From Salisapilia sapeloensis CBS 127946 (lineage: Eukaryota; Protista; Oomycota), in the NCBI GenBank assembly GCA_023334545.1, contig JAADVB010000077.1, forward strand, positions 1 to 64,000: a stretch of DNA of 64,000 nucleotides, given 5' to 3'. The notes below the pieces were generated by a model that was not told where the DNA came from, made no database searches, and saw nothing but the letters and a program-made list of their open reading frames with translations. Each line of letters opens with the position of its first letter. Positions within the stretch are counted from its first letter, which is position 1. Made by a program: the position numbers and the translations under genes. This document shows, one piece after another, positions 1 to 64,000 of the stretch.

Positions 1-12
1 ATTGGGCTGTAC

Positions 13-669
13 TTGAGTCTGGGCATTCCGTCCATGCTGCTTCTGACGCTCGGCTGGTGGTCGTACGAGCTTATGGCTATTCTTGCTGGATTACTTCCGA
101 ACGGCGTCGTAGCTATGAGTGCGCATGCGGTGATGATGAACATTGCGGAAGGTACATTTGTGTGCTATCTCGGCGTCTCTGTTGCAGCGAACATCCGCAT
201 TGGCAACTGCCTCGGGGCGAATCATCCGAAGCGGGCCAAGGTGGTCACCAAAATCAGTATGACCATGGCAATCATGATATCGACGATAGGAGCAATCTTT
301 ATCTATGCCTTCCGGTGTTATATTCCTCGATTAATCGTTTCGGATCAAGATAGCATTTTGCGCGCGTCTGAGATACTACTGATCATGGTCCCCTATCAAA
401 TCATAGATGCCGTGAATGCTGTCATTCACGGAATATATCTTGGCATCGGGTGGCAGAAGAGAGCAACGTGGATTACTACATTTGCTTGTTATCTTGTTGG
501 GATACCACTTGGCAGTCTTCTCGCGTTTTGGTTTGGATGGGAGCTGGAAGGACTTTGGATCGGATTCATGTGTGGTAACTTAGTAAGCTTTTCCGCCTGT
601 GTTATCATACTCATAAGAGGTAGCTGGGAAGTATTGGCCAGTGAGGCACAGATCCGAGTACATACGTAG
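13..669 (+). CDS. MATE family efflux transporter, 3' part only (5' end lies outside the window or upstream of an intron)
   Basis: Hydrophobic multi-TM ORF with MATE C-half motifs: EWW-like LGWWSYELMAILAG, SVAANIRIGNCLGA, G.G.Q, YLVGIPLG and GLWIG. Confidence 0.85.
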   Translation: MSLGIPSMLLLTLGWWSYELMAILAGLLPNGVVAMSAHAVMMNIAEGTFVCYLGVSVAANIRIGNCLGANHPKRAKVVTKISMTMAIMISTIGAIFIYAFRCYIPRLIVSDQDSILRASEILLIMVPYQIIDAVNAVIHGIYLGIGWQKRATWITTFACYLVGIPLGSLLAFWFGWELEGLWIGFMCGNLVSFSACVIILIRGSWEVLASEAQIRVHT

Positions 670-1736
670 GTCTAGATGGTAGGTAGATGAGGCTGAACCG
701 TACAAAGTCACTGAAGGACAAATATGTGTCTACCATGTAACCATTTTTAGATACGCTCGCTTACCATCGGTCAGCATTGCCCATGTGAAGACATCTAAGG
801 ACGATAAAATGCTGTTTGCTTGAAGCGTACTCGGCTTGCCTGTAGAGCAAACTCAATCTTAACAATCTCTCAGTTAGTAAATACACTGCTAGTGGTAGTT
901 TCGTTTGGTCTTATTCAGCTCTTTCTTTTTTGGGGGAACATCATCTTCTGTTTGGGTTTCTATTCTCCATCTTTGATAGTGATGCTCAGCGTAGCAATGG
1001 TAACGAGATCTCCGTAGTGCCAAACTTAGAAGAGATGATCATCAGAGCACAATGTGCAACAGCACCCTGAAGTCAGTTCGTAGATCACTGTATTTTGCGA
1101 CCTTGGTATAGTTCGACAGCTCTTGAATTTCTGGTCATGAAAGATATACTGATAATTCTAGCACTCGGATCGATATAAATTGGAAGATTCTTCAATTGAT
1201 TACTTGAGATCATTCAACACGCACTATTGGCACTGCTAGCAGTGCTATCTAATCCTTAATCCATGTAGCGGTAGGTTCATAGGTTAACTGGATGCAAGTC
1301 ATTGTAATGTACAATCTAGGCTCACAACGAGTTGGACTACGCTACGTGCCTAGTATGCTTGCCAAATTAACAAGAGATACTTTCAATGAGGCTACCAAGC
1401 AAATTGTAAGCTAGAGGTCTTTGCCTGGACGCTTCGCATTTGCCTCACAAGACAAAACAAACGAATACTATGCACGGATCTTTTTACAAGAGCAATCATA
1501 CACATCTGCATTGTCGGCCAAGTACAAAGAAAGTATATTCTTTACACTAAAGTTCATACTAGCACTACTTTCTCCTTACAACCGCCCTCAAGGCGGATGA
1601 GCGATCACCTACCTCCACCTGATTACAAATATAGATTCTGCCTCTTCAAGATCTACATACAAAACCCAAGATATTTAAAGACCGATTGCAAACCAACCGT
1701 CAGTCAATCCACATTTGCATCCGCATCATTCGAATC

Positions 1737-2984
1737 ATGGAGCTCTCGTTGCCTACACCCCCTACTGATTTCCAAGACACCTCCAAGGTCGTCGTCGGCC
1801 TTGGTGGCTACTTTGCCCGCAAGCGTGTCGAGCCGTGTGGCCGTGCGTTTAACCGCCGTCTCCGTAACGCTGGCCGTGGTCGCTCTGCTAGCTGCGAAAG
1901 CATTGATGAAGATGCCAAGGCCCGTGACTCTGTTCGTGAACAGGAAGCTGCTTGGTTGAAAAAGTACCGCAAGAGCATCAAGGGCAAGAGCTTCTTGGAC
2001 TTGACCATGTACCAGCAATTGGGCATCCAAGACTTGGGCTTTGATGTCTCGGCGGACGAGATTAAGAAGGCGTACCACCGTGTGCTCATTGAGCACCACC
2101 CAGACAAGACAGGCAAGACGGAGAACGACCCGAACTACTTGGCTGTCCAGACGGCGTTCGCTACCTTGATGGACCCGCAGAAGAAGCGTGCGTACGACAG
2201 TCAGTGCGACTTCGACGAGTGGATTCCATCTGGAAATGAAAAGATTAAGGAGAACGATGCGAATGGACAGGGCAAGAGCTTCTATGAGCTGTATGGCCCA
2301 GTATTCGAAGCCAACGCTCGATTCTCGGAGAACCAGCCTGTCCCAATGCTTGGCGGAGACGATCTCCCGATCGATGACGTCTACGCGTTCTACGACTTCT
2401 GGCACAAGTTCGACTCGTGGCGTGACTTTACGCACAACGCTGAGCACGACGTTGACAGCGCGGAACACCGTGACCACAAGCGTTGGATGGCGAAGAAGAA
2501 CGAGAACGCTGCGAAGAAGCAGAAGAAGAAGGAGTACACGCGTCTGGCGAACTTGGTCGACCGTGCTATGGCCGCTGACCCGCGTATCCGTCGTGTGAAG
2601 CAGGCTGAGAAGGACAAGAAGCTGCAGGCGAAGCGTGAGAAGGAAGAAGCGGAGCAGAAGAAGATTGAGGAGGAGCAGCGTAAGAAGGAAGAGGCTGAGC
2701 GTGCCGAGCGTGAGAAGGAGGAGGCTGAGAAGGAAGCCCGTAAGAATGCCAAGATGGCCAAGGAGAAGCAGAAGAAGATGCTGCGTAAGGTCAAGAAGGC
2801 GTTCCGTGAACTCATGGCGGAAGCGCGCGAGCAAGAGGTCGAGGGTGCGCTCGACGTCGTTCAGACGGAAGACATGTGCGACAGCCTGTCGATGGACGAC
2901 CTGCAAGGTCTCGTGGATGCCATGGGCGGGAAGGTCGAGAGCTTCAAGCCGGAGGGCGTCGCCAAGGTGCAGGAAAAACTGTAA
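1737..2984 (+). CDS. ZUO1: Zuotin / DnaJ subfamily C member 2 (ribosome-associated J-protein)
   Basis: N-terminal LSLP and VEPCGRAF motifs, J domain with HPD (EHHPDK), zuotin homology domain (FYDFWHKFDSWRDF), K/E-rich charged helix. Strong codon bias. First ATG is at 1737. Confidence 0.92.
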   Translation: MELSLPTPPTDFQDTSKVVVGLGGYFARKRVEPCGRAFNRRLRNAGRGRSASCESIDEDAKARDSVREQEAAWLKKYRKSIKGKSFLDLTMYQQLGIQDLGFDVSADEIKKAYHRVLIEHHPDKTGKTENDPNYLAVQTAFATLMDPQKKRAYDSQCDFDEWIPSGNEKIKENDANGQGKSFYELYGPVFEANARFSENQPVPMLGGDDLPIDDVYAFYDFWHKFDSWRDFTHNAEHDVDSAEHRDHKRWMAKKNENAAKKQKKKEYTRLANLVDRAMAADPRIRRVKQAEKDKKLQAKREKEEAEQKKIEEEQRKKEEAERAEREKEEAEKEARKNAKMAKEKQKKMLRKVKKAFRELMAEAREQEVEGALDVVQTEDMCDSLSMDDLQGLVDAMGGKVESFKPEGVAKVQEKL

Positions 2985-3138
2985 ATCGAATGCTTTTCAT
3001 TTTCTTGAAGTTGTGTTGAAGTTCTTACTCAGATATCAGAATAACTGTCTCATTTGTTGGTTAAAAGTGCTGCTAGTTTTACGAAACGACAGTCGTTGGC
3101 CGTCATCAGTTTGGCTTCGACTGGAGAATCGCATCGAG

Positions 3139-4656
3139 ATGGGACGCAAGTTTATTGATAAGAAGAAGGCACAGCACTTTCACTTGGTGCATCGTAGTCA
3201 ACGGGATCCCAAGTCGAATGATCCGAATGCATCTGAGTATGTCTTGTTGTCATCGAAACGACAGGAAGAGTATGGGTCAGATGAAGAACGAAAGGAGTCG
3301 GAGGATTATAGCGAGGAAGAGGTTGATAGCGACAGTGATGATGATGATATGCCAGATCTAGTTGCACCGTCCAAGCCGGCTCCTTCCCAACGTAAAGGTC
3401 GATTTAATGCTGTCCAGGCAAAGGACATGGTCGATGCGGAAGGTATGGTGCGTGATGGCTATGACTACTCGCAGCACATGAAGGAGATGGGTGAAGGACG
3501 ATTTTACTCTGCGAGTGGGCACTTTGCGACGGAGAATGAACTGGCAAAGAAAGTGGAGCTGCCAGAGGATGTGTTGCCTAGTGGGCAGGAACAAGACCGA
3601 TTGTTGGAAGCGATTACGTTGACAGAAGACCTGATGGATGCTGATTTAAAGGAAGCTTTGACCGACGACCAAGCTTTCGAAGAGATTGATGACGACTTTA
3701 TGGCTCAAGCAGCGGTAGAGACGGGAGACGCAAGTGATGAGTTTGACTACGATGCACACATTGCCAAGCTAATGGCAGCTGCGAGTGGACACGTCGGTCA
3801 GGACGATGATGAGAGTGATGAAGAGTTCGATTCAGAAGAGGAAGAGGAGGAGGAAGTGGATAAAACAGAGGAACAGCGCAAATTGGATGAATTATTCGAA
3901 AAGACGTTGGCAGAGGAATATGATGACGACGATCTCGGCGAGTTGGACGATATGGATCCAGAACTCCATGACGGGATTGAGTTAGAGGGAGAACTTTTGG
4001 ATACGATCGTCGAGGATTACAAGCAGGTGCAGCAGCAGCTTGTGGATGACGATGGCAAGGTCGGCAATCCATACCGTAGTGGCAATCACCTGCAGGAAAT
4101 TCTGGAACAATGTGCCTTAGAGGGAGTGCAGGATGAAGATGATTTGAACGAAGAGGAAGCTCCACCGGCAGCAGATCCGACGTTGGATTCTAATTTGAAT
4201 GAAATGGTCGTACGGAGCGAGTACTTGAGACCACAAGAACGAGAAAAGTGGGATGTCGAGACGATCGTGAGTACGTACTCAAACATGGATAACCATCCGA
4301 CGGTCATTCGGGAGTCTCGTCCGACTCGACGGAAAACCAGGAGCAGCTTTGCTGACAGCACTGCGTCGAACCAGACGTTACCTCCGATCCAGTTATCGAG
4401 CAAGACAGGTATGCCACTAGGTGTGTTTGAAAGCAAGCAGCCACAGAAGAAGAAGGAGAAGGGCTTCGAAGTCGAGGCTAGAAAGAAGCACGGGAAGGAA
4501 AGCAAGGAAGAGAAGAAGGCACGTAAGGAAGCGGTAAAAGCACAAAAGGCCAAACGAAGAGTCGAGAAAAAGGTGCGGAAGGATGCGTATCGGGAGGAAG
4601 AGCAGCGTCAGTTGGCGCAGACGCCTGCCGACATGGTGTCGACGTTCCGATATTAA
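3139..4656 (+). CDS. LTV1: Protein LTV1 homolog (40S biogenesis factor)
   Basis: N-terminus MGRKFIDKKKAQHFHLVHRSQRDP, DGYDYSQHMK, acidic centre, WDVETIVSTYSNMDNHP, and C-terminal KEEKKARKEAVK..KRR.EKK. The true start at 3139 lies inside the longer track ORF. Confidence 0.9.
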   Translation: MGRKFIDKKKAQHFHLVHRSQRDPKSNDPNASEYVLLSSKRQEEYGSDEERKESEDYSEEEVDSDSDDDDMPDLVAPSKPAPSQRKGRFNAVQAKDMVDAEGMVRDGYDYSQHMKEMGEGRFYSASGHFATENELAKKVELPEDVLPSGQEQDRLLEAITLTEDLMDADLKEALTDDQAFEEIDDDFMAQAAVETGDASDEFDYDAHIAKLMAAASGHVGQDDDESDEEFDSEEEEEEEVDKTEEQRKLDELFEKTLAEEYDDDDLGELDDMDPELHDGIELEGELLDTIVEDYKQVQQQLVDDDGKVGNPYRSGNHLQEILEQCALEGVQDEDDLNEEEAPPAADPTLDSNLNEMVVRSEYLRPQEREKWDVETIVSTYSNMDNHPTVIRESRPTRRKTRSSFADSTASNQTLPPIQLSSKTGMPLGVFESKQPQKKKEKGFEVEARKKHGKESKEEKKARKEAVKAQKAKRRVEKKVRKDAYREEEQRQLAQTPADMVSTFRY

Positions 4657-4753
4657 GACAAGTAATACATTTCGTGGCAGAGCAGCTGAAAATACTTTTT
4701 CTTATTATCCATAATACGACGAAACTCAATAACTTAGATACATATCCTGGACC

Positions 4754-5809
4754 TTAGAAGCTGACGTCTAATAGTCGAGAGACATCGTCGTCGTAATTGA
4801 GTGGAGAGAGCGGGGCGTCCCATGTCCCAGGCTCGACGTTGGCGAGATCCATCAAGAGTTCTTCTTCAAAATTATCAGAAGAATCGGCATCTTGCGCCGG
4901 CTTCTCCTTTTCATTTGTCGCCTGTTTGTTGGTTACATTGTAGTCGTCGAGTTTCGTCTCGTAGTTCATGACTGAAGGGTCGGCAAAGTCGTCCATGGCC
5001 GACGCGATGGAGCATTCGTCCGTGAGAAAATCTTGAATATCCATATCGAAGGAAGTATCGTCTGCGGGAGACTGTTTCGACATTCCCTGCTGTGTATTAT
5101 CATCCACGTAAAACAAGTCGTTCTTCATCTGCATGGGAGAAGGTAATGGGTACTTGCTGTCGTTCTCCCGCAGGCGCTCATCCCACCTGCCATCATCTGG
5201 GTTCCTCACGCTAAGGTCGACGGGAGGCATATTCACCGGCGTCATAGCCGGCTTGAGAGCTGGCGACATATTGTCGATGGGTGCCGACTTGGCCATCGGC
5301 GAATAGCACATGGTCCCGTTGTTCAAGGTAGTGGGTGTAATGATGGGCGCGCTGAATCCCATGCTATCCATCTGAGTCTGCGCCTGTGCTTTGGATTTGG
5401 CCAAGGGGTCAAACCACGGGTCTTTTGCTTTGCCTGCAGATCGGCGCTTGATGTTCACGAGCAGGTCAGGCCGTCCCTTGCGGAAGTAGGAGTGTTGGTA
5501 TATGGTCAGTTGCCCTTCGGTGACGCGATAGAAGGAGTAAAAGTTGAGCTGTCGAATGAGGCTCGAGAGGCGTTTATGACGGAAATATTTCGGCAAGCAG
5601 TGCTCAGCCATCATTTTGGGGTCGACGATGCAAAAGGCTGTGCCATTGCGAATCCAGGAGACGATCGAAGACGGCTCCGAGTCGACCATGCGATAGAGTT
5701 TGCTTACAAAGGAGCCGGAGGCATTCGCATCCTGTTTGTCTGAAGCGAACTGCTGGAGCGTCTGCGACCGCGGTCGGCGTACTACATCTTGCATGTCCTC
5801 TTCCCTCAT
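4754..5809 (-). CDS. HSF-type DNA-binding domain protein
   Basis: FVSKLYRMVD..IVSW..GTAF.I.DP..LPKYFRH..SSLIRQLNFYSF..HSYFRKGRPDLLVNIKRR, followed by an acidic/Pro-rich tail. Start is at 5809 or 5794. Confidence 0.88.
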   Translation of the reverse strand: MREEDMQDVVRRPRSQTLQQFASDKQDANASGSFVSKLYRMVDSEPSSIVSWIRNGTAFCIVDPKMMAEHCLPKYFRHKRLSSLIRQLNFYSFYRVTEGQLTIYQHSYFRKGRPDLLVNIKRRSAGKAKDPWFDPLAKSKAQAQTQMDSMGFSAPIITPTTLNNGTMCYSPMAKSAPIDNMSPALKPAMTPVNMPPVDLSVRNPDDGRWDERLRENDSKYPLPSPMQMKNDLFYVDDNTQQGMSKQSPADDTSFDMDIQDFLTDECSIASAMDDFADPSVMNYETKLDDYNVTNKQATNEKEKPAQDADSSDNFEEELLMDLANVEPGTWDAPLSPLNYDDDVSRLLDVSF

Positions 5810-6359
5810 CTTTCTCTCTCTGCACTTGTGTAGTTGCTGTGTTTTTGCTAAATGAAGTTTCGAAAAAAGACGAACGCTTGGGTTCAAGATGGGCCAGCAC
5901 TTGGATTCAGTATACGTCGCAAAAACGAGGCGCCGGGTCGAAAAACCTGCAAGCGTAGGACATATAACCCTACACCTTTAGAGACAGCGAATCGCACGTC
6001 GCCGTTTAGATTTGGTGTATGCCGTGATTGCGTACAATGTGGCCGATATGAGCATTTTAAGCAGCACGCGCTTTGCATCGCCAAAGTAATGAGCAAGCGT
6101 GAGTGCTCTTTGTCTACAAAAGTTTAAAAAATCGGTGCATGCGAGATCAATCGAGAACCTTCACTCGCGTTTGATACCAACATTCACGACAAACTTGTAC
6201 TTTGTATGACATCCACAATCTACTCGACTCCAGACTAGAAAATTCTTGTCCTTCACGTTTATCTACTAGCATGTACGTAACTGGGCATGTCGCAGATCGA
6301 TTACGCTGGCTGGTTGTTTCCAGGCGGATGTTCAGAATGCAGGCTATTTCCGTCCTACA

Positions 6360-6984
6360 ATGCATGCTAGCGATATCGTAGAGGCAGTCGTACGCACAAT
6401 CCAGAGCAATCCTGGAAACAATCTAGTCGATAGGTACAAGGACACCTGCCGCATCCTCACGTTCGAACGCGAGCTCGAGACGTTCAACGACGCCTTCGAA
6501 AGAAAAGGCAAGTTCCGACCAGACACTGTCATCCACGTTCATCAGACTCCTGGCCAAGTATACGATACAGGATGCACCCGCTCGTGGAAGCAGTCTCGGC
6601 AACGGAAACTACCTCCCATTGAAGAAACGATGGATGCAGAGCGATGGGACGTTCATGGAAACGTGCACCCTTTGCGTACGTTGTCTAGCCTTTTGAACCT
6701 GCATTTGATAGCTGAACGCATGCACATCAGGCCATAATCTTCTAGGCGATCCTTACGCCAGTGCTGGAAAGCTGATCGACCGGATGCGTCAAACCAGCGC
6801 GTTACAAGTATATCAGCGTTATCAGCCCATTTTAACGCAAGATCTGGCGACAAGGGATAAACGTCGCATCCAAGCGTTAAATCGGAAACGAGCGGCACGT
6901 CCGTCGGTTGTAGCAAGCACGCACCACCTTGAGTCGCGATTCGACCAGTATTTTCGTTCAAGTCCATCTCTGCCACAATTATAA
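6360..6984 (+). CDS. Hypothetical spliced protein (5' end uncertain); intron 6676-6730
   Basis: Removing GTACGT...CATCAG (55 nt) joins ORF 6360-6737 in frame to ORF 6784-6984 (HPL-R-HNLLGDPYASAGKLIDRMRQ). The frame is also open upstream of 6360 to about 6324. Confidence 0.5.
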
Positions 6985-7279
6985 TGTCCTCCTCGACATT
7001 TCAATGTCACTTGGCTCGTATGTCGTTTGCCCCAGACGGAGTCGGATAGAAAAGTATGATTTTACTTGTCAAAAGCACGTCACTCAGATAGCTCTAACAC
7101 ACTCATCCACGTATTCCTCGTGTGGATGGACAGGGAACAAACCCCATTTTCTCCTAATCGTAATCAAATATTTTCATGACCTAAAACATTCGTTACGTCC
7201 GTATCAGTCCCTGTCGAAAGTGGCAGAGCAAACTACTTCGAATACTGAATACTTGTCCACGACGAACCCTTCGGAGCAC

Positions 7280-10200
7280 ATGAGTCCATCCTCCAAGGAT
7301 CAATGGACGCCATCAAGTACTTCCAACCACGACTTAGATGCACACCTACGTGCCCGACAAGAAGAGTTAGACCTTGAGACTGCTAGCATGCATAGCGTCG
7401 CGAGTGCGAGTAGTTACTCGAGTAGCGTCCGAGAACGTACGCGTGATGAAGTCGCTGCACACTACTTCGGTCCGACGTCTTCGCCGCTACCTAGAGGCCC
7501 GGACGACGTGGATGAATCGAATGACGCGGTCGCTATGGAGGATAGTCAAGGCAATCACACGCATTTCCACGCTGATAAGGACAAAACGGTTGGACAGACA
7601 GCAGCGCGTGTCGCCAAGTCCATTTTACCATGGGGTCGTAGCGAGTCCGACTTGAATAAATTGTCCGTGAAGAATAACCCGCAGTTGCGCCACGACCGAT
7701 GGAGCGACGTGCCACGTTATTCGCCACGAGGTGCGTCTGGTGTAGAAGATGAGGAAAGTAAGGGGGAAAGTAACGAGGAAGCAGAGCTTCGACGAGCTCA
7801 GCGCAAGGAGAATGAGCGGCAATTCCGTGAACTCGCTCATTTCGCCAATACGAGGCAGCCAGTCCCGTTAGATCGATTTAAACGCACTCCGAGTCGCATG
7901 TCTAGCCAAAAGAGTCTATCATCGCATCCGAGTAGCTTTGCAGTTCTTAGTGAACCATCGGCAGACGTGGAAGTCGAGAACCAAGGTCCAGCGCCGACCG
8001 AGTCATCGACGATCGAGGAAGGTGAGGAAGGTCCGGACCGGGAGTTAAACACAGAGCTCATTCAGGCGTACATCGAATACAGTCGCAAGATCGGCCATGA
8101 GCCTTGTATTGAAGTGGACGGATGGACGAGTACGAATGAGAACGAGTTTTCGTTAGAAAGAGCTTCTTTAATTGGAGATCGACCGCAATTAAAGGCTCCA
8201 CAGCACTTTTGGACCAAATGCCTTGGCGAGAGGTACAGTCGTAAGAGAGGTCGTATCCAATTCTGCATGTACTTTGTCCTCGGACTGATCATAACGACGG
8301 TCTTTGTCTTGTATTTGAACAATCTAAGTGTCAATGCTGTCTTACACTTGGATGCATTTACAGACGAAAACGTCGTGCTTACGACGGACTATGCGTATCT
8401 GCATATAAGAGATGAAGTGTCTTTCCATCTCAAGTATGACATTGAATCGCAGATTATTGAGACGGAGGATGGGCAGATCGATCCAGCTTCATACTTTCAA
8501 GTGTTGCTCATGACGGAAGATCAGTTCGAGGATTACGTCGAAGGAGAAGAGTACACGTACTTGGACCATTCGCGACTCCGGACGACCAAGGCACATTTAC
8601 CAGACACGTATATCTATTACTTTGACGAGTTCGACGAAGTGTATATTATCATCCAGCCATGTATTCTGTATGGAGACTACTCTGTCGATTTTTGTCAAGG
8701 GCAGCGAATGCCACGGGAGATGGATGACGGAACGGACTTGTTTAACTTGCAACGCCCGGAGAATGTCAATAACGCTACAATCGGGTTTAACATCTCTTCG
8801 TATTATGTCAATCCCCAGCCAGAAGACTGTGCGTCGACGGTCGATCGTGGTGGCAATTACTTGCTCATCTTTGTTCCCTACGTACTCATGATCGTCTTTG
8901 GCTTACGACTACCTCAGATGCTTTTCCATTGCGAAGGTTTCCGAGCGAACCTCGAACGACATTATCGACGGGAGTTTGGTGTCCCGGAGAACGAAGTGGA
9001 CGCCTGGCAGCCAATGCCATGGGACCGAAAAGTCCCTCGAATTAGATTGCTTGGACCTTGTTGCTGGCGTAAGATGCGGAAACCCACGGAGCCGTTCGAT
9101 ACGTGGTGGCGGCATGAAAACTACTTTACATGGATCTTCAGTCCGTACCGGAACGAGCGTCTGTCTCGTAGTGAGCGAGCGCTGATCATCGCCTGTACGT
9201 TATACGTGACGTTCTACGTCGCCTTCGTCCTGTACATGCTCCATGGCACGTCCGATTTCTTTGCTTTTAGTAGCATCGTCCTGTTCTACGTCCTCTTGAT
9301 GCTCCTCCCCGCGGCTGGGAAAGCGATTTTCAAAGAGTTATTTAAACTCATCTTTCGTCAACGACGCAAGTTCTATCGTATCCGAGCTGCTGGAGGTGAC
9401 ACTGGTAATTTTAGCTTTCGCTGGGCATTTGCCGGTCAACTCCTCGTCGTCCTTCTACTCACGATCGCACAGCTTCCCATGTTTTACATTTGGTTATTCC
9501 GTTCATGTATGTTCTTGAAGCAATTCATGTACTTTGCGATGCTCGCAGCCGTCATGCGATCGAGTCTACTGGGTCTATTGCAAGACTTTGGATGGTACAT
9601 GATCATCAAGACGTGGGGATGGAAGGACTTGTGTCCTTACTGTACCGAGAGGTTGTTGCATTGCGATTGCTTTAACGATGAACTCTTGATCCTATCAGTA
9701 GCTCGTGTCGGTGCCAATTGGGAATTGATTAAGGTGCTGGAAAGTGTGCTGAGCAAACAGGAAGGGTACGTCCCACAGTTTGAAGAGTACACGGCTGAAC
9801 AGTTGAAGGAAAGGTGGCAGATACTAGTGGATCGAGCAGAGAAGCATGTGGAGAAGTTGGCAAAGTTAGCAGCGTATCGAGAGAAGAAACGACGTGATAG
9901 ATATCGTCGTCAACGTCAGCGACGAAGCTTTATGCATGCGGCGTCGACGGTGCTTGGTATGGAAAGTGTTGATAAGAGTGAAGAGGAGACGAAGGAGTCG
10001 AGTGTCGAAATGAATGAAGACTTGTGCTGTAGCGTGCGGGAACGCAAGATCCTAGCGCTCCAGGAGAAGATCCAGGAAGGCAAGTTTGAGAAACATTACG
10101 ACAGCAACATTGTCGATGTCTTTAATTCGATTAAAGAAGCGTTGATGAAGCGTCGACAAGGAAAAGCATGGCCGATTCCAGGTCCAAGTGAAACGCAGGC

Positions 10201-10750
10201 AGGTGATTCAGATGAAGGGACGTCAATGTGGGTGTACGATACGCCAGACCAACGATTGGAACGACGAGAGTTGGAGAAAAAGGAGCGCGAGAAGATGTTC
10301 AAAGTGCTGAAAGAGTACAAGTTCGAAAGCGTCGTGCCGGAACAGGATGAGCAAGGGCGAATCCATTATCGAGTCCCATCTTCCAACAACCATCAGTCAG
10401 GGGATGGTCCGACCTCGAATGACGCAGGTGAGGAGACTCCGTTGCCACGGACACGATCGATGAAGGAGATTTTCTCACGCAGTCGATCAAAAAGCCGAGA
10501 CACACCGTTGTTGCCTGGAGACGAACGGCAGGATGATGTCGTCGTTGTCGTCGATGACGATGACCTCGAGACACTGGCGCGACATCCGACGAGTACCAAC
10601 GTTCATTCGACTAGGTCGAGTGCCGAGAGTCCACGACCTCTTGCTCGTAGTCGAACGTATGCTGTGACGGAACATAGGCTAGGATTAATCCGACGCGCTT
10701 CTGGCCTAGCGAGGCAATGGGCAACGAGAGCATTAGGAAGTGAAGAATAA
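7280..10750 (+). CDS. Large multi-pass membrane protein of unknown function (disordered N-terminus, luminal domain, TM block, basic/coiled C-terminus)
   Basis: Uninterrupted ORF over 1150 aa with about 6-8 hydrophobic helices. The first plausible ATG is 7280; the track start at 6929 overlaps the upstream gene. Confidence 0.85.
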   Translation: MSPSSKDQWTPSSTSNHDLDAHLRARQEELDLETASMHSVASASSYSSSVRERTRDEVAAHYFGPTSSPLPRGPDDVDESNDAVAMEDSQGNHTHFHADKDKTVGQTAARVAKSILPWGRSESDLNKLSVKNNPQLRHDRWSDVPRYSPRGASGVEDEESKGESNEEAELRRAQRKENERQFRELAHFANTRQPVPLDRFKRTPSRMSSQKSLSSHPSSFAVLSEPSADVEVENQGPAPTESSTIEEGEEGPDRELNTELIQAYIEYSRKIGHEPCIEVDGWTSTNENEFSLERASLIGDRPQLKAPQHFWTKCLGERYSRKRGRIQFCMYFVLGLIITTVFVLYLNNLSVNAVLHLDAFTDENVVLTTDYAYLHIRDEVSFHLKYDIESQIIETEDGQIDPASYFQVLLMTEDQFEDYVEGEEYTYLDHSRLRTTKAHLPDTYIYYFDEFDEVYIIIQPCILYGDYSVDFCQGQRMPREMDDGTDLFNLQRPENVNNATIGFNISSYYVNPQPEDCASTVDRGGNYLLIFVPYVLMIVFGLRLPQMLFHCEGFRANLERHYRREFGVPENEVDAWQPMPWDRKVPRIRLLGPCCWRKMRKPTEPFDTWWRHENYFTWIFSPYRNERLSRSERALIIACTLYVTFYVAFVLYMLHGTSDFFAFSSIVLFYVLLMLLPAAGKAIFKELFKLIFRQRRKFYRIRAAGGDTGNFSFRWAFAGQLLVVLLLTIAQLPMFYIWLFRSCMFLKQFMYFAMLAAVMRSSLLGLLQDFGWYMIIKTWGWKDLCPYCTERLLHCDCFNDELLILSVARVGANWELIKVLESVLSKQEGYVPQFEEYTAEQLKERWQILVDRAEKHVEKLAKLAAYREKKRRDRYRRQRQRRSFMHAASTVLGMESVDKSEEETKESSVEMNEDLCCSVRERKILALQEKIQEGKFEKHYDSNIVDVFNSIKEALMKRRQGKAWPIPGPSETQAGDSDEGTSMWVYDTPDQRLERRELEKKEREKMFKVLKEYKFESVVPEQDEQGRIHYRVPSSNNHQSGDGPTSNDAGEETPLPRTRSMKEIFSRSRSKSRDTPLLPGDERQDDVVVVVDDDDLETLARHPTSTNVHSTRSSAESPRPLARSRTYAVTEHRLGLIRRASGLARQWATRALGSEE

Positions 10751-10821
10751 ATTTTGACTTGCAAAGCAGATGATATTATCTACTTAGGTTCCGAGGTCTT
10801 CAGCGCGTACTCTGGACGTGC

Positions 10822-11127
10822 TTATCTGGCACGCTGACGCATTTTTCGGCGCTTGCGGCGTAGGCGGCGCATACGCTTCTTGCGCCACTTGGCACGCATA
10901 CCACCGGCAACGTCCAGAAGGGTCTGGAGCGTGTCGGCTTCCTGCACGCCGTAGTCGGCGAGCGTCATGGAAGCGTCGAGCTGCTTGCCAGCGGTGACGA
11001 GACGGAAGTCCGAGATGGCTTCACGGTCGGCCACGGCCTGCTGCACGGACGCGATGGAAGCGTCCGGCGCGACGTCGAGCGTCATGGGCGACGCGCCGAC
11101 CGTCGGGGTCTGCACGAAAATCTGCAT
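10822..11127 (-). CDS. RPL41: Ubiquitin-like domain fused to 60S ribosomal protein eL41 (RPL41)
   Basis: A 76-aa Ubl (MQIFV...LADYGVQEADTLQTLLDVAGG) is followed directly by the 25-aa MRAKWRKKRMRRLRRKRRKMRQRAR, a near-canonical eL41. Codon usage resembles actin and GAPDH. Confidence 0.93.
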   Translation of the reverse strand: MQIFVQTPTVGASPMTLDVAPDASIASVQQAVADREAISDFRLVTAGKQLDASMTLADYGVQEADTLQTLLDVAGGMRAKWRKKRMRRLRRKRRKMRQRAR

Positions 11128-11160
11128 TGCTCTTTGAATACCACTTGGATGCTCAAATGC

Positions 11161-11214
11161 CTACGAGATACATGAGTATGATAGACGGAGATACAAGTCC
11201 GAGCGAGAGCCTAC
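11161..11214 (-). other. Putative 5'UTR intron of the Ubl-eL41 gene
   Basis: Minus strand GAG|GTAGG ... TCTCGTAG|GCA, 54 nt, matching the local intron size. Inr-like TCACTT at 11239-11244 lies just upstream. Confidence 0.55.
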
Positions 11215-13123
11215 CTCGGCGACAGAGCAGTCAGCAAGAAGTGATTGGAAGGTGGCTAGCAAGCGATCGACTCGGTTGGTCGAGAACCAGTGATTCGATC
11301 AAGTACGGATGTCGGGTAAAGTACGATGTACCTTGAAGCGTCGTCGAAGAAAAGATTTCTTTGGCAAGTGAAGAGAGTTTGTCTTGACGAGTTACTTGAC
11401 GTGTATGTGGTAATTCAGTTGTGTCGCGATGGCAGCGATGCTTCGAGGTCATGGCGGAACTTGAATGAAGTGTTTATAGTGGAGGCCTAGGTAGTCGATT
11501 TACTATACGTAATGTCATGTAAAAGAGGAGGCTGTAGTATTAGCAAAGCAATTGCTAGCGACGCAACTTATCATAAATTGTCGATGCTGTGTAGATCTGT
11601 ACATCATATTCGATTGCATCGTAGACGATGTAGCATGCAAAGAGGAGAATCGGTATGTTAGCCTAGAGCATGAGCACGTATAGCTATACTGAACACAGCT
11701 GGAGATATGAGTTGCCGGTGGTATATAGAAAGTAGAAGCCGCCATGCATTTTGCTGCTCTTCTCTCTGACCGAAAGACTTTACCAAAAAGAGTCTATTCG
11801 CATGGATCTGGCTTCCATTCTATTTTATAAGCGAAATGTCAGTTTAAGGGCTATTCAATTTCCATCCGTGCGTGCTTCTACGGTCTCCTTATCACTTGAC
11901 ACGGCTGCGTGCATTGTTGAAGTCTTCCTTCCTAATAACCATGTATATGCCCGTTCAATTCGAAGTATACTTTGCTCTTCTACTACCTCTCCATCTCCGT
12001 GTTCTTGCTTTGTGCGTTTGTTTTTGGAGTGTATGCCAAGCTACTTCAGTACGATGCGAGAACAGCTTTAGCTTTCCCTTTCGCATCCATACCTCCAAGA
12101 GCTCACTCATCGTTTCTCTTGGTGATTCTCAGCTTTAAAATGTACCCGGCGGAGCATAGAGCGTCGAGCGCGAAGGCTTCAGACCAGATGGCCTAGCGTT
12201 GCCTCCTTCGCTGTCATGCCAATGTCAGGTCGTTATTCTCCTAGATTACCATGCTACATCCATACAATATCTCATTCGTTGGATAGTTAGCAAATGCTGC
12301 TTCTTCAGAGATGCCGCTAAAGAAAGGGACAATGGAGGAATCATGGACGAGATGCAGCGGTAGGCGGAGGATCACAGTTTTGCATGTTTTAGCGTATACC
12401 ATAATGGACGGTATGGACCAAATGATGCGCCTTTATGACTAAGGGATGTCGTACCTCTTCTTTTTGAAGCGGTAGGAACTCGTAAAACTCTGTGAACGAC
12501 AGCGCGGGTATGAGCTCCATGTGGTATGCTAGTAAAGTCAGAAAGGCCAGTTACTCCATCCCATACAGAGGAACGATGCGCTATCGTTCAATTCTATCAA
12601 CAAGGAAGTCTGGATGTAATTTCCATACACAACCGCTGGAATAAAACTTTCGCTGTCTACGCATGCATCAACTTGATAGAAACTTGGCTAAAGTCTACTT
12701 TTTATATCCTCGCCGCTTGATTGCTCCATGACGTAATTCATCGTCTGTCAAGTCAATCGAGGGATGGACGGTAGGAGTTGAAAAAGAATCCGGCATAAGG
12801 CATCGTGCGTTTGCATATCATGCCATCAAGCGCTTTAGTTGACAAAACCATCGCGTTGATCGCGACGAGCGGTTAGCACGACGTGCAGGCGTATTTGTAC
12901 AACTGATACGAGGGTCCTATGCACAACGCGACGACGGGGTTGTTGATTGCCCATTACGCTACGCTTCGTGATTGGCAGCCTCCGATCGGACATAGCCAGA
13001 TTCAGTGTAACGGCCTCTCGTCTTCGACTTTCTAATCCGGTTTTTCTAGCCAGCATCGTGGCCACTTTGCTACCGGACTGTCAAGAAAAGCCGACGCTAG
13101 AGTACTTGTGAAAAGCAAACGAA

Positions 13124-14140
13124 ATGTCCAAGCAATACGGGTACGAACTCAACTATGACTGGAAGCACCCGTGGCCGCGTGCCCCTACGCCATCCAACGA
13201 GCAAGCGCGACTGGATGAATTGGCCAAATACCAGATTGTCGACTCGGAACAGGATGACAAGTTCGATAAGCTCTGCCGGATTGCCTGCAAAGAGATGAAG
13301 TGCCCTATCGCCGCCGTCAGCTTCATCGACAAGACCAGGCAGTGGTTTAAAGCCAACTCGGGCTTGACCCAGCGACAGATCCCGCGTGATGTCGCGCTCT
13401 GCGCGCATACGATCATGCGCCCCAAGCATGCGCTCATCGTTGAGGACACGTCCCAGGACGAACGCTTTGAACACAACCCGCTCGTTACGCGTGCTTCGGC
13501 CGTTCGTTTCTACGCCGGCGTGCCGATCACCACGCCGAACGGCTACTGCATTGGCTCCGTTTTCGTCTTTGACGTCAAACCCCACACGAACGTCGATGCG
13601 CGCATTCTACATAAAATTGCGGCTAAGGTGCTCAAGTACATGGACGAACGGTCTAAGACGTTGGAGAAAGACACACCGACCAAATCGAATGAGAAGAAGG
13701 CAGCTTCGCATTCGTCGTTGAAAGAAAAGGAGGTGAGTGAACCAGAGCCGGAGGCACCCGTGAAAGCCAAGACAGTGGCTTCACCACCGGTAGAAACGTC
13801 AGAAGATCATCAGTCGCCTGGGGAGCCATCGCTGAACGAAAATGGACAGAGCACGCAGCAGGAAAGCAGTGCATTGGTGCAAGCAAATGGCGGTGCGCAG
13901 GAGCAGCAGATGGAAGTCAGCGGCCAGGGCAATAGCCTTGGGAACATGGGCTCGATGCTCATGAACTTACTCGCTCGTACGACGGAGACACAGCAACAGC
14001 TTGCAGCACAACAAGGCGTCATGTTCGAGACGTTGGGACAACATACGTCTCAGCTGGACTCTTTGGGTCAATCAATGGACCGATTAGAGCAGCGATTTGA
14101 ACAGGCCAAGTTGAAAAAGCGTGGCGTGAACCCAGTTTGA
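13124..14140 (+). CDS. GAF domain-containing protein
   Basis: EQARLDEL..YQIVDS..FDKL.RIA...PIAAVSFID..RQWFKA..R.VALCAHTI..V.DTSQDERF..NPLV..VRFYAG.PI..G.CIGSV. C-terminal Q-rich coiled coil. Confidence 0.88.
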   Translation: MSKQYGYELNYDWKHPWPRAPTPSNEQARLDELAKYQIVDSEQDDKFDKLCRIACKEMKCPIAAVSFIDKTRQWFKANSGLTQRQIPRDVALCAHTIMRPKHALIVEDTSQDERFEHNPLVTRASAVRFYAGVPITTPNGYCIGSVFVFDVKPHTNVDARILHKIAAKVLKYMDERSKTLEKDTPTKSNEKKAASHSSLKEKEVSEPEPEAPVKAKTVASPPVETSEDHQSPGEPSLNENGQSTQQESSALVQANGGAQEQQMEVSGQGNSLGNMGSMLMNLLARTTETQQQLAAQQGVMFETLGQHTSQLDSLGQSMDRLEQRFEQAKLKKRGVNPV

Positions 14141-14410
14141 GGGTTCAACCGAGTGTCTCTTTGTTGACGAAAGCAAAGTGCGTTGTATTATTGCCTTTTG
14201 CTCAGTGGGAGTTGGTTTTGTGCTTGCTTGAATGTGACGGCGATCGAAGGCGTGGCACTAGAGTTGGGAACAAGTCGCTTGTTTTAGCTACGAAAAATGA
14301 AAGAAAAAGGGTTTACAATACGTATTGTGTCTACTATAATTCGATCTAGATTAAGCGTCATGAAGACTGCTTTCTTTTGCTCTCTCATAGTACCCGACAA
14401 GTACCGAGTT

Positions 14411-14451
14411 GGCGGGTAAAATGTACCACTGGCACACGAAAACGCGCCAAA
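14411..14451. promoter_or_regulatory. E2F-like sites upstream of MCM6
   Basis: GCGCCAAA at 14444-14451 (reverse complement TTTGGCGC, matches TTTSSCGC) and GGCGGGTAAA at 14411-14420, both within 50 nt of the ATG. Confidence 0.4.
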
Positions 14452-14456
14452 AGAGG

Positions 14457-16916
14457 ATGCAATCGAGTACTCGAAGAGGAGCTGGTCGTGGCGGATCGAC
14501 GGCGCTCAGTGGTGCAGGGCAAGTGGAGTTGCAGGTGGATGCGACTGCGGAGGCTGTAAAGACCCGGTTTCTCGAGTTTCTATGTCACTTTAATAACGCA
14601 TCGACGGCGGAATCACATGAGACGGAGGAGGAGCGGTCACAGGAGGAGGCACAAGGCTCCAATTATCGACAGCAAGCGGAGGTTATGCGGAATATGGAGA
14701 CATCTTCATTGTTCGTAGACTTCACGCACATCCTAGAGTACGATCCGGATCTTGCGCAAGCATTGCAGGCCCAGTACTATCGATGGGAACCATACCTTCG
14801 TCGTAGTGTCTTTGAGTTCATTCGCATGGCAGATGAAGCCTATACGATTAGTGAAGACGCTCAGAAAAGTCCTCGTGAGTTCTTTGTTTGTTTCTACAAT
14901 TTCCAGCACGTTTCTCGGATCCGAGAGCTCCGTATGCGTCACGTCGGCGAGCTCGTGTCCTTCTCTGGCACCGTCACACGCACGTCGGAAGTCCGTCCTG
15001 AACTCTTGTTTGGTGCCTTCACCTGTGGTGATTGTGGTGGCGACACGACTGGTGTCGAGCAACAGTTTCGATATAGCGAGCCTCCCAAGTGTCAGAATCC
15101 GTACTGTAGTAATACATTCCAATGGGAATTAAACGCCGAAAAGTCTGTCTTTGTCGATTGGCAGCGTGTCAAAGTGCAGGAGAATGCGGATGAGATTCCT
15201 CCAGGTAGTATGCCTCGCTCCATGGATGTCATCTTGCGTCACGAGAATGTCGAACAGGCAAAAGCTGGTGATCGTGTCGTCTTCACAGGCTCTTTGATCG
15301 TCGTCCCGGACGTGAGTAAGTTTAGTCGCGCTGGAGGCGAGACATCTATCGCGACTAGAAATAGAGGAGAGAATAGTACACAGGGTATGGAAGGCGAAGG
15401 TGTTCGTGGTTTAAAAGCGTTAGGCGTGCGTGAGCTGACGTACAAGACATGCTTCTTAGCGTGTAGTGTTCAGACGATGGAGCAGCGTTTCAACAGCGTT
15501 TCCATCCGTAGTGAACTTGGTGAAGAGGATTTAGATGGCAATGCAACGTCGAATGATATCACGAAAGACTTTTCAGAGGAGGAACTCAACTCGATTGAAC
15601 GGATGAAGGATGATCCGAATAAGTACACCAAGATGGCAGCTTCGATCTGTCCAAGTGTCTACGGACATGATGAAGTACGTAAAGGCATCTTGCTCATGCT
15701 CTTTGGTGGCGTCCACAAGATGACGCATGAAGGGATTAAGCTACGTGGCGATGTGAACGTCTGTATCGTCGGTGATCCATCGACTGCAAAATCCCAATTT
15801 TTAAAGTACCTCTGTGGTTTCCTACCTCGTGCGATCTATACCTCCGGCAAAGTGAGTTCTGCAGCAGGTTTAACTGCGTCTGTGACGAGAGATGCTGAGT
15901 CGGGAGAGTATTGTGTCGAAGCTGGTGCGTTGATGCTAGCGGATAATGGGATCTGTTGCATCGATGAATTTGATAAGATGGAAGCGACGGATCAAGTCGC
16001 AATTCACGAAGCGATGGAGCAACAGACGATCAGTATCACGAAAGCAGGTATCCAAGCGACACTAAACGCTCGGACGTCCATCTTAGCTGCAGCGAATCCG
16101 TTCAGTGGTCGATACGACAAGACCAAGACGTTGCAGTATAACGTGAACATCTCGGCACCGATCATGTCTCGATTCGATCTTTTCTTTGTCATTCTCGACG
16201 ACTGTGATGAAAGTGCGGATGCACGTATCGCTGCGCATATTGTGAATCTGCACATGCCATCGGATTTGCGAGAAGCTAGTGCTTCATCTGGGATTTATTC
16301 TGAAGAAGAGTTGAAACGATACATCAAGTTTGCACGTAGTCTACAACCGAGTATCTCTCCCTCGGCGCACAAGATGATGGTTGCGTGCTATAAGAAACTA
16401 CGAGAGCATGATGTCCAGAGTAATGGGCAGTCGAGTATTGCGTATCGTATTACGGTTCGGCAGTTGGAGTCCATGGTCCGATTGTCGGAGGCACTTGCGA
16501 GGTTGGATTTAAGTCAGTCGGTGGAAGTGCCGCATGTCCAAGAGGCGTATCGATTACTTAGTAAATCGATTATTCATGTCGATATGCAGAACGTGGAGCT
16601 TGGGATGCCAGAAGCTCCGGAAGAGGACTCGGAAGCAATGTCATTTGAACGATACACAGTCATCCAAAAGGCTGTCGATAGGTACATTCTGGAGAAGGAA
16701 GAAGGTGGAGACAAGGGTGTGCTGCAAGGAGAGCTTGTCACGTGGTACTTGAGTTCCCAAGATATCACGTCAGAAGCCCAGCTGACCAAGGAGAAGGCTT
16801 TGATCACATCAATTCTAGACAAGTTGGTACTAGATAAGCGCCTTGCAGTGCTGGAGGAGACCGAGGACAAGCAGCGGCGGTACCTGACGGTGCATCCGAA
16901 TCGGTCGTTTGAATAG
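14457..16916 (+). CDS. MCM6: DNA replication licensing factor MCM6
   Basis: TVTRTSEVRPEL, zinc finger CGDC..CQNPYC, VDWQRVKVQEN..EIPPGSMPRSMDVILR, Walker A GDPSTAKSQ, CCIDEFDKM, arginine finger SRFD. Confidence 0.96.
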   Translation: MQSSTRRGAGRGGSTALSGAGQVELQVDATAEAVKTRFLEFLCHFNNASTAESHETEEERSQEEAQGSNYRQQAEVMRNMETSSLFVDFTHILEYDPDLAQALQAQYYRWEPYLRRSVFEFIRMADEAYTISEDAQKSPREFFVCFYNFQHVSRIRELRMRHVGELVSFSGTVTRTSEVRPELLFGAFTCGDCGGDTTGVEQQFRYSEPPKCQNPYCSNTFQWELNAEKSVFVDWQRVKVQENADEIPPGSMPRSMDVILRHENVEQAKAGDRVVFTGSLIVVPDVSKFSRAGGETSIATRNRGENSTQGMEGEGVRGLKALGVRELTYKTCFLACSVQTMEQRFNSVSIRSELGEEDLDGNATSNDITKDFSEEELNSIERMKDDPNKYTKMAASICPSVYGHDEVRKGILLMLFGGVHKMTHEGIKLRGDVNVCIVGDPSTAKSQFLKYLCGFLPRAIYTSGKVSSAAGLTASVTRDAESGEYCVEAGALMLADNGICCIDEFDKMEATDQVAIHEAMEQQTISITKAGIQATLNARTSILAAANPFSGRYDKTKTLQYNVNISAPIMSRFDLFFVILDDCDESADARIAAHIVNLHMPSDLREASASSGIYSEEELKRYIKFARSLQPSISPSAHKMMVACYKKLREHDVQSNGQSSIAYRITVRQLESMVRLSEALARLDLSQSVEVPHVQEAYRLLSKSIIHVDMQNVELGMPEAPEEDSEAMSFERYTVIQKAVDRYILEKEEGGDKGVLQGELVTWYLSSQDITSEAQLTKEKALITSILDKLVLDKRLAVLEETEDKQRRYLTVHPNRSFE

Positions 16917-17101
16917 AAAAGGAATGAAAGCTACGCGCTAAGTTTACGAGTCTTTATTTGGTTTTCTTCGTCGAAAAAAAGGGGATGGAGAGGCCATGTC
17001 GAAGCACTTAAGCCTCTAGACATGGCAGAAAAGATGAAAAAGAGATCCTTCTAACAAACTCTGGACTGGGGCCAAAAGCTCGAGCCAACGAACGAAGTAA
17101 C

Positions 17102-18232
17102 TTAGAAGCACTTGCGGTGCACAATCGACGGGCCAGACTCGTCGTATTCGGCCTTGGAGATCCACATCTGCTGGAACGTCGAGAGCGACGACAGGATGGA
17201 ACCACCGATCCAGACAGAGTACTTACGCTCAGGCGGCGCAACGACCTTGATCTTCATCGTAGACGGAGCAAGGGCCGTAAGCTCCTTGGTCATACGCTCA
17301 CCGATGCCCGGGTACATGGTGGTACCACCCGAAAGCACAATGTTGCAGTACAAGTCCTTACGGATATCGACATCACACTTCATGATCGTCTGGAACGTGC
17401 AGTCGTGGATGCCCGAAGCTTCCTTACCGATCAACTGCGGCTGGAAGAGGACCTCCGGGGTACGGAAGCGCTCGTTACCGATAACGATGACGTTACCGTC
17501 CGGAAGCTCGTAGCTCTTCTCAAGGCCAGAGGACTCGGCGGCAGTCTTCATCTCCTGGTCGTAGTCAAGGGCGACGTACGTCAGCTTCTCCTTGATGTCA
17601 CGAACAATTTCTCGTTCGGCCGTGGTCGTGAACGAGTAACCACGTTCGGTCAAGATCTTCATCATGTAGTCCGTGAGGTCACGGCCAGCAAGATCAAGAC
17701 GCACGATGGCGTGCGGAAGAGCGTAACCCTCGTAAATCGGCACGGTGTGGGAGACACCGTCACCAGAGTCAAGGACACAGCCCGTCGTACGGCCAGAGGC
17801 GTACAGGGAGAGGACGGCCTGGATGTTGACGTACATGGCCGGGACGTTGAACGTCTCGAACATGATCTGCGTCATACGTTCACGGTTGGCCTTAGGGTTA
17901 AGCGGGGCCTCAGTCAAAAGGACCGGGTGCTCTTCCGGGGCCACACGGAGTTCGTTGTAGAAGGTGTGGTGCCAGATCTTTTCCATGTCGTCCCAGTTGG
18001 TAACGATACCGTGCTCAATGGGGTACTTGAGCGTCAGCACACCACGCTTGGACTGGGCCTCGTCACCGACGTAGGCATCCTTCTGGTCCATACCAACCAT
18101 GATACCAAGGTGCTTCGGGCGACCGACAATGGACGGGAAGACGGCGCGCGGGGCGTCATCACCAGCGAAACCGGCCTTGCACATACCGGATCCGTTGTCC
18201 ACAACGAGAGCTTGAACGTCTTCGTCAGCCAT
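17102..18232 (-). CDS. ACT1: Actin
   Basis: Full 376-aa canonical actin ([23 protein letters not shown] ... SIVHRKCF), intronless. Confidence 0.99.
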
Positions 18233-18279
18233 AGTTTCGTATAAAAGGTTTCTGCGGTGAGTCTTGCTCGGGGCGCGTC

Positions 18280-18295
18280 AAAAGGGAGAATGAGC
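18280..18295 (-). promoter_or_regulatory. Oomycete Inr/FPR core promoter of actin
   Basis: GCTCATTCTCCCTTTT on the minus strand about 50 nt upstream of the ATG; fits the oomycete consensus GCTCATTYBNNNWTTY. Confidence 0.7.
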
Positions 18296-19099
18296 CGAAT
18301 CCAAGATTTGGCAAAATCTTACGTAAGGACGACCTCCCTTCTCATACCCAATCCAAGTGTTTCCTAACGTCGCCCAGATCGCGTCGACCGTACGTTTCTT
18401 TTTTTCATACAATGACACGCGGGATGTTTAGAGAGCTCGAGCAAGTGGGTGAAGTTTGAGGCTGAAGCTAGGTACGAAACGAGGAAGAGGTAGATATGAT
18501 GGATTGGTGGAAGTATTGGGCATGGAAGCTTTTTAAAAGAGCTGATAGACGGACCAGCTTTTGCAACGTACGACACGAAAAGCGTTGCTTACCATCAGAG
18601 ACAGCGTGTCTTGGAGTTTGTATGGGAATCTTTGAGCGTCGTCCACGTCACGGCGTTAAATGCATGTCTCTCTGGCGAAGGAAACTCTCTCGAGCGATTG
18701 AGAGGAATTTCGCAATAGTACGCTTCTTCTGACACGCGCTTTGATACTTTGACGCACGCAGAGATGTCACACGAGGTCAAGTATCTTCTACCGAAAGGCT
18801 CATACGAGAAACGAGCCTCCGGACGAACGTCGTGTAGACTCGTCGACTAGGCGATCACTTGCTAGTGAGCGCCATAGCTCTTCCCAGTGAGACATATTAC
18901 ATGACTATCCCGACTATCAGTATTACTCGTGGCATTAAAAGATCAGATCGGATCATGGCAGTGGTATACGCATGGGTGGAGCAATCGCCGTGGTGACAGC
19001 GTGACTCCCATCTGCCGTCTACCGTGCCAAATTATTTTCTTTTGCAGTCATATCTGATACTCACTTCAATACAACTTCAAAGCTCGGAACTTGTGTTTT

Positions 19100-20482
19100 T
19101 AAACGAAAAGCTCGTTCATGCCAGGTGGATCACCTCGATTTGGATCAGGTCGATATCCACCAGCAGCGGGCGGATCATCAGTAGATTCTAAAGAGATAAA
19201 TGTAAATACACTTCTTCGCAAATGCAACCACTACCTTGTAGAATTTTGCTGCGGTATTTCGTTGTAAACTGGAAAGCTCAATTGTCTTGTGCACCACTTG
19301 TATCGGTCTCTTGAGATAAGTGTTGAAGAAGGATTACATCCGTGTTAGCCTGAATACCAAAAACACTCAAGGAAGCGTCGTGCTTGCAACCGCGACAATC
19401 GAATTGAGTAGCGGCGAGATACTTGCAAAAGTAATGATGGCGGACAGAGTAGGATAGAGAGGTGGAAGTGACAGTGACTGTGCCTGATGGATAATGCTAG
19501 CGACAGCACTTGCCTTTACGGATTCAGTATAAGCTGTGGATGACGACGATGCGATATACTCTTCCTTGCAAACAGAGGTCTCACCAAGTTGCGTGTCAAT
19601 CTTTACGCTACCAAGAGTCAAAATAAAGAAGCTTGGGCTACGAGTTTGAAGGTACAACGTATCGTCTGATGTGGAATTGTACAAGGTCCTATCTTGGTCA
19701 TGCAAAGGGACAATCGTCGACAATATCATCGTAGCTGTCGATGTCAAGCCAGATGAAGATTTCCGACAGCGAGCTACCAACGGTTCTTCCTGCTTGAATC
19801 CCATTGATCTGTCGGATGGGCATTTGCAATTTCCCCGACGTACGATTTCCGGCACAACTGCACTACAATGGCACCCTCGAAAGATCAGCACTCGAATGTG
19901 TGCCTCCTTTTAAGCCGTTACGTGCCTATCACATGACTGTCTGCGCCGAAGCGTAGTCTACACGTCGAGTCCATCCGCATCCTTTTTCGTCGGCAAAGAA
20001 CTGGTAGATTACAAGTAATCCTGGTAGTCTTTTTGCCACAATTTAGTGTTCAACTCGGTAACAATCAGATAGTTCCTACCGTAATGGTTCTGTCCTCATT
20101 GTAGATAGTTTTGCTGAACTGCTTTGCCTACGTAAAGTTGAGATTCGAAGCCATCGTACTGAAAAGACATATCGGAGACGATTCGAGCTACCACGCTTTG
20201 CTCGCGAACTAATTTTTGTCGATTGCACTACCTTGGACGGCAGGCAATGGACTAAGTACTCATGACAAGGAGGCGGCGTTTGTTACTTACACAGATGCCA
20301 AGACTTAGATTGGTCCAGTCCATCGACCACGCGGGGCTTATGTCATTGTTCGACCGGTCGTAAGTCTCGACAAGATTGAATGAGCCCAAGTAATGTATAT
20401 GGTTGTTCATCGTCACGAGCGCTTTGGATCCCAGCTGGATGAAGAGATTTAGCAACCGGTCTAGTGCATTGACGAGCGGCAT
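19100..20482 (-). CDS. Possible multi-exon hypothetical gene (structure unresolved)
   Basis: Protein-like ORF fragments 20252-20482 (contains a GTAAGT donor after LSLGIC) and 19367-19891, plus CTAAC/YAG signals. No family recognised. Confidence 0.25.
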
Positions 20483-20626
20483 TAAATCTGGGTCCCAGCG
20501 TGTGGTCGAGCGGTGACGCCACTTTTCACCCTCCTTCCACTATTGTTTTTTCTCCGTGACTTTCTGTCGCGCCTTCGTTTGCCTCGTTTTAGTTTCGTCC
20601 ATTAGTCTCTTTTCCCTTCATCCAAC

Positions 20627-22090
20627 ATGGCACCGTTGTTTCCACTACCAAAAGGGTACTTTGGCGATGTCGAGATCACACCGGAGTATGCGAGCCAGCT
20701 ACGGCGGTCACGCGATATGGAAGTCGCGTCCTGTCTTCGGGACGAACAAGCTTTCGTCCACCAACGGAAATGCAAAGTCGATGAAGGCAAGTGGAAGTCC
20801 GTGATGCAAAAGCAGAACATGTATGTCTACCAGCGCAAAGGTTTCGCCGCCAACTCAATGGAGCTAGGCCACCCGACCTTCTTTGCCCATGGCCGGGTAG
20901 AAGGCACGGTGGAAGACCTGATATACGGATCCTACGACTCGACGCACGAGCAGACACAAATCACCAACACCTTTCTGGACATGAGTACCAAGGACTGCAC
21001 GGTCCTCGCCAACGTCGAGATGGACGAAGTGGAGGATGACCCGTTCCACTACCTTGGTGTCAAGTGGCTCGTGACCAAGTTTCCAGGTCTCGTCGTCGCC
21101 ATGCGTGACTGGTGTTTCATCGAGGCAAGCGGCATCCGGTACGATGATCAAGGCCGGAGGTATGGTTTCTTCTACGTCCTGTCGGTGGAGCACCCTAGCT
21201 GTCCTCCATTCGAAAGCAAGAAGGTGATCCGTGGACGAGTAAATTATGGCTTTATCTATCGCGATGCTGGAAACGGCATTTGCGATGTCTACGCTCAAGG
21301 CACGGTCGATCCTGCTGGCTCCATGTTCTCTCAACTCATCGTCATCGCGACGGCAGAAATGCTGACCGGTATGTTCCGCTCCGTGGCCTGTGCCGAAGCG
21401 AAGAAGCTGACCATCTTGGCGTTGTCGAATCGTGACACCCAGTCCCACCGTGCTTCCTCGTCGAAATGTAATCTCTGTGATAGTAAGGATGGTATGCGAA
21501 AGCGCTTGAAGCCGTGTCGTGTATGCAAGCAGCCCGTGTGTCAAAACTGTCGCGTGAAGAAAAGCTTGTTTGTCGGTCGACACAATGCTGTCGAGCGATG
21601 CTACTGCTGTCAGAACTGCATCATCCAAGTGAAGAAAATGAATGTCCGGCCAGCACAGCCCGAGTTTTCGATCCTCGGCGCCAAAGTACTAAGCGATCAA
21701 GAGAAGTCACGAAGCATGCTGTTTAAAGACAGTGCTAGTTCGTCTCGTGAGAATTCGATGATGTACCTTTCACAGGACGACAGCGTCTCGTCCAGTAGCT
21801 CGTACACAGAGCCAAGTAACCGATACGAGTCCACGGTGGACTCGGACGCAGAGATGGAATCTGCACTCGCTGCTTACGTCCAGAAGAAGGGCAAGGTTGT
21901 GGAAGTAGAAGAGAATCCTAATGCGGTGGAAGTGTACGGTGTACCTCCGAGTCCGCAAGTCAGTGGAAACCCAGCCGACAAATACATCTTGTATCGACAA
22001 ATGCTTGCTTTGCAAAGTAAGGTGCAAGATGCGTACGATACGACGAAAGCGAATGAGCGAGCGATGCACCACCCGACAGACCTGGACTAA
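20627..22090 (+). CDS. Oomycete START-like + FYVE-like zinc-finger protein
   Basis: Family-typical N-terminus (FPLP..YF..V.I), START-like region (G.VEGTVEDLIYG; RDWCFIEASG; SVEHPSCP; VIRGRV), then CxxC..CRVC..VCQNC..CxxC. Confidence 0.85.
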   Translation: MAPLFPLPKGYFGDVEITPEYASQLRRSRDMEVASCLRDEQAFVHQRKCKVDEGKWKSVMQKQNMYVYQRKGFAANSMELGHPTFFAHGRVEGTVEDLIYGSYDSTHEQTQITNTFLDMSTKDCTVLANVEMDEVEDDPFHYLGVKWLVTKFPGLVVAMRDWCFIEASGIRYDDQGRRYGFFYVLSVEHPSCPPFESKKVIRGRVNYGFIYRDAGNGICDVYAQGTVDPAGSMFSQLIVIATAEMLTGMFRSVACAEAKKLTILALSNRDTQSHRASSSKCNLCDSKDGMRKRLKPCRVCKQPVCQNCRVKKSLFVGRHNAVERCYCCQNCIIQVKKMNVRPAQPEFSILGAKVLSDQEKSRSMLFKDSASSSRENSMMYLSQDDSVSSSSSYTEPSNRYESTVDSDAEMESALAAYVQKKGKVVEVEENPNAVEVYGVPPSPQVSGNPADKYILYRQMLALQSKVQDAYDTTKANERAMHHPTDLD

Positions 22091-22114
22091 GACGAAACAG
22101 TGAATGGACACTTG

Positions 22115-22139
22115 GATTTGATTTGATTGGATTTGATTT
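22115..22139. repeat. (GATTT)5 imperfect microsatellite in a convergent 3' spacer
   Basis: GATTT GATTT GATTG GATTT GATTT read directly from the sequence. Confidence 0.85.
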
Positions 22140-22228
22140 AAAAGCAAGAAAATGTGATTTTCGTCCAGACGTGCGATCGATGAACATGGCAAGTGGTTTG
22201 AATTTGTATTTTCATTAGAAGCATTGGC

Positions 22229-23596
22229 TTACATGGCCATACGAGTGGCGAATAGCATGAAAATCGTCATAAAGATCGAAGAAGAGATCGACGTCGCGAC
22301 GTCCGAATCGTCATCGGAGGAGCTTGTATCTAAGATAATCAGTTGCTGCGACTGCGACTTGTCTTCAGCTTCCTTGGCAGTATCCTCTGCGGACCCTTCA
22401 ATGACGCCAGAAGCTGTCATGTCTACCATGTGTGGCGTAGACTGCCACTTGACCGGTTTTGCTGGACGACTGAAGGTACAATCATCTGTGGAGTCGACGC
22501 CCAAGTGGACACAGGCATCGCCGAACACTTCACCAAACGACTCTGCCACTTCATCGTCAAAGAAGTACTTGAATAACGAACCAAGCTTAGAGCTTTCCAT
22601 GCACGTATCCTTTTTAAAAAGCTTGCGGACATCCGGGTTTTCCCCGCGACGTACGAATGGAATACTCGCCGCATATTGTGCTAGTTTCTCGAGCGAGACG
22701 ACGCATCCAGATAGAGTTGAATCGGTCGAATCGATCTGCTCATCCTGGGTATTGACATAGGTCTCGCCTTCAGCAGCCAGACACATCTGATCGTCTGGTA
22801 TTTGCAGCATTTGCAAGATCGAGCCAGCGAATGACTTGAAATCGTCACCGCCTTGGAGCATCGCTTGGACGATCGAGTAGCCACAACGCACGTCGCCTTG
22901 ATCTGTGCTCTGCGTCGGACAAACGACATCGCCCATCATCTGCACCATGCTTGCAATTTGGCCTGAAATTGAATACCCAAAGTCATTTTGGGCGGAATTG
23001 AGCCACCCTGCACAGCATCCGTCGGAGTGTTTCGCTCGTACGACAGCAAGGGAAGGCAGCATCTGAGAGCTGAGGCACGGGACGACTTCTGGTACCATCA
23101 GATTGCAGAATTGGTCGACTTCATCATTGCTGGTATTGGCCAACACTTTGAGCGTGTTCATGACACCATCGACACCACTTGGGGCGTTTTCGTCGAGGTA
23201 GGCTTTCGTAAGAAGGTCATATATGGTGCTCACGAAGGGCACCTCGGAGATATTGTAAATGGAACTGCAAAGCTCCGTGTCTAGACCTCGTTGTAATGTT
23301 TCTGCTAGAACGGTACCATTCATGTGAGCGATACAAGTACCAGCTTCTTCATTAAAGACTAGTCTTCCTGGTATCGAGTCCGTGAATACAGCCAAGATAG
23401 TCGCGACGTTATCTTTCCCAAATGCCTCGGTCATTGGTGGTACCACAGGCGCTTTCGGGTCCGACAAGCTGGAGGTACAATGGCCTGGATTTACCGAGCT
23501 GCTGTCTTCGAAATCGTACAGACCACGAGCCTCCGGCAAGGCTGCGAACGGCGAGAGGACAGCGACACACGCTAGTAGAACACTTTTCATGTACAT
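22229..23596 (-). CDS. Secreted, probably GPI-anchored cysteine-rich protein
   Basis: Signal peptide MKSVLLACVAVLSPFAALPEARG, 14 Cys in the mature region, Ser/Asp-rich linker and hydrophobic C-terminus. Confidence 0.85.
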   Translation of the reverse strand: MYMKSVLLACVAVLSPFAALPEARGLYDFEDSSSVNPGHCTSSLSDPKAPVVPPMTEAFGKDNVATILAVFTDSIPGRLVFNEEAGTCIAHMNGTVLAETLQRGLDTELCSSIYNISEVPFVSTIYDLLTKAYLDENAPSGVDGVMNTLKVLANTSNDEVDQFCNLMVPEVVPCLSSQMLPSLAVVRAKHSDGCCAGWLNSAQNDFGYSISGQIASMVQMMGDVVCPTQSTDQGDVRCGYSIVQAMLQGGDDFKSFAGSILQMLQIPDDQMCLAAEGETYVNTQDEQIDSTDSTLSGCVVSLEKLAQYAASIPFVRRGENPDVRKLFKKDTCMESSKLGSLFKYFFDDEVAESFGEVFGDACVHLGVDSTDDCTFSRPAKPVKWQSTPHMVDMTASGVIEGSAEDTAKEAEDKSQSQQLIILDTSSSDDDSDVATSISSSIFMTIFMLFATRMAM

Positions 23597-23940
23597 TTGA
23601 GCTTATGCTTGACCACTTCTGAATGACTAAGGTACTAAAGAGTGGAGACGGAGGACTACGTCAAGTCAGGCCTTTGTTTCGACAAGTCACTCGAGCGTAA
23701 TGGTTTTTTCGCAGGCCACTGACTTTCCCGTCCAACCTGTATACAAGGAGATGTGTTACCTGGACAGCAGGTAGCCACCATACGTGGCCGGACTCTACCA
23801 TTCGATCAGAAACTTCGACAATGCAGATGGATTCTGCAATGCTACGACAAGAGTAGACGAATCAGATGCCGAGACACATGGTGCGGAATGACATGGCAAA
23901 GTATAAAAAGAGCAGATTCATCCATGTATCGATCTCCGCG

Positions 23941-26334
23941 TTACGCTTTCTTTTCCCTGTCTATCTCTTCTGCTAACGCGACGTAGTCCACGGGCTTTCG
24001 AGCTCGTTTTGAACGGACATTGAGCACTGATGTAGCCGTATCGCTCGGACGTTTCTCCCCACTCTCCTGCTTCGCATGCTGCTGTCGTAACTTGTTCATC
24101 AACTGCGCGTCATGCTCTGCTTCTTGCTTCACAAGTTCCATATCCCACTCTTCTGTAGTGGGTGCAATTAAAGCGCGAGCATGTGCTGCTACACTACGTG
24201 CGAATGGAGATACGATCCGTCCGTGAAAATTGTACCCACCTTCCAAGACCGAGATCAATCTTCCTTGGCAGCACGTATTCGCCACGCGACGTACATGTCC
24301 TACGAGCCATTCATAGTCCTGCTCCATTAACGACACATACCCTAAATTCACTAGCTCTTTCTTATGTGCATCAAAGCCAGCAGATAAAAAGATCAAGTCC
24401 GGATTAAAGTCGACTAGTTTCGGCAGGACTTGGTCTCGGAAGGCACTGCGCCACTTCAATCTGGATACGGCACTCCCTTCTTCACAGATGGGGAAGCCAA
24501 CGTTCCAAATAAGAGGTGGGGAGTCACAGCTACTGGCGCCAGACCCTGGGTAGAACCATACAGGCGGCTGTCCGTATGGTTGCTCCGACTGAGGTTTATG
24601 ACCGTATCCATGGACAGAGGTGAAGAAGACATTGTCTGCGTCATGTTCATTCCGCCATGGCTTGTACTGCTTCACGAATTGTTTGCCTCGACCGTACGGG
24701 GTGGCATACGACACTTCACATTCGGAAGGAAGGAGCTGACGGATGATCTCTTGCGTACCGTTGCCATGATGCACATCAAAGTCAAGAATAGCTACTTTTT
24801 CAATCGACTGACTGCCTCGACGGTATTGACTACGAGCATATGCAGCGCCAATGGCGACGTTGTTGAGAAGACAGAACCCACAGCTACCTTCTGGGTCGTT
24901 CTCACACGTAACTTTTCCCACCGGTCCTGCGTGGTGGCCAGGTGGACGGACGATGCAAAAGCTGGTCGTCGTCTGACCTGACAGGACGTCGTCTACGGCA
25001 CGACAGACTGTTCCAGCGGCTCGTTTGGCAGATTCAAACGACTGAGCAGATAATGCTGTATCATAGTCTAAAGCGTACGTTTTGTTCTCCACGGCGAGAG
25101 ATTTACATGCGCTTTGTAGCTTGTCGACGTACTCGTACTCATGGACACGTAGGATGTCGATGATATCTGCCATCGGACTATCCGAGTGCCACGAGACATG
25201 CTGTCGTTGGAATTCATTCGATCGGAGGATACCATAGATAGGATTCACTAGCGATGCGACACGTTCCAAGTTCTCGGGTGGAGGCTCCTCCCGTCCACGT
25301 TTGTAGGAAGCTAATGGGAGGTGCTGGAAACAGTCGTCATGACAGTAGATTCGCGATTGGAAGGAGGTGTCTTTCGTATCAGCAGTGCTGTCTAGGTACT
25401 GAACGATGCTCTGGTGTCCACATCGACGAGCAATATCCAAAGCAGTGAGGCCTCTGTACTCTACTGCCGAGGCGTCAAAACCATTCTTATCTACCAAGAG
25501 CTTTAGACCGTCTAGAAAACCACTTTGAGCAGCGATGTGACCTGCAGTCTCCTTTAAAGACGTGACAGTAATCGTACTTGCATGTAGTCTTTCTAATAAT
25601 GCCTTAGCTGTGTCCAATTGATGGAATTTCATAGCTAAATGTAGTGGTCGCATGCCAACTCGATTCCCTTTTTCCCATATTGCTGACATGGTTTCACCTT
25701 GATCTGTGATGTTGGCTTCTTCTTCTTTCATAAGATTGAGAAAGCACGACATGTCGAGACCGTACATGGCACAGAGGTGAAAGACAGAATTCCCTTCTTC
25801 ATCACGTTGGCGAACCTTGTCCAGCAAATGTGTCCAAAAGTCTTCTGTGAAGTTTTGAGCTTTCGCGTCAGACAACATTTGATCTAGTAGGGATACTGCA
25901 AAGGCTGGTTGAACAGCTCCCATGCGTAGGACTAAGTGTAGTAGAGGAGTGCCCAAGTCAGCGCATTTAAGACGGAGCATAGCGGTGGTGAGTGCTTCCG
26001 AGTATTGCCACAAATAGGCTGCACAGTCGATCTGAGCGTGGAGAATAGCTACATGGATGGGAATGCACCCCGTTTCGTCCTTTTCCAGCATACAGGATTC
26101 AGCGGTCATCCGTGCCGTCTCCACCCGACGTTGGTCGATAGACATGTCATCGTCCGGATCAGGACGCTCCGTCGGTTTCGGAGGAAGTACTGCTTTCAGC
26201 TTATGAATGTCTCCTTTCTCAGCAATATCGTGCAAGAAGAAGAGAGAATCCTGAAGACCTTCGTACTCGTCGTAGTCTTCATCTTCCTCCTCGCCGTCCA
26301 CCTTGCGATCCATCGTGTCTGCGCTTGTGTACAT
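23941..26334 (-). CDS. Ankyrin-repeat histone deacetylase (class II-like)
   Basis: Ankyrin repeats (GCIPIHVA, GTPLLHL, GNSVFHL, GMRPLHLA, ETAGHIAA, GLTALDIA), then HDAC motifs RPPGHHAG, GFCLLNNVA, DFDVHHGNGT, SAGFDAH and LEGGY. Confidence 0.92.
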   Translation of the reverse strand: MYTSADTMDRKVDGEEEDEDYDEYEGLQDSLFFLHDIAEKGDIHKLKAVLPPKPTERPDPDDDMSIDQRRVETARMTAESCMLEKDETGCIPIHVAILHAQIDCAAYLWQYSEALTTAMLRLKCADLGTPLLHLVLRMGAVQPAFAVSLLDQMLSDAKAQNFTEDFWTHLLDKVRQRDEEGNSVFHLCAMYGLDMSCFLNLMKEEEANITDQGETMSAIWEKGNRVGMRPLHLAMKFHQLDTAKALLERLHASTITVTSLKETAGHIAAQSGFLDGLKLLVDKNGFDASAVEYRGLTALDIARRCGHQSIVQYLDSTADTKDTSFQSRIYCHDDCFQHLPLASYKRGREEPPPENLERVASLVNPIYGILRSNEFQRQHVSWHSDSPMADIIDILRVHEYEYVDKLQSACKSLAVENKTYALDYDTALSAQSFESAKRAAGTVCRAVDDVLSGQTTTSFCIVRPPGHHAGPVGKVTCENDPEGSCGFCLLNNVAIGAAYARSQYRRGSQSIEKVAILDFDVHHGNGTQEIIRQLLPSECEVSYATPYGRGKQFVKQYKPWRNEHDADNVFFTSVHGYGHKPQSEQPYGQPPVWFYPGSGASSCDSPPLIWNVGFPICEEGSAVSRLKWRSAFRDQVLPKLVDFNPDLIFLSAGFDAHKKELVNLGYVSLMEQDYEWLVGHVRRVANTCCQGRLISVLEGGYNFHGRIVSPFARSVAAHARALIAPTTEEWDMELVKQEAEHDAQLMNKLRQQHAKQESGEKRPSDTATSVLNVRSKRARKPVDYVALAEEIDREKKA

Positions 26335-26771
26335 AACGAACTATATCAAACTATATCTACATAGGTTATAGTTTTATAAACTATATTGTTGATTGGGAGT
26401 TATATTTGCGGAGTAGTCGCCTACCAGCCTCCTCTTGACTAGGCTTGAGGAATCCGTGGCATATAGAGCAGTCTGAATCTACAGGTAGAAATATAGCTTG
26501 ATGCTGAGATGCTATAAAGGCAATGAGATCACATGTAAACAAGCATTTATCTGTTCATGATGAAGTTGAATAACCAAATACCCATGGACCCAAATAGTCA
26601 TTCCTACGAAGACATCTAACATCTTCATATCAACAAAATCAAGAGATTGGCAGCTTATGTATCATGCAAATTGCTTCAATATCTTTGAATTGCTTTCGAA
26701 ACCAACAATGGTAACCAGCATGCCATGCAAGCAAGAAAGGAAAAGAGAAAAATGAAAATCTAAGAAAAGAT

Positions 26772-29700
26772 TCACACGAGGAGACCAGTCGTCTGTCGAG
26801 CAATCGGACTACGTCCATTGGATCGGTGTGAGCTCGGGCTCTCACTAAAGTTCGAGGACCGAGACTCTTCCCGCGACATGGGATTCCGATGCTCCGCATT
26901 CGACATGGCCGCACTAGCCGACTGCACCGTATGCATCGACATGTACGACTCAGCCATCGTCGTTTGAGCGTCGTAACTGAACGCGTATCCGCCATTCGAG
27001 CGTCGCTGTGGATCACTCCGCCGTTCACTCTTGCCATCGCCCACCGGCGTGGACGACGTCAGGTACGAGTTCCCTTCGATAGCAGACAGATCCGCAGCTT
27101 CAATATCCACGTCGTTCGCTCTCTTCTTCGAGAGCACGTACTTCTCCTGGACGATCTGGTACGGCTGTGGGTAAAACCTGCGCTGGATGGCTGTCCATGC
27201 CCAGTGACGAAGGAGACAGACGCAGAGTGCGATCGGAATGACCATCCAGTAGGTTTCCTGCGTCAACGTGTTTTGGAAGACACCATAGTCATCTGGGAAC
27301 CACCCGGCCCAGTAGCTCGGGATCAAGATCGATAGAGGCAAGTAACAAATGATACCAAAGAGACACAAGAGGAGTCCTGGGACTTGCCACGACATTTGTA
27401 GTAGCGCCAGCTTGGCGTTCACGACGAGAACCACGAGCGTAAAGCAGATGAGACCGTACTGGACTCGAGGTGCACTTCCCCACGCAGACCAGTTCTCATT
27501 GAACGCAAACATGGTGAAGATGGCGATGACGCCGGATTCAAAGAACGCGCTGCAGACCCATCGGAAGAAGGTGTAGTTATTGAACAGCTCCATGTTCGGA
27601 CCGACGAGATATAGCTTCGGGAATCGTTTTCCGACTTGCCACGGCACGTCGTAGTCAAAGACACCGAGCCAAATGATCGGGAGGGACGTGTACGCGACGT
27701 TGTACAATTGGAAAGCAAACTCGCTGTAGAACTTTTGACCACTACTGCCAGTTGCGAACATGTACCAGTATTGTGCTAGGACCATCAAGATATTCTTGTA
27801 GAACATGTATCCAGTCAAGATCGACATGCGCTTGTAGTTCAAACGACCGTGATGTAGCAGTAACTTTTCCAAGAAGGCGAATTGTGCGATCGCATAGTCA
27901 CTCGAGTTCACGGCTTGCATACCTTCTTGACCACAGATACCGACACCGACATGTGCCTTTTGGATCATCGCAACGTCATTTGCACCGTCTCCAATCGACA
28001 ATGTTCTCGCCTTGGCGTTCGTCTCTCGAACGAGTGCGACGACTTCTGCTTTCTGAGAAGGAGATACACGACAGCAGACGACAGCATCACTGAGGAGAGA
28101 GAGCTGTAGGAAGGATTGACGACAGCGGTCGTCCAGTAAGGTCATTTCGAGACACTCACCGTCGATGACGACGGCCTGGCGGAAGGAATTGCTCTTTTTC
28201 TGGTCGTAGCACTCCTCCAAGTACTTGGCTAGCTGCCCTGGGGTCGAATAGAGACTGCAGTTGAGTACGATTTGCTCCATGTCATTGTCCATGAGCTGAC
28301 AAGCGTACGAGATGTTGATAGCAGTCTCCTGCTTGTCACCAGTGAGCATCCATACTTTCATGCCGGCCGTCATGAGGTTGGCGATCGTCGGAGGAACGTC
28401 CTTTTGCAATTTGTCTTCAATCGCAGTCGCACCCAGGAGTTCTAGATCCATTTCTAGCTCTTCCATGAGCTTATCGATCGCATTCTCTTCATCATTTTTC
28501 CGCTTCTCAATCTCTTCCAACGACGTCGTGGCCTCCTTGTACTTTTCACTCCATGCTCTGTACTCTTCTTCGTGCAGTTGCTTCCGAGCAACAGTTAACG
28601 TTCGAAGTCCATCGTCTCCGAACGTCTCCAAGTGCTGCATCGTGTTCTTCATCACGTCACTGTCATTCTTCTTCGATAACAGAGGATATAGGACATTATC
28701 CGCTCCTTTCGTAAGCAACCAGATCTCGCCATTCGGATACTTCGCAACGACTGACATGCGCTTTCTAGCAGAAGTGAACTCGAGTACATCCAAAAGCTCA
28801 AACTCCTGTAACTCCGACTCGGCACTCTTATCTTCCAAAAGACTCTTGTGACGAACACGCACGCGCGCGATGCCAAGTCCTCTCGATTCGAACTCAAAGC
28901 CAAAGAATTTGGCACCAGACACGAGTGCTTGTTCATCCGGAGAAGATGCCGAGAAACGGACTTCCCCTGTGTCCTCGACTGTCTCTGGGATGACCGTATG
29001 GCAGAGACCTAAATGGAGGAAGAACTCGGCTTCCTTACTGCGCTGATCGTCCTTCTCCAGCTTATCCCAGAGCTTCTTATCGTCAAAGTTCACGTATGGG
29101 ATTTTATTATGCAGTGTCTGAGCCATTGGATCCTTATCGTCTGTTTCTTCCTCTGGCACGTGGATGCCCTTACGCTTTAAAGCAGCGCGGCCGATCTCGG
29201 TCGTGCCTTTACCATAGGACACGCCATTGATACTGCACTTGCGGAACTCCATCACGTTACAAGTTAGAGTGCCTGTTTTGTCGGAGAAGATGTACGAGAT
29301 CTGTCCGAGCTCTTCGTTCAAGCCCATGGATCGAACCATCATACGAGTATCGAGTTCACCATAGTACATATCTAGATCTTGTGTCATGAAAAAGGCTTGG
29401 AAGAACATGACCATACTGATAGTGACGTAGAGAGAGACGGGGATCATTTGGTAGATGAGGAGGAAGTAGTATCCGAATCCGACAAACCACTGGGAGATGA
29501 GATTTGGATTCCAATCCAAGTACGCGTCGGCATCTCCTTGATTCGCGTTTAGCCATAGCACTTGTGTCGTCGTTGCGACGGCACAGAGGACGCATAAGAG
29601 GATGAATAGCCAGATGATCATGTTGTTCACGGTCTCGTTGATGGAACTCCACTTGGGTTCCGGTTTCGCCATACTCTGCATGATCTTCGTGTCTGAACCA

Positions 29701-30779
29701 GTGTTGATCACGAGACCGTACGCCCAGTCAGTGTTCCGGAGCTGACATCCACGCAAGAGAACGTTTTTGAGCGACACTGGGTGCGGCACAGAGGACGATT
29801 CGGAACTACCGTCTGTGACGGTCGTCGGCTTCCCCGAGTCACGATTGTCCGGCACGGCAGTAGAGTTTAGGTAGAGTGTTCCGTCGAAACGACCGATGAC
29901 CTTGTTCGGGTTCTCGCATCGGAGGTAGCCATTCAACCTCGCAGCGTCTGGCACCTGCTGTGCGTACAAGGTGGTGTCACAAGCCTGTCGGAGCTTGAGG
30001 TTGGTCTCGCCATCGAGACTCTTCGTCTCCACGTAGCAGATACCAGTCGGGTTCGATGGGTCTGCCTCGGAGACGGCGAGAATGAGCAAGTCTGCAGGAG
30101 CCGTTTGACGATTGTGGAGCTTAACGATGGATCCGACGGTCAGTTGGGACCACGGGATGGTTGCCACACCCGGATCTGACTCGACTGGTTTCATCTTCTG
30201 ACGTCCGTTTGGGTTCGTAAAAGTGTCGACGAGAACCTGACATTCGGCCGAGTTGGCTTCGTTATCCGCCCTATGCCGACGGTTGTCCTCGATGATGGCG
30301 AGGACTGCGTCGACGGCGAGGATGAACATGAGGACTGGCAAGTTGGTCGGAACACCGTTCGTATTGGAGATGATAGGGATACACTGGAGGACGGATACGA
30401 GTAGGAAGTAAGCATTCGCTAGCTAGAACAAGAGAATGAGCGAAAGGAGTACAAGTGTCCTAGATATCATAAATCATACTTTTCGGAAGGACTCGAGCAT
30501 GAAGAGTGGGAGGAAGCTCCAGGCAGTGTACTTGGACGTAATGACGACGTTGGAGCAAAAGTGGTCTGTCGAGAGCGTGTCGGCACCACTTTGTTTCGGT
30601 AGTGGCACGAGCCGATACTCTGCGTCATTCGAGCTCTTTGTCTCATCATTCGTCTCCTCTTGCTTATAGTTCGTGTCGGCATTCGCAGACGTCTGCATGC
30701 CGTTCGTGCCCGTCGTGTCCGGTTTGGAACTCGTCGAGTCTAGTCGCTGATATGGAGCCGCGTCGGCGTTTTCGTCCAT
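26772..30779 (-). CDS. P4-type phospholipid-transporting ATPase (flippase), paralog 1; exons 30480-30779 and 26772-30422
   Basis: DGET, DKTGTLT, GATAIEDKLQ, MLTGDK, GDGAND. A 57-nt phase-0 intron at 30423-30479 (GTATG..TTCTAG) joins FMLESFRK to LANAYFLL. Confidence 0.95.
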
Positions 30780-31194
30780 AGACAAAACTCAGGTACTCTG
30801 GCCTTATATTCCGACAGACACTACCTGTATAACGGTATAGAAGGTAGCGAGACGGACGATTGCGATAAGGCACAAGTGACTGCCAGAAAGTGGTCTTCTC
30901 GGTACGGAACTGGGCTTTGGTCGTTTTCGCACCTGATGCTCGGAACTGACGTACTTTTAGACAACACATGAAATTGTACACCATCCGGAAGATAATTTAC
31001 ACCCATTACTTGATCTTGTCAAAAGACTAGAATAAAGTATACCATGATTTCCTTCTTTATTAAGTGCATTGATGATACTAGTAAAGTGGGATGGGAGGTA
31101 TCCTCGAAGTAAACATAAACACGTTCGAACATTCGGATGCTGCCAAGTGCAAGTAGGTCGCGTGTCCTTGCGAACGGCATCGAAAATGCAGTGA

Positions 31195-32277
<1,083 letters not shown>

Positions 32278-32328
32278 CTTGAAAAGAAAATCAATATCAT
32301 TTTGAAAGAAGGGAAGTAAGATTCATAT

Positions 32329-33406
32329 CTAGAGGCCTTTGGTTTCGACGATCGGTAGTGCGACAAAGTTGTTCAGACGGAAGTACTTGGTCGGGAATTC
32401 ATCCGAGACGATGAGATAGAGTGGGTACATGATCGTAAGTTGTCCGATGACTAGACCGGCGATGTTTTCCATGGGCGAATGGAAGTAGGCAGTAGTGAAG
32501 AACATAGCATAGAGCGCGATGGCTCCGATGAAGAGCATGATGCCTCGTAAGGCTAGTTTCTTCACACTCTTCGTCCAATGCACAGACGATTCGACGGATA
32601 GAGCAAACCATTCGAATGCCATGATCGCGAGGTAGTGAGATGATAAGAGGACGACGTGGTCTGCATGATCAAACTGGGAGATGCACTTGCCAGATTTCCG
32701 TAGTGGACCGTACCAGCACTCGTTCGGACTTCTACCAGAGACTGTCGTGACGATGATGTCTTCCATGGCCCCGATACCTGCGTATAATACAAAGGTGCGG
32801 AAGGCCATGATGAAGAGGTAGAGTAGACCGCGGCGGGTGAGGACTCGGATGCGAGGTAGCGTCGCGTTCGGTCCGAGCATGACGCAGACGTAGTTGATGA
32901 TCAATGGAATCAATGGAATAGCCCAAGCTCCCTAAGAATTCATTCTTTAGTATTGCATGTAGATACTTGGTAGATGAAACTACTTGAAGGGTAGATAGGA
33001 TGGAGATGGAGTCCATGCCAGGGTAGCAAGGAGCAGCATGTCGACTGCCTTCCTTACCACCACAGCATACGAGTTCAAATTCATCCGGATGGGAATCTAG
33101 ATGTAACCAGTTGCTCTGGCATCTATTGAGAGTTGTTAGAACCTAGGAGACGTGTGCAGTTGAGGAATAAAAGGGATCGTACGGGCCGATGACGCGGACG
33201 TATTTGCTTGGAAAGCGAAAGTATGCATAGATGACAAGCAGCACGAGCAAAGCATTGAGCGAGACGAGGTTGCTTTGAGCTTGTAGCTTTTGCAGCGACA
33301 GCCAAGTGTTCTGTGCTGGAGACGGACGTGCCGGTGGATGCATGACGGATTGCTCTCGCTTTTCTATTAGGCGATCTCTTCGCTTCCAACGTGTGGACCA
33401 CTTCAT
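32329..33406 (-). CDS. FIT (FITM/Scs3p)-like ER membrane protein; introns 33123-33182 and 32932-32983
   Basis: Two GT-AG introns (60 and 52 nt, the first with CTAAC) give one continuous frame. FDHADHVVLL and TTAYFHSPME resemble the FIT motifs FDISGHxFLL and T..YFHT..E. Confidence 0.7.
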
Positions 33407-33612
33407 GTTGAAGTTGAGATACTGTGAAACGTTGGAAGAGCTTTTAATACATGCGCATGGAATCTACTCATTTAGTTTTATGTAGACGCATTGGCTTTGT
33501 ACTTTACATACCAGAATGATGCAATTAGGTTGAGATATTTTGGGATGTTATGCTCTATGATGGGAGATCTAGATATTCTTATACGACTATTCCTCAAGGG
33601 ACGCACAGGAGG

Positions 33613-34614
33613 ATGAAAGCTCTGCAGGTCACGCACTTTGCTACGTCCGGCAACATCCAGTGGACGGAGGATGCAGCTAAACCAGCGATCGTTAAGCCAA
33701 CACAACTGCTTGTCAAAGTGTCTGCAGCATCATTAAATCCAGCAGATATTGGTATCATGACAGGTGGTATATCACTCGTCTTCCGTGCCTCCAACTGTCC
33801 ATACATCCCCGGTCTTGATCTATGCGGCATCGTGGAAGAGGTTGGAGAGAAATGCAAGGAGTTTAAAAAGGGAGACCGTGTTGCTGCTGTGTTAGACAAG
33901 ATCGAGGAAGGCGCTTTTGCGGAATACGCTGTCTTTGAAAGCTCCCAAGCGGCGCACGTCCCAGAATCTTTAAGTGACCTCGAGGCTGCTGCCCTCCCAA
34001 CAGTCGGATGCACTGCCTTTAGTACCATTAACGCTGCTAATATCACAGAGGGTGCTCGTGTGATGGTTCTTGGTGGATCTGGCGGAATTGGATCGTTAGT
34101 CGTTCAGCTATGTAAAGCGAAAGGAGCTTCATTCATCGCAAGCACGTCCACAAACACCGATCTCGTCAAGTCACTCGGCGCTGACTTGGTCATCAACTAC
34201 AATGAGCAGACATGGTGGGAGATGGATGATGTGAAGGAGCTAGACTTGATCCTCGATTGCATCGGTTCACAAGATGCTTGGACTCATTGCGATGAAGTTT
34301 TAAAGAGTTCTGGTCGATACATTGCCGTCGCGGACGATCCGAACACAAAACTCCGAGGTATCACCGAAATGCTCACGTTTGTCAGCCGTCTTGCCTGGCG
34401 TTCCTGGAATCCGTTCACGACATCCTACAAGCTCATCTGTTCCTTTCCCACGGGCTCAGACGTCGAAGCTATGTTCACTAGCTTCCAAGACACTGCGCAT
34501 GCCGTGCTAGATCCTACGTCCCCGTACACATTCACACAAGCATCGATGGAAGCTGCTGTGCAACTACAAGCAAGTCATCACGCCAAAGGAAAGATTGTCA
34601 TGCAAATGGAATAA
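33613..34614 (+). CDS. MDR-superfamily NADPH:quinone oxidoreductase-like protein (zinc-independent)
   Basis: VKVSAASLNPAD, IPGLDLCGIV, GAFAEYA, AAALPTVGCTA, GGSGGIG, HAKGKIV. No Zn-binding Cys cluster. Confidence 0.9.
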   Translation: MKALQVTHFATSGNIQWTEDAAKPAIVKPTQLLVKVSAASLNPADIGIMTGGISLVFRASNCPYIPGLDLCGIVEEVGEKCKEFKKGDRVAAVLDKIEEGAFAEYAVFESSQAAHVPESLSDLEAAALPTVGCTAFSTINAANITEGARVMVLGGSGGIGSLVVQLCKAKGASFIASTSTNTDLVKSLGADLVINYNEQTWWEMDDVKELDLILDCIGSQDAWTHCDEVLKSSGRYIAVADDPNTKLRGITEMLTFVSRLAWRSWNPFTTSYKLICSFPTGSDVEAMFTSFQDTAHAVLDPTSPYTFTQASMEAAVQLQASHHAKGKIVMQME

Positions 34615-34640
34615 AAGCTCTTGCAACGTATCTTGTTCGT

Positions 34641-36038
34641 TTAGTGACTAGCATCTTGACTCCATTGGATCGTATTCGGATCAATGCCTTCCTGCACCAT
34701 CTCCCACAACGGACTCATCTCGCGTAGACGCGTCACGTGCTTAGCACACATGTCGACGGCAAAGTCGATCTCATCTTCCGTCGTGAATCGACCGATACCA
34801 AAGCGAATGGACGTATGTGCCAAGTCTTCTCCAACACCAATGGCACGCAATACATACGAAGGCTCAAGCGAAGCACTTGTGCAGGCACTACCGGAGCTCA
34901 CAGCGATGCTCTTTAACGCCATCAAGAGACTCTCACCTTCGACGTACGCGAACGAGAGGTTGATGTTACCTGGATGACGCTTCTCCAAGTCACCATTGAG
35001 AACCGTATGCGGCACACGGCTTGTGATGCCGTTGAAGAGACGCTCCGAGAGGTAGCTGACCCACTTGTGGTCGTTGTCCATCTCTTCCAAAGCAACTTCA
35101 CAGGCCTTGCCAAAGCCGACGCAGAGCGGAGCTGCGAGCGTACCACTGCGCATACCACGCTCCTGTCCACCGCCAGACATGATCGGCTCGAGACGGACGC
35201 GAGGACGACGACGGACGTACATGGCTCCGATACCCTTGGGGCCGTAGATCTTGTGTCCAGAGAGAGACATGGCGTCGATCTTCATGTCGTCGACGTCAAT
35301 GGGGAGTTTGCCAAGCATCTGCGCTGCGTCCGTGTGGAAGAAGACCTTGTTGCTGCGGCAGATCTCACCAATCTCCTTGAGCGGCTGCAGGACGCCGATC
35401 TCATTGTTAACAGCAATGACCGAGACGAGGGCCGTGTCCGGACGAATGGCGTTCTTCAAGTCTTCCACGTTCACCAGACCGTCATTACCGACTGGCAAGT
35501 AGGTAACTTCAAAGCCTTCGCTCTCTAAGGCTCGGCAAGAGTCGAGAACGCACTTGTGTTCGATCTGTGTCGTGATAATATGCTTCTTCCTGCCTTTGTT
35601 AAAGCGAGCAATGCCCTTGACGATATTGTTGTTCGATTCCGTCGCACCAGACGTAAAGATGATCTCCTTCGAATTGGCGTTCACGAGCGTCGCGACTTGC
35701 TGACGCGCCTTCTCCACTGCTTTCTCGGCGTCCCACCCGTATTCGTGCGAACTCGAGTGTGGATTGCCATAGGCAAAGGTAAGGTGTGGCAGCATCGCAT
35801 CGAGGACGCGTGGGTCCAATGGCGAAGTGGCTTGCACATCCAAGTACGCAGCTTTGCCTTCCATCGTCGGCTCACCACGAATGGCAAAGCCTGGCGAGAA
35901 GATTTCTTCCGAATTGATATTCTTCAAGACGCTTTCCGGCACGGCATTCGCCGCAGTGTACCGGTTATCCGTGGCAAAGGTACGTGCGAATTGCTTCTTG
36001 CTCCGACGAGCAAATGTGGTGGAAATACGTCGCATCAT
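34641..36038 (-). CDS. NFS1: Cysteine desulfurase, mitochondrial (NFS1/IscS)
   Basis: Arg-rich presequence, [24 protein letters not shown] lysine [10 protein letters not shown], catalytic SSGSACTS. Confidence 0.97.
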
Positions 36039-36110
36039 TCTTCCTCCTTGGGTAGTACCAGCGGAATGGAATTGTGAGTGTAAAGTTATGCCTTGCGCAC
36101 GATCATTCGT

Positions 36111-36235
36111 CCAATGATCTACCAAAAAGGTTGCGATTGGTCGGTCAACGTTAAACAGCGCACGTCGCTTCTATTGAAGAAAAAAAGATAGAGACCTCTT
36201 TTTCGCCAATCAACGTGCATAACTTTTCGACCAAT
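36111..36235. promoter_or_regulatory. Bidirectional promoter with four CCAAT boxes (NFS1 / uL11m)
   Basis: CCAAT at 36111, 36206 and 36231 and ATTGG at 36136, within a 237-bp head-to-head spacer. Confidence 0.55.
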
Positions 36236-36275
36236 CACCGCACGGAAGGTTTGGACACCAGTCAAGGAATCCCCA

Positions 36276-36710
36276 ATGTCGAATGCGGTGAAAGGAATTG
36301 TGCGCCTGCGTGTGGCGGCAGGCAAGGCGAGTCCGTCGCCCGCGATCGGTCAAGCCTTAGGTCCGTTAGGTGTGAACATGATGGAGTTTTGCAAGGCTTT
36401 TAACGAACGTACGGCCAACCTGGTGGAAGAAACGCCGGTGCCAGTCGTCCTCACGGCGTTCAATGACCGTACATTTACGTTTTCGACGAAGACACCTGCT
36501 GCCTCGTGGTTCCTCAAGCGTTCTGCCGGTATCGAGAAAGGCTCTTCGACCCCAGGTCAAGGTTCTGCCGGGAGCGTGAACCTGCGTCAGATCTACGAAA
36601 TCGCGCTTATCAAGCATCAGGATGAGCACCTAGAGCACATTGACTTGTCGTCGATCTGCAAGAACCTCATCGGGACGGCTCGATCCATGGGTATTGACGT
36701 GAAACCATAA
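36276..36710 (+). CDS. MRPL11: Mitochondrial ribosomal protein uL11m
   Basis: LRVAAGKASPSPAIGQALGPLGVNMMEFCKAFN, RTFTFSTKTP, IGTARSMGI. Confidence 0.95.
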   Translation: MSNAVKGIVRLRVAAGKASPSPAIGQALGPLGVNMMEFCKAFNERTANLVEETPVPVVLTAFNDRTFTFSTKTPAASWFLKRSAGIEKGSSTPGQGSAGSVNLRQIYEIALIKHQDEHLEHIDLSSICKNLIGTARSMGIDVKP

Positions 36711-36782
36711 CAATCCGATCGACTTGCAATTCTCTTTGTTTGTATTGTTTTCTCTCACTTGCGTACGATCGATCGTACGTGC

Positions 36783-38861
36783 CTACTCGGTATCCAATTC
36801 CATCTTGAGCTCGCTTTCTCGAAAGAGAGACGTTCGTCTCGAGCCCATCACGTCACTTCCCATGTAGCTAAAATCTTCAAAATGCATGGCTTGCATGCCA
36901 CCAGACGATCCGATCGTCGGACTGTCGGCCACATCCTGTTGTCGAAAGGCACTTGGGACGTACTGCAATTCGTTCGCTAACGAACTCTTTTCGCCCATAC
37001 TACTCGACAAGCGTGTGTTTACGGCCGGTTTAAACGGAGGCTCGAGCCGTCGATTCAACAGTTCATCCCAATCGACTCCTTCGAACCACGGATGTGCCAT
37101 GATCTCATGCGCCCCATCGACGCCACATCCGATCCGATCTCGTGGGTTCTTGACCAACAGTTTGCTTAGGAAGTCAATTGCCGTCGGTGAAAATAGATCC
37201 GTCGGGTACTCTGGGTCTTTCGACAAGATCTTCTGGAACATCTCTCGACGATTGCTACACCAGAACGGCGTCTGCCCTCGTATCATTTCGTAGACTAGAA
37301 CACCATAGCTCCACCAGTCGACCGAGTTACCATAGGAAGACGTTGTCTTTTGACTAAAGATAAGCTCTGGTGCCAAGTACTCCGGTGTCCCGACGAAGGT
37401 CGATCCTTCATCCTTTTCTTTCGACAGACCAAAGTCCGTTAAGGCGACGTGTCCTTCTCCATCCATCAAGATGTTCTCGAGCTTGAGATCTCGATAGAGG
37501 ATATGTAGTTGATGCAAATGAGCGAGAGCGAGCATGAGTTCCGCCGCGTAGAACTTTGCACGAGATTCATCAAAGCGTTTACTCTTTTTCAAATGCACGA
37601 AGAGAGAACCGCCGCTGTAGTAGTCCATGACCATATACAGTTTATGCCGATTCTGGAAAGCATAGCGGAGTCGAACGACAAACGGATGTTCGACGTGCTT
37701 GAGGATACGTTGCTCAGACTTTGTGTGTTCCACTTGCTGCTTCTTAAACACATCTTGCTTGCGTAGAACTTTCATCGCATACACACGCCCGGCGTTCCGA
37801 CCTGCTTTCTTCTTGGCTAAGAATACTTTGCCGTAAGCTCCTTTCCCAACTACTGACAAGAGGTCAAAGTCGTTCACACTCATGCTCGTGGAAATGACCA
37901 TGGATCGACGTGACGATCCACGACCGGAGCTAGATCGCTCCCGTCCATGCTCATCAACAAACTCGGCGTCTTCTTCGTGCGGAGGAAGGTACGACGCAGT
38001 GGACATGGCGGCTGCACCTGCATAAGCGTACTCGGACAGTCGATTCATTTCGTCCATCAGTTCATCCTCGATCGGTTCATCCGCCATGGACCCTCGTGCG
38101 CTTTCAAAGAACGCAAACACCGTGTCCATACTCGCGCCAATCGTCCATGCAGTGTTACTACTCTTTTGCTCCGGACCGTTGGGTTCGCCAGCAGACAGAC
38201 TGAGGCATCCGAGCTGGCCACTGTCCTGTAGCTGTGCGCCAGGAGGTTCTCGAGACCGCTGCCAGTTGATCGCACGCGTACCAAGAAGACCACGTACTTC
38301 CTCATTCTCGTCCGGGTCGAGTCGATGGGACGATTCGATGAACGCGATGGCAGCGAGTTTCGATCGGAGAGCAGGTTGGGAGGTAATAAGGTACTTTGTG
38401 AGCGTCCCACCGCGACCGTAGGCTGCAATGTAGACTTGGCTGCAGGACGCTCGGACGCCATAGGTTTCCCATACGTGTCCAATGTGCTGTTCTGGTGTAC
38501 TGGAGTGTGGAATGGGAATCTTTTCATCTCCTGAAATGACGTGGTTGTAGCTTGGGTTCGTCACGATGACGCCATAGCCTTTCGAGAGAGCAGAATGGAT
38601 GTAGGGAAGCATGGATCCGGAGCGGTAGTGGTCTGGGAGATCCGCGGCTTCGAGAACGAGTGATCGACTCCAGATACCTGGTTGAATCCCGTTGCCACAG
38701 ACGATGATGAGGAGAAGTCGTCGACAAATGTGCCAATTCGCACTCATAAAGATAGAGCATTTTACTGGACTATCTGCTGATGGGATACTCGTTTCAACAA
38801 ATCCTAGTTGTAACATCTTTTGCTGTTCCTCCTGGACAATCCTAGCAAGACGCTGCTCCAT
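36783..38861 (-). CDS. AGC-family Ser/Thr kinase (RAC/SGK/S6K-like) with an N-terminal Arb2/FAM172-like alpha/beta-hydrolase-fold domain
   Basis: Kinase: GKGAYGKV, YAMK, YRDLKLEN, DFG, TFVGTPEYLAPE, hydrophobic motif FEDFSY. N-terminal about 255 aa resemble FAM172A (SIFMS..LLIIVCGNG..GIWSR..GSMLPYI..A...GYGVIVTNP..PEQHI.HVW..AYGRGG). Confidence 0.9.
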   Translation of the reverse strand: MEQRLARIVQEEQQKMLQLGFVETSIPSADSPVKCSIFMSANWHICRRLLLIIVCGNGIQPGIWSRSLVLEAADLPDHYRSGSMLPYIHSALSKGYGVIVTNPSYNHVISGDEKIPIPHSSTPEQHIGHVWETYGVRASCSQVYIAAYGRGGTLTKYLITSQPALRSKLAAIAFIESSHRLDPDENEEVRGLLGTRAINWQRSREPPGAQLQDSGQLGCLSLSAGEPNGPEQKSSNTAWTIGASMDTVFAFFESARGSMADEPIEDELMDEMNRLSEYAYAGAAAMSTASYLPPHEEDAEFVDEHGRERSSSGRGSSRRSMVISTSMSVNDFDLLSVVGKGAYGKVFLAKKKAGRNAGRVYAMKVLRKQDVFKKQQVEHTKSEQRILKHVEHPFVVRLRYAFQNRHKLYMVMDYYSGGSLFVHLKKSKRFDESRAKFYAAELMLALAHLHQLHILYRDLKLENILMDGEGHVALTDFGLSKEKDEGSTFVGTPEYLAPELIFSQKTTSSYGNSVDWWSYGVLVYEMIRGQTPFWCSNRREMFQKILSKDPEYPTDLFSPTAIDFLSKLLVKNPRDRIGCGVDGAHEIMAHPWFEGVDWDELLNRRLEPPFKPAVNTRLSSSMGEKSSLANELQYVPSAFRQQDVADSPTIGSSGGMQAMHFEDFSYMGSDVMGSRRTSLFRESELKMELDTE

Positions 38862-39561
38862 GTGTCCTCGCTCTGGCTATTCATACGATCGAAAGAAGTG
38901 TTTAGGAACGTTACAAAGATAGATACATGTAGATTTGCAGATAGGAGAATTAAAAAGACAAAAGAGAAGTGGCTGGGTGTACCATTGCAATCAAGTGGAG
39001 TAGGGAGAGATAGCGTGGGGAGGCCGTGAAAAGTGTCGGTGTTGGCTTGTGCTCTTTATTCGAGTACGATGGATGTGAAGAATTTACAAGTGCTCAGGAC
39101 AGACGTTCCGTGTAACGATACGTCTTTGTGTGACTTGGATGCGTGGGACGTGAACGCCGGGGCAGAACTTCTCTGAGCACAGCACCGAAGCTCGACGCTT
39201 CCGTGGTGTGATGCGAGTCATATGCGAGGTTGAAATATTGGCGCAACCTTCGGACGACTTTACACGGAGCCAATCGATTCTTGAAGTCCGGTAGAAGTGC
39301 CATGGGATGCGGGACAAGTAGACGGTGTAATGAATGGGCGGATGGATAGTACTAGACTTGATGTAATGGACTGAATGGTCGAATAACTTTCTCGTGAACT
39401 TCCAAAAGTCTTTTTCGATCTTTTTTCGGTACGGTCGAGAGGTATCACTCGACTTCCAGAAAGGCTTTTACGCCTAGACTTGATTTCGTACCTGCCATTC
39501 GCGAACTTGCCTCGGCTAGGAGAAGAAGCACAAGATAAGCAAAGTGAAAGGATCGGTCAGC

Positions 39562-40217
39562 ATGACACCAACTCGTTTCGTTCTCGTAACCGTCCTCGTC
39601 GTATTACTGCACACTACGACTGCGCAAAAGTCGAAGGCGACCAGCGATAATGACACCTCTAGTTCCGCTTCGATGGACGGCTCTGTCAGTGAGGACGCTA
39701 GTGACATGTCTTCGATGGCATCTGCGAGCGGCTCGGTCGACTACGAGTGCGAATGTGACAAGGAGCGGAAAGTATCGCTACTGGGGGCCTCGGACTATTG
39801 CCTTGCGCCCGACGCAGTCTTTACGCACAAATGTGGAAACGTGAATTTGAAAGAAGGCGGTGAATGCCCACGAACTGGCGCCATGCCTTGCTCTGATCAA
39901 GGACACGTTCTCGCGAATGACAGGTACCACAGTCGCCATATATTTGTCTCGTTTCCACTAACATGAAACGTAGTTACTGCGAGTATGATAAACGTGACAA
40001 GACGTACAAGTGCGTTGCGAGTAAGAAGGACTTGGATATTCACGATGAGGAGAAGAAGAGTAAAAAGCGTCGAAAGAGATCGTCGAGCAGAAGCAAGGAC
40101 GAGAGCACACCTGACGCTGGAGATGACGATGGCGCGAGCGATGTCGATGGTAGATCGGTTCTACGCCTAGTCTTCTCGTTCGTAGTGCTCGTCGTGGGTG
40201 TTGTTGGCTTTAGCTAA
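39562..40217 (+). CDS. Small secreted Cys-rich protein with C-terminal membrane/GPI anchor; intron 39924-39973
   Basis: Signal peptide, Ser-rich linker, 8-Cys domain. A 50-nt intron (GTACC..CTAAC..CGTAG) joins ND-S-YCEY in frame. Hydrophobic tail. Confidence 0.8.
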
Positions 40218-40340
40218 GTAGAATGGAAGGCGGATCATGAGCTGGTGATTTAATAAGGAAACAAGACAGTTTTAGCTAATCTACTGTTGTATTCAAGTCA
40301 TGCAGCAAATGCAGATATTCTCGACGTATTTGACATGTAA

Positions 40341-42984
40341 TCAAGTCTTGTCGTTGTACGGATGGCTGGCATCTCTGGACATGCCACGCGTTTCTTGAAC
40401 GAGATGGAAGCGATGACGTAGGAATGCCATTTCAAATTCTCCACGAAGCATTTCAGCTGGGTAATTATCATCCACAACTGCCCACGAACCAACGAGTACC
40501 ATGAAGATGCGTGAATCGAGAAAGTCAGGAACGACGACATTGCGCATATAGTCTCGACATTCGCGTTCCACTTCATCAAATGTTGTACGACAAGCGTTTT
40601 CGAGGTGACCATGTATGCGTTCACGGATGTGGCCATCGATAGGAATCGTACGACGGGAGTTACCACCACCTAGAAACTTGTCGTATATCTTTTTCGCTGA
40701 CCGAATGACGATCTGGTACGACGGTAGACGGCGAAAGTGTTCGATCTCTTCCCATAGCATAAGATTTTCAGAGCAGTGCTGGGTTTCCAGAAATGATCGC
40801 AAACTCATGAGGCATGGCTGATATCGGAGAAGAATATCCAAATGTTGTAGCTCCAACTTGCCACGTTTCCCTGCTTCATCGATTTCACGTAACTCTGCTT
40901 CGATAGATATCGGTGAAACACCAGACGGCCCATCATCCCCCGGTGTGGATGAATCCGATTGAAAGGTCATCAGGGACGGCGACGAGTTCGACTGAGACGA
41001 TGCTTGCTTTTTCAAAGTTTTCCGCAAGTTTTCATACTGCTTCGACTTGACGAAGCGAGGTAACGAGTCTTGTAGCATACCGTGACGGACACGAGCGGAT
41101 ATCTTTTTAAACATGTCCACACTTGGGTTGTTGATTCGCGCAGCAATTTCGTCTCGCATCGCAGTACTCATGTCCACTTGTAACTTGGCGGACGGAAGGA
41201 TGTACTTGCGGAAAATCTTCTTTGCGCTATGTTGGAGATACTCGATACCGGGCAGCAGTTTAAAGTCCTCCACTTCCTCACAGAATGCCAAGTAATGCTC
41301 CCAGCCTCGCTTTTGCATGAACGTACGAAAGAATTTCTTGGCGAATGGGTCTTCCAAGATCGTTTGGAGCTGTTCTTCTGGTGAAAGTTTGAACTCTTCC
41401 AGACCTCCTTGGATTGAAATTGCCTCATTTGTGGATGTTGATTTAATGGGAATGAGTTTCTCCACAGGGTAAAGCATAGCAGTTTCAATCAATTGGGCTT
41501 CCTTCATTGCCTCAATCTTACGCTGCGCAGCCTCCGTGTCTTCAACGGATAAACGCCTTGGTTGGTGATGCGGAATATTTTTCTTGGGCTCTGGATGAAC
41601 ACATTTAGAGTAGCTCAAGTACTCTTCCGATCGGCAAAACCCAGGCCAAATGGTTTCACTAATCTTATCAAAGATAATGGACTGAATTTCATAAAAGTTC
41701 TTTGGTACGAGGACTGCACCGCTTTCAGCGATTTCCTGAATCTCTTTTTCGATTTCATCGTCATCGAGAGGAATGTGGTTGGGAGACGTCGGTTTGCAGT
41801 ATCGTTCGTAAATTCGCTTTGTCTTGTTACCAATGAAAGAGAGGTTGGGTAGGCGCTTGCAATCCTCAACTTCCAGATAAAAGAGTAAGTTTTCTAGCGC
41901 CAACGCTTCCATACAGAACGTTTTTAGGAATCGAAGTTTGGCTGGATGCACTAGGATGTCACAAAGAGCATAGGATTCCTCCGCCTCCGGACTGTTTCCT
42001 GCTTGTGCTCCCGCTGGAGCACAAAACTCTTGCATCTTCTGAAACAGCTTACTTTCTCGAAAGCGAGGATAGACAGATTTTTCCAATGAAACAATGCAGA
42101 TATTCTGCGCTGCAGAATAGATTCCAGCAGATATATTGTCCGAGTCCAACGCCGCTTCAATTTCACTCAGCATCGCACCAGTGACACATACGGGCATGTA
42201 GGCTTCGGGAGATAGAAACTTGTCGTAGATTTTGCGTAGACGGCGTATGGTGTAGGAAGGCGATGGTAAGAGCTGCAGTGCATCAATTTCAACCCAGAAC
42301 TTGAGCATGTCAACGCCAGCGGGTATCTTTTGCTGCTGGGCATAATTAGTGAACAACTTGAAGGCGGCCGGGTCCGTCAGCACGTCCGTGGTGAAGACTG
42401 GTCCAAGATTTTGAGCTAAATCGAAACGAGTAGTGGAACATTTGTTAGCGCGATTTCCATTTAAGGCGTCTCCCGCAGTGCGAGGACGATGGTTCGTGGA
42501 CACTTTCACATCACGAGATGTAATCTTAGCATCAAAAACCGGTTGGGACTCACCGATAACAAGTTCCTGCGAGACCGTGCCTTCCTTCTTGATAGTTGCG
42601 TTTGCTTGTTTCTATTCGCATGCACGAAGACGAAAAAGATGTCATGGGTCTGTTTCACCTAATCGGGAAGCATTGCACATACCTGATCGGTCGATGACTG
42701 AATAGGCTCTAACACAACATTTGGCCTGATACGTGGGGTCAAGATGCCGTTTTGGCTCTCTTGCGTTTCGCTCGACAGCGTGCGCTCTGCTGTCAATGCT
42801 CTAAGGGACTCAAACATCTCTTCATCTGATATTCCGATCTTGACCAGTTCATTATATTTCTACAGTCAAGGGTAGAATGGTTTCGAGTTACTAGGTGCAA
42901 ACTGCGTGTCGCTACTAGTCATACCTCTTGTATCACCGCTAGTGTTTCAACGTCTGTGGTCGCGATCGACGCGCCGGCACCCAT
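40341..42984 (-). CDS. Protein with four tandem RGS domains and an N-myristoylation motif; exons 42925-42984, 42683-42859 and 40341-42611
   Basis: Phase-0 introns 42860-42924 (65 nt) and 42612-42682 (71 nt) give MGAGASIATT... Four repeats of the RGS signature (L.DP/HP..F..F...ENL.F..EVEDF..IY..F/Y). Confidence 0.85.
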
Positions 42985-43700
42985 GGTGAGTTTACAGGTT
43001 CAAGATAGATAAAAGGAGCCTTGAGCGTCCAATTGCGCTGGCAACTTGTGTTTCGTAAAAGGCGAAAGAGGCGTTATTACTTTTAAGAGCGCACGAACCC
43101 GTACCGCCTTCCAATCCATAAATAGATACCCCATTTGTATTATAAATAGTAAAAGTAGAAACTTGCGATCTCTACAAGTTTCCAAGTTTCCACATCATCA
43201 TGTCAACGCGAACAAGATTGATGATTGTGCGGTATATGATACATCGATTCAACTTCTTTGTGACTTCATTGCAACGATTAGTAGCGCGCTCCTTTACATC
43301 AGAAGCAGGATGCCATCTCGAATGGCATTCATGCGTATTTATTTTATATTTGTAGACGGAAATTCCCGTCTTCACTCTTTTTCTGTCATGTCCGTTTGCA
43401 CCTTCTTAACACTTTATCTTGCGTACATACGAAGTGATTCCTGTTACTAGTACCCGAGTCCTTGCGCCCTCTACAGTCATCTATCATGGCGTATCACGAA
43501 CGCTGGTCTCTATATCGATGCTAATGGTGGAACCTAGTCGCCGCTACTGCTCCTCCTATACAAGGTATAGATAAGGCCATTGGCTCCCACGATATGTCTG
43601 ACTCAACAGTTCAGAGCTGACGTACTGAGAGTGAGCTCACTTCTCATTTTCCTCGACATTCTACGTCTACCACTGTACTTGAGGAAGCGTCGGACAAACA

Positions 43701-45233
43701 ATGGACGATAAAGACCCGAGTGGAAATACGATTAGCTTAGGCTCCTTTTCAAGTCTCACCGATGAACAAATGCAGCATCAACGCGGTATGTTTGTGGACC
43801 TAGGCGAACTCGAAAAGATCGATATGATTCTACAATCACCTCGTGCTGGTGGTAATGATGTACCTGCGCCGTTCGTGAACCACCGAGTACTCGGTCTCGT
43901 GACGGTCACTGCCATCATGATTCTGTATACGAGCGGCAGTCCGTACGGAACGGAATACGTTGTCTACGCTGCCGGTCCACTGCTAGCTATCCTCGGTTTC
44001 GTCGTGTTTTCTCTCTTCGTCGCCGCTCCGTATGGTGTTGTCGTGGCCGAGCTGTGCTCTGCGTTTCCAGAAGACGGAGGTTTCGTCGTGTGGGTACTCA
44101 ATGCGTTCGGACCCTTTTGGGCATTCCAAGTCGGGTGGTGGTCTTGGATTGGCAGTGTGCTGGCCAGTACCGTGCATCCTCGAATGATTTTCTTCCTCAT
44201 CTTCACCGAGTTCGCTGGTCTCAATATCGAATCGTCCGCTGCGCAATTTGGTATCAAGGTCGCGATTGCCATTATTGTAACACTGCCGATGCTGCTCGGA
44301 ACGCGCAGTGTTGGCAAGTTCAGTGCTGCCGCAGTCTTCCTAATGGCCTTGGCCTACATTATCTTCACGATCTGGTCATTAACGATGGCGACCGAGTGGG
44401 ATGATTTACTGGAAGTGCGCCATGATCAAAACAAGTATGATCCCCTTACGCGTGACGCCGAGTTTATTGGTGACGTGAACATCGAGTGGAATCTCTTCTT
44501 CAACGTTTTGTACTGGAACTACGGTGGAATCAACATGATTTCTGTCTTCGGCGGTGAAGTGAAAAACCCAGCCGGCGTCCTCCGTTCGGCTATTGCTATC
44601 ACGGTGCTCGTCAGTCTACTTCTCTTCACCATTCCGATGATAGCTGGACTGGTTACTGACAAGCTCCATTGGACATTTATCGGAAGAAACTCTTTCGCGT
44701 ACATGGCAAAGGCTATCGGTGGAACTCCACTCCACACGATCGTGTTCATTGGATCCGTCGCCGCAACGATGGGCTCGTTTACAGCGAGCACATTCTGTCA
44801 GTCATTTCAACTGTCCGGTATGGCTCAAAACCGACTCGTATGGTCAAAATTGGCCAAGAATGATCGTGTGCACAGCTCTCCGCTGCTAGCAACGCTCGCT
44901 TCCTTGCTCGTGACTATCCCAGTGCTGGTCATCGATCCGATGGAACTGATTCCGATTACCAACATGCTTACTGCCGGTGTCGAAGTTTTTGTCCTGTTCA
45001 CCGCGATCATGCTTCGTCGTAAGTTGCCATACATCCCACGTCCGTCGAAAGTCCCTGGAGGTATTCCAGTCCTCGTGGTGGCGACGATCCTTCCGGCTCT
45101 GATCTTCGTATATGTCACGGTTGAAGTGTTCCGCAATACGGTTAGTGCTATCATCGGTGCTCTTCTTATTCTCCTCGGTGCTGCCTATGGCGCCTATCGG
45201 TTCTACTATGTCAAGGAAAGAAACGTCTGGTAG
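43701..45233 (+). CDS. APC-superfamily amino acid/polyamine permease (PUT/RMV1-like)
   Basis: GSPYGTE, AELCSAFPEDGGFVVWVLNAFGPFWAFQVGWWSW, about 12 TM helices, P.PSKVPGG. Confidence 0.9.
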   Translation: MDDKDPSGNTISLGSFSSLTDEQMQHQRGMFVDLGELEKIDMILQSPRAGGNDVPAPFVNHRVLGLVTVTAIMILYTSGSPYGTEYVVYAAGPLLAILGFVVFSLFVAAPYGVVVAELCSAFPEDGGFVVWVLNAFGPFWAFQVGWWSWIGSVLASTVHPRMIFFLIFTEFAGLNIESSAAQFGIKVAIAIIVTLPMLLGTRSVGKFSAAAVFLMALAYIIFTIWSLTMATEWDDLLEVRHDQNKYDPLTRDAEFIGDVNIEWNLFFNVLYWNYGGINMISVFGGEVKNPAGVLRSAIAITVLVSLLLFTIPMIAGLVTDKLHWTFIGRNSFAYMAKAIGGTPLHTIVFIGSVAATMGSFTASTFCQSFQLSGMAQNRLVWSKLAKNDRVHSSPLLATLASLLVTIPVLVIDPMELIPITNMLTAGVEVFVLFTAIMLRRKLPYIPRPSKVPGGIPVLVVATILPALIFVYVTVEVFRNTVSAIIGALLILLGAAYGAYRFYYVKERNVW

Positions 45234-45416
45234 ACTTGTATGCACGTAAAGTTGGGAATATATCCATTTGATCTCGTATTAGTTACCTGAAGATGATGTA
45301 TCGTGTAGTAACATATCAGAAGTGAATATATGTATCCTTGATAAGATCATTGAAGCAAAAGTTTACACTACGTATAAATGGAAAAACAAAAGTAACATAT
45401 GAACAAAGTTACGTGC

Positions 45417-48400
45417 TTACGTCTCACTTAAGCGAGCGTCATGTGGCACCGACTCACTGTCGATCTTGTACGCACCTGGAGCATACGCCGTGGATCTCAC
45501 CGTACTAAACGATTGAGAGCTGTCAAACATATTGCTACCCAAGCGGCTATCCTCCGACATTCGGAAGGCAGTACTTCGTCGATCACCGGCAGAATTCCGT
45601 TGGGCCATGCCAATTGCATCCGACCGAGGCATCGAGTTGGACGCAATGTACGACTCGGCCAACGTCGTCTCTTCGTCACAACTGAAGGCAAATCCAGTGT
45701 TCCTTCGTGAAGGTCCGGACATATAAAGCTGCGTCACTGGCTGCCAGCTATTTCCTGCCGAGTTCACGGATTCCGCGTTGTATACACTCGTCGATGGCGT
45801 GTGCGAACTAGCCGACTGAGGTGCAGAGCTACAGACACTAGGATCGTACACCTCGGCCTGCTGTGGTTGCGGCATTTGTGGTGAAGAATGTTTCTCCTTC
45901 ATACTCGGAGGTGAAGGTGTTCGTTTAGCAGGCGCGTTGCTGATGAACGTATCCACCGTTCTCGACGTCTTACGCCCATCGTCGGCGTTTCCATCATACC
46001 CAGCGACGTCATGCAACGTCATGGAGAGTGTCTGCTCTTCAATGTTATGAATCGTGTATCGCCGTTTCTCGGTGTTTGCAGTCTCCTTTAGAACTTGTGC
46101 GAGCGACGGGTAGAACATGCGCTGGTACAAGTTCCAGGCAATGTGTCTCGCCAACGCAATCGTACAGCCCATGACGACGACGAGGATGTATCCCCACGTC
46201 GCAGCAGTGGGTATGAATGCACCAAACTCATCGTACCCGATCTTAAAGGTCGCCGCGTACGGGACGACGGTCCCGAGCGTCGCTACGACGAACCACAAGA
46301 GGACACTAACTATCCATCCAACGAACGACATGGTAGTCCACGTATCTGCTATGAGCCAAATCTTCAGATTGACAACCAAAACGACCATACTGAAGGCAAC
46401 CATGCCCATCTCGACACGCGACTCACTTCCAGTCATGCCTTCCGAAGCGTTGAATCCAAACGACATGACAACGAAGATGATAAGCGACTCGTACACGGCA
46501 GCAGCAAGCCACCGTAGGAACGTGTAAAAGTTGAAATTCTGACGCTCTGGACCGTTGCGATAGAGGCGAGGGTGGTCAATGGACATGTGTGCTGGCAAGT
46601 CTTTATCCATGACGCCGACAAAGATGATCGGGAGGCCGGTGAACAAGATATTGTACACCTGTACGCCGAACTCCCAATACAGCTTAGATCCTGATGCACC
46701 GGAGAGGTAGCCGTACCAGTACTGCGCCAAGACGAGTGTAATGTTTTTGTAGAACATGTAGAGGACGAGTTTGGAGATGCGGAGGTAGTTCCATCGACCG
46801 TGGACAAGCAAGAGTCGTTCTAGGTATCGGAACTGGGCGATCGCATAGTCACTCGAGTTAACGGCCTGCATACCTTCCTGTCCACTGATACCGACACCGA
46901 CATGTGCTGCTTGGATCATCGCAACGTCATTCGCACCGTCGCCGATGGCCAGTGTACGTACGTGCTCCATATTATCACGCACGAGACGAACCATCTCTGC
47001 TTTCTGCGCTGGCGAGACACGGTTACAGACGACTGCGCGACAGTGTTTTGTGTACTCGAGAAGGTGTGGTGCAGTTTGCTCCGTCAGGGCCCACTCGAGC
47101 GCCTCTCCATCTATAATCAACGCTGTCTCAAGCGAAGGCTCCTGCTTCTTCCGCTGTTCGTACTCGTACAGCGCATCCATCAATTTCTGACGAAGAGATT
47201 CTTCAGTCGGGCAGGTAGTCGTGTTGATGACCACTTGATGCACGGCATTCTCAAGCAACGAGCAAGCGTACGCAATGTTAATAGCCGTCTCTTCCTTGTC
47301 TCCCGTGAGCATCCACACTTTAATCTCGGCAGTCGTCAGTCTACCAAGACATGTCGGAACACCTTCCTGCAGCTTGTCTTCAATTGCAGTCGCTCCAATA
47401 AGCTCTAGACCTTCCTCAATCTCTTCCATCAGATCGTCAATCGAGTTCGGTTTGCCCTCCTTCCGTCGCTCAATCTCCCCGACGTCTCCAATCGCATCGT
47501 CATACTTTTCCTTCCACGCTTCAAACTCGTGCTCATCAAGACGCTTGACGGCCAGTGCCAATGTCCGTAGTCCGTCATCAGCATACTTTTCCATGTGCTC
47601 CATCGTGACTTTCTTGATTCTGTCCATACTCGGATCGTCTTTTAAGCGCTGATAGATCATCATATCTGCTCCTTTACAATAGAGGAAGAGCTGTCCGTCC
47701 GGTCGACGAACGACGACGGACATGCGTTTGCGTGTACTATTAAACTCTAAAACGTCTAGCACTTCATACTCATTCATCTCGCCCAGAACTTCTACCTTAA
47801 CACGACCGACGCTGCGTGATTTAAAGCTAAAACCACAGAACGCAGCACCAGCGACCAACGCCTGTTCGTCTGGAGAAGAAGCAGACAGTCGTGTTTCGCC
47901 ATTGTCCAGCGTTTCCGGGATGACAGTATGGCAGACAGCCAAGTGCTCAAAGAAACGGTAAATGTACTGCTGCTGCTGCTCGCCGCTCTTTCCATCAAGC
48001 GCTCGGAAGAGAGCTGGGTCGACAAAGTTTACGTACGGCATCTTCTGGACACCTGGATCAAGCTTTGGTTCCGCCGGGATGGGTTTATTCGCTCGCAGGA
48101 GTGCAGCTCGACCGATCTCGGTGATACCAGAGCCGTAGGAGACGCCATTGATACTGCACTTGCGGAATTCCATGACGTTACAGGTTAATGTACCTGTCTT
48201 GTCGGAGAAGACGTATGAGATTTGACCGAGCTCTTCGTTTAGCTCCATCGTACGTACGATGGCAGGCGTGTCCGTCTCTGCGTGGTACATTTCGAGGTCC
48301 CACGCCATAAAACAGGACTGGAGGAATTTGACACTTGTCATACTGACGTACAAGGAGATGGGAATGACTTGGTACAAGAGTAGAAAGTAGTAGAACGTCA

Positions 48401-49556
48401 TCTGGATGAATGACTGCCATCGAGGCGTCTTGGTCACGTCTGTTAAAATGTACCACGTATCATCCACAATGTCATACTGATACGTGATGTAGCATGCGGC
48501 TGCGACTGCACATGCGACGAAGAGCAAGGCACAGACGACGCCGATCATGCGATTGATCTGGAGCATAATGTCGCTCCATTTGGACGGAGGAGAGCTCGCA
48601 CTTTGCATGATTTTCGTGTCCGGACCAGTGTTTAGGACGAGACCGTAGACCCAGTCTGTATTTCGGAGATTGCAGCCTCGCAGCAAGATGTTTTTCACTG
48701 ATATCGGTGCAGTTTCCGCTGCTTTATCGCCTACGGAAGCTTCCACTTTTCCTGCAAACTTGTTAATGTACGGATTCGGTTGTTCGCATCGGACGACGCC
48801 ACGCAACTGAGCTACTTGATCTGGTTGGGATAGATCTCGCATCGTGGCGGAGATGGCTTGACGAAGCTTTAGGTTGGTTTCTCCGTCCAAACTCTTTGTT
48901 TCGACGTAGCAAATGCCACTAGCGATTTCAGCATCGGGCTCTGCGACGGACAATACGAGGACGTCAGCAGGTACGACTTCTCGATTACGAATGACAAGAA
49001 AGTCTCCGACCTGTACTTCTGCCCACTTGTGATCCTCGATCTGGTCGTTCCGAACGATGTGGCACGTCGCGGAATTTGCTTGTGTATCCGATCGGTGTCG
49101 ACGAAGATCTTCCATGACAGCAAAGACAGCGTCGATGGAGATCACGAAGAAAAGGACAGGCGCATTGGACGGAATGCCGTATGTGTTACTGATGGATTTG
49201 ATGGATTGGAGGACACAGACGACGAGGAAGAAAAAGTTGGCGACTTTGGTGAAGCTTTCGAAGAGGAAGCGAGGTAAGAAGGTGATCATCGAGTACTTGG
49301 ACGTGACGATGACATTAGTGCACCTTTCAAACACAGCATTGCCAGGTGCGTAATTGAAAAAGACTTCTCGCAACTCGGCCTTGGGTGGTAAGTTGGCATC
49401 CTCCCCTTGTTCATGTTCTTGTCCATGGCTGCTTTCGAGCATTGCATCTACGCCAGGCGTACTTCTCGCCAAGTGTCCCTCACCCAGCACAGGCGTCTCT
49501 ACTTCATTGTACTGTCCATGACTTGATCCCGACTTGGTCGGCGGCGTCGACTCCAT
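45417..49556 (-). CDS. P4-type phospholipid-transporting ATPase (flippase), paralog 2, intronless
   Basis: DGET, IPISLY, DKTGTLT, GATAIEDKLQ, MLTGDK, GDGAND, C-terminal GFAFS. Confidence 0.95.
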   Translation of the reverse strand: MESTPPTKSGSSHGQYNEVETPVLGEGHLARSTPGVDAMLESSHGQEHEQGEDANLPPKAELREVFFNYAPGNAVFERCTNVIVTSKYSMITFLPRFLFESFTKVANFFFLVVCVLQSIKSISNTYGIPSNAPVLFFVISIDAVFAVMEDLRRHRSDTQANSATCHIVRNDQIEDHKWAEVQVGDFLVIRNREVVPADVLVLSVAEPDAEIASGICYVETKSLDGETNLKLRQAISATMRDLSQPDQVAQLRGVVRCEQPNPYINKFAGKVEASVGDKAAETAPISVKNILLRGCNLRNTDWVYGLVLNTGPDTKIMQSASSPPSKWSDIMLQINRMIGVVCALLFVACAVAAACYITYQYDIVDDTWYILTDVTKTPRWQSFIQMTFYYFLLLYQVIPISLYVSMTSVKFLQSCFMAWDLEMYHAETDTPAIVRTMELNEELGQISYVFSDKTGTLTCNVMEFRKCSINGVSYGSGITEIGRAALLRANKPIPAEPKLDPGVQKMPYVNFVDPALFRALDGKSGEQQQQYIYRFFEHLAVCHTVIPETLDNGETRLSASSPDEQALVAGAAFCGFSFKSRSVGRVKVEVLGEMNEYEVLDVLEFNSTRKRMSVVVRRPDGQLFLYCKGADMMIYQRLKDDPSMDRIKKVTMEHMEKYADDGLRTLALAVKRLDEHEFEAWKEKYDDAIGDVGEIERRKEGKPNSIDDLMEEIEEGLELIGATAIEDKLQEGVPTCLGRLTTAEIKVWMLTGDKEETAINIAYACSLLENAVHQVVINTTTCPTEESLRQKLMDALYEYEQRKKQEPSLETALIIDGEALEWALTEQTAPHLLEYTKHCRAVVCNRVSPAQKAEMVRLVRDNMEHVRTLAIGDGANDVAMIQAAHVGVGISGQEGMQAVNSSDYAIAQFRYLERLLLVHGRWNYLRISKLVLYMFYKNITLVLAQYWYGYLSGASGSKLYWEFGVQVYNILFTGLPIIFVGVMDKDLPAHMSIDHPRLYRNGPERQNFNFYTFLRWLAAAVYESLIIFVVMSFGFNASEGMTGSESRVEMGMVAFSMVVLVVNLKIWLIADTWTTMSFVGWIVSVLLWFVVATLGTVVPYAATFKIGYDEFGAFIPTAATWGYILVVVMGCTIALARHIAWNLYQRMFYPSLAQVLKETANTEKRRYTIHNIEEQTLSMTLHDVAGYDGNADDGRKTSRTVDTFISNAPAKRTPSPPSMKEKHSSPQMPQPQQAEVYDPSVCSSAPQSASSHTPSTSVYNAESVNSAGNSWQPVTQLYMSGPSRRNTGFAFSCDEETTLAESYIASNSMPRSDAIGMAQRNSAGDRRSTAFRMSEDSRLGSNMFDSSQSFSTVRSTAYAPGAYKIDSESVPHDARLSET

Positions 49557-49819
49557 CAACGTAACAAGAGTTTCTTGTGTGTATTGCAAACGGCACAACA
49601 AGTAGTTTTGTTCAGGTATGTACAAGTGGTACGGAAGTACGCTTGCCGTTCAAACGCCCTCGCGTCCAGAGTGATGAAAAGGAGGCTGAACTCTATCTCA
49701 AGTCCCTAACCGTTTCGTTCGATTGCAAAGAGCCAGACAGGTTGTTATCCAACCACCTGCATATCGCACGGTACCTTCGTGCGACCTCCCTGAAGTCTTC
49801 TTCTGAGAACGATATAAAT

Positions 49820-50812
49820 ATGAGCTCAAGCGCATGGGATAAATGGGGCACCAAGCCTTCGAATGGGACTACGAACTTTTGGAAGAACTCGCCACTGTCC
49901 CAGACGTCGACTGTAGCGTCGGACGATGAATTGACGCCAACGTCTAGTACATCGTCGCCGTGGGGGAAGCTGCAGCAGGCGTGGGGATCAGCTCAGAGTT
50001 TCACGAAAAAGTATGCTGCGTTGCCGACGGACCAAGAAGCAGTCGTGTTAGAGGATGGGAACATTGCAGCGGTTTCGGAGAAGGAGACACCGCGAACGTG
50101 GCTTTCATGGAAAACTCAGGACCCCGAGGTGGCGGCAGCGAGTACGAGTAGCATGCCATGGGATGTTCGTTTCAAGTATTTCGTCACGTTTGTTATCATG
50201 GGCTTGGTCTTCTTTGGCATGGCTTCCATCTTTATCCCTCTGGTATGCAAATATATACTTTATACAGGGAGAATCGATGTTTATTCTGCAGTAGATTGTG
50301 ATTCGACCGTCGAAATTCGCTCTGAGCTTCACTTTCGGTAGTCTATGTCTAATGGGCGCATTCGCCATGCTGCGTGGACCGATGATCTACCTACGAGGAC
50401 TAGTCCAGACCTCTCGATTGCCACTTACTCTAGCTTATTTCCTATCTTTAGGTACGTCTTCTTGATACAATGAGCTGTAGGCATATGATAGTAACCTTGA
50501 TGGATACAGGCTCGACACTGTATAGCTGTCTTATACTAGGCAACTACATTCTCGTCGTTGTCAGCTCCGTCCTACAGGTATGGAATATACTGTCAATGAG
50601 AGAGAAGAAATGCTGATTCGCATGCTAGTTGGTGACACTCTCGGCCTTTGCATTGGGAGCCCTACCAGGAGGAAACGCCAGTCTTAAAGGTATACTTAAG
50701 CTATCTTTTATATATGACACTAGTACTGAATTTGGTGGTAGCATTTGGGATGATGTTCTGGCGGGCAACTAGGAATATGGTCAATATGATGTCGCGCCTA
50801 TTTGCTGGATAG
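49820..50812 (+). CDS. SFT2: Vesicle transport protein SFT2/Got1 family; introns 50243-50294, 50452-50509, 50578-50628 and 50690-50741
   Basis: Four GT-AG introns (52, 58, 51, 52 nt) give a continuous frame with RPSKFALSFTFGS..F..LRGP...RLPLTLAYFLSL and four TM helices. Confidence 0.85.
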
Positions 50813-50872
50813 ATTTCCTCGTAGACACCCGACAGATCTTACGAATCACTTCCATAAAAGGATATTTGCATC

Positions 50873-51115
50873 TTAGTTTGATTTCCTTTGATTATTCGCT
50901 TCTACTTGCTCGATGTCGCTCCAAGCCTAGGATTGAATGAGTTGATAGATAGACGATGAGTGTAAAGTTGCTACCGTTTTGTCGCAAGAGCTATCGATCG
51001 CAGGCTGTTTCTTTGGAAGTGAATCGACGTATGTAATTGCGCCCATGAGGACGACGCACAGGACTCCGTAGGCAGCGCTCTGGCGGTTTGTTAAGTGTCG
51101 GAAGGGCAAAAACAT
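50873..51115 (-). CDS. Possible small single-pass membrane protein (about 64 aa); intron 50927-50974
   Basis: MFLPFRHLTNRQSAAYGVLCVVLMGAITYVDSLPKKQPAIDSSCDKT joined by a 48-nt GT-AG intron to AWSDIEQVEANNQRKSN*. No homolog recognised. Confidence 0.35.
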
Positions 51116-53186
51116 CGTGGCAGAGTCGGATGTGGCATTTGGAAGGGATACCATGGAACATTGATGGTACAGTTGTGTGGTTGAAGTTGCGACAGATGCT
51201 GTACCAACTTTACATCGATCCCGAAACCGACTCGGATTCGATGGTAACTTGGCTTGTAAGTACTCTTTCGGTACGCTCTTTACTTGCAATCGATATGCGA
51301 TATCGCTCATCGAATTTGTCGATTGCAAAAGTCATGCAATGCTGACCTGTTTATATTTTCTTTCATCAGAAAGGGTGCCTTACAACGTTGTCTCCATGGT
51401 AGCATGCAAAAGACTGAAGTTGATAAGACGATACCTCGGACCTTTGTGTCGTCGTTTTATGCGATAAACGTTAAACACTCTTGTTCTGTTCTACTTTCTC
51501 AGTTATCCGATCTTTCGCTCCTTAAGCTCTGATCCGGATAGCTTTCTAATAGTCTGGCATAACACGGCAAGCAAAACATATAACTGTATTAAGTCTAGGA
51601 ACAAAGTTCGCTGAGTGCTTCCTTCATTGCACCTGCTCATCTGACTGTTTGTGCATATATTGTACTATTAGGCTTTGGTATCAATGTCCTAACATCGACT
51701 GCATGTTTTAAGCTATAGCTTCCAGAATACGTTTTCAAGTGTTTCCCGTTTCGGTAGATACAAAGTTGCTAAAGCTTTACTTAAACTCCCATTGCTATGT
51801 TTCTGTGATTAAAATGAACACACACTATATACTTTCCGCGATATACAATCACACTTTATTGTATAATGCGTATAGGCTATTTGGATGACCAATACTTCTA
51901 ACGATTCCTCGCGTAAAGTATTTCTATATCTTGCCGATCAACTCGAATTGGTGGATGCTTCTGCACATAGCTAAAGCTTCATCCTACTCGGATGTGTGTC
52001 AGGTTCATCGAGGCTATAAACTTCGAATGATATTACTTTCTTTTTTAAATGACCAATGGTTTGAAATAGATTTCATTTGTGTTCCTGAGGAACGGGATAC
52101 TTCAGTAGCTAACTTGTGCACTTATCTGCTCTCAGATTTGCTGGCATCACAGCTTTTACACGTCGCTACACTTTGGTACATTTACAATCGACAAATTTGT
52201 CAATTGGAGCAGGTTAGTATCTGCAACCGGGTCACATGGTCTACGATGTACGATAGCTTTTGATTAAGCCAATACCCCTGCTACTTTTATTCCTTGCATG
52301 TAGGTTCTATTTGGAATTGAGTTGAAGCTTCCAGTCCATACCAATGTAAGGACAAAGTAGGATCGTACGATGGTGATTTACTTTTAAAACAAAAATGTAC
52401 TTGTCATATACTTCGCACACAACATGGCTTTGGAAGAGAAACCTAATGGAAATTTATCATGAAGCTCTATAAAGAAAAAATAGACAAACTTTTGGCTTGG
52501 TCCTTACAAGCAGAGCATGATCGTTGGTTAATTGGGTAGCTTCGCGTATACCTGAGCTATATGATATCTTGCCTTCTGTCGTTATATTTCGGAAATTGTA
52601 TTCACAGGTAAATATATCACATCTTGCAATGGCTCTGGATAGAAAGCGCAAAGATGTAATCGCACAACTCTAAAAACCTAGACAAGTTTTCTTCCGAAGT
52701 TAAATGTGTCGGCGTCGTAGAACAACACATCTAAGTATAAGAAGAGCGACTTTTCTGACAGAATAACTGAACCCCATTTGCTGGTATTGAACATGACTTG
52801 GAATTTTCCCTTCCATTTCCCCATCAATATTCATGTATCATGGCCATAATAGGAGCTAAGAGATCGGGATACTATTTGATGGCAAGTTTTCAGCGTGTCA
52901 CCAAGGCAACCTGGCAGCATAAGCAAGAGTACGCAAGAATAGAAAAGTTTGTGTTCGTTGAATGGATAATCGGGTATTGAGCAAGGAACTACAGGCATCT
53001 TGAAAACAAACATGGATAAATTGTAATAGGTATCAATGCTCAAGTCTTTCGCGGTCAACCGTACATCGCTATCTACCTTCCATTCCTATCCTCTTATATT
53101 GTTTACTCTTCGATCATGTCTTGGCGTGGAATAGTGTCGAGCGTATCGTGGTGTATCGTTGGAAAGCCCTTCAGGTTGAAGTTGCA

Positions 53187-53335
53187 TTCGATTTACTTGA
53201 GCTAGTGAGCTCTTCGCTATTTCAGTGGGACGAGTACAGTGTCAATCACAAATGTCTCCCAATTATTTTGTCGATTGCGGTAATATGCCTGTTCCGAAAT
53301 AAAAGCGAAGAGCTCACTAGCGCAAGTAAATCGAA
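53187..53335. repeat. Inverted repeat / hairpin: 32-bp arms (1 mismatch), 85-nt spacer
   Basis: TTCGATTTACTTGAGCTAGTGAGCTCTTCGCT (53187-53218) pairs with AGCGAAGAGCTCACTAGCGCAAGTAAATCGAA (53304-53335). Confidence 0.9.
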
Positions 53336-54907
53336 GAGCTCACTGAGTCGTTCGCGCACTTTTTCAAATTTGCGCATGACGAGCACCAGGACTGACTTAA
53401 ACTCTTCTGGATGATCTTTCCTCATAACTGCATCCAAGACGAAGACAGAGATAGACCAAATATATAAATTCGCATCTACATTGGGAGTACAGAACACTCG
53501 CTTATGCATTCGATATAGTAGATGCTATATTGAAGTGTTGCGTTAGGTTTCCAATGTCAAGTGGCAAAACAAGATCGGCTATGCTAAGCAAAGGCAGAGC
53601 TGCCCGATTCGACTACCATGAACATTATTACAAAATGTGAATCCCAATGCTGCCAAATAGGTATTCAGCGCGAACACGGCCTAACTACTTTACCAGAGTG
53701 GAAGTGTGCCGCCGGTCTAATACTTAAAAATCTTTTCTCAATCAGCTAAAGCCAGTTTGCAACTGGCAAGTTACACAACTGCGCTCTTGGAGAGCTATAG
53801 GATTTGATATAACTACGTGTCAAAGTTCATTTATGGCATGAGGTCAAGTTGGTCAAGTAGCTTTATAGAAATTGCCATCATGAGACAATTATATCACTAT
53901 GGATGAAGTCGAAAACACAAGCGTCGTCCCTTTATGCATATTTATTTTCCAAACCCTGGTAGTAAATGCCAAGGCAGGAGTACAAACGAAATACGATATT
54001 AATTTGGAAGCATACATATCAAATCAAAAGCATGTATTTAAACAAATCAGGTCTGCTGTGTGCTTTCGACTCGGGTGAACCATTCTGCTTAGGAATGCAA
54101 TAGCGATAAGTCCTTCTGTGTGATATAAACGTACAAAGTAGCTAGGTCAGGTGCTAGAGTTAGCTATATAAGGATGATGTCTTGAAGGGTATATGAAAAG
54201 AGCATATGCTTGTTACTTTAAAGAAGCGGACATCTCATGATAGAAAGTATTATTATTACGTCGGAAAACGGCTTTATCTTTCGTAGTTGGCATGCAGTTT
54301 CCTCTATTCTGCATATGCTTTGAATGCATCAACTATTGCGCTTTGCAGATAGCGAGATCGAAAGTCTCATTGACACATGACATCCTCTACTTAAAGGGTC
54401 CTATTTTAGCCTCAGTGTCCCTTTCCGATATATGCTGAGTAAGTTTCCACCCGTTCCGGCCTATCTCCATGCTGCTCACTTGCTGTTTCCTGGATTTTGA
54501 TGCATTCGAAACGCTTGAATTGTCAGTAATTTGGTTCGTATATCATTCCACATTACCAGTTTGATGCTGATCTTGTTTAAATGTTTTGTTGTACGCCTTA
54601 AACAACATGCAGCATCTTTTAAAATAGTTCTAGAGCTGGTCTAGCTTTCGCAATTTCCATTCAAATGGAAGCCCAGAGACATTACATGCCATTTTTCGTG
54701 ATATGACCAGCCAGTATTATCTCAGTCATTAGCACAGTAGAGCTCTAGCAATAGATTAAAATCACGATGAGAACTCGCCGGCAATGAAAATTTTAAAGAT
54801 AGGATGATAAACAACGTCTCTTCGATGGGCTGAACTATGAATAGCAGCATAGTACAAAGCTACCACGAAAGTTTTATACCAAGTGACGCGAAGCATTTGG
54901 CGTCAGA

Positions 54908-56777
54908 ATGGAAATGAATATTGAGCAAAATACAGGGAAAGCTCATGCATGGATCGCATCCAAGGCTCATTGGTTGTTAAGCTTGTATCTCAAGATTCAA
55001 GTCTACAACAAAGGATCCTACACAATTGAGAGGCTGCCATCATTCAAGGAGTATTGCGAAAAAGCATCCTTTCATCGTGTCCTCTTTGTTTGTCTTCTTA
55101 CACCACTTCCAGCTTTAATTGCATCCATTGGCATCGATATGATTCCTCTAGCTTCCCCACTTGAAGCTTGGAATGATAATTATACACTGTGGATTCGCTA
55201 CTTAATCCTTGCGACATTCATTTCGACTGGGTTTACTCTTCAGATCTTAACTTTGCTCCCAAGTTTAAAAATTACCCGCTGGTGCGTCCTCGTGCTTGTT
55301 TTAGGAACGAGCTCTGCCACAACTAGCGTTTACATGCTAGCTGCTGCTCTTTGGACATTTCCGATTCCTTTTGGGATAGTGTTTATTGCATTCCCATTTA
55401 CTTGCATATATATTTTGCTTCTAATGGCGGTATCCGATTGGAAAATTGTCAGAAAATCTCCGGAGGAAATGAAGAGCTTGTGGCGGGTAACCTACGTCTT
55501 TGCATTTCACGTATACACCCTTGTGGTATATGTTGCGTTCAATGCCATGTTTCAATCCTTGACAGCGTCGCAACAAGTTTTCGCAGTACCGCTTCTACCG
55601 TTGGTTAAGCTTCACCTAAAGAACATGTACGCACGGGTACTTTCCCATAAACGCGAAGCCATACCGGAATTCACTGTCTTCTGTGTGGAGGTAAGCAGAC
55701 TATATTGGTTTGTAAAATTGATAAGTCGAGATAAATAAATTTCATGTGCGTAGGTCTTTAACGCTCTCTTCGTCTCCATTTGTATGCAGACAGCGAATAG
55801 CATTGCAACAACTATAGTCATCATATCCATCGACGCTACTCAAATTATCTTTTCATTGTTGGAAATGCAGGAAGACAGCAAAACGTTGCTTGCGGAGATT
55901 AAGAGGTGCAAAATAAAGCGCGCGTCTCAAAAGAACTTACTGGCGAGTGTGCTAGAGCTGAGCAATCAATCTACTGTCCGAAAGTTCTCACTTCTGGATG
56001 AGACTAAGTCAAAATGCGATGTACGAGAAGCAAGAACAACCTCATTTGGCTCTGCAAAGTCTGGGCCATCAACTCCGAACACACCTGAGACTCAAGTAAA
56101 AGCAAAATCGAATCAAGTTGTTGCATATCAGCAAGATCTACCGGCGGATCTTGATAAGAAAAAAGGTGCTCACCAATCGTTAGCGAATGATTTTGCATCT
56201 GAGATGGTTGAAATTCATGCAGACCGTGCTCGAGAAGACGATGTCGTGGACGAAGCTTTAAAGCTTTTATTCCATATTGAGTACTGTCTCTTGTCAGAGT
56301 ACTGCGAAGTCATACTCCCGATCTTGTATCTCAGTTATCTGATCATTCTTCACTATCTCCCGAATGTCGTCTACTACGAACACTCTAGTCATCTTACAGG
56401 CAAGGAATTGCTGTTGGTGGTGATGAACCTGTCAGTATTCATCTTGATGGAACTACTATCGCTCGTTGTTCTTCATTATCTTTTAAAAAGCAGATTCAAC
56501 TTTTCACCGGTACATCAGCTCGCCTACGTACTGGAGGACGAAAATCGCCAAATACAAGGCCACCTGATCCTGTTTGTGACCTACGTACTAGGATTCACGC
56601 TGATGCACTATGGTACGTACAATGCCATCTATTTTTTTTAGCATTCCGTATGCAATGCTTGGGTTACCATTGGACTCACTTGTACATATTTCTATGTGTT
56701 GTCAACCAGGGGTCGACTTTGGATTCAAGTTCAATTGGGCGGAACAAGTTGCCAGTGATATCACTGACTCACCGTAG
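54908..56777 (+). CDS. Oomycete-expanded multi-pass membrane protein family member; introns 55691-55753 and 56613-56709
   Basis: ERL.SF.EYC...RVL.VC.LTPLP..DMIPL..P...W..N..LWIR N-terminus. The GTAAGC..TAG intron joins VFCVE to VFNALFVSICMQ; the last exon gives HYGVDFGFKFNW. Confidence 0.8.
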
Positions 56778-58247
56778 TGTATCATATTACCGATCCATGA
56801 ATGCATAGTGTTTCATACATTTCAATGTAAGGTGTAGACGACTACACCGGGAAGAAATTCGAAATTAACAAAGCAATTTCTGTTTTTAATTACGAGGCTG
56901 AACGTATAAGAACATTGACTTTAAGCCATACTCACCATGATTATATTTAACTACGCCATGGGCAGTTACCCGTAGATAAAGAAGTTAAGATAGAGCAGCA
57001 TCGCGGATATGTGCCACCAGGGTTTGTAGCCATCCGAAGCCAATACAAGTAAATGCGAATGTAAACTTTGTAGTTTTTAATCAACTCTCCATGCCTAAGT
57101 TCATAATCCATACACAAGAACGTGTTTTGGGTTCAAGAACGTTTGATGCCCATATCAAAGATGCATGTCACTGCCGAGCTACTTGAGTATTGGTTTGTTA
57201 CCGAAAGCCGCTATCTTCTCTTACTTGGACTATTGTCACAATAGTAGCCACCCACTTTCACTTCGATTAGTCTTACCTGGCTTATCAGTAATGGTCTCAA
57301 TCATTGCATCCCTTCTAAGCACTCCCTGATTGCCCAGCACAGTCCGCAACCCAGTCATGTCACAAATATGTCGGCGCATATCTATTATATTGACATTTCC
57401 CGCTGACCTAAGCGTCCAACATGGAGTTCCTTGCCGAGCATCCCCCGAATGGTCACTTCACTTCCACCTTAGACGTATCCTATGTATGATAATCTATGGG
57501 CATAAGTAGACCTACAAAGTTGTACATACGAACGCGCATTTCCATGTCTTCTTTGATGTCATTCAGCAATAAAGCCAACGTCAAGATTCGCCTATCACAC
57601 ACCTTATTCATTCGTAATCTTGCCATGGCGAACTAAGACTAAAATAAAATACCAAATAACTTGATAACTTGAATATATTACAACTACAAAAAGCTTTCAA
57701 TCTATTTTGAACGAGAAAAATAGCTTTGAAAGCCGCCAACATTCGCAAAATACCCCAACTCACTACAGGTCAAGGATCCATGATTGCAATCATTGATCGG
57801 CCTGGGTCTCGAAGATCAATAAATGAACAATCTAATTGTTACAAACCCTGGTCTTGTTGATCGAACAGAGAATCATAAACTAAAAGTAGATTCGGATGTC
57901 TTTACCTCCACCTCTCTTCCTCTGATCTGTTGTATGCACCATGTACTAATGGTCGTCCTCGCGACTCTTCGCGTGCAACTTAAAATATCTCTTCGATCAA
58001 CCTTCAACATGTCTATGTGAAGCATACAATTCCTGTCATCTCGTACGTTCGTCTATCTCCAATGCCGCACAAAATGGTATATCTGCATGCAAGATTACTG
58101 CAGAGTTAATACAAGTAGCAAGCAACGTAGCGCATCGGATCAGGACTTCAAGTACAATAGAGTACAGACCATGCAACTCACCGATCAGTACCATATACCG
58201 CAAGTCGAGCGTGTCTGCTCGCATGCTTGCCCCGGCGCCTCCAGCGT

Positions 58248-58263
58248 GCTCATTTTCCAATCT
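58248..58263 (+). promoter_or_regulatory. Inr/FPR core promoter of the secreted repeat protein
   Basis: GCTCATTTTCCAATCT ending about 60 nt upstream of the ATG at 58323. Confidence 0.65.
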
Positions 58264-58322
58264 TCGAGTCCAAACTCAAGACCAACCTCCCACCGGTTAC
58301 CTTTCAACTTCTACTCGTCACC

Positions 58323-59072
58323 ATGGTTCAACTTACTGCTGCGATCACTCTTGCTGTGGCGGCTTTGGCTGTTCAAGATGTTACTGCTACTTACAACCTT
58401 CGGGATCGCGCATACGGCGAAGAACAAGAAAACGCTGGACTAGGTGGTGCGCTTGGAGGAGTGGGCAACTTGGCGAACGTCGGCGGTTTGACCCACAAAC
58501 TGACTGGCGCACTAAAGGGCGTGCACCACTTGCTTAACGGCCATGGTGCTTACAATGCCGACGCGAATGCGGATGCTGGCTTAGATGTCGATGCGTCTCT
58601 CGGATTTGGTCTTGGAGTTGGTGTCGCCGGTTTGGACCTCGACGCTGGAGTCGGCGCTGGCGTTGGTGTCGATGGCGTTGGCGGCTTGGACGTTGGTGCT
58701 GGAGTCGGCGCTGGTGTTGGTGTCGATGGTGTGGACGTTGATGTCGATGCAAACGTTGACGCGGCCGTCGACGCTGATGTCGATGCTGAAGCTTCAGTCG
58801 ATGCTGACATTAATGCCGATGCGAACGTTGATGCAGATATCGATGCTGACGTTTCGGTCGATGTGGACTCTGACGCTGAAGCCAACACTGACGTTGACGT
58901 GAATCACGACATTGATGCGGAAGTTGATCTACCGGTTGAGTCTGATGATAATGAGAATACCCCAGAAACCAACGATGAAGTCATGCACCAGCACGATGCT
59001 GATTACCCTGTCAAGCATTTTGAAAAAGAGGTCAACTTCGAGGCGAAGAAGAACGCAGACTGTGACGCGTAA
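58323..59072 (+). CDS. Secreted Gly/Val/Asp/Ala-rich repeat protein
   Basis: Signal peptide MVQLTAAITLAVAALAVQDVTA, GVGAGVG repeats, then an alternating V-D-A-D-V-D tract. Biased codons and an Inr upstream. Confidence 0.85.
   Translation: MVQLTAAITLAVAALAVQDVTATYNLRDRAYGEEQENAGLGGALGGVGNLANVGGLTHKLTGALKGVHHLLNGHGAYNADANADAGLDVDASLGFGLGVGVAGLDLDAGVGAGVGVDGVGGLDVGAGVGAGVGVDGVDVDVDANVDAAVDADVDAEASVDADINADANVDADIDADVSVDVDSDAEANTDVDVNHDIDAEVDLPVESDDNENTPETNDEVMHQHDADYPVKHFEKEVNFEAKKNADCDA
58644..58729 (+). repeat. 54-nt-period internal tandem duplication (32-nt near-identical copies)
   Basis: GCTGGAGTCGGCGCTGGYGTTGGTGTCGATGG at 58644-58675 and 58698-58729. Confidence 0.85.
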
Positions 59073-60659
59073 GAGGAAGTGTAGCGTTTTCGCATTACAT
59101 ATAGAATAAAAAGTTTTGGACATGCATTAATAGGTGTGTACACAAACAGAGTTTCTGAACTAAAAGAGCGATATGGAGGCGAAGAACTCTGTTTGTGACA
59201 AGTAAGAACGAACGAAGGTCTTACACATCCTGCACCAAAGAACAAAAACAATACTTAAACAATTCTTTTGTTTATCAATAGGATCTTTAGCGTCTTGATG
59301 GCATTCCTACACTCCCGCTTATGGATGGATTTTCAGGCACAGAATGGAAACTTCGGACGCCAAGCGTGATTTTAGTTTGTCTGTAGCTGCGACAGATTGA
59401 GATTGATCGTTGGTATGTGCAGTGGAAAAGCACATGACATAGCCTTTCCTTTCTTTCAGGTCTAGGGAGCGATCTAATACCTGGTACTTGTAGACGATAA
59501 GTTTGCATTTTAACGGCTTGCCCTTTGCAAATGAGCACGAAACCGGTACCAAAAAGTTAGAAGCGCACGTCGCTGACCGAAGACTATGGAAACAGCATTT
59601 TAGAGGCACTCATGGCATACATAGAAGAGGATAACCGAACTTTTTGGGCTGCCATGGCGTCTGTGGATAGTACTAGTGGATGGAGCAACCTTTCGAAGCG
59701 CATCCATGCCCGGTCCTCCAAATTGAACGATATCGATGCCAGCACACAGGATTGAGATAGCGGCAATCCGCCGTACTTTGATTAGCTGTTCGTGCACGAC
59801 CAGATCTGAGCGAACTATATCAAGGTTGTTTCCGCGGAAGTCGGGCACATATCCGCGCAGACGATAGGAACTCGGATGTTTTAAAAAGAAATTGTATGCA
59901 GAGGAAAAAAATATCAGATACCAAGCATTGTTGAACGAAGATTGTGATACCATCGACGAGCAGGTGTCGGCGTCTGATGGTCAAGTAAAAGTTTGCTGGG
60001 AAAATAGGCAGTGCACCTTGCAGTACGTGATTATCTTGAACGAGTTCACAACTACCAGACTTCTACACAAGTATTATAAGCAGACAGAATATTGACTTAA
60101 ATATTGTCAAGTGGAAACGCTTCTGCCTAGGTTTAAAACTAAAAGGATCGCATTTAGCGACTTCAGCCCATAATCTGAAACCTGGACATTGGCATGACTG
60201 ATGCTACGCGAGAGCCCTCCCATGAAGAATAATAAACCCGCTAAGACTTAAAAACTCTCACCTGAGTATTTTCCACGCTTCAGATTACTAAGTCGACGTC
60301 AAATATATTGCATTTTCTTTCATTGAGGTTATGGAAACTTGGAAAACTGTTTGGTACCCGCTTCAACACAACTTCAATGAAAGCATACAGAGAGCTTTGT
60401 CTAATTTTGTAGCTGCTCACAACCGAGAAGCACTTGTGAAGCGTAATGACCATCCTTATTCTTTCACCTCTGTCTCTGTGGTGGTTCGGAGCAAGTAGCT
60501 TCAGTTTCCATCTCTGAGTGGCGACGTAGCTGAAGTCATTTCTGTCTTTCTTGATCCATCTCCGAGGATACCTCGGAAGCAAGTACATACAGCCCGATTC
60601 ATCTTCTCCAGCGATAATGCACACTCGTTGAGTGTTCTATACCTCGTGATGGGTAGGAT

Positions 60660-62415
60660 GATGCAATTGACGACGCTGCGAAATACGGTCGCTTCGAAGT
60701 CGTAATCACTCTCCATTCCTTTCGTCCAGAATGATACTTCTCGCTGCGAGCACTGGAAGCCGCTGCCATCGACGGGCATTTGGCTTTAGCTCAGTGGATG
60801 TATTTCAATCGACCGTATGCGTTGCTTACGCACCGATGCATGGACAAAGCAGCAACAGGAGGCTATTTACAAACAATCCAGTGGCTCCGTTCACTTGGAG
60901 ATGGCGATGGTGAAGGCGCCACATGCCATGTCGATAGACAATGCTTGCACCGGAGGCCATCTGCAGCTAGCTTAATGGCCCCATCAACATTGGGAAGAAG
61001 GATGCAAGGTGGGTGCTATGAATGGAGCTGTAACGAACGATCATTTGCATGTATTGGAATGGCTAGAAAACAACCGAGAGGAAGGGTTTATGATCGAAGC
61101 GATGGAGGGAGCAGCTCTTAATGGTCATGTTTATATTCTCGACTGGTTATCTGCTCGAGAGATAAAAGAAGGTCCTACAACATCAATTCGGATGCTCGAA
61201 CAGGCCGCCCAAAACAGTCATATGAAAACAATCCAGTGGCTACTAGCCCATAGTGAGGAGAGGCTGGTAAATACTAAAGCGATCGAGGCAGCAGCGTCGA
61301 GACAAAAGTTAGAAACCGTCCAATTTCTCTTTAGTCAATTTTCATCGTACAAACAAAAGGAAGTCGTCGAAGCGCTGTTGCGTCGAAGCGATTGCAGAAC
61401 GGTTATGCATGTACTGCACTCGGTAATGCCCAAAATTGTCGGTCATATCCATTCCATTCATCACAAGTTGACTCTATATGATTTATACGGTGATTTCGAT
61501 TGCATTCGTGCGCTCAATGATCATTATCCAGAACTATTAGAGCGCAACAAACAAGAGATGGTGTGGGTTGCAGCCATTCATGACCAAATGCATGTCGTAG
61601 CATACCTCGTGGGCGTATTGCATGACGATACTGGGACTTACAACCGGCTGGAGATGGTAAAGGAACTCCATGCATTATATCCAGATGCATGTACAGATCG
61701 TGTGAAATATGCAGCGATACGAGATACTAATATTGAAACACTTGACTTTCCTTTGAAGACAGGAAAGGCAGAAGCAAACTCATGTGCTGTGCACGCAGTC
61801 GATTATGTTCATTTGAAGATGGTTCAATTTCTCTTCACGACGCAAGATATCGCTGGTGTAGAATATCTTACGGACACGGCAGTAGCCGAAGGTCACACGG
61901 ATATTGTCGAGTGGCTGCATAAAAATACCAACATCGAATACAACGAACGTGCTTTGGAAGAGGCAATCGGTTATGGCCAACTCCCAATGGTCAAGTGGCT
62001 GCTTGCTAATCGAACATAAGAATTTGCCGGTGGTGACATGCATGCTGCAGTTTGTTGTAGAAATTTCGACATTGTTCAGTATCCCCACGAGAACAGCGAT
62101 GAATGTTGCTCGACTAAAGCGATGAACGATGCTAGCACATATGGGTATCTGGTTGTAGTCGAATGGTTGCATGCAAATCGGTCGGAAGGATGTGATCGAA
62201 CAGCAATGGATCTTGCCATTAGATACAGGCATATCGATGTCGTCAAGTTCCTCAACGAAAATCGGACGAAAGGATGCTCGGATGTACTTGATAAAGAGAC
62301 CATTCATAATGATTCAAGTATGCTCATCTATCTCCATCGGAACCGTCTGGAGAATTATTTGATGCGTGCGATTACATTGAGTAAAAAGACCAACCGGGGA
62401 GAAGTGAGACGATGA
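60660..62415 (+). pseudogene. Degenerate ankyrin-repeat gene of the (EGCxxxAMDxAAxxGHLxVVxWLH) family
   Basis: Repeat units are interrupted by in-frame stops TGA 60732-60734, TAA 60973-60975 and TAA 62017-62019, plus a frameshift near 60910-60935. Confidence 0.8.
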
Positions 62416-63109
62416 CTTAAGAAGCATAACCCGGATTTTGCTGAATGTCAAGAATGTTAACGAGAGATGTTTCCGAAGAAGAGGCGTCGTCTAGAATGAG
62501 ACCATGGACATACTTCTAAGAGAAGACGTTAGTAGTTTTAATTCAAAATGAAGGTTGGTTTTTTACATTTTGCTTTTAAATAAGTTATTTCCAAGTAGAT
62601 CATATTCACCGTAGGGATACGAACACAAACATGTAGTTACTTTGACGGTTTGAGCTGCGTTTATTGTTGCAATGGAGCACTTCGGTCCACGTTCACGACT
62701 AACTGAATTCAATCGACTAGTTTAGGTCCATGTTCTGAAGCTGGACATTTTCCACGTCCAAAGCTGCTCGAGGTTTCTATGATAAAAGTAAACTCGGTGA
62801 TACTTGAGATAGCTCGTCTGAACATTTGCCACGCTTCAGATTACTGAAGCAATACCGATTATCTTGTATTTTGTTTGTCATTGAGTTTATGGAAAATTGT
62901 GAGACGATGATAGAAAGGTCTTCAGACATCAACGCATCAATGACTGCCTTGACTGACCGACAATCCAATGTTTCAGTTCTGGTGCGATAGCACAACTTTT
63001 TCATCCATTTTTCACAGAACGGTCATGCTATCCTTCCTGCTATTTAAATTGATGTACGAGGCACTATTATTCGCACTACCGCTATTTCTCTTGGTTTGTA
63101 AAAGAATGA

Positions 63110-64000
63110 CTAGTCGTGGTTGCCATCGATGCGGGACTTAAGCAATTTGCCAAATCGACGTACGTTTTGAAAACTAGCCAAGGAATTCTGATTTACTGAC
63201 TTCTCCAGTACTTTTATCCGCCCATTCGATTGCTCCCGCCGTTGGAGGTTAAGAATATCTTGTAGTGTGGCCAACTTTGCTTCCAAGGTTGCTGTAGGTT
63301 GTGCTGAATATCCATTTGTTTCAATCCGTTCATCGTGAGCTGGCAACGGAGATGGTAACCCCATTCGACTATAAACAAGCTTACGAATCATAGTAGCACG
63401 TTGCTTTTCATTGCAGTCCGGTGATGTGGCAGAATTCTTTGATAGGCGTCGCGAAGACAATCCATTCATTTGGTTCGATGGATTAGACATCAGATGAGAT
63501 CTGCAAGATGACTTTCGGTCTATCTGTAGTCTCGACGTGGTCTTCATTCTTGCTATCTTAGTCTGCGCGACAGGTCGAGAATTTGACTGCTTACTAGGCT
63601 CAACACGAACTACCCAGTCGAATGCATCATCCATGTTTAACCACTTTTGGGTAGGAAATACACAAGTCAATGCATTTTGAGGATCGGATGGAAGTGCTTT
63701 GCGAGACATTGCTTCATTAGCAGCTTGCGTATAAGAAGGATAGATCCCATGAATGCAGAGACTTGGACAAGCGCAAGCTGCTTGAGGTGTCTGTTGTTTG
63801 GAAAGTATGATACTCGCCACTGCATGACTTCCCAGTCCATCCCTTTGTACTTTATTAGCCTGATGATTGGTAAGTTGACCTCTCATTGAATATTGCAAGG
63901 GATATAGCGTTCCAATGTCTAGTACCACGCTGTCTATTTTGTCACTAGCTGCGCATTGGGTCCTTCCTCCTTCCTCGCTGTCGTAGATCTCCCAGATACA
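63110..64000 (-). CDS. Hypothetical protein, 5'-truncated by the window edge
   Basis: The frame of the 63110-63928 ORF stays open to base 64000 (CIWEIYDSEEGGRTQC...), about 296 codons. No family recognised. Confidence 0.45.
   Translation of the reverse strand, partial: CIWEIYDSEEGGRTQCAASDKIDSVVLDIGTLYPLQYSMRGQLTNHQANKVQRDGLGSHAVASIILSKQQTPQAACACPSLCIHGIYPSYTQAANEAMSRKALPSDPQNALTCVFPTQKWLNMDDAFDWVVRVEPSKQSNSRPVAQTKIARMKTTSRLQIDRKSSCRSHLMSNPSNQMNGLSSRRLSKNSATSPDCNEKQRATMIRKLVYSRMGLPSPLPAHDERIETNGYSAQPTATLEAKLATLQDILNLQRREQSNGRIKVLEKSVNQNSLASFQNVRRFGKLLKSRIDGNHD

Follow-up and report, generated by a model that had tools for sequence, protein, structure and literature searches.

What does a gene encode that joins an Arb2 domain to a protein kinase in one reading frame, and what would such a domain do for the kinase? 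The question is raised by an open reading frame of 692 amino acids at positions 36783-38861, on the minus strand, of a 64,000-nucleotide stretch of Salisapilia sapeloensis CBS 127946 (contig JAADVB010000077.1, positions 1 to 64,000; hereafter the window). A sequence-only reading had described the product as an Arb2/FAM172-like domain fused to an AGC kinase, and this description is borne out. A Pfam search of the 692-residue protein placed the Arb2 model PF22749 on residues 6-206 (72.5 bits, E = 4.6e-20), well above its gathering cut-off of 26.8 bits, and the Pkinase model on residues 334-593 (E = 1.4e-69). All features described below lie on the minus strand of the window.

One transcript for both domains

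A single transcription unit covers the Arb2 domain and the kinase. Single transcript-like contigs from three runs (X1, X2 and X3) extend from 36304, 36361 or 36383 to position 38876 and then continue across an intron, and in the contigs of these runs no splice joint falls within the 692-codon frame. Transcripts that separate the two domains, a possibility raised with the sequence-only reading, were looked for in the same contigs, and none was found.

That reading had also called the gene intronless, which holds for the 692-codon frame alone. Exon 1 (38983..39249) comprises the 5′ UTR up to the probable true start codon, an ATG at 38985-38983; the contigs begin at different 5′ positions (39193, 39204 and 39249), and an in-frame stop lies upstream of this ATG at 39096-39094. 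Directly behind the start codon follows an intron of 106 nt with GT..AG borders (38877..38982; GTACAC...GAATAG), whose joint 38876|38983 is seen in three contigs, a single one from every run (X1, X2 and X3); run X5, from a related organism, has a joint at almost the same position. Exon 2 (36783..38876) carries the codons for PERGH, then the 692-codon frame from its own ATG (38861-38859), and ends with the stop codon at 36783-36785. When the exons are joined, the upstream ATG comes into frame and the computed product has 698 residues (MPERGH-MEQ...). Because the contigs skip 38877-38982 behind the upstream ATG, the protein is probably 698 residues long, and the gene is not strictly intronless. 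In this it differs from the Phytophthora cactorum orthologue, where the matching sequence (...DERGKMEALL) is encoded without interruption and the start codon is not split off from codon 2. Residue numbers below refer to the 692-residue frame. A gene for an ankyrin-HDAC in the neighbourhood was checked for a link to the Arb2-kinase gene; it lies about 10 kb away with unrelated genes in between, and no connection was found.

A pseudo-hydrolase domain ahead of an AGC kinase

The Arb2 domain occupies residues 1-258 (38088..38861) and is predicted to adopt an α/β-hydrolase fold. Its AlphaFold2 model has a pLDDT of 91.1 and a pTM of 0.90, and a Foldseek search with this model returned 5j8j, 5ikk and 6z6f/6z6o as the top five matches, with E-values of 7e-9 for the Arb2 domain of Hda1 (PDB code 5J8J) and 3e-7 for that of Clr3 (PDB code 5IKK). 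Identity to these two non-catalytic α/β-hydrolase folds, the best structural matches, is just 12-15%, and in a PDB search a family profile of the region was required to reach Clr3 (5ikk, E = 8e-5), the single sequence yielding only a marginal lipase match (E = 0.055). Taken at the level of the model, the domain shows the Arb2 fold of Hda1 and Clr3. The two differ in arrangement from the S. sapeloensis protein, as their Arb2 domain stands C-terminal to a deacetylase, dimerises and binds histones, while here it precedes a kinase.

The closest stand-alone relative is FAM172A/ARB2A. BLASTP against a sponge protein annotated as "cotranscriptional regulator ARB2A-like" (P0137) gave 31% identity over 265 residues (E = 1e-28), and the order of motifs is shared (QPGxWSR, NPN, SSPEEH..VW, the nucleophile elbow, xSxH, RAINW, SAG). 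FAM172A stands alone, has the elbow AHSYGG and carries an NLS/CK2 loop; the S. sapeloensis domain has a kinase fused to it and has lost the elbow Ser, so that neither of the features by which FAM172A/ARB2A orthologues were to be recognised, a stand-alone protein and a Ser in the elbow, was found in it.

In the alignment with P0137, AHSYGG is matched by the degenerate elbow AYGRGG (residues 147-152; 38406..38423), with Gly149 at the position of the Ser. This substitution had been noticed before, together with the suggestion that the domain is probably non-catalytic; our alignments agree, and the position of the triad His is empty as well. Within the orthogroup of the 692-residue protein (class A), Gly occupies the nucleophile position in all members but one, P0019, in which the Ser is kept, and a His behind strand 8 was not found in any member of the orthogroup in the family alignment. 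With the Ser and the His of the triad missing, the domain is a pseudo-hydrolase by sequence. The known Arb2 domains are likewise non-catalytic (PMC11878206; PMC5036196), and the domain described here is probably so too.

The kinase domain (residues 331-593; 37083..37871) was assigned to the AGC group from the Pkinase match, the nearest PDB entries and its motifs. The nearest solved structures are, in this order, MSK1, AKT1/2, S6K1, RSK, SGK1, PKC and PKA, with a top E-value of about 1e-85. The catalytic core is complete, comprising GKGAYGKV, YAMK (K364), YRDLKLEN (D458), DFG (residues 476-478) and APE, and the activation loop TFVGTPEYLAPE carries T488 (37398-37400) within TFVGTPEY, which is conserved across the orthogroup. 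The AGC C-terminal tail (residues 594-692; 36786..37082) contains a turn-motif-like DSP with S647 (36921-36923) and the hydrophobic motif FEDFSY (residues 661-666; 36864-36881), the latter again conserved across the orthogroup; S647, F661 and F664 are almost invariant among 41 family members. Although these tail motifs are present, Pkinase_C (PF00433) gave no match at E ≤ 1 in the 692-residue protein, and the paralogues P0043 and P0038 do match it. The kinase thus holds, judged by its motifs, all catalytic residues and three AGC regulatory sites.

A PH or PX domain, whose absence had been part of the earlier description, was not found: at E ≤ 1 the Pfam search returned, besides Arb2 and Pkinase, just kinase-related models and one chance match. 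The protein is therefore not Akt/PKB proper, for which an N-terminal PH domain is the criterion. It shares a similar core and the T-loop, turn-motif and hydrophobic-motif sites with Akt/PKB, SGK, S6K, RSK/MSK and yeast Ypk1, but where Akt has a PH domain and SGK3 a PX domain, its N-terminal module is Arb2.

Between the two domains lies a linker (residues 259-330; 37872..38087) that is Ser/Arg-rich and predicted to be disordered, with a pLDDT of about 30 over residues 279-325 in a full-length AlphaFold model. Its identity drops to 25-33% in distant orthologues, with the exception of the last ~13 residues, and it ends in a near-invariant segment, RRSMVISTSMSVN, which adjoins the kinase. The low pTM of the full-length model (0.53) and the disordered linker mean that the model shows no defined arrangement of Arb2 domain and kinase. 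The two would be joined flexibly, with no fixed docking predicted; a regulated docking is compatible with the low pTM.

Orthologues and the stramenopile kinase family

The sequence-only reading knew of no description of this architecture. In fact, Judelson & Ah-Fong (2010; PMC3019232) reported the P. infestans Arb2+AGC kinases PITG_06776 and PITG_01365 as a novel combination, and orthologues of the present protein carry Arb2-domain or AGC kinase annotation in NCBI and UniProt. The architecture was thus already published in 2010, and the fusion itself is no discovery. The kinome table of the same survey enters PITG_15089 as AGC/AKT with no accessory domain. The older Arb2-like model PF09757 gives no match at E ≤ 1 in either PITG_15089 or the 692-residue protein, which explains why the Arb2 domain of this orthogroup was missed.

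PITG_15089 (702 residues) is the P. infestans orthologue: its sequence in the kinome table is exactly that of XP_002898260 (P0008), and it and its oomycete orthologues are co-linear with the S. sapeloensis protein at about 75% identity, sharing the AYGRGG elbow, the T-loop and the hydrophobic motif. Over the full length, identity is 75-77% to proteins of Phytophthora, Pythium, Globisporangium and Lagenidium, 64% to those of Saprolegnia and Aphanomyces and 60% to Albugo. Split by domain, the orthologues show 66-79% identity in Arb2 against 71-84% in the kinase, so that the Arb2 domain is conserved almost to the level of the kinase. On sequence grounds, the 692-residue protein is the PITG_15089 orthologue and belongs to an "Arb2-kinase only" class of stramenopile Akt/S6K/Ypk-like AGC kinases.

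Oomycete paralogues fall into at least five classes, this one included, some of which carry FYVE and C2 domains and some of which lack them. The architectures comprise Arb2-kinase, Arb2-FYVE-kinase, Arb2-C2-FYVE-kinase and a long N-terminus followed by Arb2-kinase, and the family extends to the ochrophytes Triparma, Nannochloropsis and Pinguiococcus. An Arb2 domain is present in 119 of the 120 best full-length matches, and by this sequence survey it is the N-terminal module of nearly every stramenopile Akt-like kinase. In a tree of the Arb2 domains, class A forms one group (support 100/99) and every class is well supported; support for the root and the deepest splits is low (50/47), and the tree gives no order for the losses of the elbow Ser. 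Sequence comparison and the tree both place PITG_06776 (Arb2-C2-FYVE-kinase) and PITG_01365 (Arb2-FYVE-kinase) in this family. Their FYVE class retains a Ser elbow (GYSYGG) with candidate Asp and His residues, unlike the class of the S. sapeloensis protein, which has neither FYVE nor C2 and has lost the Ser. At least five Arb2-kinase genes were counted in P. infestans (PITG_01365, PITG_06776, PITG_13415, PITG_14413 and PITG_15089), the Arb2 likeness of PITG_13415 having been read by eye. Among the named matches, and as far as these reach, the Arb2-AGC architecture was not found in plants or animals.

Two P. sojae members of the oomycete AGC/AKT kinases, PsYPK1 (Ps350990) and PsZFPK1, have been studied experimentally. 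Both are paralogues distinct from the S. sapeloensis gene, and in both the N-terminal region is functionally required. That of PsYPK1 binds the Gα protein PsGPA1 and holds the kinase in the cytoplasm; a nuclear function has been described, and removal of the N-terminus leads to more nuclear accumulation (PMC7010300). PsZFPK1 is cytoplasmic, and its function needs the N-terminal region and T602, a residue that the authors take to be phosphorylated in a PDK1-dependent manner (PMC10381902). Neither paper mentions Arb2, and both treat the essential N-terminal regions as lacking any known domain (PMC7010300; PMC10381902). PsYPK1 probably corresponds to the Arb2-bearing PITG_13415, as judged from length and kinase position (870/542 vs 875/547) and from motifs compared by eye. 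An assignment to class D, with PITG_14413, was rejected, since that class is represented in P. sojae by PHYSODRAFT_558276 and in P. infestans by XP_002898881.1, and not by PsYPK1 (Ps350990; XP_009525581.1) or its P. infestans orthologue XP_002900048.1.

Possible roles of the Arb2 module

We consider it likely that the Arb2 pseudo-hydrolase of PITG_15089-type proteins regulates an Akt-like kinase under PDK1/TOR control, as a module that binds a partner or dimerises. A PDK1-type kinase would switch the enzyme on by phosphorylating T488, and TOR-complex-type phosphorylation at S647 and S665 would also activate it. The Arb2 domain would serve as a non-enzymatic module that dimerises, binds a regulatory partner or does both, and would thereby set the place and time of kinase action. 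This role is suggested by the homodimerisation of Hda1, Clr3 and FAM172A through Arb2, and by the PsYPK1 N-terminal region, which binds Gα and controls nuclear entry.

Another use of the degenerate fold would be ligand sensing, in which a remnant pocket binds a small molecule or lipid and controls the kinase allosterically, as in the α/β-hydrolase receptors GID1 and D14. Pocket-lining residues (G58, G62, S65, R66, N106, S120, H126, E176) are kept family-wide despite the lost triad, GID1 is among the Foldseek matches of the Arb2 model, and the FYVE and C2 domains of the paralogues suggest lipid-related signalling. In Hda1, however, the corresponding insertion builds an arm for dimerisation by which the substrate pocket is closed off (PMC5036196), and the full-length model predicts no docking of Arb2 on the kinase; we therefore regard ligand sensing as unlikely.

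More doubtful still is the proposal of the sequence-only reading that Arb2 brings the kinase to Argonaute or to the histones of silencing chromatin and so links PDK1/TOR signalling with RNA silencing. Homologues of the domain are S. pombe Arb2, FAM172A, which homodimerises and has AGO2 as a partner (PMC10205598), and the Arb2 domain of Hda1 and Clr3, the fold and profile matches pointing to the latter two; Hda1 binds histones through its Arb2 homodimer (PMC5036196), and PsYPK1, a probable paralogue, functions in the nucleus (PMC7010300). Yet the idea goes back to nothing but the name of the domain, and our analysis found nothing in support of such targeting. To act in the nuclear import of AGO2, FAM172A needs its NLS/CK2 loop (PMC10205598), and no such loop was identified in the S. 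sapeloensis protein. The presence of Arb2 on paralogues with FYVE/C2 membrane modules, and on nearly all stramenopile Akt-like kinases, points to a generic regulatory role. The cytoplasmic location of PsZFPK1 likewise argues against a silencing-specific one, as does the greater nuclear accumulation of PsYPK1 when its N-terminus is removed, the opposite of what chromatin targeting would predict.

A bifunctional enzyme, in which Arb2 still hydrolyses a substrate through other residues, is highly improbable: S120, H126 and E176 show little or no variation, and P0019 and the FYVE class keep an elbow Ser, the latter with candidate Asp and His, but apart from P0019 the orthogroup has Gly for the nucleophile, it has no His behind strand 8, and the known Arb2 domains are non-catalytic. 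That the frame is an artefact, two adjacent genes read together or a pseudogene, can practically be dismissed, given full-length co-linear orthologues across oomycetes, both domains on single RNA-like contigs in three runs and strong conservation of each domain.

With regulation by a partner-binding Arb2 module as the preferred reading, the value of the finding is a tidier record, in which Arb2 becomes the default N-terminal module of the whole stramenopile AGC/AKT family, the count in P. infestans rises from the two genes listed in 2010 to at least five, and the family reaches ochrophyte algae. If Arb2 does take the kinases to Argonaute or histones, the Akt-like family would connect silencing, by small RNAs or at chromatin, with growth, G-protein or TOR signalling. 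A milder version of this improbable reading, suggested by the N-terminal region of PsYPK1, would have Arb2 as a conserved Gα-binding module that controls localisation throughout the family. If it is true that the Gα-binding region of PsYPK1 is an Arb2 domain, the pseudo-hydrolase module would gain a testable function in pathogens of crops and fish. As neither plants nor animals show the architecture among the named matches, the module may also hold interest as a regulatory surface specific to the pathogens.

Gene, transcript and neighbourhood

The open reading frame of the Arb2-kinase comprises 692 codons on the minus strand (36783-38861). Pfam places an Arb2 domain (PF22749) at aa 6-206, scoring 72.5 bits where the curated cut-off is 26.8, and a protein kinase domain at aa 334-593 (E = 1.4e-69), and both scores are far above chance level. 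A PH, PX or further accessory domain was not found by Pfam at E ≤ 1, and the Pkinase_C model of Pfam did not score. The closest solved structures to the kinase and its tail are MSK1, AKT2/1, S6K1, RSK, SGK1, PKC and PKA (E = 2e-86 downwards), which places it among the AGC kinases of the Akt/S6K/RSK type. The catalytic motifs are complete (GKGAYGKV; YAMK with K364; YRDLKLEN with D458; DFG at 476-478), the AGC activation loop, TFVGTPEYLAPE, contains T488, and the C-terminal tail carries a turn-motif-like DSP (S647) and the hydrophobic motif FEDFSY at 661-666. The sequence-only reading had described just such a complete AGC kinase with activation-loop Thr and hydrophobic motif but no PH or PX domain. 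Catalytic and AGC regulatory motifs are kept in all orthologues of the alignment.

Four public sequencing runs contain the stretch; three of them, from one study (X1-X3), include 95% of the words of the stretch in only ~15 Mb of contigs. Contigs aligned to 34600-40400 track genes, not the genome. Each of X1-X3 provides one contig that extends from 36304, 36361 or 36383 up to 38876 and, after a gap of 106 nt, resumes at 38983 to reach ~39200-39250. Because the skipped piece starts with GT and ends with AG on the strand of the kinase gene, these contigs represent a spliced transcript, and the runs therefore include RNA-derived sequence. Both domains lie within a single contig without a splice joint inside the frame, confirming one gene whose transcripts do not split them. 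Its description as intronless is valid within the 692 codons but not for the gene as a whole, which has a 106-nt intron between the probable start codon and codon 2 (38877-38982, minus strand). The ATG at 38985-38983 closes exon 1, is placed in frame by splicing, and adds MPERGH ahead of the annotated Met, yielding 698 aa; an in-frame stop is present upstream. Since orthologue models of Phytophthora, Globisporangium and Albugo have a corresponding N-terminal extension (‘...DERGKMEALL’), this ATG is probably the true start. In P. cactorum, by contrast, the extension is encoded without an intron. Run X5 derives from a second organism (2025 runs) with the same genes, at 95-99% identity over 34612-39196 with changes mostly in third positions, and with the same 5′ intron (108 nt skipped, 2 letters between); it is a close relative of S. 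sapeloensis. A uORF of 45 codons, starting from an ATG at 39221 (39087-39221), lies inside the longest contig only (X2, from 39249), and the shorter ones begin downstream of that ATG.

The gene for mitochondrial ribosomal protein L11 (36276-36710, plus strand) is convergent with the kinase gene, with 72 bp between the two stop codons (region 36276-36783). RNA-like contigs extend from the kinase gene into the L11 coding region, reflecting either overlapping 3′ ends or two transcripts merged by the assembler. On the other side, 39256-40225, which includes a small Cys-rich ORF (39544-39966, plus strand), is covered by no contig in any of the four runs and may not be expressed in the samples concerned. 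The gene at 23941-26334 (minus strand) encodes a protein of 797 aa in which ankyrin repeats precede a histone deacetylase domain and which lacks an Arb2 domain; it adjoins the gene for a P4-type phospholipid flippase (P4-ATPase; 26772-30341, minus strand). Both lie ~10 kb from the kinase gene, and the flippase, further genes, NFS1 and L11 stand between the deacetylase and the kinase; no functional link of either to the Arb2-kinase is evident within the window. A FIT-like gene is located ~3.4 kb from the kinase gene, with NFS1 and L11 intervening, whereas in a P. cactorum contig (L001; 2434-3591 and 5001-7142) it directly precedes the orthologue in the same orientation, so that synteny is partial and rearranged.

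The Arb2 domain as a pseudo-hydrolase

A profile built from 52 family members matches the Arb2 region of S. pombe Clr3 (5IKK; E = 8e-5) and a stand-alone sponge ‘cotranscriptional regulator ARB2A-like’ protein (E = 1.8e-42), ARB2A being FAM172A. Pairwise, the window domain shares 31% identity with the sponge protein over 265 residues (E = 1e-28), and the nucleophile elbow AHSYGG of the latter is aligned with AYGRGG. The motif-by-motif likeness to FAM172A and the loss of the elbow Ser, both read from the sequence alone, are thus correct. AlphaFold2 models aa 1-269 with confidence (pLDDT 91.1, pTM 0.90), and the top five Foldseek hits of this model in the PDB are Hda1 (5J8J, E = 7e-9), Clr3 (5IKK) and the Hda1 complexes 6Z6F/6Z6O, with ordinary α/β-hydrolases ranking after these Arb2 domains. 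No His follows strand 8 in aa 219-245. With Gly in place of the nucleophile Ser and this His also missing, the domain, judged from its sequence, cannot be a classical Ser-His hydrolase, in line with its earlier description as probably non-catalytic; published accounts of Arb2 domains agree (PMC11878206; PMC5036196).

Within class A, the orthogroup with Arb2 and kinase only, identity to the window protein is 66-79% for Arb2 versus 71-84% for the kinase, while that of the linker drops to 25-33% in distant species, bar a near-invariant RRSMVISTSMSVN next to the kinase. Being nearly as conserved as the kinase while the linker decays, the pseudo-hydrolase is strongly constrained and must have some role. 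The full-length model has two confident domains and a disordered linker (aa 279-325, pLDDT ~30; pTM 0.53), and predicts no fixed docking between them.

Prior description and extent of the family

Full-length orthologues occur in Phytophthora, Pythium, Globisporangium, Lagenidium, Bremia and Peronospora (75-77% identity), in Saprolegnia and Aphanomyces (64-65%), and in Albugo (60%), and NCBI or UniProt entries for some of them bear the name ‘Arb2 domain’ or ‘AGC protein kinase’. The window protein itself has no exact counterpart in the protein collection searched. In the Arb2 tree its domain groups with Phytophthora and Bremia orthologues, but its terminal branch, at 0.22, exceeds theirs (0.04-0.10) by a factor of 2-5, which suggests a faster-evolving peronosporalean lineage.

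The sequence-only reading knew of no description of this architecture. One was published in 2010, when Arb2 with an AGC kinase was explicitly reported as a novel combination in P. infestans PITG_06776 (Arb2, C2, FYVE) and PITG_01365 (FYVE, Arb2), and chromatin and siRNA links were already speculated on (PMC3019232). Both the architecture and the suggested link to silencing are thus 16 years old, and the functional reading repeats the latter; what was offered is a correct and careful sequence reading of a known architecture. The P. infestans orthologue XP_002898260 is identical in sequence to PITG_15089 in the supplement of PMC3019232, where it is classed as AGC/AKT with no accessory domain; the omission is explained by the earlier Pfam model, PF09757, which fails to match class A although PF22749 does. 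The mRNA of PITG_15089 is enriched in zoospores (2.14, against 0.55 in hyphae and 0.34 in sporangia; per-gene normalised).

An Arb2 domain is present in 119 of the 120 best full-length matches, and all named matches of the family are stramenopiles. Pfam scans of representatives and the Arb2 tree define well-supported classes: A (Arb2-kinase, including the window gene; tree support 100/99), B (Arb2-FYVE-kinase-Pkinase_C), C (Arb2-C2-FYVE-kinase), D (long N-terminus-Arb2-kinase), and a large ochrophyte-alga group (Triparma, Nannochloropsis, Pinguiococcus, Ochromonas and metagenomic sequences). Judging from these ochrophyte members, the 2010 claim that such kinases occur in oomycetes only (PMC3019232) no longer holds. 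In the P. infestans kinome table, PITG_14413 (class D) and PITG_13415 are two further members with previously unnoticed Arb2 domains; like PITG_15089, they are listed without accessory domains in the supplement of PMC3019232, yet the domains are clear. The nucleophile Ser is confined to class B (GYSYGG, where candidate Asp and His residues also occur), PITG_13415 (AYSFGA, read by eye) and a single class A sequence from a Logan assembly (AAYSRGG vs AAYGRGG), which also has no His after strand 8; elsewhere the position is Gly, Asp or Asn. Deep branches of the tree, unlike the classes themselves, are poorly supported and give no order for these losses.

A putative partner-binding module on an Akt-like kinase

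Published Arb2 domains work via protein contacts. In that of Hda1, an arm inserted near the start of the fold mediates dimerisation, and histones are bound by the resulting dimer (PMC5036196); FAM172A homodimerises too, and takes AGO2 into the nucleus via its NLS/CK2 loop (PMC10205598). Two P. sojae kinases are also informative, although an Arb2 domain was recognised in neither report (PMC7010300; PMC10381902). The N-terminal region of PsYPK1 binds a Gα subunit and keeps the kinase cytoplasmic; once aa 2-303 are deleted, the kinase moves into the nucleus (PMC7010300). In its dimensions, PITG_13415 (875 aa, kinase from 547) agrees with what was published for PsYPK1 (870 aa, kinase from 542), and the Gα-binding region is probably an Arb2 domain. 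PsZFPK1 is cytoplasmic and requires for function its N-terminal region and T602, read by its authors as a PDK1-dependent phosphorylation site (PMC10381902).

We propose that the window kinase is an Akt/Ypk-like effector that would be switched on at T488 by a PDK1-type kinase, with S647 and S665 phosphorylated by a TOR-complex-type activity. Its Arb2 domain would be a non-catalytic module for dimerisation and/or partner binding, and may govern localisation or activation of the kinase. That it instead targets the kinase to Argonaute or silencing chromatin, as the sequence-only reading had it on domain homology, is very improbable: Arb2 is generic to all Akt-like kinases of the stramenopile group, is combined in paralogues with membrane-binding FYVE and C2 domains, and the PsYPK1 N-terminus retains its kinase in the cytoplasm.

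For the putative partner-binding module and its family, the new points are modest: a start codon apparently split off by an intron in the window gene, the recognition of class A and two further P. infestans kinases as Arb2 bearers, the extension of the family into ochrophytes, and the probable Arb2 identity of the Gα-binding region of PsYPK1.
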